Origin: Planctomycetota bacterium
Lineage (GTDB): Bacteria > Planctomycetota > Planctomycetia > JALXBF01
Direction: 5' to 3'
NCBI GenBank assembly: GCA_026991575.1
Contig: JALXBF010000164.1
Location: 1-39,395 of the forward strand
DNA: 39,395 nt
Under the pieces are notes generated by a model. That model did no database searches. It worked only from the letters and a program-made list of their open reading frames with translations, and had not been told where the DNA came from. Shown here in pieces: positions 1-39,395 of the stretch (its first letter is position 1; the number at the start of each line of letters is the position of its first letter). The translations under genes were made by a program, and so were the position numbers.

Positions 1-2829
1 CGCCGAGCTCGGCACGTCGAAGTCCAACTCCTCGGTGATCAGCACGGCAACCTGGTGCACCTCTGGGAGCGTGACTGCAGCATCCAGCGGCGCCATCAGA
101 AGGTGGTCGAGATCGCGCCGGCAATCAACCTGCCCGAACGGCTGCGCGAGCGCATCTGTGCTGCTGCGGTGCAGATCGGCCGTCACATGCGCTACGACAA
201 CGCCGGCACGGTCGAGTTCTTGGTGGATCTGGAGACGGAGGAGTTCTACTTCATCGAGGTGAATCCGCGCATCCAGGTCGAGCACACGGTTACTGAGCAG
301 GTGACCGGCATCGACCTTGTGCAGTGCCAGATCCTCGTCGCCGAAGGCGTGCCGCTTGATGATCCGGCGATCGGGCTGGCAAGTCAGGAGGCGGTAAAGG
401 TACACGGCTTCGCGTTCCAGTGCCGCGTGACGACGGAGGATCCCGAGAACAACTTCCTGCCTGACTACGGCCGCATCACGCATTACCGCTCGCCCGGTGG
501 CCTGGGCATCCGGCTCGATGCCGGGCAGGCGTTCACCGGTGCGGTGATCACGCCGTACTACGATTCGCTTCTGGTCAAGGTCACCGCCTGGGGGATCCGT
601 TTTCCAGACGCCGCCCGGCGGATGGAGCGGGCGCTGCAGGAATTCCGCATCCGAGGGGTGAAGACCAATCTGCCGTTCCTGATCAATCTCGTCACTCACC
701 GTGATTTCCTGGAAGGCAGACTCTCGACGCGGTTCATCGACGAGCGGCCGGAACTGTTTGCGTTCAAGCCACGCCAGGACCGCGCCAGCCGATTGGCTGC
801 GTACCTGGGGCATGTGATCGTTAACGGCAATCCGATCGTGAAGGATCGGCCTCGAGCGCGGCGCAAGAGCGAAGCGCCTCTACCGCGGTTCGATCACCGC
901 CAGGATCCTCCGCCGGGCATGCGCGACAAGCTGCGGGAACTGGGGCCAGAACAGTTTGCCCGCTGGGTACGTGAGCAGCAAACGCTGTTCATCACGGATA
1001 CGACGTTCCGAGACGCACACCAGTCGCTACTGGCCACGCGGATGCGCACTTACGACATGCTCCGGATCGCACCGGCTTACGCTCGCCTGTTGCACCGGCT
1101 GTTTTCCATCGAGATGTGGGGGGGGGCTACGTTCGACGCCGCGATGCGTTTCCTGAAGGAATGTCCCTGGCAACGGATCGTCGAACTCCGGCGCCGGATT
1201 CCGAACATCCTGTTCCAAATGCTGCTGCGCGCTTCGAACGCCGTCGGCTACGCTGCTTACCCGGACAACGTGGTCAAGGCGTTCGTGCAGGAAGCGGCTG
1301 CTGCAGGAATCGATCTATTCCGCATTTTCGATGCCTCCAACTATCTGCCTAATCTCAGGTTTGCCATCGAGACGGTACGCGAGACCGGGGCATTGTGCGA
1401 GGCAGCCATCTGCTACACGGGTGATATCCTGTCCGCCAGGCGGACCAAGTACAACCTGAGCTACTATGTCGAACTGGCGCGTGAGCTGGAGAAGGCCGGA
1501 GCGCATTTCATAGCCATCAAGGATATGGCCGGTCTGTGTAAGCCGTATGCGGCCGAACGGTTGGTTCGGGCCCTGCGCGAGGAAGTCGGCCTACCGATCC
1601 ACTTCCACACCCATGACACCGCTGGCGGTCAGCTTGCCACCCTAATCAAGGCGGCTGAGGCAGGCGTCGACGTGGTCGATGCCGCCATGGGGCCGCTGTC
1701 CGGGCTTACCTCCCAGCCAAACCTGCATACCCTGGTCGAAGCGATCCGTGCCACGCCGCGGGCTGTCGAGCTGGACTTCGAGGTGCTCGAGCAGATCAAC
1801 GAGTACTGGGAGGCTGTACGGGACTTCTACAGCGCCTTTGAGACCGATATGAAGGCGCCCAGTGCCGAGGTGTACCGGCACGAGATTCCCGGCGGCCAGT
1901 ACTCGAACCTCCGTGAGCAAGCCCGGGCTCTGGGGCTGGCGGACCGCTGGCACGAGGTCTGCCGCATGTATGCCGAAGTGAACAAGCTCTTCGGTGACAT
2001 CATCAAGGTCACGCCGACGTCTAAGGCTGTCGGCGATATGGCTCTGTTCCTCGTGGCCAACAACCTCTCGCCCGAAGACGTCCTCAACCCCGACAAGGCG
2101 ATCGCGTTCCCCGAGTCGGTCGTCGATCTGATGATGGGCAAGATGGGCTGGCCGCCCGGTGGCTTCCCGCCAGAGATCCAGCGCCGCGTTCTTGGTGACC
2201 GTAAGCCAATCGAGGGTAGACCTGGCGCCGTGCTACCGCCGGCCGATTTTGAGGCTGCCGCCGACGAGCTGCGCGCGTTACTGGATCGGGAGCCGAGCCG
2301 ACGCGAGATCGTCTCCTACTTGATGTATCCGAAGGTCTTTCGCGAGTTTGCCGCGCACCAGAAGCAATTCTCCGACACAAGCGTGCTGCCCACGGTCCCG
2401 TTCTTCCACGGTATGGAGCCAGGTGAAGAAGCGGCCGCCGAGATCGAGCACGGCAAGACACTGTTCTTTAAATTCCTGGCCGTCGGGGATCCCCATCCGG
2501 ACGGCAAGCGCACCGTGTTCTTCGAAGTGAATGGCCAGCCGCGCGAAGTCGTCGTCGTGGACCAGCAGATCGAGCGACACACCGGAAAGCGGCGTAAAGC
2601 GGACCCGGCAAATCCCCTGGAGATCGGTGCGCCGATGGCCGGGCTGGTGGTGCGAGTGGGCGTGCGGCCCGGGGACCGTGTGCGCCGCGGACAGCCGTTG
2701 CTGTTCCTGGAGGCTATGAAGATGGAAACCTCGGTCACCGCCCCCGAGGATGGCCGAGTGGCCGAGGTGCTTGTGACGCCCGGAACGCAAGTCGAGCCTG
2801 GCGAACTGCTGGTTCGGCTCGAATCCTAA
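1..2829 (+). CDS. pyc: Pyruvate carboxylase (5'-truncated by the window edge)
   Basis: The frame is open from base 1 (RRARHVEVQLLGDQHGNLVHLWERDCSIQRRHQKVVE). It has biotin carboxylase motifs (FIEVNPRIQVEH), the carboxyltransferase motifs DTTFRDAHQSLLATR and HFHTHDT, and the C-terminal biotinyl motif EAMKME. Confidence 0.97.
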   Translation, partial: RRARHVEVQLLGDQHGNLVHLWERDCSIQRRHQKVVEIAPAINLPERLRERICAAAVQIGRHMRYDNAGTVEFLVDLETEEFYFIEVNPRIQVEHTVTEQVTGIDLVQCQILVAEGVPLDDPAIGLASQEAVKVHGFAFQCRVTTEDPENNFLPDYGRITHYRSPGGLGIRLDAGQAFTGAVITPYYDSLLVKVTAWGIRFPDAARRMERALQEFRIRGVKTNLPFLINLVTHRDFLEGRLSTRFIDERPELFAFKPRQDRASRLAAYLGHVIVNGNPIVKDRPRARRKSEAPLPRFDHRQDPPPGMRDKLRELGPEQFARWVREQQTLFITDTTFRDAHQSLLATRMRTYDMLRIAPAYARLLHRLFSIEMWGGATFDAAMRFLKECPWQRIVELRRRIPNILFQMLLRASNAVGYAAYPDNVVKAFVQEAAAAGIDLFRIFDASNYLPNLRFAIETVRETGALCEAAICYTGDILSARRTKYNLSYYVELARELEKAGAHFIAIKDMAGLCKPYAAERLVRALREEVGLPIHFHTHDTAGGQLATLIKAAEAGVDVVDAAMGPLSGLTSQPNLHTLVEAIRATPRAVELDFEVLEQINEYWEAVRDFYSAFETDMKAPSAEVYRHEIPGGQYSNLREQARALGLADRWHEVCRMYAEVNKLFGDIIKVTPTSKAVGDMALFLVANNLSPEDVLNPDKAIAFPESVVDLMMGKMGWPPGGFPPEIQRRVLGDRKPIEGRPGAVLPPADFEAAADELRALLDREPSRREIVSYLMYPKVFREFAAHQKQFSDTSVLPTVPFFHGMEPGEEAAAEIEHGKTLFFKFLAVGDPHPDGKRTVFFEVNGQPREVVVVDQQIERHTGKRRKADPANPLEIGAPMAGLVVRVGVRPGDRVRRGQPLLFLEAMKMETSVTAPEDGRVAEVLVTPGTQVEPGELLVRLES

Positions 2830-3069
2830 CGCCGCCTGCCGCCCCGACCGAACCGACGTGACGTGCACCGGCGGACCGGATTCTCCGGCGAAACTGTTCC
2901 CCCATAGGCACACGGCCGTGATGTATCATCGCGGAAGCCACGCCGTGCATGCCACAGCGGGACGAAGCGAACTAGGTCCCCGTGGCTGCTCCTCAGGTTT
3001 CCGTGGAAACGCAGAACCGATAGCTGCGCCATCGGATTCGAACGAAGCGGTCAGTCAAAGGCAAGCGTC

Positions 3070-4500
3070 ATGGGCACTAGCGCAACGCGTAACCCTGCTG
3101 TATTGCTTGCCGCGGTCCTGGCGATCCCAGTGGTGCCGGTGGCGACCACCGCCGCCGAGAAGCCAAACATCCTATTCATCCTGGCCGACGACCTCGGCTG
3201 GGGAGACCTGGGATATTACGGCCATCCGGTACTGCGCACGCCGAACCTCGATCGCCTCGCGCGCCAGGGTACGTTGTTCACCGATTTCTACGTGAACGGT
3301 TCCGTCTGTTCGCCCAGCCGGGCAGCGTTCATGTCCGGGCTGTTTCCCGCCCGCTTGCGGATCCACGGGCACCTGGCCGACCACCGCCGTAACCAGGCCC
3401 GCGGCATGCCCGACTGGGTGGACCCGACCGTGCTGTTCTTGCCTCGGCTTCTCAAACAGGCCGGCTATGTCACCGCTCACGTCGGCAAGTGGCATCTCGG
3501 ACATGGCCGCACAGCGCCGCAGCCGTCCGCATACGGGTTCGACTACCATCGCTGCACGCTGGCAAACGGACCGGGCTTCCAACAGCACCAGAAGGACCCG
3601 TACTTTCGGGCCCGCTCTACCGCGATATTCGTTGATGAGGTGATCCGGTTCATTGAGCGGAACCGCGGCAAACCGTTCTACGTGAACCTCTGGACACTCG
3701 TACCACACGCCACACTCCATCCCACGCCAGAACAGCTGCGTCTGTACGCCTTCCTCAAGCCCAGCCCGAACTTGCCCTATGCCTCCGCTCGGCAGATCTA
3801 CTACGGCACGGTCACTGCGATGGACCGGGAGCTCGGACGGCTATTCCGCTGGCTGGACCAACAGGGGCTGACACAAAACACGCTGATTCTCTTCAGCTCA
3901 GACAATGGTCCCGAAGACATCCACATCCGCAACGCCGGGCACAGCGGAGTCGGCTCCCCTGGGCCGTTCCGCGGCCGGAAGCGGAGCTTGTACGAGGGGG
4001 GCATCCGGGTACCGTTCATCGTCCGCTGGCCCGGACACGTCCCGGCGGGCAAGGTAAACAGCAGCTCGGTGGTTGCCGCCGTCGACTTCCTGCCGACCCT
4101 GGCTGCGCTGGTGGGGATTCCGTTGCCGAAAGCTTATCGGGGAGACGGCGAGAACATGCTCGACGTGTTGCTCGGATCGGATCGACCCAGGAAGCGACCG
4201 CTGTTCTGGGAATGGCGCTTCCGGATCTACGGCTATCACTTTCACCGCAGCCCGATGCTGGCCATGCGCGACGGCAACTGGAAGCTGCTGATGAATCCGG
4301 ATGGCAGCCGGATCGAGCTGTACGATCTTAGGGAGGATCCGGGCGAAGTGGACAACAAGGCGGCCGAGCATGAGGACGTTGTTCGAAGGATGTCGGCCGA
4401 GCTGTTGGCTTGGCAGAAGACGTTGCCCCCCGGACCGATCCAGCGCCAAGCCGGCAGCAATGCGTACCCGTGGCCGAGGCAGCGGGAAGCGGACCAGTGA
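3070..4500 (+). CDS. Secreted arylsulfatase-family sulfatase
   Basis: Signal-peptide-like N-terminus, PNILFILADDLGWGD, formylglycine motif CSPSRAAFMSG, GKWHLG, SDNG and YEGGIRVPFIVRWPG. Confidence 0.95.
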   Translation: MGTSATRNPAVLLAAVLAIPVVPVATTAAEKPNILFILADDLGWGDLGYYGHPVLRTPNLDRLARQGTLFTDFYVNGSVCSPSRAAFMSGLFPARLRIHGHLADHRRNQARGMPDWVDPTVLFLPRLLKQAGYVTAHVGKWHLGHGRTAPQPSAYGFDYHRCTLANGPGFQQHQKDPYFRARSTAIFVDEVIRFIERNRGKPFYVNLWTLVPHATLHPTPEQLRLYAFLKPSPNLPYASARQIYYGTVTAMDRELGRLFRWLDQQGLTQNTLILFSSDNGPEDIHIRNAGHSGVGSPGPFRGRKRSLYEGGIRVPFIVRWPGHVPAGKVNSSSVVAAVDFLPTLAALVGIPLPKAYRGDGENMLDVLLGSDRPRKRPLFWEWRFRIYGYHFHRSPMLAMRDGNWKLLMNPDGSRIELYDLREDPGEVDNKAAEHEDVVRRMSAELLAWQKTLPPGPIQRQAGSNAYPWPRQREADQ

Positions 4501-5333
4501 GTCGAACGCAGCAAGAAACGGGCGACGACCGTCTGGACCTGGGCCGAATTGTCAGGCTCGCAACGTTGCGCACGGTCTGCTGGAGTGAACGGGTCGGTTC
4601 CACCAACGACCTGGCCCTGGCCGTCGCGCGCAGCAGCGACGTTGCACTGCCTGCGCTCTTCGTCGCCGAACACCAGTCGCGTGGCCGCGGTCGCGGCAGC
4701 AACCGGTGGTGGTCCTCGGCCGGTGCGTTGACGTTCTCGTTGCTAATCGACCCATACCGCTACCAGCTTGACCCCGACCAATGGACCCGTATTGCACTGG
4801 CCAGTGCCGTGGCCATTTGCCAGACGATCGACCCGTTGTTGCCGCCATGGATTGGCCCGGCTCGGATTCGCTGGCCGAACGATGTGTACCTCAAGGACCG
4901 CAAGGTTGCTGGCATCCTGGTCGAGAACACGACGGCCCGGGGCAACGGGCAACCTGGCGACCGGCGGCTGGTGGTGGGGATTGGCCTGAATGTGAACAAC
5001 TCGGTTCAGAAAGCTCCTGCCGAGCTGCGGCAGCGGGCGGTGGCGTTGTGCGACGTCGTCGGCCACGAGCTGGATCTGACCGGCCTGTTGGAACGGTTGC
5101 TACGAGCGTGGTTCGAGGCCGTGCACCTTTTGGGCCAGGGGGAGCTCGAGCTGGCTCGCTTCTGGCAGGCTCGCGCCGATCTGGTGGGTGAGCCGGTGGA
5201 GCTGACGACACCAGCCGGGCCCGTCAAAGGGCTATGCTGCGGCATCGCTCAGGATGGCACGCTGCTGCTGCGTACCGCGCAGGGACCGACAACGTGTGCC
5301 ACCGGCTGGAACCTTCGCCGCTGCTACGGGTAA
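4497..5333 (+). CDS. birA: Biotin--protein ligase (monofunctional BirA-type, no N-terminal HTH)
   Basis: STND, EHQSRGRGRGSNRW, RWPNDV, DRKVAGILVE and VVGIGLNV motifs. The GTG start at 4497 overlaps the sulfatase stop (GTGA). Confidence 0.9.
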   Translation: MSRTQQETGDDRLDLGRIVRLATLRTVCWSERVGSTNDLALAVARSSDVALPALFVAEHQSRGRGRGSNRWWSSAGALTFSLLIDPYRYQLDPDQWTRIALASAVAICQTIDPLLPPWIGPARIRWPNDVYLKDRKVAGILVENTTARGNGQPGDRRLVVGIGLNVNNSVQKAPAELRQRAVALCDVVGHELDLTGLLERLLRAWFEAVHLLGQGELELARFWQARADLVGEPVELTTPAGPVKGLCCGIAQDGTLLLRTAQGPTTCATGWNLRRCYG

Positions 5334-5487
5334 AGCTGCTGTGTTTGTTGGCGGCATTGCCGTACGTGTGTGTGCCAGCAGGCTGGTCTCGCGGCTCGGC
5401 GCACGGCCGCGTTAAAATTAAGGAAAACCTGTCCGCCATGGCCTACCCGCCGAGCGAAGAGCCTTTCCAACCCGTGAGGTGCCTGCC

Positions 5488-7305
5488 ATGATGATGACGC
5501 TGCGACGCAGCCTCTTCGCACTGCTGCTCGTCTCGTGCCTCCTCTACCTCGCCCACCAGAACGACGCGCTTGGGGACGGCGCCAACAACGGTGCCGCTGC
5601 CGCACAGAAGCCGGCCAAGAACAAGGCCAAGGCCGACCAGAAGAAGGACTCGAACAACGCAAACAGACCCGACGCCAGCAAGAAGCCGGCGGAGAAACGG
5701 GCCAACAAAGCCAAGCCAAAGCCTGATGCGAACCAGCCCGCCAAGAAGCCGCAAGCGAAAGGCAAGCCGGACAAGAAACAGGAGACCGGTAAGCAGCGCA
5801 AGCCGGAGGCCAAGCAAGCGAAACCTGCAGGCAAGAAGCACTCCGCGCCGCAGCAGCCGAGCGATCGGGAGAAGCCGAAGCAAGCTGCAAAGCAGGAAGA
5901 GAAGCCTGCCGATCAGGCCCGAACGGCGACTAAGCAGGAGCCGCAGCCAGCACCGGAGCAGAAAGCGGTCACCCGGCCGGTCTCCTTCATGCGCGACATC
6001 GCGCCCATCCTGGTTAGCCGCTGCGTGGCCTGCCACAACCCGCAAAAGCCCGAAGGGGACGTGCTACTGCACAACTGGCAGGCCATTCAGCAGGGCTCTG
6101 GCGGCGAGCCGCTCGTTGAGCCCGGTGAGCCGGAGCTTAGTCTGCTGGTCGAGGTGCTGCAGCCGGACTATGAGCCACGCATGCCGTACAAGGAGGAGCC
6201 TCTGCCGGCGCAGCAGCGGCACCTCTTTGAAGCATGGGTAAAGCAGGGAGCGAAGTTCGACGGACCATCAACGACTGCTTCGTTCCAGGTGCTGCTTGCT
6301 GCAGCGGCCCTATACAGGACGCCGCCGCAGGTATACCCCGCGCCGGCACCGGTCACCGCCCTGGCCTTCAGCCCCGATGGCAAGCAGCTGGCCACGGGCG
6401 GTTACCACGAGATCCTCATCTGGGACGTCGCGTCCGGCAAGCTGGTGCGGCGGATCCAGGGCGCTCCGGAGAGGGTGTACCGGTTGTGCTACAGCCCCAA
6501 CGGGTGGTGGCTAGCTTCTGCGGGGGGCACTCCCGGGCAGGCGGGCTGCGTGCAGCTGTGGGATGCACGCACGGGGGAGCCGATTCGAGAGTTGGTGCGC
6601 ACCGAGGATGCCGTCTACGGACTGGCGTTCAGCTCCGACAGTCGGTATCTGGCAGCCGGAGGATGCGACCAAACGGTACGCCTGTGGGACCTTGCCCGCA
6701 TGGGCTTCCTGAAACACACCTTCTCTGACCACGCCGACTGGGTGCTGTCGGTTGCGTTCTCGCCAGACGGCAGGTTCCTCGTGTCAGCCAGTCGGGACAA
6801 GACGTGCAAGGTTTATGACCTGACAAAGGGCGAGTTGCTCGGTACCTTCCCGGGACATACCGAAGCGGTCTACGCGGCCTTGTTCACGTCGGATGGGAAG
6901 GCAGTGGTATCTGCCGGTGAGGACAAGGTACTGCGGGTGTGGACGGTCGCTGCGCAGCCGAAACAGCAGCGCACTATCGGCGGCCACAGTGCTACGGTCT
7001 GGATGTTACACCGATTGCCCAACGGTCAGGTAGCGAGTTGCTCGGCTGACCGACGGGTCCGGATTGTCAACCCAGCCAATGGCCAGCAGGTTGCTGCATT
7101 CACTGGCCACAAGGAGTGGGTGTATGCCGTGGCGGCGTCGCCCGACGGCAAGTTAATTGCCAGCGGAGCGTACGATGGTGAGGTGCGCATCTGGGACGTT
7201 GCTGCCAAGAAGCTCGTGCGGGCGTTCGTGGCCGTGCCCACCAACGAGAACATCAAAGACGTTCCGGTTACCAAGGTCGACGCAGTGCTGGCCACACTCG
7301 AGTAA
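5488..7305 (+). CDS. Exported WD40-repeat protein with planctomycete-type cytochrome c domain and K/A/P/Q-rich N-terminal linker
   Basis: Signal peptide, then a low-complexity region, then VSFMRDIAPILVSRCVACH...RMP...WVKQGA (planctomycete cytochrome C pattern), then about 7 WD40 repeats (AFSPDG...WD). SD-like GAGGTG lies upstream of ATG 5488. Confidence 0.88.
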   Translation: MMMTLRRSLFALLLVSCLLYLAHQNDALGDGANNGAAAAQKPAKNKAKADQKKDSNNANRPDASKKPAEKRANKAKPKPDANQPAKKPQAKGKPDKKQETGKQRKPEAKQAKPAGKKHSAPQQPSDREKPKQAAKQEEKPADQARTATKQEPQPAPEQKAVTRPVSFMRDIAPILVSRCVACHNPQKPEGDVLLHNWQAIQQGSGGEPLVEPGEPELSLLVEVLQPDYEPRMPYKEEPLPAQQRHLFEAWVKQGAKFDGPSTTASFQVLLAAAALYRTPPQVYPAPAPVTALAFSPDGKQLATGGYHEILIWDVASGKLVRRIQGAPERVYRLCYSPNGWWLASAGGTPGQAGCVQLWDARTGEPIRELVRTEDAVYGLAFSSDSRYLAAGGCDQTVRLWDLARMGFLKHTFSDHADWVLSVAFSPDGRFLVSASRDKTCKVYDLTKGELLGTFPGHTEAVYAALFTSDGKAVVSAGEDKVLRVWTVAAQPKQQRTIGGHSATVWMLHRLPNGQVASCSADRRVRIVNPANGQQVAAFTGHKEWVYAVAASPDGKLIASGAYDGEVRIWDVAAKKLVRAFVAVPTNENIKDVPVTKVDAVLATLE

Positions 7306-7527
7306 GCAGAGCCGCGGAAACCGGCTGTGTCCCGATCGATTTCGGTGAGGGGCAGTGCATGAGTGCTGCCAGTGGGACCGCCCCCCAGGGGGGGCAAAGC
7401 GATGGCTGGTCCCCCCGCAGCGGTGCGGGGTTGCATTGCTGGCCTGGGGTTCGCTAATTGGACTGTGGCGGTGGCGCAGCTGTGCTGGAGCGGCGGCACG
7501 GCCGAAGCGCACCACGGCGCCGGCGCG

Positions 7528-8268
7528 CTAGCGGTCCGCGACCCACAAGATCGCCTGTCGGACCAGCCGCCGGTAGAAGGGATTGGCGTATGCTTCAGGG
7601 CCGTGGCCGAGCTGGATGTAGACCACTTTCCCGTCGCCGTACCGCTTGCACCAGCCGATGATTCTCTCGCTCTTGGGATGGTCCGTGGTCAGTAGCACGT
7701 GGACATCGCTGCTGACCCAGTAGCCTTTGTACGTTTCGTCATGGATGGTGAAATCAGTGACCCCTTGCGTCACGGGGTGATTCGGATCGGCGATGTGCAC
7801 GGCGATGCTCTGGCCGTGGGTCGGGATCCCTCTCGGGTACATCTTGCCCTGCCACTTCTGTGGCGACAGGAAGTAGCGGCCGCCGAGCATCATGTGGAAT
7901 TCTGGCCACCCCTGGTGCGCGGCCAGGGCATGGTGCAGGACCACGAGACCGCCGCCTCTCTTGACAAACCCCCGGTAGGCTGCTTTCTGTTTGTCCGTCA
8001 GCGGGCCGTTCCACATGGAGTAGGTAACGATGACGTCGAAGCGCTGCGCGAGCGTGTCGTTGAGCTGTTCGGCAGCCTTCGGGTACGCGTGATGTGTGTA
8101 GCGGATACCGGCAAAGCGATCGAACATGGCGAAAAATGCTTCCTCGTTGAATCCGTGGCCCCCGGTCAGAAGCAGCACGCGGACCGGATCTGCTGGTGAT
8201 GGGGCGCGGGAACCAAGCATGAAGGCTGCTGTGGTGGTGACCAGCAAGGCAGCAAGTAGAGGACGCAT
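7528..8268 (-). CDS. ThuA-like (trehalose utilisation / class I GATase-like) domain protein, exported
   Basis: Signal peptide, RVLLLTGGHG, GGGLVVLHHA, HPVTQGV.DF.IHDETY and YG.GKVVYIQLGH motifs. SD AGGAG lies upstream. Confidence 0.88.
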   Translation of the reverse strand: MRPLLAALLVTTTAAFMLGSRAPSPADPVRVLLLTGGHGFNEEAFFAMFDRFAGIRYTHHAYPKAAEQLNDTLAQRFDVIVTYSMWNGPLTDKQKAAYRGFVKRGGGLVVLHHALAAHQGWPEFHMMLGGRYFLSPQKWQGKMYPRGIPTHGQSIAVHIADPNHPVTQGVTDFTIHDETYKGYWVSSDVHVLLTTDHPKSERIIGWCKRYGDGKVVYIQLGHGPEAYANPFYRRLVRQAILWVADR

Positions 8269-8549
8269 GGTGAGGCTCCTTGGCGATTAGCTTGCGGGCC
8301 GGACGGGGGCGGGTTGGCATCGGTGTCACGTCGTCATTCTACTGAGCCGCATGTCCGGCTTTGCTACCGCCCCTGTGGGCGGTTTCTGGGGTGAACGCGT
8401 GTTCAGTTCATTTCTGGAGCAGGCACCCAGGGGCGCGATCCGCGGGCGGGTGCCATCGTAGCTAAACTAGAGAGAGGTTGCAGACTTTATCGCGTTTTGT
8501 CTGCTCGTCCGCGTCTCGTTGGCCTGACAGTGGCGAGGTGAGGTGACCC

Positions 8550-10889
8550 ATGGAGCGGCCAAACGATCGTCGCAGGTTATTGCCCGTTGTCGACGCCGCG
8601 GCCGAATGGCGCGCTCGACTGACCTGGCTGACCACGGCCTGGATCCTGTTCCTGGGCCTAACGGGCCTGGCACTCTATCTGCTGCCGTTCAGCGAGTTTA
8701 CCCAGTTCAGCCTGCTGGTGCATACGATCGTCGGCGTTGTCCTACTGGTGCCGGTGCTCTGGTACAGCACCCGTCACTTTCTACAGCGGTATCGTGGCAA
8801 GCTGAGTCACTATCAGGTGACGGGCTACGTAGCCGTTGGACTCCTGCTGGTGTGCATCGTCAGTGGTCTGGTGCTGACCTACGAAGGGCTTTTTTCGATT
8901 CGCCGCAGCTATGTCTGGCACCTGATCCACCTGCTTACCGGGCTGACGGTTCTGGCGGCCACGGTTGTTCACTTGATTGCCGTGGCGGTTCGCCCGGTAG
9001 CCGAGGGGGAATCGCGCCAGCGGCTGCGGCAGGCACAGGGGCATTTTGCCAAGCTGACCATTGTTGCAACGTTCCTGGCGTTTGTGCCCGTGTTCGTCTG
9101 GATGGCTGCCTATGAGACCCCTGATCCGTGGAAGCCATTCCCGGAGGACTATAACTGGCGCTTCGGCGAGGACCGACCGTTCGCACCGAGCAACGCGCGT
9201 GCTGACTACTCGGAGTGGATCGAGTCGTTTACCGGCGAGATTGCCGCGTTGTTGTCGGAGGAGCAGGCCGAGCGGTTCCAGGAGCTGCTCAAAGATGTGG
9301 CTTACGACATTAACGGTCCATTCGCCCGAGTGCGTTCGGCGTTGGCGGAGTTGGAGGTTGGCGCCGAGGTGCGCGAGGAGGCGGAGAGGATCATGAAGAA
9401 GGCGGCGCATGTCTTACGGCAACGCGGTGCGCTGAAGGAGTCCATCCTGGCCAACTCAAAGCGGTGCGGCACCAGCGGTTGCCATGAGGAGATTTACCGC
9501 GAATGGCTGCCGTCGGCCCATCGGTACTCTTCGATGGACCACATGTTCCAGGCGGTCCAGGAAATCATGGCCAAGGAACGCTCACCGGAGCACACCCGCT
9601 ACTGTGCCGGTTGCCATGACCCGATCTCGCTGCTGGCGGGAGCCAAGAATCCGAACAACATCACGCTCAGTGTCGAAGGTGCCGACGAAGGCTCGTCCTG
9701 TGTCGTCTGCCACTCGATCGTTCAAACCGATACGCAGGGCAACGCCGATTACACGATCCGGCCGCCGATCAAGTACGTCTACGAAGCCGACGACGGCAAG
9801 CTGGCCCAGATCATCAGCGACTTCCTGATCCGAACCTATCCGGATCACCACATCGCCTCGTACTCGCGGCCGCTGTACAAGACGCCGGAGTACTGTGCCG
9901 CGTGCCACAAGCAGTACATCGACACAGAGGTCAACCTGGATATCGGCCGCGTCCAGGGTCAGAACCAGTACGACAGCTGGAAGAACAGCCGTTGGAACAA
10001 AGGACCTCACTCGGACAAGACGCTCGAATGCCGTGAGTGTCACATGCCGCTGTTGCCCGGCGTCGAGCCGGCAGCAGGCGACCTGGTCGATGCCTACCGC
10101 TCTCCGGACGATGGCCTCCATCGTAGCCATCGCTTCCTGGCGGCGAACCAGTACATGCCCGAGGACCTGAAGTTGGCCGGGGCCAAAGAGCACACAGAGT
10201 TGATCATCAAGTGGCTGCGCGGTGAGTATGAAGTGCCCGAGATCAAGGACAAGTGGACCGAAGGACCTGTGGTGAAAATGCAGCTCATGGTCCCCGAGGA
10301 GGTTCGGCCCGGAGAGGAACTACTGGTCAGGGTGGTGCTGACCAACAACAAGACCGGTCACGACTTCCCAACCGGGCCACTCGACATGATCGAGAGCTGG
10401 GTGGAGCTGCGAATTGAGGATGGTGAGGGCAAGGTGCTGTATCATGCCGGTGCCGTGCAACCGAATGATTTCCTCAAGGATCCGCTGTTCTGGTTCAAGG
10501 CGGACCTGTTCGACCGTGAAGGCAAGCTCGTCGACCGCCACAACCTGTGGGACGTGGTCGGCGCGAAGTACAAACGGGCCCTGTACCCAGGCATGACCGA
10601 CGTGGAGACGATCAAGCTGCTGTGTCCCTCGATGGCACGGCCGCGGCTTCTGCCGGCCGACGGCAGGCCGGGACAGCGTGTCGACAAGTTTGCGGTGAAG
10701 TTGCCCGAGGATATCGTCGGGACGGAACTGCGCGTCAAGGCGGTGCTCTGGTACCGGAAAGCGAATCCGGAGTTCCTGACCGCGGTCTACGGGGTCGACA
10801 CCAAGGAACGGTCGCCGCGCACGGCGATGACGGAAGCGGAGGCGCGCATCAAGGTGGTAGGCTATGAGCGACTTTCGGTTGCTAAGTAA
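8550..10889 (+). CDS. Membrane-anchored multiheme c-type cytochrome (c554-like) with N-terminal His-containing TM domain
   Basis: About 5 N-terminal hydrophobic helices. Heme motifs CAGCH, CVVCH, CAACH and CRECH plus non-canonical CGTSGCH. C-terminal TGHDFPTG motif. SD GAGGTG upstream. Confidence 0.88.
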   Translation: MERPNDRRRLLPVVDAAAEWRARLTWLTTAWILFLGLTGLALYLLPFSEFTQFSLLVHTIVGVVLLVPVLWYSTRHFLQRYRGKLSHYQVTGYVAVGLLLVCIVSGLVLTYEGLFSIRRSYVWHLIHLLTGLTVLAATVVHLIAVAVRPVAEGESRQRLRQAQGHFAKLTIVATFLAFVPVFVWMAAYETPDPWKPFPEDYNWRFGEDRPFAPSNARADYSEWIESFTGEIAALLSEEQAERFQELLKDVAYDINGPFARVRSALAELEVGAEVREEAERIMKKAAHVLRQRGALKESILANSKRCGTSGCHEEIYREWLPSAHRYSSMDHMFQAVQEIMAKERSPEHTRYCAGCHDPISLLAGAKNPNNITLSVEGADEGSSCVVCHSIVQTDTQGNADYTIRPPIKYVYEADDGKLAQIISDFLIRTYPDHHIASYSRPLYKTPEYCAACHKQYIDTEVNLDIGRVQGQNQYDSWKNSRWNKGPHSDKTLECRECHMPLLPGVEPAAGDLVDAYRSPDDGLHRSHRFLAANQYMPEDLKLAGAKEHTELIIKWLRGEYEVPEIKDKWTEGPVVKMQLMVPEEVRPGEELLVRVVLTNNKTGHDFPTGPLDMIESWVELRIEDGEGKVLYHAGAVQPNDFLKDPLFWFKADLFDREGKLVDRHNLWDVVGAKYKRALYPGMTDVETIKLLCPSMARPRLLPADGRPGQRVDKFAVKLPEDIVGTELRVKAVLWYRKANPEFLTAVYGVDTKERSPRTAMTEAEARIKVVGYERLSVAK

Positions 10890-12690
10890 ACGCTATCGTC
10901 TGCTGATCACATGGTCTGTGGTGCTGACCATGAGCATGGCAGCCCTTGGGGCGCTGGGCCTTTTCGCCCTCCGCCCCAAGGACCCCTATCTGGCGCTGAA
11001 AACGGAGGGCAAGATCGAGGGCCTGACCAGCAGGTTCGAACGGAAGCTTGACGAAGAGTTGGTCCGGCTCCGTTTCGAGGAGGTCGCCGAGGATGTCGGC
11101 GTTCGGTTCCGCCACTTCCCGGCGGTCCGCAATTCGCTGCTCCCGGAAGACATGGGGTCAGGGGTTGCCTGGGGAGACTACGATGGCGATGGCGACCCGG
11201 ACCTGCTGCTGGTGAACTTCGCCGGCTCAATCCTGAACTCGCCGGAGCAGTCCGGGCCGGAAGGGGCCTGCGCGCTGTTCCGTAACCACGGCGGCCGGTT
11301 CGAGCCAGTTGCCGCTGCAGCGGGCCTGGACCTGAAACTGTTCGGCATGGGAGCAAGCTGGGGGGACTTCGACAACGACGGCTTCCCCGACCTGTACATC
11401 TCTGCCTATGGCAACAACCATCTGCTGCTCAACAACGGCGACGGAACGTTCGTCGACGTGACGGATGAGGCCGGGGTAAACGACCCGCGGTTCAGCGCCA
11501 GCGTTGCCTGGGCAGACTACGACCGTGACGGCGATCTGGATCTGTATGTGTGCAACTACGTGGCATTCGAATACAGCGAGGAGGATCTGGGCAAACTTTC
11601 CAAACAGTACGGTGAGGAGATCCCATTTACGATCAACCCGACGGTCTACCCCCCTCAGCCAAATGCACTGTTCCAGAACGACGGTCGTGGGCATTTTCGC
11701 GACGTTGCCGATGAGGTCGGGGTCGCCGACCCGAAAGGCAAGTCCCTCGCCGTTGCCTGGTTTGATTTCGACAACGATGGCTGGCTAGATATCTACGTGG
11801 CCAACGACATCTCGGCCAACGGTGTCTACCGCAACCGGGGCGACGGCACGTTCGAGGACATCGGTGCTAGCTCCTTGGCGGCCGACTACCGGGGGGCTAT
11901 GGGAGTTGCCGTGGGCGACTTCGATCTGGACCGAGACATGGATATGCTCGTTACCCACTGGCTGGCCCAAGAGAACGCCTTCTTTGTGAACATGTTCTCC
12001 AAGGGGGTGGTGGACAAACACGGCAACCGGGTGCTGTTCTTCGTCGATGAGTCCGACCGGTACGGCCTCGGCCAGATCTCGATCAAACCAGTGGGATGGG
12101 CGACGAGCTTCGTCGACTTCGACAATGACGGACTCCTGGATCTCTGGGTCGTCAACGGTGACACACTCCAGGTACCGTCCAACCCGCGGCTGCTCCGGCC
12201 GCAGCAGATGCACCTCTTCGAACAGCGTGCTCCGAATGGTTTCTTCCAGGTCGCCGCTCAGGCCTGTCCGGAGCTGGCAGAGCCGTTCGTCGGTCGTGGC
12301 GGTGCCCACGCTGATTTCGATGGCGACGGTCGCGTTGACCTGGCCGTTCTGGTGCACAGCGGTCAGCCGAAACTCCTCCGCAACGTCACGCCGCACCCAG
12401 AACACTGGATCCAGGTGCGTCTGGTCGGCTCCACAGCAAACCGCGGAGCGTACGGGGCACGCATCGAAGTCACCACCGGCCAGCGGACTCAGATCTGCCA
12501 GGTCGCATCTCAGGCACCATACCTGTCCCAGAACTACCAGACAATTCACGTCGGGCTGGGCCAGCACAACGCTGCTGACCGGTTGACCGTGATCTGGCCT
12601 GATGGCAGTCGTACAACGCTGGAGAATGTGCCTGCCGATCGCACCATCACGCTGCGCCAACACGCGGCCGTCACGACCGCGACTGAGTAG
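10864..12690 (+). CDS. CRTAC1-family protein (FG-GAP/VCBS repeats + ASPIC/UnbV domain)
   Basis: N-terminal TM helix, repeated GDYDGDGDPDL/DFDNDG.DLY motifs, and a C-terminal NRGAYGARIEV...YLSQN...IHVGLG...IWPDG ASPIC/UnbV signature. Overlaps the upstream cytochrome gene by 26 nt. Confidence 0.92.
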   Translation: MSDFRLLSKRYRLLITWSVVLTMSMAALGALGLFALRPKDPYLALKTEGKIEGLTSRFERKLDEELVRLRFEEVAEDVGVRFRHFPAVRNSLLPEDMGSGVAWGDYDGDGDPDLLLVNFAGSILNSPEQSGPEGACALFRNHGGRFEPVAAAAGLDLKLFGMGASWGDFDNDGFPDLYISAYGNNHLLLNNGDGTFVDVTDEAGVNDPRFSASVAWADYDRDGDLDLYVCNYVAFEYSEEDLGKLSKQYGEEIPFTINPTVYPPQPNALFQNDGRGHFRDVADEVGVADPKGKSLAVAWFDFDNDGWLDIYVANDISANGVYRNRGDGTFEDIGASSLAADYRGAMGVAVGDFDLDRDMDMLVTHWLAQENAFFVNMFSKGVVDKHGNRVLFFVDESDRYGLGQISIKPVGWATSFVDFDNDGLLDLWVVNGDTLQVPSNPRLLRPQQMHLFEQRAPNGFFQVAAQACPELAEPFVGRGGAHADFDGDGRVDLAVLVHSGQPKLLRNVTPHPEHWIQVRLVGSTANRGAYGARIEVTTGQRTQICQVASQAPYLSQNYQTIHVGLGQHNAADRLTVIWPDGSRTTLENVPADRTITLRQHAAVTTATE

Positions 12691-12898
12691 CAGCCGGCCC
12701 TGTCTGCTCCAGTTAGCCAGCCAGACTGCCCCGGTAGCTGCCCGCCGGACCGAGGCGGCCCAGAGCGGCGTGGTAAAGGGAGGGCCGGTGAAGGGCAGTC
12801 GACGGCGAAACCGCCAGGCAGGTGAACCAAAACGCTCCTGCCGGCCAGACGTGTTGTCTATCCGGACGCTGCCATATGACGCTTTGCCAACGCCGGCG

Positions 12899-13405
12899 TT
12901 AACCAGTCCTCGAGCCAGCGGAACTTCGCTGAGTGCGCTTGCGTCCGCGCGACTGCTTGCCGTTGGTGGTGACGGTCAGGTCGCGCGCCAGCTTATCCAG
13001 CGTATGCTGCGCGAGCAGCTTGAGGAAGTCGTGCTCGATCGTACGGATCCTTAGCGACAGCCGGCAGATGTTCTGACGAGGACACTCCGGCTCGAGGGAC
13101 AGGCCGCAGCGATCAAGCTGGACGCCTTCCAGCGCCGTGTATACCTCACGCAGGCTGGTTTCCTCAGGCGGACGTGCAAGCGAGTAGCCCCCGGCAACAC
13201 CTCGGTGGCTCCGTACCAGCCCCGCCCGCACCAGCTGCTGCAAGACAGCGGACAGGTAGGTGCGCGACGCCGACGGCCAGATACTCTGCATCCAGGCCGC
13301 AAGCTCCGGTAGGGTCGTCACCTCACCGAACCGCTTCTTGGCCATATACGCAAGTGCGTGAGCGGCGTAACCGAACCGCTGGGAAAAGAGTTGGCCAACA
13401 GCCAT
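12899..13405 (-). CDS. Rrf2-family transcriptional regulator with three C-terminal cysteines
   Basis: YL..VLQQLVRAGLVRSHRGVAGGYSLARPPEETSLREVYTALEG is the Rrf2 wHTH signature, followed by C-x7-C-x5-C. SD GGAG upstream. Confidence 0.92.
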   Translation of the reverse strand: MAVGQLFSQRFGYAAHALAYMAKKRFGEVTTLPELAAWMQSIWPSASRTYLSAVLQQLVRAGLVRSHRGVAGGYSLARPPEETSLREVYTALEGVQLDRCGLSLEPECPRQNICRLSLRIRTIEHDFLKLLAQHTLDKLARDLTVTTNGKQSRGRKRTQRSSAGSRTG

Positions 13406-13937
13406 GGTGCACTCCAGGCACGGCGAGACCCGAAAGCATTGAACCTCTACTGAGATTCTACCCTACGGCCTGCTCCCCTGGCGGCTGGCTCTCCCGCTGA
13501 AGCGTCCTGCCGGGGCGCGACCTGCCCGATCGGCCTAACGCCCGCTGCAGTCTATGGATCAACGGTTCAAGGGACAGATGGCAAGTCCATGCACGATCGC
13601 ATCACCGTCCTATGGTCGCACACCACTAGGGGCGCGCACACTGGCATGAACGACTCTGCGACGAGAGGGTAAGGACCGGAGGTCTCCGCGGGTGACGCTT
13701 CCGGAGAATGGCTGAGCGAGGCGGCAGAGGACGGCAGGCCACGTGCTCTACAAGAGAGCTAGTGCATATGGCGAAAAGCCCGCCCCACGGCTCAAGCGCC
13801 ACTGGAGCTCACCAGGCGTGGACCGAACCGCTAACAACCCACGACTGATTCCCGCGGTGGACGGTGCGCCGTGGTCCTCAGGATCCGAAGCAGCCACTGG
13901 ATGCGGGCTGCGCGAGCGTCCGCGGTCACCGGTGCCA

Positions 13938-14738
13938 CTAGGCGATGGCGCGGCGTCGAGTAGTGCGGCGGGTTGCCGGAACGGATTTCTTTCTGGCCTT
14001 GCTCCGGGCGCTGACCTTGACGACCGCTTTCTGTGTCTTGCGACTTCCCGAAGCGGAGGCTGTCTTTTTCTTGGCCTGGCGCTTGGAACCGGCCTGAGTC
14101 GCACGCTTCGCCACGGTCCGTGCCGCGCTGCTCTTGGCAGCCGTCTTCGTTGCCGCACGTCGCGGGCTCGCTGTCTTGCTTGCCTTCGCCCCCGCCTTCT
14201 TCGCGGACGTCGTTCGCGATGCTTTCGACTGCTTGCGACTGGCCGTGCTACCGGCTCTGGTCCGCGTCCCCTTGCGCCCGCCCGACGACTTGGCCCGATG
14301 GTACTTCACGCGGACCACGTAGTCCATCGAATGGGCCGGCATCACGATGCCGCTCTCGTCACTGTCACCCGTGCACTCGATGGCACCAGAGCGACGCCGG
14401 CCGTGGCGCTGGATCACCTCGCTGACGACGTCGTTCAAGCTGATCAGCGCTCCCTCAATCGGGCAGCGCAATTCGAATAGCGCAAAGGAGTCGGCCGTGA
14501 CGTGGCGGACGCGCCGCTGGACGGGGCGGCCATCGGTGTCGTGAAACACCGTCTCGAGAGTGATCTCTTCGACCTGAGGATAACGCTCACTGACGAGCCC
14601 GGCTTCGCGTTGCCGTTCTCTCAGGGCCTCAAGGCGTGCCGACTGCCTACTGTTGAATCCCACTTGGAAATGCCCCTCGCTGTCTCTCCGCAATGTAACC
14701 AGTTCAGTACCGGACTCGCTACCATGCGCCGCTGCCAT
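13938..14738 (-). CDS. Hypothetical protein with C-terminal K/A/R/S/T-rich histone H1-like tail
   Basis: Globular-looking N-terminal ~145 aa followed by ~120 aa of basic low-complexity sequence (SAKKAGAKASKTASPRRAATKTAAK...). The start could be GTG/TTG at 14768 or ATG at 14738. Confidence 0.7.
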   Translation of the reverse strand: MAAAHGSESGTELVTLRRDSEGHFQVGFNSRQSARLEALRERQREAGLVSERYPQVEEITLETVFHDTDGRPVQRRVRHVTADSFALFELRCPIEGALISLNDVVSEVIQRHGRRRSGAIECTGDSDESGIVMPAHSMDYVVRVKYHRAKSSGGRKGTRTRAGSTASRKQSKASRTTSAKKAGAKASKTASPRRAATKTAAKSSAARTVAKRATQAGSKRQAKKKTASASGSRKTQKAVVKVSARSKARKKSVPATRRTTRRRAIA

Positions 14739-14865
14739 CCCTGGGGTGGCCGGCTCGCGGCCGACCAAGCCTCGCCCCGTCCCACCGTGTCGCTACCATT
14801 ATACGCGACAAGGGTTGCGCGTGCCAGTCCGCAACACACTGCTGTTGTCAACTTGATGGCGCACG

Positions 14866-16371
14866 CTAGGCGTCCCCCAGAGCCACACCGAGAACGTCCG
14901 TCTTAGGCAGCCCGGGATGTGGCAGACACAGTAGACTGGCGGCCAGAAACATTCCGGCCCAGGGTTGACGAAGAAGGTGAACGTCTTCCAGGACCGCCGA
15001 ACTCAACTTGTAGTCGTGAGGATCGCTTGCGTGCAGGAGCGTCGTTTCCCGGACCATCCGTTCCAGGGTACGTGCTTCGGAGACGTGCCCGTTGAGCACG
15101 CATGCCAAGCGTATCGCTTCCTCTGCCCGGCCGACGGCCAGCAGTTCCATGACCTTTGCTGCGTCGGTCGGTTCCATCGGCTGCTCAGCCACAAGGTCCT
15201 GGAGCCGCCGGTCTGCCACGCGGCCGCGACTCGCCATGGTGTGCCGGAATAGTGGCAGGAATGACGCATTCTGCAGCAGCAGGATGCGGCGCGTTTCGGC
15301 ATCCTCGGCCACCTGATAGAGCTGGTGGATGGCGTTCGTTGTTGTCACTGCATGCAGTGCGACGATGCCCGGCTGCCGATACACCAACTCTGCGGCCGCG
15401 GCAAACAGACCATCCCAGAGGGATCGGGGCGAGACGCCTCGGTTCAGTAGATCCAGAACCAGCTTAGCAGCCTCGGCTGCATCGGCATCGTGGAGCTCCT
15501 GTACCAGGGCGGCGGTTGCTTCGTCATCGACGCGGCCTACTGCCCAGTCCGATCGGACCTTCCGCACCAGCCGGCGGTTCAAGCGCCATGGACGGTCCGC
15601 AACGTGGTCGCCGCGCACAGGGTCCTCTCCATAGCGGTTCAAGAGCGCGTAGACCAGCGACCGGACCACAGGCTCGGCATGCTCCGGGCCGATGGCCTGC
15701 AGCGTCCGGTATGCGTTGGCAACGAAGATCGCCTTGTGACCTATCGCCCGGTAGTCTCGCGCCGCGTACCGGAACAGGACCTCGAACACCTCATTCAAGC
15801 CGGCCGACCGCACAAGGGCCGCCGCAGCCACGTCGGCCGCAGCTTCGTCCCACCGCTCCAAGGCGTCAACCAGTGCCGTTCTGGCCCGATGCGGAGGCGG
15901 CAGTCGTTGCTCATCGACGGGTGCCATCACCCAGTCCCCCTCCCGTTCATCCTGTGCCTGGCACCGCTTGAAGTACTGCGCTGCCCAGAGAACGGGTAGC
16001 CAGCGCAGACGATCCGGCGCTTCCAGTGCGGCAAGGTGGCAGGAGTGCACCACCAACACGGTATGGAACTTATACCCCACGTGCGGGCGGGGTTGCACGT
16101 TTCGCACACCTGCAAGCAGCAGCGCGGCAACCAGCTCGCGATACCGGATCACGCCCGCTCTGATCCTGTGAGCCAGTTCCGGGAGCAGCCGTTCTGCGGG
16201 GGTATCTTCCAGGAAGCGGACCAGTGGAGCCAGCTGAGGGGCAACCTTGACGGCGGACCGGATCCGTCGGGCCTCGGCCTTCGCCACCGGCGGCAGCCCA
16301 CCGACCAGTCCGGCACAGCCGGCCGCCAGGCCGGCAGCCAGAAATTCCCGACGCCCCAATCGTACTTGCAC
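14866..16371 (-). CDS. Tat-exported all-alpha hypothetical protein
   Basis: Twin-arginine signal GRREFLAAGLAAG, SD AGGAGG before the GTG start, and a 501-aa ORF with several His-containing motifs. Confidence 0.8.
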   Translation of the reverse strand: MQVRLGRREFLAAGLAAGCAGLVGGLPPVAKAEARRIRSAVKVAPQLAPLVRFLEDTPAERLLPELAHRIRAGVIRYRELVAALLLAGVRNVQPRPHVGYKFHTVLVVHSCHLAALEAPDRLRWLPVLWAAQYFKRCQAQDEREGDWVMAPVDEQRLPPPHRARTALVDALERWDEAAADVAAAALVRSAGLNEVFEVLFRYAARDYRAIGHKAIFVANAYRTLQAIGPEHAEPVVRSLVYALLNRYGEDPVRGDHVADRPWRLNRRLVRKVRSDWAVGRVDDEATAALVQELHDADAAEAAKLVLDLLNRGVSPRSLWDGLFAAAAELVYRQPGIVALHAVTTTNAIHQLYQVAEDAETRRILLLQNASFLPLFRHTMASRGRVADRRLQDLVAEQPMEPTDAAKVMELLAVGRAEEAIRLACVLNGHVSEARTLERMVRETTLLHASDPHDYKLSSAVLEDVHLLRQPWAGMFLAASLLCLPHPGLPKTDVLGVALGDA

Positions 16372-16709
16372 GATCCACCTCCTGCGCTCAGCTTGTTGCA
16401 GCCACGATGACCCTGCCTCTATGGTACCGCAGCCGGGCTCGAACTCGCTTCAGACATGCCGGACTGAGCCTCTCTGATCACACACGCGGTAACGTGGGAG
16501 GAAAACACCGGTAGCCGGTATCCGTCGCAGTGTTGGCCAACGGGACCGGGGCGGATCCTCCTTTACCTATGAATAATTGCGACACCACCACGGTTTGCCT
16601 CGTGGGCTGCCGCGCGTCGGCCGCTCAGCGCCGGGTGCACGCGCTCGCCCTGGCGTCAACGCTTCTGGTGGTAATGGTCGATTCACCTGGATGCATCCGA
16701 CGGTGATCC

Positions 16710-18395
16710 ATGCGCTGGATCTCGGACCGCGGAATCACGGCAACGGTCGTTGCTCTGGCTGCTGCCCCGCTGTTCTTCTATGGGCTGGGTGCGCAACCCC
16801 TCTGGCAGGACGAGGCCCACACAGCCCTCCTCGGGCGGCACACGCTGCGCTGGGGGCTGCCGTACGTCGGCACTGGTGCTGAGAGTGCCTCGGCCCTGGC
16901 TGGCAAAGATGCGGGCTGGGGGGGTGTCTTCCTGCACATCCCGCCGATGCAGAGCTACCTTGCTGCACTCTCGTTCGGCCTGTTCGGTGAATCGGCCTGG
17001 GCCGCGCGCTTGCCTTTTGCGCTCTGCGGATGGCTGTGCGTGCTGTTGCTGCCCTGGGCGCTCGGTGGGCGCGTCGACCGAGTGACCGCCATCTGGAGCC
17101 AGCTAGTCTTGGCAACCCATGTGCCGTTTCTGCTCCACATGCGTCAATGTCGTTACTACGCGCCTGCGGCCGTGCTATCACTGGTGGCGTTTGGGCTGGC
17201 ACGACGCCTGGTTGAGCGGCGGGATGGTGTCGGAACGAACCGCCGCATGGCGCTGGCGCTGGCTGCGACGTTGGTTGCCTTGACGCTGACGTACGAGTTC
17301 GCATGGGCCGCCGCGGCGGCAACGGTCGCCTTTGCTTGTGGCTGGTCGACGCTGCGTTCTCGGTCGCTCCGACCTGCAATCGGGTGCGGCACGGCAGTGG
17401 CCGTCTCGTCACTGGCCGCAGCGGGCTGGCTCTGGTTGGCATCGTCGGCTCCGTCCAGGCAGGCCGGCCCGGGCACCAACGTCAACCCCCACTTCCCCCA
17501 GTTTCCCTGGTACTACCTGGGAGTGCTCAACGGCTACGGTGTACCGCTGCTATGGCTTCTGTTCTTGTGCCTGCCGCTGGGCGTGGCCGCGACGCTGCGC
17601 AGCCGGTGGCGCGGAGGCCGGGAAACCGTGGACCAACAGCTTGCGCTGTGGGAACTGGTCGTCCTGGGCTTTATGCAGACTTTGGTGCTTTCGGTCGTCT
17701 GCACCTATACGCGAAACGGATTCCCACGCTACATCGTGCCGGCGTTTCCCGCGGCGGTCGCTGCCGCGGTTGCCCTCGTGCGCCTCGCCGGCAGCCTGGC
17801 TCAACGGAGCACGGCGTGGCAGCAACTCGTGACGGCCGGGGCCTGTCTGGTCATGGCATCCGGGCAATGGAGTTTTCGAGCCTCCACTGTCGCGTCGTTC
17901 TGGCCCTGGGAGCAGTGGCTGGAGGCACACACGGGCGTGACCTGGTCCAGGCGAAACGACGTGCACCTGCTTTCATACCTCCGAGAGTTGCAGAAGCCGC
18001 CGCAAGGACCCGTGGCCGCATGCCTGCGGTTCCTCAACCAGGCTGCCCGGCCAGGTGAAACGCTGGTTGCCGAGTACAGCGAGAAGCCACTCAAATTCCA
18101 CACGCCGCTTGCCGTCTACGGCGGCGAAACGGGCGCCTACCCGGACCGCCCACCGGACTGGATCTGGGTGCGACCGTTTCTACGGTTATGGGGTGAGGTG
18201 GCCCAGACCCGTAGCTGGCTGACGGCCAACGTGGACCTGTCCCAGTACGACCGCATCGTGTTACGCGGCGTCTACGATTCGCTCTGGGAAAACCGACCGC
18301 ACCCGGAGTGGCACGTGTTCTCAGACGAGTATCGCGCGATCTTTCCCCACACGCGTCCGATGCTCATCCTGTATCGCCGTCGCCCCGAACCTTGA
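16710..18395 (+). CDS. GT-C fold membrane glycosyltransferase (ArnT/PMT-like, GT39/GT83-like)
   Basis: LWQDEAHTA motif after TM1, HIPPMQSYL, FG.SAWAARLPFAL and RQCRYYA motifs, and many TM helices. Confidence 0.82.
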   Translation: MRWISDRGITATVVALAAAPLFFYGLGAQPLWQDEAHTALLGRHTLRWGLPYVGTGAESASALAGKDAGWGGVFLHIPPMQSYLAALSFGLFGESAWAARLPFALCGWLCVLLLPWALGGRVDRVTAIWSQLVLATHVPFLLHMRQCRYYAPAAVLSLVAFGLARRLVERRDGVGTNRRMALALAATLVALTLTYEFAWAAAAATVAFACGWSTLRSRSLRPAIGCGTAVAVSSLAAAGWLWLASSAPSRQAGPGTNVNPHFPQFPWYYLGVLNGYGVPLLWLLFLCLPLGVAATLRSRWRGGRETVDQQLALWELVVLGFMQTLVLSVVCTYTRNGFPRYIVPAFPAAVAAAVALVRLAGSLAQRSTAWQQLVTAGACLVMASGQWSFRASTVASFWPWEQWLEAHTGVTWSRRNDVHLLSYLRELQKPPQGPVAACLRFLNQAARPGETLVAEYSEKPLKFHTPLAVYGGETGAYPDRPPDWIWVRPFLRLWGEVAQTRSWLTANVDLSQYDRIVLRGVYDSLWENRPHPEWHVFSDEYRAIFPHTRPMLILYRRRPEP

Positions 18396-18747
18396 CAGGC
18401 GCTCGACTGGCAGCCGTTCACCCGACGATCGGAACCTCCCCGGTTCGCGTTGGCCGCCAAACGAACCAGACGTCGTGGCCGTGGGTCGCTTCAGCCTCTC
18501 GGACAGGAGTGATTAGCGGCTCGGAACGCATGCTGCCGGCCGCCAACTAGCCGTCGACACGCTTGCCCGGCTGCGGATGGCCGACGACGTTGCCTACGCC
18601 GGGTCGGCGTGAACCGGTCGTGTTGTCCGCGGAAATGGAGTTCCGCCCTGGCCGGCAGCGATGCTTGCACTCCGGCGTTCCGCTCTGCTACGGTTGAGGC
18701 CAGCCTGCCCGTTCTTGGACATGCACACGCATTATGAACCCGGAACG

Positions 18748-19800
18748 ATGACGTTGGGACGGTGGCTTTTTCTGAGGTTCATTCCCTGCCTGGCGTGCTG
18801 TGCCGCGTTCGGGGACGCATGCTGCGCAGGGCCGTCGCGGCAGCAGCCGGAACCCGGCGCGACTAAAGGACGGCCAGCAACGGCCCGCTCCGTGCTGCGT
18901 ACCTGGGAAGAAGAGCGGGCGAAGCTGGAGCAGGCGTGGCGGTCCCTGCTGGGAACGGGGCCGCGGCACGCTCCTGAGCTTTCTCCCCAGGTGATCGAAG
19001 CCGAAGGCCATCCCGCGGTCCTCCGCATCCGGCTGCGCTACCAGGTCCTGACTGGGGTTTGGACCGAGGCTTTTCTGATCGAGCCTCTACGTGACGCAGG
19101 GCCGAGGCCGGGCGTGGTCGTTTTCCACTCGACCAACCCGGCCGCACACGAGCAACCTGCCGGTCGTGCCGATCGGCCCTGGCTTCACCTGGCACTGCTG
19201 CTTGCCCGTCACGGCTACGTGGTGCTAGCGCCACGCTGCTTCATCTTTGAACCGGGAGATACGTACGCCGGGCATGCACGCCGGCTGCTGAGCCGCTGGC
19301 CTCGCTGGACCGGTATGGGCAGGATGCTGTGGGATGGCGGGCGGGCGCTGGACCTGGTTGAGAAGCACCCCAGGGTAGACCGGCAACGGCTTGCTGCCGT
19401 CGGACACTCGCTCGGTGCGAAGGAGACGCTCTACCTGGCTGCGTTCGATCGCAGGGTGCGCGCGGCGGTATTCAGCGAGGGGGGGATCAGTTTGAAGTTC
19501 TCCAACTGGGATGCGCCCTGGTACCTGGGCGATCAGATTCGAGCGCTGTCGCTCGAGCGCGATCATGATGAGCTATTGAAGCTGATCGCACCGCGCTGGT
19601 TCCTGTTGATCGGTGGTGGCGCAGCTGACGGCCAGAAGAGCCGACCGTACGTCGAGCGCGCCAGGGACGTGTACCGGAAGTTGGGCGTTTCCGATCGCCT
19701 GCGGCTGTTCGTGCACGACAAGGGACATCGTTTGCCTGCCGAGGCTCGTGAGGCGATGCTTCGCTTTTTGGCCGAGGCATTGGGGGAGGCGACCCGGTGA
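18748..19800 (+). CDS. Alpha/beta hydrolase (dienelactone hydrolase / acetylxylan-esterase-like family)
   Basis: Nucleophile elbow GHSLG, AAFDRRV, LIAPR.FLLIGG..D, and C-terminal His in HDKGH. The start is uncertain (18661, 18721 or 18748). Confidence 0.85.
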   Translation: MTLGRWLFLRFIPCLACCAAFGDACCAGPSRQQPEPGATKGRPATARSVLRTWEEERAKLEQAWRSLLGTGPRHAPELSPQVIEAEGHPAVLRIRLRYQVLTGVWTEAFLIEPLRDAGPRPGVVVFHSTNPAAHEQPAGRADRPWLHLALLLARHGYVVLAPRCFIFEPGDTYAGHARRLLSRWPRWTGMGRMLWDGGRALDLVEKHPRVDRQRLAAVGHSLGAKETLYLAAFDRRVRAAVFSEGGISLKFSNWDAPWYLGDQIRALSLERDHDELLKLIAPRWFLLIGGGAADGQKSRPYVERARDVYRKLGVSDRLRLFVHDKGHRLPAEAREAMLRFLAEALGEATR

Positions 19801-20504
19801 CGTTCTTGCACAACGTCTTGCTGCTGCTTGCCCTGGTCTGGCCGTCGATCATGACCTGGTTGTACTTCGTCGTCTTCGCTGGCATGCGCTGGATGGCAGC
19901 GGTCTACGGGGTGGGCAAGCTGACGCAGTTTGCACTGCCGGTCGTGTACTGGTGGCTTGTCGGCCGACGGCCGGACTGGCGCCAGCTTCTCAGCACCCGG
20001 CTGTTGGTGCCGGCCGTAGGGTTCGGGGTGTTTGTGGCCGTGGCGGTTGGTGCCGTGTACCCGTACCTGTCGGCTCAGGAGTCGCTCGTCGAGCGGATTC
20101 GCCAGCAGGCGGTTCCCCGGCTGGCCGCGCTTCAGTTAGCGACCCCTGCCGGTTACTTCAGCCTGGTGGTCTTCTACAGCCTGGTGCACAGTTTGTTGGA
20201 GGAGTACTACTGGCGCTGGTTCGTTTACGCTGAGTTGCGTCGCCGGCTTGTGGTGCCCGCGGCAATTGGTCTGGCAAGTGCTGCGTTTGCGGCGCACCAC
20301 GTGATCGTGCTGTGGGTCTACTTTCAGTCGATTGGGCCGACAGCCTTCTTTTCGGCTTGCGTCATGGTTGGTGGAGCGGTCTGGTGCTGGTTCTACGAAC
20401 GGAGCGGGGGTTCGCTGTTGGGCATCTGGCTGAGCCACCTGATCGTCGATGCCGCAATCTTGACCGCAGGTTGGTTCTGGGTGGCGCCGGTGCTGGCCGA
20501 CTAG
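19797..20504 (+). CDS. CPBP-family (Abi/CAAX type II) intramembrane metalloprotease
   Basis: LLEEYYWRW (EExxxR), FAAHH and WLSHLIVD motifs in a hydrophobic protein. GTGA overlap with the upstream gene. Confidence 0.9.
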   Translation: MTFLHNVLLLLALVWPSIMTWLYFVVFAGMRWMAAVYGVGKLTQFALPVVYWWLVGRRPDWRQLLSTRLLVPAVGFGVFVAVAVGAVYPYLSAQESLVERIRQQAVPRLAALQLATPAGYFSLVVFYSLVHSLLEEYYWRWFVYAELRRRLVVPAAIGLASAAFAAHHVIVLWVYFQSIGPTAFFSACVMVGGAVWCWFYERSGGSLLGIWLSHLIVDAAILTAGWFWVAPVLAD

Positions 20505-20573
20505 GCCGGGGCTGCCGCATGCGGTGCGCTGGCAGCCGCTCTAGAATCCGTACAAACACTGGCAAAGGGCACC

Positions 20574-22712
20574 ATGTGGGGCAACGTCATGCGATGGTTC
20601 GGGCTGATCGTTTGCGCACTGGCGATCGGGATGGTGGCCTGGAGCCGCGGCATACGCGGCCGGGCGGGGGCTGATCGATACGACATCGTCGTCTACGGCG
20701 GTACTTCAGCTGGGGTAGCGGCGGCGGTGCAGGCAAGGCGAATGGACAAGACGGTGGTCATCGTCGCCCCGCGTGGCAAGCTGGGTGGCATGACCAGCAG
20801 CGGTCTCGGTTGGACGGACACCGGTCGCAAGGACGCCATTGGCGGATTTGCACGCGAGTTCTACCGTCGCATCAAGGAGCACTACGACCGGCCTGAGGCA
20901 TGGCGTTACCAGCGGCCCGAGGACTACCGCTATTACCGTCCAGACGACGATGCGATGTGGACGTTCGAACCGCACGTGGCCGAAGCGATTTTTGAGGACT
21001 ACGTGCGCCGGTACCGGATCCCTGTCCTGCGCAGGGATCGGCTGGTCCGACCCGGTGGCGTCTTGAAGCGGGGAACGAAGATCACGGCCATCCGGTTGGA
21101 ATCCGGGCGGACGCTGGCGGGACGCGTTTTCATCGACTGCAGCTACGAAGGCGACTTGATGGCCGAAGCCGGTGTTCAGTACGTTGTCGGCCGCGAGGCG
21201 AACAGTGTCTACGGTGAGACGATCAACGGGGTTGCCACTCGATTGAACGTCCATGCCCATCGCTTCCTGGTACCGGTGGATCCTTACCGGCGGCCAGGAG
21301 ATCCCTCAAGTGGCTTGTTACCGGGCATTGACCCGGAGGGGCCGGGCAGGGAAGGTGAGGGGGACCATCGTGTTCAGGCGTACAACTACCGGCTTTGCCT
21401 GACGGATGTCCGTGAGAATCAGGTGCCGTTCCGCAAACCGGAGGGTTACGATCCCCTTGAGTACGAGCTGCTCTTGCGGAACTTCGAGGCGGGTGATCAC
21501 CGTTTGCCGATCCATATCGCACCGATGCCGAATCGCAAGACGGACGTCAACAATCTGGGGGCGGTGAGCACCGATTACATCGGTCGCAACTACGCGTACC
21601 CGGACGGGAGCTACGAGCAGCGCGCGGAGATCGAACGGCAACACGAGCTGTACATCCGCGGCCTGATGTGGACGCTGGCTCATCACCCGCGCGTGCCTGC
21701 GGCGGTGCGTCGCGAGGTTTCTCGCTGGGGGTGGGCCAAGGATGAGTTCGTGGACAACGATCATTTCCCATTCCAGATTTACGTCCGTGAGGCTCGCCGT
21801 ATGGTGGGCACCTACGTCATGACCGAACACGATTGTTGCCGCCGCCGCATCGCGCCCGACTCGGTAGGCCTTGGCTCCTATAACATGGACTCGCACAACG
21901 TCCAGCGGTACGTCACCGAGGACGGCACGGTACAGAATGAGGGCGATGTGCAGGAAACCCCCGGCGGGCCGTACGTGATCAGCTACCGGTCGCTGTTGCC
22001 CAAGGCCGACCAGTGCAGCAACCTACTGGTACCCGTCTGCCTCTCAGCGTCGCATGCTGCCTATGGTTCGATCCGCATGGAACCGGTATTCATGATTCTT
22101 GGCCAGTCGGCTGCGACGGCCGCAGCTCTGGCCCTCGATCAGAGCGTCGCCCTACATGAGCTGGACTACAGTACGCTTCGCCGCCGGCTGCTGGCCGACG
22201 GCCAGGTGCTGGACCTGCCCCCTGGGGCCCAGCCCTACGAGCCGCTGTTCCCGTGGCGACTGCCCGGTATTGTGGTCGACGAAACGGACGCCGAACTGAG
22301 CGGTTCCTGGCGGCCAAGCCGCGCGGTGCAGCGGTATGTTGGCCGCTATTACATGCACGACGGTGGCCCGCAGAGTCGGCCGAGCAGCGCGCGTTACCGG
22401 TTGACGGCGCCCAACGATGGCACGTATCGATTGCGAATTAGCTACACGCCGAACGCGAACCGGGCTACCAATGTGCCCGTCGTCGTTGAGCTGCCCGGCG
22501 GCCGGCGGCTTTCGTTTCGAGTAAACCAGCGTCTTACGCCCTCCGACGGCGTTTTTCACGAGCTCACCCAGCTACGTCTGTCCCGGGGGAGCACGGTGAC
22601 GGTTTACGTGTCCAATCGCGGCTGCGACGGGTACGTGATCATCGACGCGGTGCAACTGTTGCCCGTGGACCGGGCCGAGAATGGCGCGGCGCGGCGGAGG
22701 CGGCAGCAGTGA
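20574..22712 (+). CDS. Exported FAD-dependent oxidoreductase with C-terminal xanthan-lyase/golvesin-like beta-sandwich domain
   Basis: YDIVVYGGTSAGVAAA Rossmann motif, FIDCSYEGDL, YVREARR and GSIRMEP motifs. C-terminal NRATNVPV...GYVIIDAVQL. Confidence 0.88.
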   Translation: MWGNVMRWFGLIVCALAIGMVAWSRGIRGRAGADRYDIVVYGGTSAGVAAAVQARRMDKTVVIVAPRGKLGGMTSSGLGWTDTGRKDAIGGFAREFYRRIKEHYDRPEAWRYQRPEDYRYYRPDDDAMWTFEPHVAEAIFEDYVRRYRIPVLRRDRLVRPGGVLKRGTKITAIRLESGRTLAGRVFIDCSYEGDLMAEAGVQYVVGREANSVYGETINGVATRLNVHAHRFLVPVDPYRRPGDPSSGLLPGIDPEGPGREGEGDHRVQAYNYRLCLTDVRENQVPFRKPEGYDPLEYELLLRNFEAGDHRLPIHIAPMPNRKTDVNNLGAVSTDYIGRNYAYPDGSYEQRAEIERQHELYIRGLMWTLAHHPRVPAAVRREVSRWGWAKDEFVDNDHFPFQIYVREARRMVGTYVMTEHDCCRRRIAPDSVGLGSYNMDSHNVQRYVTEDGTVQNEGDVQETPGGPYVISYRSLLPKADQCSNLLVPVCLSASHAAYGSIRMEPVFMILGQSAATAAALALDQSVALHELDYSTLRRRLLADGQVLDLPPGAQPYEPLFPWRLPGIVVDETDAELSGSWRPSRAVQRYVGRYYMHDGGPQSRPSSARYRLTAPNDGTYRLRISYTPNANRATNVPVVVELPGGRRLSFRVNQRLTPSDGVFHELTQLRLSRGSTVTVYVSNRGCDGYVIIDAVQLLPVDRAENGAARRRRQQ

Positions 22713-23404
22713 AAGTAACCGTTTTCCAGCACGTACCGTTCGAGGGGCCGGCGTACATCGAGCAGTGGGCCAGGCGTCGCGGCGCGCAGGTGGACTGGGT
22801 CCGCTTCTACGAGCCTACCTGGCAGTTGCCGGCCCCCGACGAGCCGGACCTGCTGGTGATCATGGGCGGTCCGATGAGCGTCAACGATGTGGAGCAGTAC
22901 CCGTGGCTCGAGGCGGAGCGAGGGGTGCTCGCTCTGCGGATCGCTGACGACCTGCCCACGCTTGGAATCTGCCTGGGGGCCCAACAGATTGCTGCTGCGG
23001 CCGGCTGTGCCGTTTATCCCGGGCCGGAACGCGAGATCGGCTGGTTCCCGGTACGCGGGCTGATGCCAAACGGACCGGCTTTCCGATTTCCTGAGCAGTT
23101 CACGGCCTTGCACTGGCACGGGGAGACGTTCGACTTGCCAGACGATGCGCTCTGGTTGGCTTCCAGCGACGGCTGTCCGCACCAGGCGTTCCAGCTGGGC
23201 CGCCATGTGCTCGCCCTGCAGTTCCATCTAGAGGCAACGCCGGAGAGCGTGCGTGAGCTCGTGGCACATGCTGCGGAAGATCTCCAGAAGCCGGGCCGTT
23301 TCGTGCAGGCTGCCGACGACATCCTCAGCCCGCCGGAAGAATACTTCCGAGAAGCCAACCGCCTCATGGACCAGGTGCTGGAGTACGTGACGGCCGCCGA
23401 CTAA
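22709..23404 (+). CDS. Type 1 glutamine amidotransferase (GMP-synthase-like GATase)
   Basis: QHVPFEGP, MGGPMSV, LGICLGAQ (catalytic Cys), WHGETF and QFHLE (His-x-Glu). GTGA overlap with the upstream gene. Confidence 0.93.
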   Translation: MKVTVFQHVPFEGPAYIEQWARRRGAQVDWVRFYEPTWQLPAPDEPDLLVIMGGPMSVNDVEQYPWLEAERGVLALRIADDLPTLGICLGAQQIAAAAGCAVYPGPEREIGWFPVRGLMPNGPAFRFPEQFTALHWHGETFDLPDDALWLASSDGCPHQAFQLGRHVLALQFHLEATPESVRELVAHAAEDLQKPGRFVQAADDILSPPEEYFREANRLMDQVLEYVTAAD

Positions 23405-23549
23405 GCGGAACGCAGCCGCTAGTTGGTGCCTGGGCCGCCATGAATCAAGTCGGGCAGTTGAGCCGAGCCGAAGGTCGGTGGCTGCGAACCCACCGGTGGC
23501 CTGGTAGGAAGGGCGGCGTGTTCTGGACCTATCGCACGAGGTGATGGCA

Positions 23550-24683
23550 ATGGTAGACGGGCCGTTGACGGTCGGCGACATTGCGAAGCGGTTGGAACAG
23601 TGGTATCCGCTGCGGTTGGCCGAGGATTGGGATAACGTCGGCTTGCTTGTGGGCCGTCGGAGTCGGCCGGTGACGCGAGTGCTGGTCTGCTTGACCGTGA
23701 CCCCTGAGGTCGTGGACGAGGCGGTCGCAGGGGGGTACGAGCTGATTGTCAGTCATCACCCGGTCCTGTTCCGGCCCACGCAGCGGTTGACCGAAGATGA
23801 CCCCATGGGCTGCATCGCTTATCGGCTTGCCCGGCACGACATCGCCGTGTACTCGCCCCACACGGCCTTCGACAGCGCCCGGGAGGGGATCAACCAGATG
23901 CTTGCGGAAGCGATTGGACTGACCGGCGTGCGGGCGCTGCGACCGGCTCAGCAGCCGGCTGCCTGCAAGATCGTCGTCTTTGTGCCCGAGAGCGATCTGG
24001 ACCGCGTGCTTGACGCAATGTTTGGCCAAGGGGCCGGGATTATCGGTGAATATCTGGAGTGTAGCTTCCGGGTCGCTGGCAAAGGTACCTTCTTTGGTAC
24101 AGACGCGACTAGCCCGACGGTCGGGCAGAAGGGCAGAAGGGAGCAAGTTGATGAGTGGCGGGTCGAAGTAGTGTGTCCGGCGGAGCGGGTTGCAGCCGTG
24201 GTCACAGCCATGAAGGCTGCCCATTCCTACGAGGAGCCGGCCTACGACGTCTACCCGTTGGTTCAGCTTGAAGATGCGTCTGTGGGGGGTGGGCGATTCG
24301 GTACGCTTACCGAGCCTGAACCCCTCGGCCAATTTGCCCGCCGTTTCGGTGGGCTGGTGGGGGCGCGTGTGGTGCAGGTGGTTGGTGATGAGTCGGCAAC
24401 GATCCGATCGGTGGCCATTGCCTGTGGAGCGGGAGCGTCGTTTCTGGGCGATGCAGCCGCTGCCGGTGCCGACGTACTCGTGACCGGTGAGGCCCGGTTC
24501 CATCAGCAGTTGGAAGCACGCCAGCGCGGTATCGCTCTGGTGCTGTTGGGGCATTACGAAATGGAGCGCTTCGGGGTGGAGCGGCTAACGGCACGGTTGC
24601 AGGAGGCGTTCGCTGGGCTGTCGGTGAAGGCTGCCGATGAAACTTCGCCAGTATTGTTCCTGACAACTGGCCTCAGCGAATGA
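23550..24683 (+). CDS. Nif3-like dinuclear metal centre hexameric protein (with PII-like insertion)
   Basis: AEDWDNVGLLVG, SHHPVLF, HTAFD, KIVVFVP...GAG.IGEY..CSF...AHSYEEPAYD insertion, and GHYEME. The start could be 23541, 23544 or 23550. Confidence 0.93.
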   Translation: MVDGPLTVGDIAKRLEQWYPLRLAEDWDNVGLLVGRRSRPVTRVLVCLTVTPEVVDEAVAGGYELIVSHHPVLFRPTQRLTEDDPMGCIAYRLARHDIAVYSPHTAFDSAREGINQMLAEAIGLTGVRALRPAQQPAACKIVVFVPESDLDRVLDAMFGQGAGIIGEYLECSFRVAGKGTFFGTDATSPTVGQKGRREQVDEWRVEVVCPAERVAAVVTAMKAAHSYEEPAYDVYPLVQLEDASVGGGRFGTLTEPEPLGQFARRFGGLVGARVVQVVGDESATIRSVAIACGAGASFLGDAAAAGADVLVTGEARFHQQLEARQRGIALVLLGHYEMERFGVERLTARLQEAFAGLSVKAADETSPVLFLTTGLSE

Positions 24684-25444
24684 TCCAGACGACGGTTCGG
24701 CCCAATGTGCCTTTGGTTCTGATCGGGCATGGCAGCCCGGATGAGCAGGCGAGGCGGGAAGCGGCCGCACTGATCGAGCTTCTGCGACGCGAGGCCCGGA
24801 CACCTGTCTACTGCGGGTACCTTGAGTTCCAGCAGCCTGACGCTCGCAGTGCCATCGCACAAGCGGCTGCTTCGGGCGCTGCAGAGCTGAGTGTCGTTTC
24901 CCTGGTGCTCTTGCCCGGGGCCCACTGGAGCCGGGACGTGCCGCGCCTCCTGGCGGAGGTCGCGTGCGACTTTCCGCAGCTACGGTTTCGCTATGCTCAG
25001 CCTCTGGTGCAGCAGGCCGAGTTGCAGGAGCTTGCACGGGTCCGCGTGCGCGATGCGTTGGCTGCTGGCGCGCAGTGGCGGCCGCACGAGGGTGAGCTCT
25101 GGGTGGTTGCCCGCGGGAGCCGCCGCCGCGAGGTGGATCGTGCGTTGGCTCAGCTGGCGGAACACCTCGCTGCGGATTTTGGCTTCGCCGGCTACGGCCG
25201 AGCGTACGTCAGTGTCGCGGAGCCTACGTTGGAGCAAGTCCTACCATGCCTGCTTGCCCGGCGTGCGGTTATCCTGCCCCTCCTGGCTTTCGGCGGTGTG
25301 CTGGTCAAGCGGATTGAGCGGATGGTCTGCTCTGTGCCGGGGAATGCCGACCGGCTACTGTTGGCCCGACACCTGGGACCGCATCCGTTGCTGGCTGCCG
25401 CGATCATGCGGGCCGCCGTCTCAGCCCCATTGTTGTCACGATGA
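24680..25444 (+). CDS. cbiX: Sirohydrochlorin chelatase (CbiX/SirB family, two-domain)
   Basis: LIGHGS, GYLEFQQP and GAHWSRDVP in domain 1. ARGS...AEPTL...PLLAFGGVLVKRI...HLGPHP in domain 2. ATGA overlap with Nif3. Confidence 0.82.
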   Translation: MIQTTVRPNVPLVLIGHGSPDEQARREAAALIELLRREARTPVYCGYLEFQQPDARSAIAQAAASGAAELSVVSLVLLPGAHWSRDVPRLLAEVACDFPQLRFRYAQPLVQQAELQELARVRVRDALAAGAQWRPHEGELWVVARGSRRREVDRALAQLAEHLAADFGFAGYGRAYVSVAEPTLEQVLPCLLARRAVILPLLAFGGVLVKRIERMVCSVPGNADRLLLARHLGPHPLLAAAIMRAAVSAPLLSR

Positions 25445-25520
25445 ACTGAGCGGCTCCGTCAGCTGTAGAAGTAGTGTTGCCCGGCGCCGCAGGCGATGGT
25501 CAGCTTGTTGCGGAGAACCG

Positions 25521-26633
25521 ATGGCCGAAGAACTGTGGTACGTGTATTCGGATCGGAAGCTTCAGGATGGCAAGACCGGGCCCAGGATCGTGGCGCACAC
25601 GGAGCGGGTCAGCGACACGTTGGCCCGGCTGATGGTTCAGTTGAGCGACTATCCAGCGACGGCCTTTCCTCAGCCAATCTACAGCCACGTCATCGTGCGG
25701 TCGTCCGGGTTAGAGTACAGCATCGTGACGAAGATTTTTCCGCTGTGTGAAACGACGCGCGGTGGGCTGGATTACTTTGCCCAGCACTTCCTGTTCTCCA
25801 CCCAAGACCGGCCCAAAGGGGGACCAGCGTACCTACTGGGGCAGCCGTCCGTGTTCCTGACCTCCTGGGACGGTCGGTCCGGCAAGCTACCGTACCGGAA
25901 ACACATTCCGGACGGTGAGGATCCGCCGCTGCGTTGCGATCGCTGGCAGGACATCGCCGGCGATGCAGGCTGGGCGGGCGTATTGCTACGGCACATCGAT
26001 GAGGGAAAGCCTGAACCGATCTACCTGCTTGCCGAGACGGACGTGCCCGTGATTCACTTGCTTCGCGAAGCGCTAGCCCATCTTGCGCCCCCTCAGCGCT
26101 GGGAGCTGACCTTTTCGACCCACGAACGGCAGTTGCCCAAGAAGGTGCGATGCCAGCTACATGTCGTGCCGCCGTGGCCGAACAAAGAGGAGGAACTGCG
26201 CAAGAAAGGCAACGCGCTGGTCATCAACCTGAACCAGCCGAGGCCGTGCAACGTGGTGCACGAGATGGTTCAGCTCACTCGCCGCGGCAGTCGCGTTGGG
26301 GGCCGGGGCATCTGGCACAGCCAGCCCGCTCCGACCGCCGCGGAACGTCCGCGGCCTGCCTCTGCCACTGCAGCTGCGACCCGGCGCGCTACCACCGCGA
26401 CGTCGCAGCGCGCCGGCCGTGCCAGCCAGCGAAACAGCGGCTCGCGCCGTCCCGTGCCCCAGCTCGGTACCAGTTCGCTGGAAGGGATCTATGCGGAGAT
26501 CGATCATGCCGAGCGGCGTCGGCGACGAATGCAGCTGGTGAAGCGGATCGCCGGCAAGCTGATTGCCTTGCTTCTGGTCGGTGGCCTGCTTGGCGGCGGC
26601 GCCTACGCCGCCTGGTACTTCTGGCTCCGCTAG
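25521..26633 (+). CDS. GAP1-N2/GAP1-M-like domain protein with C-terminal TM anchor
   Basis: ATG 25521 with SD-like GGAG. The sequence MAEELWY...G..IVAHT...LSDY...PIYSH...FAQHF...GGPA and CDRWQDIAGDAGWAGVL...RWELTFST resembles, from memory, planctomycete GTPase-associated protein 1 N2 and M domains. Hydrophobic C-terminus. Confidence 0.6.
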   Translation: MAEELWYVYSDRKLQDGKTGPRIVAHTERVSDTLARLMVQLSDYPATAFPQPIYSHVIVRSSGLEYSIVTKIFPLCETTRGGLDYFAQHFLFSTQDRPKGGPAYLLGQPSVFLTSWDGRSGKLPYRKHIPDGEDPPLRCDRWQDIAGDAGWAGVLLRHIDEGKPEPIYLLAETDVPVIHLLREALAHLAPPQRWELTFSTHERQLPKKVRCQLHVVPPWPNKEEELRKKGNALVINLNQPRPCNVVHEMVQLTRRGSRVGGRGIWHSQPAPTAAERPRPASATAAATRRATTATSQRAGRASQRNSGSRRPVPQLGTSSLEGIYAEIDHAERRRRRMQLVKRIAGKLIALLLVGGLLGGGAYAAWYFWLR

Positions 26634-26742
26634 TGGTCCACGGTGTGCCGGGGGCCCGCGTGTGGATTCCGCTGGTCGGCTGGCACTGAAGCGGACGCGG
26701 TCGTGGTGCAGCTGCTGCTGGCCGTTTCCGCCGCGGCGCCGT

Positions 26743-27027
26743 TCATTCGATGACCGCTTCCGTGCTGCCGCGTTCGAGACCGAGGACCTCACGGTAAACG
26801 ACGGAGCCTGCGGGCAGGCGGTAGATGTAGACGCTGTCGTGCTCAGGATCAATGAGACCGCGGAGGCCGTGTTTGAGCCGCTTGAGCTGGCTTTCGGTCA
26901 GCTCCCCCTCGAACGCCGAGTTCTGCACCCAGTTCAGGAACCGCCGCAGATACTGGCACACCTTGCCTACCCGCCTTTGCTCCACGTCGTAGACCACAAT
27001 GACAAACGGTCTGTTGCCTACCACCAT
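26743..27027 (-). CDS. cas2: CRISPR-associated endoribonuclease Cas2
   Basis: VIVVYDV...RVGKVCQYLRRFLNWVQNSAFEGEL...DSVYIY. ATG 27027 overlaps the cas1 stop. Confidence 0.96.
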   Translation of the reverse strand: MVVGNRPFVIVVYDVEQRRVGKVCQYLRRFLNWVQNSAFEGELTESQLKRLKHGLRGLIDPEHDSVYIYRLPAGSVVYREVLGLERGSTEAVIE

Positions 27028-28028
27028 GCCTTGAGCACCCGGTACGGTTGAACGCCGATCAGGTGGCGGACGAGCTTGTAGCATTCGATGCGCATGAGCT
27101 GCCGGTACGAAACGTTCCGTTTCAAGCTACGATGACGCACCGTCTGCTGCAGGACCGCCTCCCACTCACGCACGAACAGCTTGCGACCGTCCTCGTTTAG
27201 ATAGACCCCTTTCGCGCCACCAACCGCTTGAGTATGCCGATCAGGGTTCAGCATCTTGCGGTTGATCAGGCGAAAGATCAGACGATCGACCAGCAGGGGC
27301 TTGAAGATCTCAGCTATATCCAGTGCCAGGGAGAAACGCCGCTCGGACGGTTCGTGCAGATAGCTGATCGTTGGATTGAGCTGGGTCACGTAGATTTCCG
27401 AGAGGGCAGCCGAGTAGGCCAGGGCATTGCCGAAGGAGATCATGGCGTTGAGCAGGTTGTCCGGCGGGCGACGAACCCGCTTGGTAAACGGTTCGGGCAG
27501 ATCCATGATCTGGTTGAACGCGCCGTAGTAAGCGTCGCGGGATTGGCCTTCGAGGCTCATCAGGGTGGCGATGTCCGGGGCAGTCTTGACCTGCGCCATG
27601 TTCGCCTCGACGACCGCGATGATATCGCCGATCTCACGGCCGCGATTGCGGTAGTAGCGCAAGTTGCGTCGAATGTGGTAGATCGCACCGTAGACGAACT
27701 GCCGGGCGATACGCAGGCGTCGTCGGCCATTGCGGTAGTGCGCTACCTGCTGGACCAGCAGGTGGCCGCTGACGTTGCTCTCACGTGGATAGAACGTCCC
27801 CGTGTAGTAGCCATAGTAGTTGAAGAAGTGCACGGGAATGCCGGCCTGGGCTAGGAAGTTGAGCAGTTTGGTATTCAGCTCGAGTTCTGAGAAAACGTAG
27901 ATATCTCGAACGTCCTCGACGGGTATCGGACGCCGTTGGCGTTGGCCATCCTGCTCGGATTCCAAGTACAGCGTGTTCTGGCGTCGGCGTAGTCGACCGC
28001 TTCGAAACAGGTAATAGGATCTGGCCAT
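27018..28028 (-). CDS. cas1: CRISPR-associated endonuclease Cas1, type I-B-like
   Basis: YYLFRSGRLRRRQNTL, HFFNYYGYYTGTFYPRE, LEG, RRPPDNLLNAMISFGN, ISYLHEP.ERRFSLALDIAEIFKP and C-terminal KAWW, typical of the I-B (Hmari/Tneap) Cas1 clade. Confidence 0.97.
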   Translation of the reverse strand: MARSYYLFRSGRLRRRQNTLYLESEQDGQRQRRPIPVEDVRDIYVFSELELNTKLLNFLAQAGIPVHFFNYYGYYTGTFYPRESNVSGHLLVQQVAHYRNGRRRLRIARQFVYGAIYHIRRNLRYYRNRGREIGDIIAVVEANMAQVKTAPDIATLMSLEGQSRDAYYGAFNQIMDLPEPFTKRVRRPPDNLLNAMISFGNALAYSAALSEIYVTQLNPTISYLHEPSERRFSLALDIAEIFKPLLVDRLIFRLINRKMLNPDRHTQAVGGAKGVYLNEDGRKLFVREWEAVLQQTVRHRSLKRNVSYRQLMRIECYKLVRHLIGVQPYRVLKAWW

Positions 28029-28044
28029 AGCGTGATCCCCCCAG

Positions 28045-28710
28045 TCATCCCCAGCACAGCTCGCAGTACGCGCACGCCTTGCAGTAGGGCTGCCACTCAA
28101 CCTGCGGAGGCCTCGGCAGACTCTCGATAGCCGGGATGTCGTTCAGGGCCTTGATCACCTCCTGTTCAAGCTCTGGTGTCAGCTCGACTCGCTGGACACG
28201 CCGCTGGCGTGGGAATCGCAGTTCCCCGCTCAGGTCGGCGGCCCCCAGTTGCTTTAGGTACCACAGATAGTAGGCCAGCTGGAGGCGGGCGGCGTGGACG
28301 AGCTTGGGTGAATACTTGATCTCGATCAGCCGATTCCGTTGGTGGAGGAGGTCGATGCGAATGAGTTCATGCACCAGCACGTCGCGTCGGTCCTGGTGCC
28401 GATAGGCCGTCTCGTGTAGGAAGCGACCGAGGGCGACGCGGTCGGAGGTGTGTTCCAGGGTGATGTGTCGAGAGAACAGCCAGAGACGGCGGAGGCACGT
28501 GGCCCAGTAGTTGACTTTGACGCCGTTGATCCGCAGCCGACGTGCGGTTTCCGGGTCGACGCTGGGGCAGGCCCTCCGGCTGCTCTGCCGATCGCACACG
28601 CGTTGAGAACGGCATGCTACCGGCTCTGATGGTGACGACGACGCCACGGTGCTTCTGGCTGCCTGCCGTCCAGCCTGTTTCCTCATCACGTTTCGTTTTG
28701 TCGACGCCAC
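28045..28710 (-). CDS. cas4: CRISPR-associated exonuclease Cas4
   Basis: GVKVNYWATCLRRLWLF, IRIDLL...IEIKYS (RecB-like motifs), QLAYYL, and C-terminal CKACAYCELCW Fe-S cysteines. GGAGG lies 7 nt before GTG 28710. An alternative start is GTG 28599. Confidence 0.93.
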   Translation of the reverse strand: MASTKRNVMRKQAGRQAARSTVASSSPSEPVACRSQRVCDRQSSRRACPSVDPETARRLRINGVKVNYWATCLRRLWLFSRHITLEHTSDRVALGRFLHETAYRHQDRRDVLVHELIRIDLLHQRNRLIEIKYSPKLVHAARLQLAYYLWYLKQLGAADLSGELRFPRQRRVQRVELTPELEQEVIKALNDIPAIESLPRPPQVEWQPYCKACAYCELCWG

Positions 28711-28895
28711 GGTTCTTCCTCCGATTCGCGGCAGCCCGATACCGGAGGCTTGGCAACGTCTCTCAGTGACACGCTGCTTCCCTTAACAGGCCCGCTTTCG
28801 TTTTGTTCTTCGGATGGTTCTGCATCCAGCTACTTCGCCGACTACCTCGCAGGCGGGTGGTTGCCTACGCCTGCTGACGGCCTCCGACAGTGTGT

Positions 28896-28929
28896 ACTTG
28901 TTTTGGCAGCGAAACCTGACAACACAAGT
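28896..28929. promoter_or_regulatory. Imperfect 14-bp inverted repeat in the divergent cas4 / DUF1559 intergenic region
   Basis: ACTTGTTTTGGCAG-cgaaac-CTGACAACACAAGT: 12 of 14 positions complementary. The function is inferred only. Confidence 0.4.
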
Positions 28930-29324
28930 GGCAGAGCAGTGTGGCCAGCTCGGCATGGACGTCGCGCTGGATCGGGCCGGGGTAGGTTACGATGTTTTCT
29001 TGTCAGTGGCCGGAACCCCGTGCGGCGGGCCGTCTGCATCGACCCAGGTGCTCGCACAGGTCATGGGCTGTCGGCTGGGCGATAGTTGACGGACGGGGAC
29101 TGAGGCAGATGGATCGCACGGTACCGATTCGAAGGAAAGCATGGCTCGGCAGGTGCCCCCGGAGTGTCTTGGCCAGTCGCCCGCTCGGGCGGCAGTGCCA
29201 AGCCGGCGAAACTCCAGGGCGGTCCACTTGCCGGACCGGCTGCACCGCGTTAAACTACCGGGTGTCAACGCGAGGGTGCCGGAACTGCCTGATGCCGATC
29301 CGGGAGTCTTCGGGAGGTTCGCCG

Positions 29325-30413
29325 ATGCGCCGAGGGTTCACGTTGATCGAGCTCTTGGTCGTTATCGCCATTATTGCCGTGTTGATTGCCCTTCTCTTGC
29401 CCGCCGTGCAGATGGCCCGAGAAGCCGCGCGACGCGCGCAGTGTGCAAACAATCTCAAACAGATCGGCCTTGCCCTGCACAACTACCACCAGGCACACGG
29501 GTACTTCCCGCCCGAAGGTAACAAGGCCTACTTCCAGCCCAGAAGCAAACGCTGGGGCCCGGGGGGAAACCAGTACTGGTCGCTGAAAGTATTCCTCTTG
29601 CCGTACATGGATCGTGCCGACATCTACAACGCGGCAAATCTGGATCTACGCGCGTACGGTGAGCCAGCGGGGTATCGTTCTTGGAGTCGGGACGCGAACC
29701 TGACCCTGCGTCGCGCGCGGATCGAATCTTTCCTCTGTCCGTCGGATCACCACTTCGACCACGCAAATCCCTACCGTACGTCGCAGAGCTATGCTCCCAA
29801 CCACGGAACGGAACGCTACTTCAACAACTGGCGCACGAACGGCATTGTCTATCGACCGGGCTGGTACCGGTACTATCAGAAGCCGCTGGGGGTCCGGGAC
29901 ATTGTCGACGGGACTGCGTTTACGGCGGCGTTCTCCGAGTGGGTGCGCGGCAGCATGGTGTGGAACCGGAGTGTGGAGGCCCGCAGGGCTCTGGCACTGC
30001 GCGACCAGGCTGCCTGGGTCTGGCAAATCCAGCCGGTCTGGATTGCCTTTCCCCGTAGTACGCATCTGGGACGTGAGGGGGATCGCCAGTGGGAGCGTCT
30101 GTGCGAGGCATCACAGATCCCGCGCTGGCACGCCAAGGGAAGCATGTGGTGGGCTTCCGCTACCGGGGCCGGCACTGGCATCGGCTTTGGGAAGCGACCG
30201 AATCGCAAGTCGTGTGCACCTTACTCGCCGCTGTGGTGGGACGTGGGTACGCACCTGATGACGGCCAGTAGCATGCACCCAGGCGGGGTAAATGTGCTGT
30301 TTGCCGACGGCCGCGTGCGGTTCATTTCTGATGAGGTCGACGAGCAGGTTTGGTTTGCCATCGGCACACGGGACGGTCAGGAGCCGATTGACGAGACGGC
30401 CCTCAGCTTCTAG
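29325..30413 (+). CDS. DUF1559 family prepilin-like protein (N-terminal methylation site, H-X9-DG C-terminal motif)
   Basis: [63 protein letters not shown]...T...SE and [20 protein letters not shown] before ATG 29325. Confidence 0.95.
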
Positions 30414-30508
30414 CAACTTCTTTGTGGCGGGCGTCCAGCAGCTCCGGCGCAGCTGGACGCCCCCCCCTTTCGCCAACGACCGTGGATCTCACCATTGGGC
30501 AGGGTGAA

Positions 30509-30724
30509 ATGCGAGTGGTACGTAGTCTGCTAACTGGCATCCTGGTAATCAGTTGCGTGATCGGATGCAGCCAGGGCCCCAAGCCGGCACCGCAGCCGGA
30601 AACAGAACAGGACGTGATGGAAGAAATGCAGCAGCTGTATGGAGATGCCAATCCGGCGAGCGGCGAGATGCCGGGTGAGGTGCCCGAAGACATGGAAAAA
30701 GCCGTCACGGGCGATCTACCATGA
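30509..30724 (+). CDS. Small putative lipoprotein accompanying the DUF1559 gene
   Basis: MRVVRSLLTGILVISCVIGC lipobox-like signal (VIGC) followed by an acidic P/E/M-rich tail. This is the position typical of DUF1559 partner genes. Confidence 0.7.
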   Translation: MRVVRSLLTGILVISCVIGCSQGPKPAPQPETEQDVMEEMQQLYGDANPASGEMPGEVPEDMEKAVTGDLP

Positions 30725-30750
30725 GAACCGATCGGTACCTACCTGCAACA

Positions 30751-30768
30751 GCCCGGCTGGGCCCTTTT
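30751..30768 (+). terminator. Possible weak intrinsic terminator after the DUF1559-lipoprotein cassette
   Basis: GCCC-ggct-GGGC short stem followed by CCTTTT, 26 nt after the stop codon. Confidence 0.25.
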
Positions 30769-31676
30769 GGTAACCAGGAACCGGCGCCTTGGAGAGTCGC
30801 TTAGCGTACGGTGCGCCCTGGAATGTTGATGCGATGCCGAGGACCTGGGGCGAGTGTGACCGGCGGGAGGGAATTCCGGTTCCGACTATTCGAGTGCTAT
30901 TGCGTACCGACCGCGCGGGGTTCGCTGGCGGTAGTTTGGTAACCTTGGTTTCCCGCCCGACTTCTTGAATCCAGCACTGCAGCGCTGCCGCGCCGGAGGG
31001 TTTTCCCCGCCGCTATGAACCGCTCAGCGCTCCCCCGACCTCGTGGCGATGCTCCCCGCGACCTGGTGGCGGCCGCCAGCCACGTACAAGGTGTGCTGCC
31101 CTTCGCGTTGCTCCCTTACGCGCGGTACCCATGCCGGCCAACGGATTCGCGTTCGCTCGGACCAGGAGGGAGTCCGATGCTCTCGCTTGCGCAACTCCCG
31201 TAGCTCCGTCCACTCACACCGGTGTGCCCTCCGGACTTGGGCGTTGGATGCCCGAGAACGCCACAAGGAAGGCGCCCTGGAGTGATATGCTGTCGAGCCA
31301 GTGGTGGACCAGCAACGTGTCGTGGGCCGCTTAACCGAAATCGTCTTGTCTTTTCCCGACAGACCTGCGGCAGCCGCGGGCCCCTCGAGGCACGCTATGG
31401 CGTGGCCAGGAACGCCGGCATCCTCGGACACGTTGTAGCCTCCTTGATCTGACGGTCCCCATTCCCGTACTGGGGGACACATGCATGTCCGCAGGCGTTT
31501 GTTTCCGATCGGGACCTGGACCCGGTACCGGCAAAGCTCCCCTTCAGGAAGGACCTGAGGCTCGCTTCATCGGCGGGCATCGATCCCGTGGAACTCGGGG
31601 CCGTGTTCGTGTAAGAAATTCGGCCCGGACCGGAGTTAGCATTAGGGGACGAGCGCCGTCCCCGAGGAGGCGTGCG

Positions 31677-32513
31677 ATGAGATTCCGGGTCCGTCTCATA
31701 CCGGTTGAGAGCGTTGCGGTTGTGCCGTGGAACTACCAACACCATCTTCAGGGCGTGCTCTACCGCGTGTTGATCGAGGAGCAGCCTGAGCTGGATGAGC
31801 TCTTGCATCGCAGCGGTTTCCCCTCAGGAGCCCGGCGGTTCCGCATGCTAACGTTCTCGAAGCTGCTGCCGCGCGCGGCCGAGACGAGCCACCATGGGCT
31901 GATCCTCCACCCACCCGTCTACTGGCTGATCAGCACCGCACTCGAGGCGGTGGCCAACGCGCTGGTACAGGGGCTGTTGAAACGAGCGGAGATCGCGGTC
32001 GGGGGACAGCAGTTCTTCATCGATCAAGTAGAAGACCAGCCCGTGCCCGACTTCAGCGCGGGGAAGATGCGTTTCGAGACTCTGTCACCCATCGTCGTAT
32101 CGCGGCCGGTCACCGATCAACGAGGTCGGTTAACCAAACAATACCTCGCGCCGGACGATCCGGAATTCTGGCAGCGCGTGGCGAGCAACCTGGCACGGAA
32201 AGCAGACGCGTTGGGCATCGAACCGGTTGGCTCGGTTCAGTTTAAGCCGATCGGTCGATGGCGGTCCCGGTTGATCTCGGTGCAGGGGGCCCGAGTCCGT
32301 GGTTACGAGGGGCGCTTTGTGGCCACTGGGGATCCGGCCCTGTTGTGCCTTGCCTATGACGTTGGGCTAGGCGAACGAAACGGCCAGGGTTTTGGCATGA
32401 TTGGGCTGATGCGCAGCGGTCGGCCTCCACAGGGCAGGCGTGGCTACGGGAGCAGCGGCAACGGGCGGCGGCTCGGCGACGGTGAACAAAGCAACGCAAA
32501 CAGCTGCCATTGA
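31677..32513 (+). CDS. cas6: CRISPR-associated endoribonuclease Cas6
   Basis: VPWNYQHHLQGVLY...LLHRSG...FRMLTFS, FETLSPIVVS, and the C-terminal Gly-rich loop YDVGLGERNGQGFGMI. SD GAGGAGG before ATG 31677. Confidence 0.95.
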   Translation: MRFRVRLIPVESVAVVPWNYQHHLQGVLYRVLIEEQPELDELLHRSGFPSGARRFRMLTFSKLLPRAAETSHHGLILHPPVYWLISTALEAVANALVQGLLKRAEIAVGGQQFFIDQVEDQPVPDFSAGKMRFETLSPIVVSRPVTDQRGRLTKQYLAPDDPEFWQRVASNLARKADALGIEPVGSVQFKPIGRWRSRLISVQGARVRGYEGRFVATGDPALLCLAYDVGLGERNGQGFGMIGLMRSGRPPQGRRGYGSSGNGRRLGDGEQSNANSCH

Positions 32514-33369
32514 CAAGACGCTGGCGGAAATCTGTCGTGAGTTCCGCCTTCCGGCGGTTGCCTCGGAGGCCCAATGGCAGCGGCTGCTAGAGTGCTTGCC
32601 CGTTGCCGTTCGTCGCCGCTTTGAGTGCTATAGCCTGGCGCTAAGCCTGTCTGGTGACCCCTTCGAGCGACGCCGACTTCAAGAGGCGCTGGCCGAACGC
32701 ACTGTCCCGCCAGGCGCCGCCCACATGCTCGAAGAGGCCCTCAGGCTGGCAGCCGCTCCCGACCTGGAGGCACGCTTCTATCGGTTCCTTGGCTCTGACC
32801 CTCAGCTGGTGGCCGTTGGCCTGGCCGGCCGCATGCGGCTGTACCGAGAGCTCCTGCCGTCTCTGGTGGCGGCGGTGACGCAGAGCGGGAGCCCGCCCAG
32901 GCGTATCCTGGACGTAGGCAGTTTCGCCGGCGTGGTCACGGTGACGATCGCTCGGGTTTTCCCGCAGGCCCACGTGATCGGCATCGAACGGGACGTGCGG
33001 TGGGTCGAGGTGGCCCGAGACTTAGCCCGACGCCTGGCCGTGGGCAATGTGCGCTTTGAACCAGCGGACTGCTGGGCGTACAACCCGGAGTGCAGCGTCG
33101 ACCAGATCTGGTGGTTGTTCGTAACGTCAGGTCAGGCGCCCGAGGATCTCCTGGGGGCCATCCTGAGCCGTGCCCGTAGCTGGCTTCGAGTTGGTGGACG
33201 GCTCATCCTGCTGGAGCGCTGGCAACAAGACGTGGACTTGCTCATCCGCTCTGCCGCGCGCGTGGCCGGGTTGGCCATTGGCGATGTGCTTCCCGTCCGA
33301 TGGCACTGCCCCGCGGAAGGCGACCAGCTGCAGAGAACCAATGCGTACTTATTGGACCGCGTCTCGTAA
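32440..33369 (+). CDS. Class I SAM-dependent methyltransferase with uncharacterised N-terminal helical region
   Basis: RRILDVGSFAG (motif I), VIGIERD (motif II), NVRFEPAD and WLRVGGRLILLE. The start is uncertain (GTG 32440 or 32482). Overlaps the cas6 3' end. Confidence 0.82.
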   Translation: MATGAAATGGGSATVNKATQTAAIDKTLAEICREFRLPAVASEAQWQRLLECLPVAVRRRFECYSLALSLSGDPFERRRLQEALAERTVPPGAAHMLEEALRLAAAPDLEARFYRFLGSDPQLVAVGLAGRMRLYRELLPSLVAAVTQSGSPPRRILDVGSFAGVVTVTIARVFPQAHVIGIERDVRWVEVARDLARRLAVGNVRFEPADCWAYNPECSVDQIWWLFVTSGQAPEDLLGAILSRARSWLRVGGRLILLERWQQDVDLLIRSAARVAGLAIGDVLPVRWHCPAEGDQLQRTNAYLLDRVS

Positions 33370-33486
33370 TCAACCCTGCGGGTCACGTGGCTCCTGTCCG
33401 GATCCTCACGCCGGCGCCGGCGGCAAGTCCCGGTGGTTCTGTCCTCACGGGAGCCAGCGTCGCAGCAGCCGGATCCCGCCAAGCCA

Positions 33487-35697
33487 TTAGCCTCCATCGG
33501 ATGGTTCAGCCGATTGTCCTCGCGGTGGCGCGGCTGTCGTTCCTTCATGGTTCCGTTGCCATTCGATCCGGCCTAAACGCATGACCCAGTGGAGACGGGC
33601 CAGGAGCTGGACGTCCTCGAGTGGGTTGCCGTCGACAGCGATCAAGTCTGCCATGGTGCCAGGCTGGACCCGTCCGGCCGGTAGGCCGAGCCAATCGGCG
33701 CAGCGCGACGTGGCTGCTTTAAGCACCTCGATCGGGGGCAGGCCGGCTTCCTGCAGTAAGCGCAGCTCGCGATGCAGGGCTGCACCATGAAACGTGCCAG
33801 GATTCCCGGCATCGGAGCCGGCTACAATGGCGACCCTGGCCTGGTAGGCGGCGCGGACGTTGGCCATGGCTTGGGCAAGCATGGCGGCGCGAGCCTGGGC
33901 CGGAATGAGCGAACCCATGAACCGCGCGAAAGGCTGTTTGAGCACCTCCTGTTCGTTGGCCGACAGTGTCTCGCGCACGAACGGCTCCTCGAGGATCCGC
34001 TCCGCCTCGGTCATCCTCATCAGCCCTTCATAGACGGCGAGAGTCGGGATCAGCACAGCGGATCGTTCAACCATCGTCTGCCATGCCGCCTGCGGCACGG
34101 CACCCGTCACGGGGACGTGCTCGATGCCGTCTGCGCCCATTTCGGCCGCGGCAAGCAGTTCGGCGGGTTCGTCGACATGGACCGAAATACGCAGGCCTGC
34201 GGCGTGTGCTTGGCGGATGAGTTCGCGAAGGATTTCCGGTTCCAGCCGCCGGTAACTGAAGTAGGGCGGAATGCCACCGCCGTAGACCGCTTTGATTGCG
34301 TCTACCTCGCCAAGGCAATCCGCCAGCGCCTCGGGTACTTCGGCAACGGCTGCCAGCTCTCGCACAAACTCGCGCTTGTCCGGCATGAACACAGCGAACT
34401 GGGCCGGATGGCCGCCGGGCGCGGTAAACAGCGGACCGACAAGCACAAACGCAGGGCCCCGCAGGAAGCCGCTCCGCAGCGAATCGCGCACGCTCAGGAC
34501 AACGTTCTTCGCGTCGCCGCAGCTCTTGACCATCGTCACGCCGCACCGGAGGTAGCGTTTCAAGTGTTCCCGCACCAGTTTCCTGGGCTCCGTCGTGAAC
34601 GCCCCGCCGAAGAACAGCCCCCCTGAGGTCAGGTGCACGTGAGCGTCTCCTAGGCCGGGCAGAACGGTCAACTTACGAGCGTCCACTAGCGTTGCTCCGG
34701 CCGGGGGCGGCTCGTAGCCGTCAACCACATCCGTGATCCGCCCGGCGCGGATCTTGATCGTGACCCGTGAACGAAGCTGCTCGGACGTACCATCCCACAG
34801 CCTGCCAGCATGCACGTAGACGGTCCCGGTCGGAAGCAGGGTGAAAGCGATGACGGCTTTCAGCACTCGCGGCGTTGCAAGCAGGCCGACGATCAAGGCC
34901 GCGCTAGTCAGCCACTGGCTTGGCCGCAGCGCCGTGAACGGGTCCCAGCGGAACACTCCGATGGCCAGAGCAAGGCCGAGCACGGCGGTAACCACTAGCG
35001 AGATCGCGGCCAGCAGAATCTCGGCCATCTCCGGCGACGCCTCACCGACAGACTCGGCCGCCCTGACCATGACGCCCAGCGGGTTGTATTCGCCGATTTG
35101 ACGCAGCCAGGAGGGTAGGAACTCGGCCGGGATCGTCGCACCGCTGAGGAACATCATCGGCAGGAAAAGCGTTTGCCCGACGGCCGGCACCAGCTTTGCA
35201 CTCGGCACCGTGGCGGCAATGATTAGCCCGAGTGCCAGTGCCGTCAGGGCTCCACAACCCAGGATGAGGACGGCAAGCGGCAGATGCACGGGGCCAGAGG
35301 GCGCCACCACGATAAGCAGTACGGTGAGCTGAACCGCCAGCGATATCCCCCCGACGATGCAGAAGGCCGTCGCTTCGGCCAACAGCAGAAGGGCCGGCGG
35401 AAGCGGGGTGACCAGGTAACGCCGCAGCACGCCACGCTCGCGCCACGTTACCAGCTGTGTCGGCAGGCTGAAGAGTCCCATCGCGATCATGTTGATGGCG
35501 ACGACCCTGAGGATGAGCCGCCAGTGCTCCTCGGCCGGTAGCCGCGCGAAGATTACCGTGAACGAGACGGCAAAGATGATGGGAAACGCCAGCGTCCAGA
35601 ACACACTCTGCCGGTCGCGCAGCCACAGCCGCAGCGACACAGCCGTGGACTTCAGATAGGCTCGGATCACTCGTCTCGTTCCGCCGGTTTCAGTCAT
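33487..35697 (-). CDS. ABC-2 type transporter permease fused to a metal-dependent amidohydrolase
   Basis: The N-terminal ~250 aa is an ABC-2 permease (RDRQSVFWTLAFP, RERGVLRRYLVTP, PMMFLSGA..P...LP.WL, FRW). The C-terminal part is an amidohydrolase (VLPGLGDAHVH, IKAV, SVHV, GIEHV, AGSDAG, ADLIAVDGNPLED). Confidence 0.9.
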   Translation of the reverse strand: MTETGGTRRVIRAYLKSTAVSLRLWLRDRQSVFWTLAFPIIFAVSFTVIFARLPAEEHWRLILRVVAINMIAMGLFSLPTQLVTWRERGVLRRYLVTPLPPALLLLAEATAFCIVGGISLAVQLTVLLIVVAPSGPVHLPLAVLILGCGALTALALGLIIAATVPSAKLVPAVGQTLFLPMMFLSGATIPAEFLPSWLRQIGEYNPLGVMVRAAESVGEASPEMAEILLAAISLVVTAVLGLALAIGVFRWDPFTALRPSQWLTSAALIVGLLATPRVLKAVIAFTLLPTGTVYVHAGRLWDGTSEQLRSRVTIKIRAGRITDVVDGYEPPPAGATLVDARKLTVLPGLGDAHVHLTSGGLFFGGAFTTEPRKLVREHLKRYLRCGVTMVKSCGDAKNVVLSVRDSLRSGFLRGPAFVLVGPLFTAPGGHPAQFAVFMPDKREFVRELAAVAEVPEALADCLGEVDAIKAVYGGGIPPYFSYRRLEPEILRELIRQAHAAGLRISVHVDEPAELLAAAEMGADGIEHVPVTGAVPQAAWQTMVERSAVLIPTLAVYEGLMRMTEAERILEEPFVRETLSANEQEVLKQPFARFMGSLIPAQARAAMLAQAMANVRAAYQARVAIVAGSDAGNPGTFHGAALHRELRLLQEAGLPPIEVLKAATSRCADWLGLPAGRVQPGTMADLIAVDGNPLEDVQLLARLHWVMRLGRIEWQRNHEGTTAAPPRGQSAEPSDGG

Positions 35698-39395: not shown

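Follow-up and report, generated by a model that had tools for sequence, protein, structure and literature searches.

Do the adaptation genes and the cas6 gene that lie back-to-back in this planctomycete contig, with neither effector genes nor a CRISPR array beside them, form a module of their own, or are they parts of a larger system? The window, that is, the whole stretch of DNA that was analyzed, is 39 kb long and represents one entire contig (C164) of a metagenome bin of 191 contigs, which is 97.8% complete with a contamination estimate of 0.48%. The bin stems from a hydrothermal-vent metagenome, and its lineage is poorly sampled.

Positions and profile scores agreed with the original prediction of a minus-strand cas4-cas1-cas2 block and a divergent plus-strand cas6 gene about 3 kb away (Table 1). 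Within the block, cas4 and cas1 are separated by 16 nt, and cas1 and cas2 overlap by 10 nt. The listed open reading frames of cas2, cas1 and cas6 started too far upstream, and the ATG codons in Table 1 are the probable starts. The true start of cas4 is probably between 28599 and 28686, because the domain begins only at residue 62. The DUF1559 gene that separates cas4 from the cas6 block is of Planctomycetes type and unrelated to cas genes.

Table 1. Features of the window around the cas genes and in the adjoining paralogous block
Feature	Position	Strand	Basis or remark
cas2	26743..27027	-	ORF up to 27084; ATG 27027 overlaps cas1 stop
cas1, type I-B class	27018..28028	-	ORF up to 28100; ATG 28028
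cas4, maximal ORF	28045..28710	-	Domain begins at residue 62
DUF1559 / prepilin-type N-terminal methylation, H-X9-DG protein	28992..30413	+	Pfam SBP_bac_10 (DUF1559) 157.8 bits, N_methyl 33.6 bits; TIGR04294
Decayed copy of region 5' of cas8b on C19 (C19:123-799)	30940..31427	-	Left end of paralogous block
cas3 3'-end relic	31453..31614	+	53 open codons, 51 aligned to Cas3, plus stop; frame differs from cas6
cas6, 278 aa	31677..32513	+	Maximal ORF 31485-32513; ATG 31677 preceded by GAGGAGG
Rest of block, paralogous to C19:7709-13388	32440..39350		tblastx and blastn colinearity; Pfam domains
Methyltransferase	32440-33369	+	In paralogous block
ABC-2 permease-amidohydrolase fusion	33487-35697	-	In paralogous block
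ABC ATPase	35694-36827	-	In paralogous block
BNR/LamG protein	36999-38702	+	In paralogous block

The window Cas1 scored 435.8 bits on the NCBIfam model TIGR03641 for "type I-B Cas1b" (cut-off 304.1), and its closest relatives, at 61-65% identity, are the Cas1 proteins of contiguous type I-B loci. Cas2 was recognized by Pfam CRISPR_Cas2 (76.4 bits) and TIGR01573 (40.5 bits, cut-off 24.5), and Cas4 by Pfam Cas_Cas4 (151.3 bits) and TIGR00372 (77.5 bits, cut-off 65). The translations contain SLEG, YLHEP and DIAE in Cas1, VVYDV in Cas2, and in Cas4 the RecB-type residues D120...E130-I-K132 (D...EIK) together with an N-terminal Cys72 and the C-terminal cysteines C210, C213, C216 and C219 (CKACAYCELC). 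We take the Cas1 E/H/E-D residues, the Cas2 Asp, and the RecB motif and Fe-S cysteines of Cas4 to be catalytic or metal-binding. In Cas1 score, operon partners and motifs, the three genes correspond to a type I-B adaptation module (Cas4-Cas1b-Cas2), and they are the only I-B-type cas4-cas1-cas2 genes found in the genome.

The Cas6 protein scored 114.9 bits on TIGR01877 (cut-off 58.65) and contains both the Pfam Cas_Cas6_C domain (100.6 bits) and the N-terminal Cas6_I-A domain (54.5 bits), as befits a P. furiosus Cas6-like endoribonuclease. When aligned with the Cas6 of Pyrococcus furiosus (3pkm, E 5e-19), the protein retains Tyr and His at the corresponding positions as well as a G-rich loop, GLGERNGQGFG, and has Arg in place of Lys; the catalytic residues of the P. 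furiosus enzyme are presumably Tyr31, His46 and Lys52. With this alignment and the translations, the catalytic motifs of all four proteins appear intact, as had been expected. A genome-wide search with PF01881 returned two matches, the intact window gene and a broken cas6 on contig C19, and searches of the genome with PF10040 and TIGR02807 returned none; apart from the window gene, no intact member of the Cas6 family was detected in the genome. A sigma-70 scan, which may not fit this phylum, revealed no promoter-like site 5' of cas6.

Neither a repeat finder nor TRF detected an array in the 39 kb, and the core of the genome's own CRISPR repeat (up to 3 mismatches allowed) and the leader motif had no match in the window. 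Profile searches of the window also found no intact cas3/5/7/8 or type III gene. The original prediction that arrays and effector genes are missing thus holds for arrays and for intact genes, but not for the 3'-terminal piece of cas3 upstream of cas6.

The missing parts are present elsewhere in the genome. Contig C19 carries cas8b-cas7-cas5-cas3, followed by the broken cas6. Cas7 was identified by TIGR02585 (180 bits), and Cas3 by TIGR01587 (helicase, 243 bits) and an HD domain. Cas5 exceeded the cut-off of TIGR02593 (40.2 versus 17.8 bits) and stayed below that of the I-B Cas5 model TIGR01895 (69.8 versus 96.7). The cas8b candidate (514 aa) had no HMM match, and was assigned by position and by 34% identity to its positional counterpart in G010, a complete representative of the same class. 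With this assignment, the genome contains all type I-B interference genes. They do not form one contiguous locus with the window genes, as the parts are on separate contigs, and even if C164 adjoined the C141-C19 chain, cas6 and cas8b would be separated by about 12 kb or more.

Four arrays, on C47, C96, C182 and C187, comprise 54 repeats and 50 spacers and belong to one repeat family with the 8-nt 3' handle cognate to a Cas6 of this kind. The repeats end in ATTGAAAC in 51 of the 54 cases; the other 3 are degenerate. Degenerate repeats are located at leader-distal array ends. All four arrays have similar leaders, conserved over about 170 nt, and the arrays of C96 and C187 have exactly the same repeat. 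Spacer GC content is 45-47%, compared to 64% for the genome. Assignment of C47, C182 and C187 to the bin is based on binning and on the common repeat and leader, and for two of them also on 127-nt end overlaps, which join C187 to C96 (58 kb) and C47 to C151 (42 kb). The adaptation genes of the window adjoin no leader or array, the arrays being located on the four contigs named. The original prediction had itself conceded that an I-B operon and arrays at other sites would make the locus a routine split, and this is what the window and its partners are: an ordinary dispersed CRISPR system. Its proposal of service in trans gains from the distant operon and arrays, but the stand-alone reading fails at the level of the genome.

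The history of the split can be read from the flanking DNA. Window positions 30940-39350 are a colinear paralogue of C19:116-13388. At the left end of this block, two colinear blastn pieces (61% and 64% identity, E 4e-12 and 1e-15) match C19, and tblastx pieces lie there in shifting frames. The cas3 relic aligns without gaps to residues 686-736 of the 736-residue C19 Cas3 (BLASTP, 43% identity, E 2e-9); its similarity to the G010 Cas3 is not significant (E 0.066). It overlaps, in another frame, the first 64 codons of the originally listed cas6 frame, and like the C19 cas3 gene it stops about 60 nt 5' of the cas6 ATG. At the other end of the block, the BNR/LamG proteins of window and C19 are 76% identical. 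The C19 cas6 gene is interrupted by an in-frame TAG (7226-7228) and, near 7326, by a +2 nt frameshift, and it encodes Trp at the position where the P. furiosus enzyme has its catalytic Tyr.

We propose that a chromosomal block with cas8b-cas7-cas5-cas3-cas6 and neighboring genes exists in two diverged copies in this genome. From the cas3 relic and the colinearity of the block it would follow that one deletion of about 5.8 kb removed everything from cas8b through most of cas3 in the window copy, which retained cas6. The C19 copy would have retained the interference genes, while its cas6 and two neighboring genes decayed. The deletion also appears to have taken the region 5' of cas8b.

We consider it likely that the window holds the adaptation and pre-crRNA endonuclease genes of a CRISPR-Cas system that is dispersed over the genome and arose by duplication and loss. 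Judged from gene content, Cas6 and the products of cas4-cas1-cas2 most likely act in trans, which presupposes that the genes are expressed. The stretch was found in no RNA run, a result that is neutral with regard to expression. Cas1-Cas2, together with Cas4, would integrate new spacers at the leader that is conserved among the four distant arrays. Cas6 would cleave within the 37-nt repeat, 8 nt before its 3' end, generating crRNAs with the 5' tag AUUGAAAC. These crRNAs would be taken up by the I-B Cascade/Cas3 from C19, and probably also by three type III effector modules, one III-B (C183) and two III-D-like (C32 and C27). These type III modules have no adjoining cas6 or array, neither being present on their contigs.

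Two further adaptation units in the genome, an RT-cas1-cas2 unit on C96 and a cas4/cas1g-cas2 unit on C67 that belongs to a split type I-G system, may fill the arrays instead. Only the window cas6 would then be in use, and cas4-cas1-cas2 would persist as redundant genes that have yet to decay. The RT-cas1-cas2 unit, with a group II-like RT, is on the same strand as the C96 leader and array and directly 5' of them, and as the four leaders are alike, any one integrase could serve all; the repeat it adjoins is also that of C187. RT-cas1-cas2 units are usually tied to type III systems. PAM-dependent I-B interference, however, normally requires Cas4-assisted spacer choice, the window cas4, cas1 and cas2 genes are full length with all motifs and a high Cas1 score, and the repeats resemble that beside the related I-B cas1 and cas6 genes in G010 (22 matching positions in the 3' 25 nt of the G010 repeat, counted manually). 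We regard redundancy of the window adaptation genes as improbable. The type I-G system also contributes an intact Csb2, a Cas5-Cas6 fusion, on C60, which could process repeats as well.

It is less probable still that all four window genes are a non-functional remnant of a decaying locus. This copy lost its interference genes by deletion, the region left of the cas3 relic has decayed, neither array nor leader is found in the 39 kb, and I-B-type cas1 and cas7 are absent from the single genome of the same family that was searched. Against this, the four reading frames are open and carry their catalytic motifs, whereas it is the other cas6 copy that has a stop and a frameshift, and a Cas6-type nuclease is needed by four effector modules and as many well-preserved arrays, with no other intact one found in the genome.

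An assembly or binning artefact, with a chimeric window or with C19 and array contigs from another organism, appears very unlikely. Fragmentation of the bin and the short array contigs (7-10 kb) would fit such an origin. However, a 15,459-nt contig from run X1, separately assembled with a different assembler, covers 26700-33400 with no differences and no joints, although X1 is possibly the source sample and its support not independent. The misassembly across 28.7-31.6 kb that the original prediction had considered thus finds no support. Moreover, the contamination estimate is low, the 127-nt overlaps tie C187 to C96 and C47 to C151, and the C19 and window blocks (about 8-13 kb) have diverged to 72% nucleotide identity over the BNR/LamG gene, so that they represent neither strain variants nor a collapsed repeat. 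That the Cas module was repurposed for a function other than immunity, also raised originally, is hardly credible, the sole basis being that the 39 kb lack effectors and arrays, whereas complete partners exist elsewhere and the neighborhood suggests no new one.

In G010, the order is cas8b-cas7-cas5-cas3-cas4-cas1-cas2-cas6, followed by the array, and the proteins share 38-65% identity with their window counterparts and 34-50% with those of C19. The canonical order assumed at the outset has cas6 first, but in these closest relatives cas6 is last. Contiguous I-B loci (G010, the Fervidibacterota MAG locus L031, and Desulfovirgula thermocuniculi L032) have the nearest Cas1 and related Cas4, Cas2 and Cas6 proteins, and G010 has the repeat 3' end in common with our arrays. 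They differ from the window, where cas4-cas1-cas2 is inverted relative to cas6, 3 kb away and beyond the DUF1559 gene, where cas8b to cas3 are deleted, and where cas6 is not followed by an array. In both copies here, cas3 or its relic directly adjoins cas6, with no cas4-cas1-cas2 between them.

A functional parallel is provided by P. furiosus, in which, as described in PMC4436667, a single Cas6 supplies three effector complexes with crRNAs from seven dispersed arrays. Its Cas6 is of the same structural family as the window protein. P. furiosus also has one set of Cas1/Cas2/Cas4. The same account reports essentially one repeat in arrays far from the cas genes, an 8-nt 5' tag (AUUGAAAG, as against ATTGAAAC here), and several effector types using common crRNAs, as we infer here (PMC4436667). 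In contrast, the host in our case is a bacterium, probably, to judge from the DUF1559 gene, a planctomycete; cas6 and the adaptation genes are outside any effector cluster, and the broken second cas6 and the cas3 relic reveal how the split arose.

Some type III systems have no cas6, cas1-cas2 or arrays of their own and rely instead on those of a type I system in the same genome. The C183, C32 and C27 modules resemble them, but their use of the window Cas6 is our proposal, and the genome also has the RT-cas1-cas2 unit.

The I-B and I-G systems are split alike, with an intact adaptation unit beside relics of interference genes and an intact interference module at another site. Should this be no coincidence, which is conceivable though doubtful, duplication with reciprocal loss would be a recurrent, perhaps favored, way to uncouple acquisition and interference. 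The outcome would be a "hub" layout, with several effector systems fed by a single adaptation-plus-Cas6 module.

The practical value for CRISPR biology is small. Seemingly "effector-less" cas1-cas2-cas4 and cas6 clusters in draft genomes should be checked against the whole genome before they are called orphan or repurposed. New is the paralogous block of window and C19, which with the cas3 relic gives a readable history of duplication and loss. The duplicated block, the 51-codon relic, the broken second cas6 and the repetition of the pattern in type I-G make this an unusually legible case of dispersal within one genome. It is also a candidate natural case in which one Cas6 and one I-B integrase would serve I-B, III-B and III-D effectors and four arrays.

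The four cas genes of the window are genuine. Cas2 matched Pfam CRISPR_Cas2 (76.4 bits), Cas1 the NCBIfam model TIGR03641 'type I-B Cas1b' (435.8 bits, cut-off 304.1), Cas4 both Pfam Cas_Cas4 (151.3 bits) and TIGR00372 (77.5 bits, cut-off 65), and Cas6 TIGR01877 (114.9 bits, cut-off 58.65), with both Pfam Cas6 domains present. All motifs named in the original prediction were found in the translated Cas proteins, and the nearest homologues of the window proteins are at most 65% identical at the protein level, a distance at which synonymous sites would be saturated. The probable true starts are 27027 for cas2, 28028 for cas1 and 31677 for cas6, the last being an ATG six bases 3' of GAGGAGG. An alignment of window Cas6 with its Pyrococcus furiosus homologue (3pkm) spans the full length of the protein (E 5e-19). 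In it, the glycine-rich loop is conserved, as are the Tyr and His columns, and Arg is found in the Lys column.

A DUF1559/prepilin-type gene separates cas4 from cas6, lies upstream of cas6 and has the same orientation. In the region 28600-31750, a scan with a sigma-70 model, which may not fit this phylum, detected no promoter-like sites, and a terminator scan detected two terminator-like sites, with 2.5 expected by chance. A search of the whole window against Rfam at gathering score gave no matches. The remaining genes of the contig are ordinary chromosomal ones. The GAP1-M gene beside cas2 may be another conflict-system gene. The N-terminus encoded by the small ORF 3' of the DUF1559 gene is, by eye, hydrophobic and includes a Cys, resembling a lipoprotein signal. 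The worry that the locus was misassembled was not borne out, as a 15,459-nt contig from sequencing run X1, made with another assembler, spans 26700-33400 without any difference or joint. X1 may be the source of the genome, so that the match shows reproducibility rather than independent confirmation. Run X2 contributed only four short pieces (151-256 nt), and among RNA runs none was listed as containing this region.

The absence of an array from the window was confirmed with a repeat finder and TRF. Neither the genome's own repeat core (up to three mismatches) nor the leader motif was found in the window. In the whole genome (4.96 Mb, 191 contigs, estimated 97.84% complete and 0.48% contaminated), a k-mer scan located four CRISPR arrays, on contigs C47, C96, C182 and C187, which together comprise 54 repeats separated by 50 spacers (34-41 nt). 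The repeats of all four arrays belong to one 37-nt family with three variants that are 1-2 positions apart. When read as transcribed, all repeats but three degenerate ones (51 of 54) end in ATTGAAAC. The predicted fold of the repeat RNA (-6 kcal/mol, z -1.1) contains no significant hairpin. Degenerate repeats are located at the array ends distal to a flanking stretch of some 170 nt, which is conserved and which we take to be the leader. It contains paired GC-rich inverted motifs, TTGCCCGSACC ... GGTSCGGGCAA, to which a regulator or host factor may bind.

The mean GC content of the spacers is 45-47% per array and that of the genome 64.2%, a difference in keeping with a foreign origin. Several spacers in the different arrays are variants of each other or overlap (for example C182 spacer 7 and C187 spacer 15; C187 spacers 17 and 18; C96 spacers 1 and 2), giving the impression that one invader region was sampled repeatedly. 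Comparison of the spacers with the genome itself gave one partial 22-nt match and no self-target. Viral contigs were searched with two spacer-derived patterns. The first gave a single 20-nt match, which was rejected as a protospacer because its flanks differ from the spacers, the second gave none, and no PAM could be derived from this search.

Effector genes are present on other contigs (table). The complete cas3 of contig C19, found by the Cas3 core model, encodes HD and helicase domains. Pfam RAMP models matched 12 times genome-wide, confined to three contigs. On the type III contigs, neither an array nor a Cas6 match was found. Pfam Cas_Cas6_C had two matches in the genome, the window cas6 and a site just 3' of cas3 on C19, and PF10040 and TIGR02807 matched nowhere in it. 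The C19 copy has 59% nucleotide identity to the window cas6. It is interrupted by an in-frame TAG (7226-7228) and by the insertion of 2 nt near 7326, and it encodes a Trp where the catalytic Tyr aligns. The window cas6 is thus the sole intact Cas6-family gene found in the genome. The only other candidate repeat nuclease is the type I-G protein Csb2 (a Cas5-Cas6 fusion, on C60), which may also process repeats of the 37-nt family.

Features on the window and on other contigs of the genome (C, contig; L, locus)
Feature	Location	Counterpart in window	Description
GAP1-M gene	window 24891-26633 (+)		580 aa; GTPase-associated protein 1, middle domain, 41.7 bits; convergent with cas2
Small ORF	window 30422-30724 (+)		no family match
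Permease-amidohydrolase ORF	window 33487-35697 (-)		736 aa; ABC-2 type permease domain (21-246), amidohydrolase domain (344-701)
III-B module	C183		cmr2, cmr3, cmr4, cmr6/cmr1 fusion (annotation)
Two III-D-like modules	C32, C27		cas10, csx10, csx7, csx19, TIGR03986 (annotation)
I-B interference set	C19		in order: 514-aa cas8b candidate, cas7 (TIGR02585, 180 bits), cas5, cas3
Adaptation genes	C67 (L022:89-3929)		intact cas2 and cas4/cas1g fusion (666 bits)
Adaptation genes	C96 (L019:10609-13788, -)		group II intron-like reverse transcriptase, cas1, cas2; directly upstream of leader and array
Array	C96 30571-31130		8 repeats; repeat as in orphan arrays
Leader	C182:4730-4926		paired inverted motifs; counterparts at other arrays
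I-G set	C60 (L113:479-8822)		intact csb1-containing protein, csb2, cas3g, Cas3-extension
Region 5' of cas8b	C19 123-799	30947-31427	61-64% nucleotide identity, frames shifting
cas3 end	C19 6650-6868	31459-31677
cas6	C19 6869-7626	31677-32432	48-67% protein identity
Methyltransferase	C19 7709-8047	33040-33378	only C-terminal third left on C19
ABC ATPase	C19 8092-8385	36399-36692	only about 98 codons left on C19
BNR/LamG protein	C19 8787-10437	36931-38585	76% protein identity

In our best reading, the window cas genes are a trans-acting hub. Cas4-Cas1-Cas2 of the window would insert spacers at the leader common to the four arrays, and Cas6 would cleave the common repeat at a point 8 nt short of the 3' end, so that crRNAs from all four arrays would bear the 8-nt 5' tag AUUGAAAC. 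These crRNAs would load into the I-B complex encoded on C19, and probably also into the III-B and III-D-like complexes. According to a report on P. furiosus (PMC4436667), one Cas6 of this organism makes the crRNAs of seven dispersed arrays for three effector complexes, and the crRNAs carry the 8-nt tag AUUGAAAG. The layout is the same, but in that account it was established by experiment, whereas here it is read from gene content.

In terms of gene content, action in trans on distant arrays and effectors, as originally predicted, is supported by the arrays on four contigs and the I-B effectors on C19. An I-B effector operon and arrays elsewhere in the genome are also what the original prediction associated with a routine split locus, and by that standard the locus is one. 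The integrase that fills the arrays may be another one, since the genome has three Cas1 matches (window, C67 and C96): the C67 set or the reverse transcriptase-cas1-cas2 unit of C96, which directly adjoins one array, may act in place of the window cas4-cas1-cas2. The C96 unit is also a candidate RNA-spacer acquisition unit that shares arrays with the I-B module. The other suggestion, a repurposed Cas system, is unsupported, because the missing partners are present elsewhere in the genome.

Among 60 relatives searched, two had a Cas6 homologue at E 1e-10. In one complete genome of the same class (G010), the genes cas8b-cas7-cas5-cas3-cas4-cas1-cas2-cas6 form one uninterrupted locus, after which an array lies. 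The G010 Cas4, Cas1 and Cas2 are 53-65% and its Cas6 is 38% identical to the window proteins, and its Cas8b, Cas7, Cas5 and Cas3 are 34-50% identical to those of C19. By our own count, its 30-nt repeat equals the repeats of our genome at 22 positions across the 3' 25 nt. The position of cas6 was surveyed in ten loci (8 of the 80 Cas1 loci returned and two loci from relatives). It was 3' of cas2 in three (G010, a Fervidibacterota MAG and Desulfovirgula), upstream of the operon in three, alone in one (G001), and not seen within the stretch covered in three. In G001, the only same-family genome, a distance of 3.4 kb, with a sulfatase and an alpha/beta-hydrolase gene, separates the stand-alone cas6 from a III-D module (L029:1-10395). 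Synteny with the window was limited to cas6, with no shared neighbours among pieces of at least 45 bits. I-B cas7 was not found in G001 (94% completeness). Its second Cas1 has 24% identity to window Cas1 and is hence not I-B-like, and no I-B-like cas1 was found. Judged by this one genome, the I-B genes are thus not conserved across the family.

The right part of the window and C19 form a colinear paralogous block (table), the pieces of which reach C19:13388 and window 39350; many weak pieces of 20-35 bits were treated as background. The left edge of the block in the window is near 30940. To the left of it (DUF1559 gene, cas4-cas1-cas2), no colinearity with the C141-C19 contig chain was detected among pieces of at least 30 bits. 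This chain is one of several built from 127-nt end overlaps (C106-C131-C3-C164, the last being the contig that the window covers in full; C141-C19-C26; C187-C96; C47-C151). Even with the free right end of C164 placed against the C141-C19 chain, a distance of at least about 12 kb would remain between cas6 and cas8b. The permease-amidohydrolase ORF, which would be an uncommon fusion should it prove genuine, is absent from the C19 copy of the block.

Positions ~850-6650 of C19, with the region 5' of cas8b, cas8b, cas7, cas5 and most of cas3, are without counterpart in the window. Window 31453-31611, translated in its own frame, aligned without gaps and with 43% identity to the last 51 residues of C19 Cas3 (686-736 of 736; E 2e-9 for a single comparison). 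This cas3 relic, detected through tblastx and BLASTP only, and the C19 cas3 each stop about 60 nt 5' of the cas6 ATG. No relics of other interference genes were found in the window by tblastn with the C19 proteins (E 1e-3). The relic and the gap relative to C19 indicate that the window copy formerly held the interference operon and that a single deletion, about 5.8 kb long, removed it. Lost from the C19 copy are cas6, most of the methyltransferase gene and the ABC genes.

The type I-G system is split like the I-B system, with adaptation genes on C67 next to cas3g and csb2 fragments, and an intact effector on C60, where no adaptation genes were found up to the contig end. Of cas3g, the C67 relics cover parts of the N-terminus in two frames (1-85 and 108-196 of the model), and of csb2 they cover part of the C-terminus (216-490 of the model). 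What sets the I-B locus slightly apart from other routine split loci is that duplication and subsequent reciprocal loss can be read from it so clearly.

Follow-up and report, generated by a model that had tools for sequence, protein, structure and literature searches.

The cas6 gene and the methyltransferase (MTase) gene behind it are best read as distinct genes that belong to one small operon and overlap at their ends, a reading to which a probability of about 85% was assigned. For the window, that is, the whole stretch of 39,395 nt analysed here, a preliminary description had proposed either a coupled operon or a Cas6-MTase fusion lying one base away. The coupled operon was retained, and the fusion was set aside in view of a second assembly, free-standing homologues and the failure to find a fused form. 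The features concerned are listed in Table 1.

Table 1. Features of the cas6-MTase locus and of the adaptation genes in the window
Feature	Position	Strand	Basis or remark
Shine-Dalgarno-like GAGGAGG	31664..31670	+	6 nt 5' of cas6 ATG
cas6, Cas6b-type endoribonuclease, 278 aa (predicted)	31677..32513	+	ATG 31677, TGA 32511-32513
Cas6 C-terminal tail, 37 aa, basic, low-complexity	32400..32510	+	beyond GFGM loop, outside every Cas6 model
+1-frame stretch, open, probably untranslated ('linker')	32410..32481	+	without counterpart in 16/16 MTase homologues
cas6/MTase overlap, 32 nt (74 nt if GTG 32440 used)	32482..32513	+	
Class I SAM-dependent methyltransferase (MTase), 295 aa	32482..33369	+	Methyltransf_31, Methyltransf_25, AlphaFold2 model
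SAM-binding motif I LDVGSFAG	32908..32931	+	read from sequence
cas2	26743..27084	-	TIGR01573 40.5 bits (cut-off 24.5)
cas1, type I-B (longest ORF)	27018..28100	-	TIGR03641 cas1_HMARI 435.8 bits (cut-off 304.1); PF01867
cas4 (longest ORF)	28045..28710	-	TIGR00372 77.5 bits (cut-off 65)

The Cas6 protein scored above the cut-offs of TIGR01877 (115.6 bits, cut-off 58.65, with residues 53-242 matched), PF01881 (100.2 bits, cut-off 23) and PF21350 (55.1 bits, cut-off 27), and was matched by the Cas6b model of PADLOC with an E value of 1.8e-61. In an alignment of 14 Cas6 sequences, Y29, H44 and G238-F239-G240 were invariant, so that the conserved His in the N-terminal half and the C-terminal glycine-rich loop expected of a Cas6 endoribonuclease are both present. 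The glycine-rich loop GFGM comprises residues 238-241 (32388-32399). The extension of the protein past this loop, first put at about 35 residues, was counted as 37 up to the stop codon ending at 32513. Tails of 13-40 aa, with K+R exceeding D+E, were present in the seven closest Cas6 sequences, and the seven more distant ones ended about 10 aa or less past the loop. A long tail is characteristic of this Cas6 clade and occurs in genome G001 as well, where no MTase gene follows cas6, which counts against a fusion.

The geometry of the junction was confirmed as initially described. The MTase frame is +1 relative to cas6 and free of stop codons from 32410 to 33369, both frames are open over 104 nt (32410-32513; about 100 nt had been claimed), and the removal of one base in 32410-32510 does join them. 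When the two alternative frames were measured at the 3' ends of 16 other plus-strand ORFs in the window, their median open length was 126 nt, and 19 of 32 reached at least 100 nt. A doubly open stretch of 100 nt is ordinary in the 64% GC DNA of the window. The MTase frame offers two GTG codons; a start at 32440 would give 309 aa and one at 32482 would give 295 aa, with the end at 33369 in either case. As had been noted, neither has a good Shine-Dalgarno (SD) sequence: with longest-ORF starts and a generic anti-SD motif in place of one from the 16S rRNA of this genome, the best anti-SD duplexes were -3.1 and -5.3 kcal/mol, compared with -10.5 kcal/mol for cas6, the strongest among the 23 starts scored. 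Thirteen of 21 other putative starts in the window also lacked an SD stronger than -6 kcal/mol. The doubly open stretch and the missing MTase SD are no more than chance would give.

The database form P0001 starts at the GTG at 32482, a position that also matches the N-termini of the homologues; translation of the MTase probably begins there, with the GTG at 32440 as a possible alternative. GC content by codon position did not discriminate between the two MTase starts, nor did it discriminate the coding frame within the overlap. The +1-frame stretch VATGAAATGGGSAT, which had been interpreted as a flexible linker, was not matched in any aligned homologue (Table 1). A promoter and terminator scan of 30400-33700 gave no promoter-like signal and one terminator-like signal on the minus strand, not above the level in shuffled sequences, and an Rfam search over 30300-33700 gave no match at E<=1.

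The MTase exceeded the cut-offs of Methyltransf_31 (37.0 bits, cut-off 27) and Methyltransf_25 (33.8 bits, cut-off 27), and residues D144, G146 and G150 were invariant across 17 aligned family members. The AlphaFold2 model of the 295-aa protein had a mean pLDDT of 95.4, with values of at least 90 from residue 3. It predicts an all-helical N-terminal domain (aa 3-133) followed by a Rossmann methyltransferase domain (aa 134-295). Comparison with solved structures by VIA-align returned a flat list of class I methyltransferase folds (Z 16.6-18.6), which spans RNA, protein, lipid and small-molecule methyltransferases. The substrate was sought by PDB profile search, Foldseek, VIA-align and the ESM Atlas, and these searches returned generic class I methyltransferases only; matches in NCBIfam were all below threshold, for example CbiT and PrmC. 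The top Foldseek matches (E about 1e-8) were small-molecule O-methyltransferases of the DnrK/SibL type and PrmC/HemK, and HemK was the best PDB sequence match (E 2.9e-12). These proteins resemble the MTase in having a helical N-domain before a Rossmann methyltransferase domain. They differ from it in that their query-normalised TM-scores were 0.42-0.51 (no Foldseek match exceeded 0.51), identity was 15-24%, and the sequence match covered about 80 residues of the SAM-binding core.

In the defence library, the best match of the MTase was mad2 of the MADS system, a predicted N6 DNA methyltransferase (PADLOC mads_2, PDLC04134; E 1.7e-14, 51.5 bits). The match joins MTase residues 136-245, which form the SAM-binding core, to profile positions 289-396, about 110 of 492. 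Assignment as an N6-adenine methyltransferase or as mad2 was rejected: no (D/N)PP(Y/F/W) motif, the motif IV of such enzymes, occurs in the 295 aa and none of the other mad genes (ATPases, nucleases, kinase) has a counterpart alongside, the neighbouring genes being cas6 and those for an ABC-2/amidohydrolase protein and an ABC ATPase. In Pseudomonas aeruginosa, MADS is reported to act jointly with CRISPR-Cas (10.1101/2023.03.30.534895; PMC13662399).

A decayed copy of the cas6-MTase pair was found on contig C19 of the same genome (G000), where it ends the type I-B effector operon and directly follows cas3. There, the MTase ATG at 7685 lies before the cas6 end at 7701, giving a 17-nt overlap with the MTase again in the +1 frame. 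The C19 cas6 contains an in-frame TAG and a frame change, and an in-frame deletion inside the C19 MTase has left it with 117 aa. The window and C19 copies belong to one duplicated segment, which also carries a non-cas BNR/LamG gene (76% identical). Outside this genome, the records of the Cas6 protein P0153 (64% identical) and the MTase P0002 (56% identical) name a longest contig of the same length, 14,013 nt. A single stretch of DNA can encode both the last residues of P0153 (DGDLC, stop) and the first residues of P0002 (MVTCVE), exactly as in C19. An intact overlapping pair thus almost certainly exists in one other organism, to judge from these two protein records. Three of the four known short-form MTase loci lie beside cas6 (the window, C19 and, presumably, P0153/P0002), and the fourth, in G001, is cut by a contig end. 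Because the window and C19 copies are segmental paralogues, the three cas6-linked cases are not independent. The statement that MTase homologues never neighbour cas genes, named at the outset among the refuting conditions, does not hold for the closest homologues but does hold for the distant ones. The initial suggestion that the pairing may mean something received some support from its recurrence on C19 and, on the protein records above, in one other organism.

The remainder of the CRISPR system is dispersed. The adaptation genes are in the window (Table 1), contig C19 carries cas8b (Cas8b, E 1.2e-60), cas7 (I-B), cas5 and cas3, and four CRISPR arrays with a 37-nt repeat ending ATTGAAAC are located on contigs C47, C96, C182 and C187. 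No array was detected in the window, where the repeat was not found within 3 mismatches. The type I-B system is spread over at least six contigs. The locus resembles known type I-B/Cas6b loci in its Cas6 scoring above the TIGR01877 cut-off, its I-B Cas1, Cas8b, Cas7, Cas5 and Cas3, and its 37-nt repeats. It differs from them in that cas6 closes the effector operon (C19) or stands alone (window), and in that its Cas6 belongs to a clade with a basic tail of 13-40 aa and has an MTase gene overlapping its 3' end. The window Cas6 would be the working crRNA endonuclease of this split system, with cas4, cas1 and cas2 in the window and the effectors on C19, where the cas6 and MTase copies appear to be dead. 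On the gene contents, this would clearly exemplify a type I-B system whose duplicated parts have decayed in a complementary way, so that function is kept, with a dead cas6 in the effector operon and a live cas6 beside the adaptation genes.

If the two genes were really one, a Cas6-MTase fusion would have been split by a 1-nt assembly or sequencing error or by a very recent frameshift mutation. The single-base distance between the frames favours this, as does the presence in the window of another gene, BNR/LamG, that is frameshifted relative to its paralogue. The second frameshift reported near 36965 was indeed observed: the N-terminal part of BNR/LamG (36683-36988) is out of frame with the body (36921-38702) when compared with the paralogue on C19. 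At the cas6-MTase junction, however, a second assembly agreed with the first. A 15,459-nt Logan contig from run X1, with a word depth of 39.5, spans 31600-33400 and has the same 1,801 bases as the window, with 0 other letters and 0 gaps; since X1 is probably the sample behind the window assembly, this comparison confirms the assembly at the junction and not the reads. Confirmation of the sequence, another of the refuting conditions named at the outset, was thus obtained at the level of the assembly. No insertions or deletions were listed for any run; run X2, an independent strain about 96% identical, has coverage that leaves out 32429-32697, and run X4 gave no coverage. The two-frame layout also recurs at the paralogous C19 locus and, by the same reasoning as above, in the P0153/P0002 pair. 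The homologues further argue against a fusion, as each of the 16 that were aligned is a free-standing protein whose first residue falls at GTG 32482. In every one of the 17 rows of the MTase alignment (A3) the sequence opens 4-13 residues ahead of the first conserved column, P0002 (289 aa, 56% identical) and P0003 (275 aa) have their initial Met at the window residues AAIDKTL, and the conserved part of the MTase begins at the cas6 stop codon. Among 303 MTase matches (E<=1e-3) in 1.84 billion representative proteins, no Cas6 fusion was seen. The 13 matches at E<=1e-10 were of 117-439 aa and aligned from near their N-termini, and the five scanned of the seven listed matches longer than 500 aa were all tandem methyltransferases without a Cas6 domain. 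A search for longer Cas6 proteins likewise gave no fused form, which is weak evidence. Taken with the database searches and the second assembly, a split fusion is very improbable.

A programmed +1 ribosomal frameshift near the cas6 stop, which would yield some Cas6-MTase fusion alongside free Cas6, was judged even less probable. In the window and on C19 the cas6 stop is reached no more than 5-10 codons into the MTase frame, so that a +1 shift there would join the Cas6 tail to the conserved MTase start. A prfB-type +1 shift relies on a slippery pre-stop codon that re-pairs in the +1 frame and on an SD-like stimulator upstream. Inspection of 32490-32516 and of C19 7680-7705 revealed neither. From what is established for the prfB-type shift, the codons at the stops (CAT TGA C in the window and TGT TGA G on C19) would not let the P-site tRNA re-pair in the +1 frame. 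The two loci have different pre-stop codons, and neither cas6 stop is closely preceded by an SD-like stimulator. Fusions of Cas6 are known, for example Cas6-RT-Cas1; unlike these, the present locus has two reading frames and two proteins.

For the two separate genes, it is proposed that both are transcribed from upstream of cas6, and that the MTase, which lacks an SD, owes most of its translation to ribosomes that have just finished cas6 (translational coupling). The arrangement resembles translationally coupled bacterial gene pairs in that the upstream stop lies inside the start of the downstream gene, which lacks an SD. Unlike in such pairs, in which the overlap is usually 1 or 4 nt, the overlap is 32 nt here and 17 nt on C19, and the coupling is a proposal; the other overlapping pairs in the window share 4 nt each (19797/19800, 22709/22712 and 24680/24683). 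An overlap of 32 nt is long for termination-reinitiation coupling.

As a lineage-restricted class I SAM enzyme, the MTase travels with cas6 in this planctomycete lineage. In 401 genomes of the class and 401 genomes of the phylum, the MTase subfamily was found only in this genome and in one family-level relative. Scans for the genomic context of P0002, P0003, P0006 and P0154 gave one unrelated Thiobacillus match over 32 residues among genome contigs, and in metagenomes only the G001 contig again and one weak match of 1,174 nt. The cas6-linked MTases (275-295 aa) are without the C-terminal domain of about 130 aa found in relatives of 420-440 aa. In G001, a single cas6 was found; behind it come a 476-nt gap and an alpha/beta-hydrolase gene, and the MTase opens a different contig. 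The more distant Cas6 relatives in G010 (39% identical) and G105 (35%) have no MTase after cas6; in G010, an array of 16 repeats follows.

These distributions bear on whether the MTase is a true CRISPR accessory working with Cas6, which would methylate pre-crRNA or crRNA, a Cas protein or a Cas6-directed substrate. Such a role is compatible with two separate genes. In its favour are an overlapping pair that was kept despite divergence to 64% (Cas6) and 56% (MTase) identity, and the position of the C19 pair directly after cas3 within the type I-B operon, where both members of the pair are decayed and the four upstream effector genes are intact. The missing C-terminal domain could, speculatively, be replaced by a partner protein. 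Against this, the G000 copies share their duplicated segment with the non-cas BNR/LamG gene, so all known cases may descend from one ancestral arrangement. None of the five genomes carrying the longer MTase relatives has a cas6 match, the cas6 of G001 has no MTase behind it, and the same is true of G010 and G105. With pI values of 7.0-8.6 the MTases are close to neutrality, in contrast to the basic Cas6 proteins (pI 9.7-10.0), and the fold and sequence comparisons point to no substrate. A complex prediction for Cas6 (A4) and the MTase (A3) gave 0.00 in both runs and bears neither way. Given the shared segment, the MTase genomes without cas6 and the distant Cas6 relatives without an MTase, a CRISPR link is possible, if unproven, and action of the MTase on a CRISPR component, and with it the accessory role, is unlikely without being far-fetched. 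The MTase is probably a passenger whose position is maintained by common ancestry and by the overlap. The more specific proposal, that the MTase minus its C-terminal domain is a dedicated, coupled partner of Cas6, directed to repeat RNA or Cascade and methylating type I-B crRNAs or Cas proteins, is doubtful and clearly the less likely form of such a link.

The claim that no such pairing had been described agrees with the literature search, in which no Cas6-MTase pairing was found in work on Cas6, CRISPR-linked genes and crRNA methylation. The word 'methyltransferase' does not occur in the main text of preprint 10.1101/270033, whose supplements could list such a gene. The conserved cas6-MTase pairing would, on the sequences compared, be a new result.

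The reported near-fusion resolves to something ordinary, namely a sound sequence and separate proteins, and the description 'one base away from a fusion' fits any two genes that overlap in GC-rich DNA. The remaining interest is modest and lies in a rare MTase subfamily that is interlocked with cas6 through substantial divergence. If the MTase does act on crRNA or Cas proteins, a post-processing modification step of a kind not described for any CRISPR system would be added to type I CRISPR biology.

The cas6 gene and the gene for a class I SAM methyltransferase (MTase) that overlaps its 3' end were best explained as two distinct genes of one operon that overlap and are probably coupled in translation, a reading to which we give a probability of about 85%. 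Both lie on contig C164 (the window) of genome G000 (4.96 Mb in 191 contigs; completeness 97.8%, contamination 0.48%). DUF1559/N-methyl proteins point to a planctomycete. The window Cas6 scored 115.6 bits against TIGR01877 (cut-off 58.65), the match stopping at residue 242 of 278, and was also matched by PF01881, PF21350 and PADLOC Cas6b (E 1.8e-61). Tails of 13-40 residues past the GFGM loop, with more basic than acidic residues, were present in the seven closest Cas6 proteins (the window's included), and in seven more distant ones the loop is followed by no more than about 10 residues. Because Cas6 of the same-family genome G001 has a 40-residue tail and no MTase gene downstream, the long tail is characteristic of the clade rather than a consequence of the overlap. 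In the roughly 950 nt 5' of cas6 (30730-31660) no gene is supported, and neither the CRISPR repeat nor any Rfam family or promoter-like site was found; short tandem repeats occur at 31029-31071 (period 23) and 31094-31122 (period 15).

Features of the window (C164) and of other G000 contigs; L019 is a locus on contig C19, in its own coordinates, and array copy numbers follow the order in which they were listed
Feature	Position	Strand	Remarks
cas2	26743-27084	-	window
cas1, I-B type	27018-28100	-	window
cas4	28045-28710	-	window
GAGGAGG (SD-like)	31664-31670	+	upstream of cas6 ATG
cas6	31677 (ATG) to TGA 32511-32513	+	window
GFGM loop of Cas6	32388-32399	+	37 further residues beyond loop
SAM-binding motif I, LDVGSFAG	32908-32931	+	in MTase
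BNR/LamG gene	36683-38702		window
cas8b	L019 1281-2825		PADLOC, E 1.2e-60
cas7, type I-B	L019 2812-3891		TIGR02585, E 5.8e-53
cas5	L019 3876-4616		NCBIfam
cas3 with HD domain	L019 4595-6805		NCBIfam
cas6, broken	L019 6863-7701		in-frame TAG 7226-7228; frame change near 7325
MTase remnant, 117 aa	L019 7685-8038		both protein ends kept; ~170 residues incl. SAM motif lost by in-frame deletion
BNR/LamG paralogue	L019 8728-10473
CRISPR array	C47:416-900		7 copies
CRISPR array	C96:30571-31130		8 copies
CRISPR array	C182:4927-6010		15 copies
CRISPR array	C187:8433-9890		20 copies

The +1 frame relative to cas6 stays open from 32410 to its end at 33369 and includes GTG codons at 32440 and 32482; its product matched Methyltransf_31 (37.0 bits) and Methyltransf_25 (33.8 bits; cut-off 27 each). 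On the cas6 end, this frame, its GTG codons and the MTase domain, the preliminary description was accurate. The database form, P0001 (295 aa), begins at GTG 32482. The Met start of the closest full-length homologues, P0002 (289 aa, 56% identical) and P0003 (275 aa, 38-39% identical), aligns with the window residues AAIDKTL, and in an alignment of 17 sequences, relatives of 420-440 aa included, every N-terminus lay 4-13 residues ahead of the first conserved column. The AlphaFold2 model of the 295-aa protein (mean pLDDT 95.4) has a helix beginning at residue 3, within an all-helical N-domain (3-133) that is followed by a Rossmann MTase domain. Given the P0001 start, the homologue N-termini and a model ordered from residue 3, an overlap of 32 nt is most likely. 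The proposed linker, 32410-32481, had no counterpart in any aligned homologue.

A broken Cas6-MTase fusion, one base from restoration, had been suggested by the doubly open stretch and by MTase GTG codons without a clear SD. Both features are present but ordinary. In this window of 63.9% GC, the alternative frames of 16 other plus-strand ORFs, examined at their 3' ends, had a median open length of 126 nt (at least 100 nt in 19 of 32), and an SD-like site stronger than -6 kcal/mol was absent at 13 of 21 other putative starts (longest-ORF starts, scored with a general anti-SD motif). Genes that overlap in different frames are always one base from fusion. An independently built contig from sequencing run X1 (15,459 nt, word depth 39.5) spans 31600-33400 with no other letters and no gaps; X1, the only run with the whole stretch, is probably the source sample, and the comparison tests the assembly, not the reads. 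In run X2, of a second study, five short pieces from a strain of about 96% identity cover 17 of 30 bins (32429-32697 excepted), with substitutions and no indels.

The aligned relatives of the MTase were free-standing, and no Cas6 fusion was found among the scanned matches. A HMMER pass against 1.84 billion representative proteins gave 303 matches (E<=1e-3), of which 13 reached E<=1e-10, the latter being 117-439 aa long and aligned from near their N-termini. Among the matches listed (150 of 303), at least seven exceeded 500 aa; five of these seven were scanned, P0019 (6,578 aa) being left out, and all five were double methyltransferases with no Cas6 domain. Another, P0140, aligned at residues 51-160, too close to its N-terminus for a Cas6 to precede the match. 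A dedicated search, rated as weak evidence, found no Cas6 relatives of greater length. A broken fusion is highly improbable, and programmed +1 frameshifting from cas6 into the MTase frame slightly more so.

Separate but overlapping genes recurred on C19, where the start codon of the MTase (ATG) precedes the stop of cas6 by 17 nt, in the +1 frame as in the window. There, cas8b-cas7-cas5-cas3 have intact reading frames and are followed by a cas6 pseudogene and a shortened MTase. A third overlapping pair probably consists of P0153 and P0002, since the longest contig given for both is 14,013 nt, identity is 64% between P0153 and the window Cas6 and 86% between P0002 and the C19 remnant, and a single overlapping DNA stretch could encode both the C-terminus of P0153 (DGDLC, stop) and the N-terminus of P0002 (MVTCVE), as DGDVC-stop and MVTCVE overlap on C19. 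In genome G033, which has a longer MTase relative, the neighbouring genes were not cas genes.

As a BNR/LamG gene lies downstream of both G000 pairs and its two copies are 76% identical, C164 and C19 share a duplicated segment comprising cas6, MTase and the BNR gene. The suspected second frameshift near 36965 was seen in the window BNR/LamG gene relative to the C19 paralogue: the reading frame of its N-terminal part (36683-36988, ending ...ADWRNLRNGY...) differs from that of the body (36921-38702). Decay is reciprocal: on C19 both cas6 and the MTase are dead, and in the window the BNR gene is shifted. Between the MTase and BNR genes, a single 736-aa ORF (33487-35697, minus strand) encodes an ABC-2 permease domain (aa 21-214) followed by an amidohydrolase domain (aa 344-701), with an ABC ATPase gene (35694-36827) directly upstream on the same strand.

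Because the C19 effector operon is intact except for its own cas6, we infer that the window copy serves the type I-B system. No CRISPR array was found in the window, and the four G000 arrays sit on contigs without the cas genes. They have a 37-nt repeat in common, ending in ATTGAAAC in the printed C182 orientation; their spacers appear richer in AT than the genome, and the arrays resemble one another in the sequence flanking one of their ends. Convergent with cas2, an ORF at 25500-26633 (plus strand) contains a GAP1-M domain (GTPase-associated protein 1, middle domain; PF20014, E 1.4e-10) and matched nothing in NCBIfam or PADLOC.

It seems rather unlikely that the MTase has a CRISPR component as its substrate. 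Sequence matches to solved structures were limited to the SAM-binding core (best HemK, E 2.9e-12). The best Foldseek matches were small-molecule O-methyltransferases with query-normalised TM-scores of at most 0.51, in an independent fold search enzymes acting on RNA, protein, lipid and small molecules appeared together in a flat ranking (Z 16.6-18.6), and the ESM Atlas returned generic class I methyltransferases. The MTases have a near-neutral pI (7.0-8.6), whereas the Cas6 proteins are basic (9.7-10.0). The best defence-library match was mad2 of MADS (E 1.7e-14); mad2 is described as the predicted N6 DNA methyltransferase (10.1101/2023.03.30.534895), and MADS as working together with CRISPR-Cas (10.1101/2023.03.30.534895; PMC13662399). 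Unlike a true mad2, to which it is similar over residues 136-245 only, the window MTase has no (D/N)PP(Y/F/W) motif and no mad-like neighbours, and this assignment was rejected. No described Cas6-MTase pairing was found in the literature searched, which included the main text of a preprint on CRISPR-linked genes.

Among the genomes searched, the short MTase subfamily is very rare. With P0002 as query (E<=1e-8), matches occurred in 10 of 401 genomes of the class, the only long ones being in G000 and G001; in the other eight, six of them longer relatives in family f7, the match was confined to the MTase core. In a phylum sample of 401 genomes the short form was present only in G000, with a weak match (E 3.5e-11) in one other genome. 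No TIGR01877 match was present in any of the five genomes with longer MTase relatives examined. The G001 MTase is cut by a contig start. A single cas6 (42% identical) was found in that genome, and what comes after it is a 476-nt gap and then an alpha/beta-hydrolase gene. More distant Cas6 relatives in genomes G010 (39%) and G105 (35%) have tails of 8-9 residues and no MTase downstream. G010 has cas1-cas2-cas6 and then a 16-repeat array, whose repeat likewise ends in GGGATTGAAAC. Downstream of the G105 cas6, locus L042 (contig C5, 484-986) carries six to seven head-to-tail copies of a ~75-nt tandem repeat, 66-93% identical to the reference copy and without spacers, unlike a normal CRISPR array. 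The cas6-MTase cases are not very independent, and common descent can explain their conserved interlocking, which is real but restricted to a single narrow lineage.
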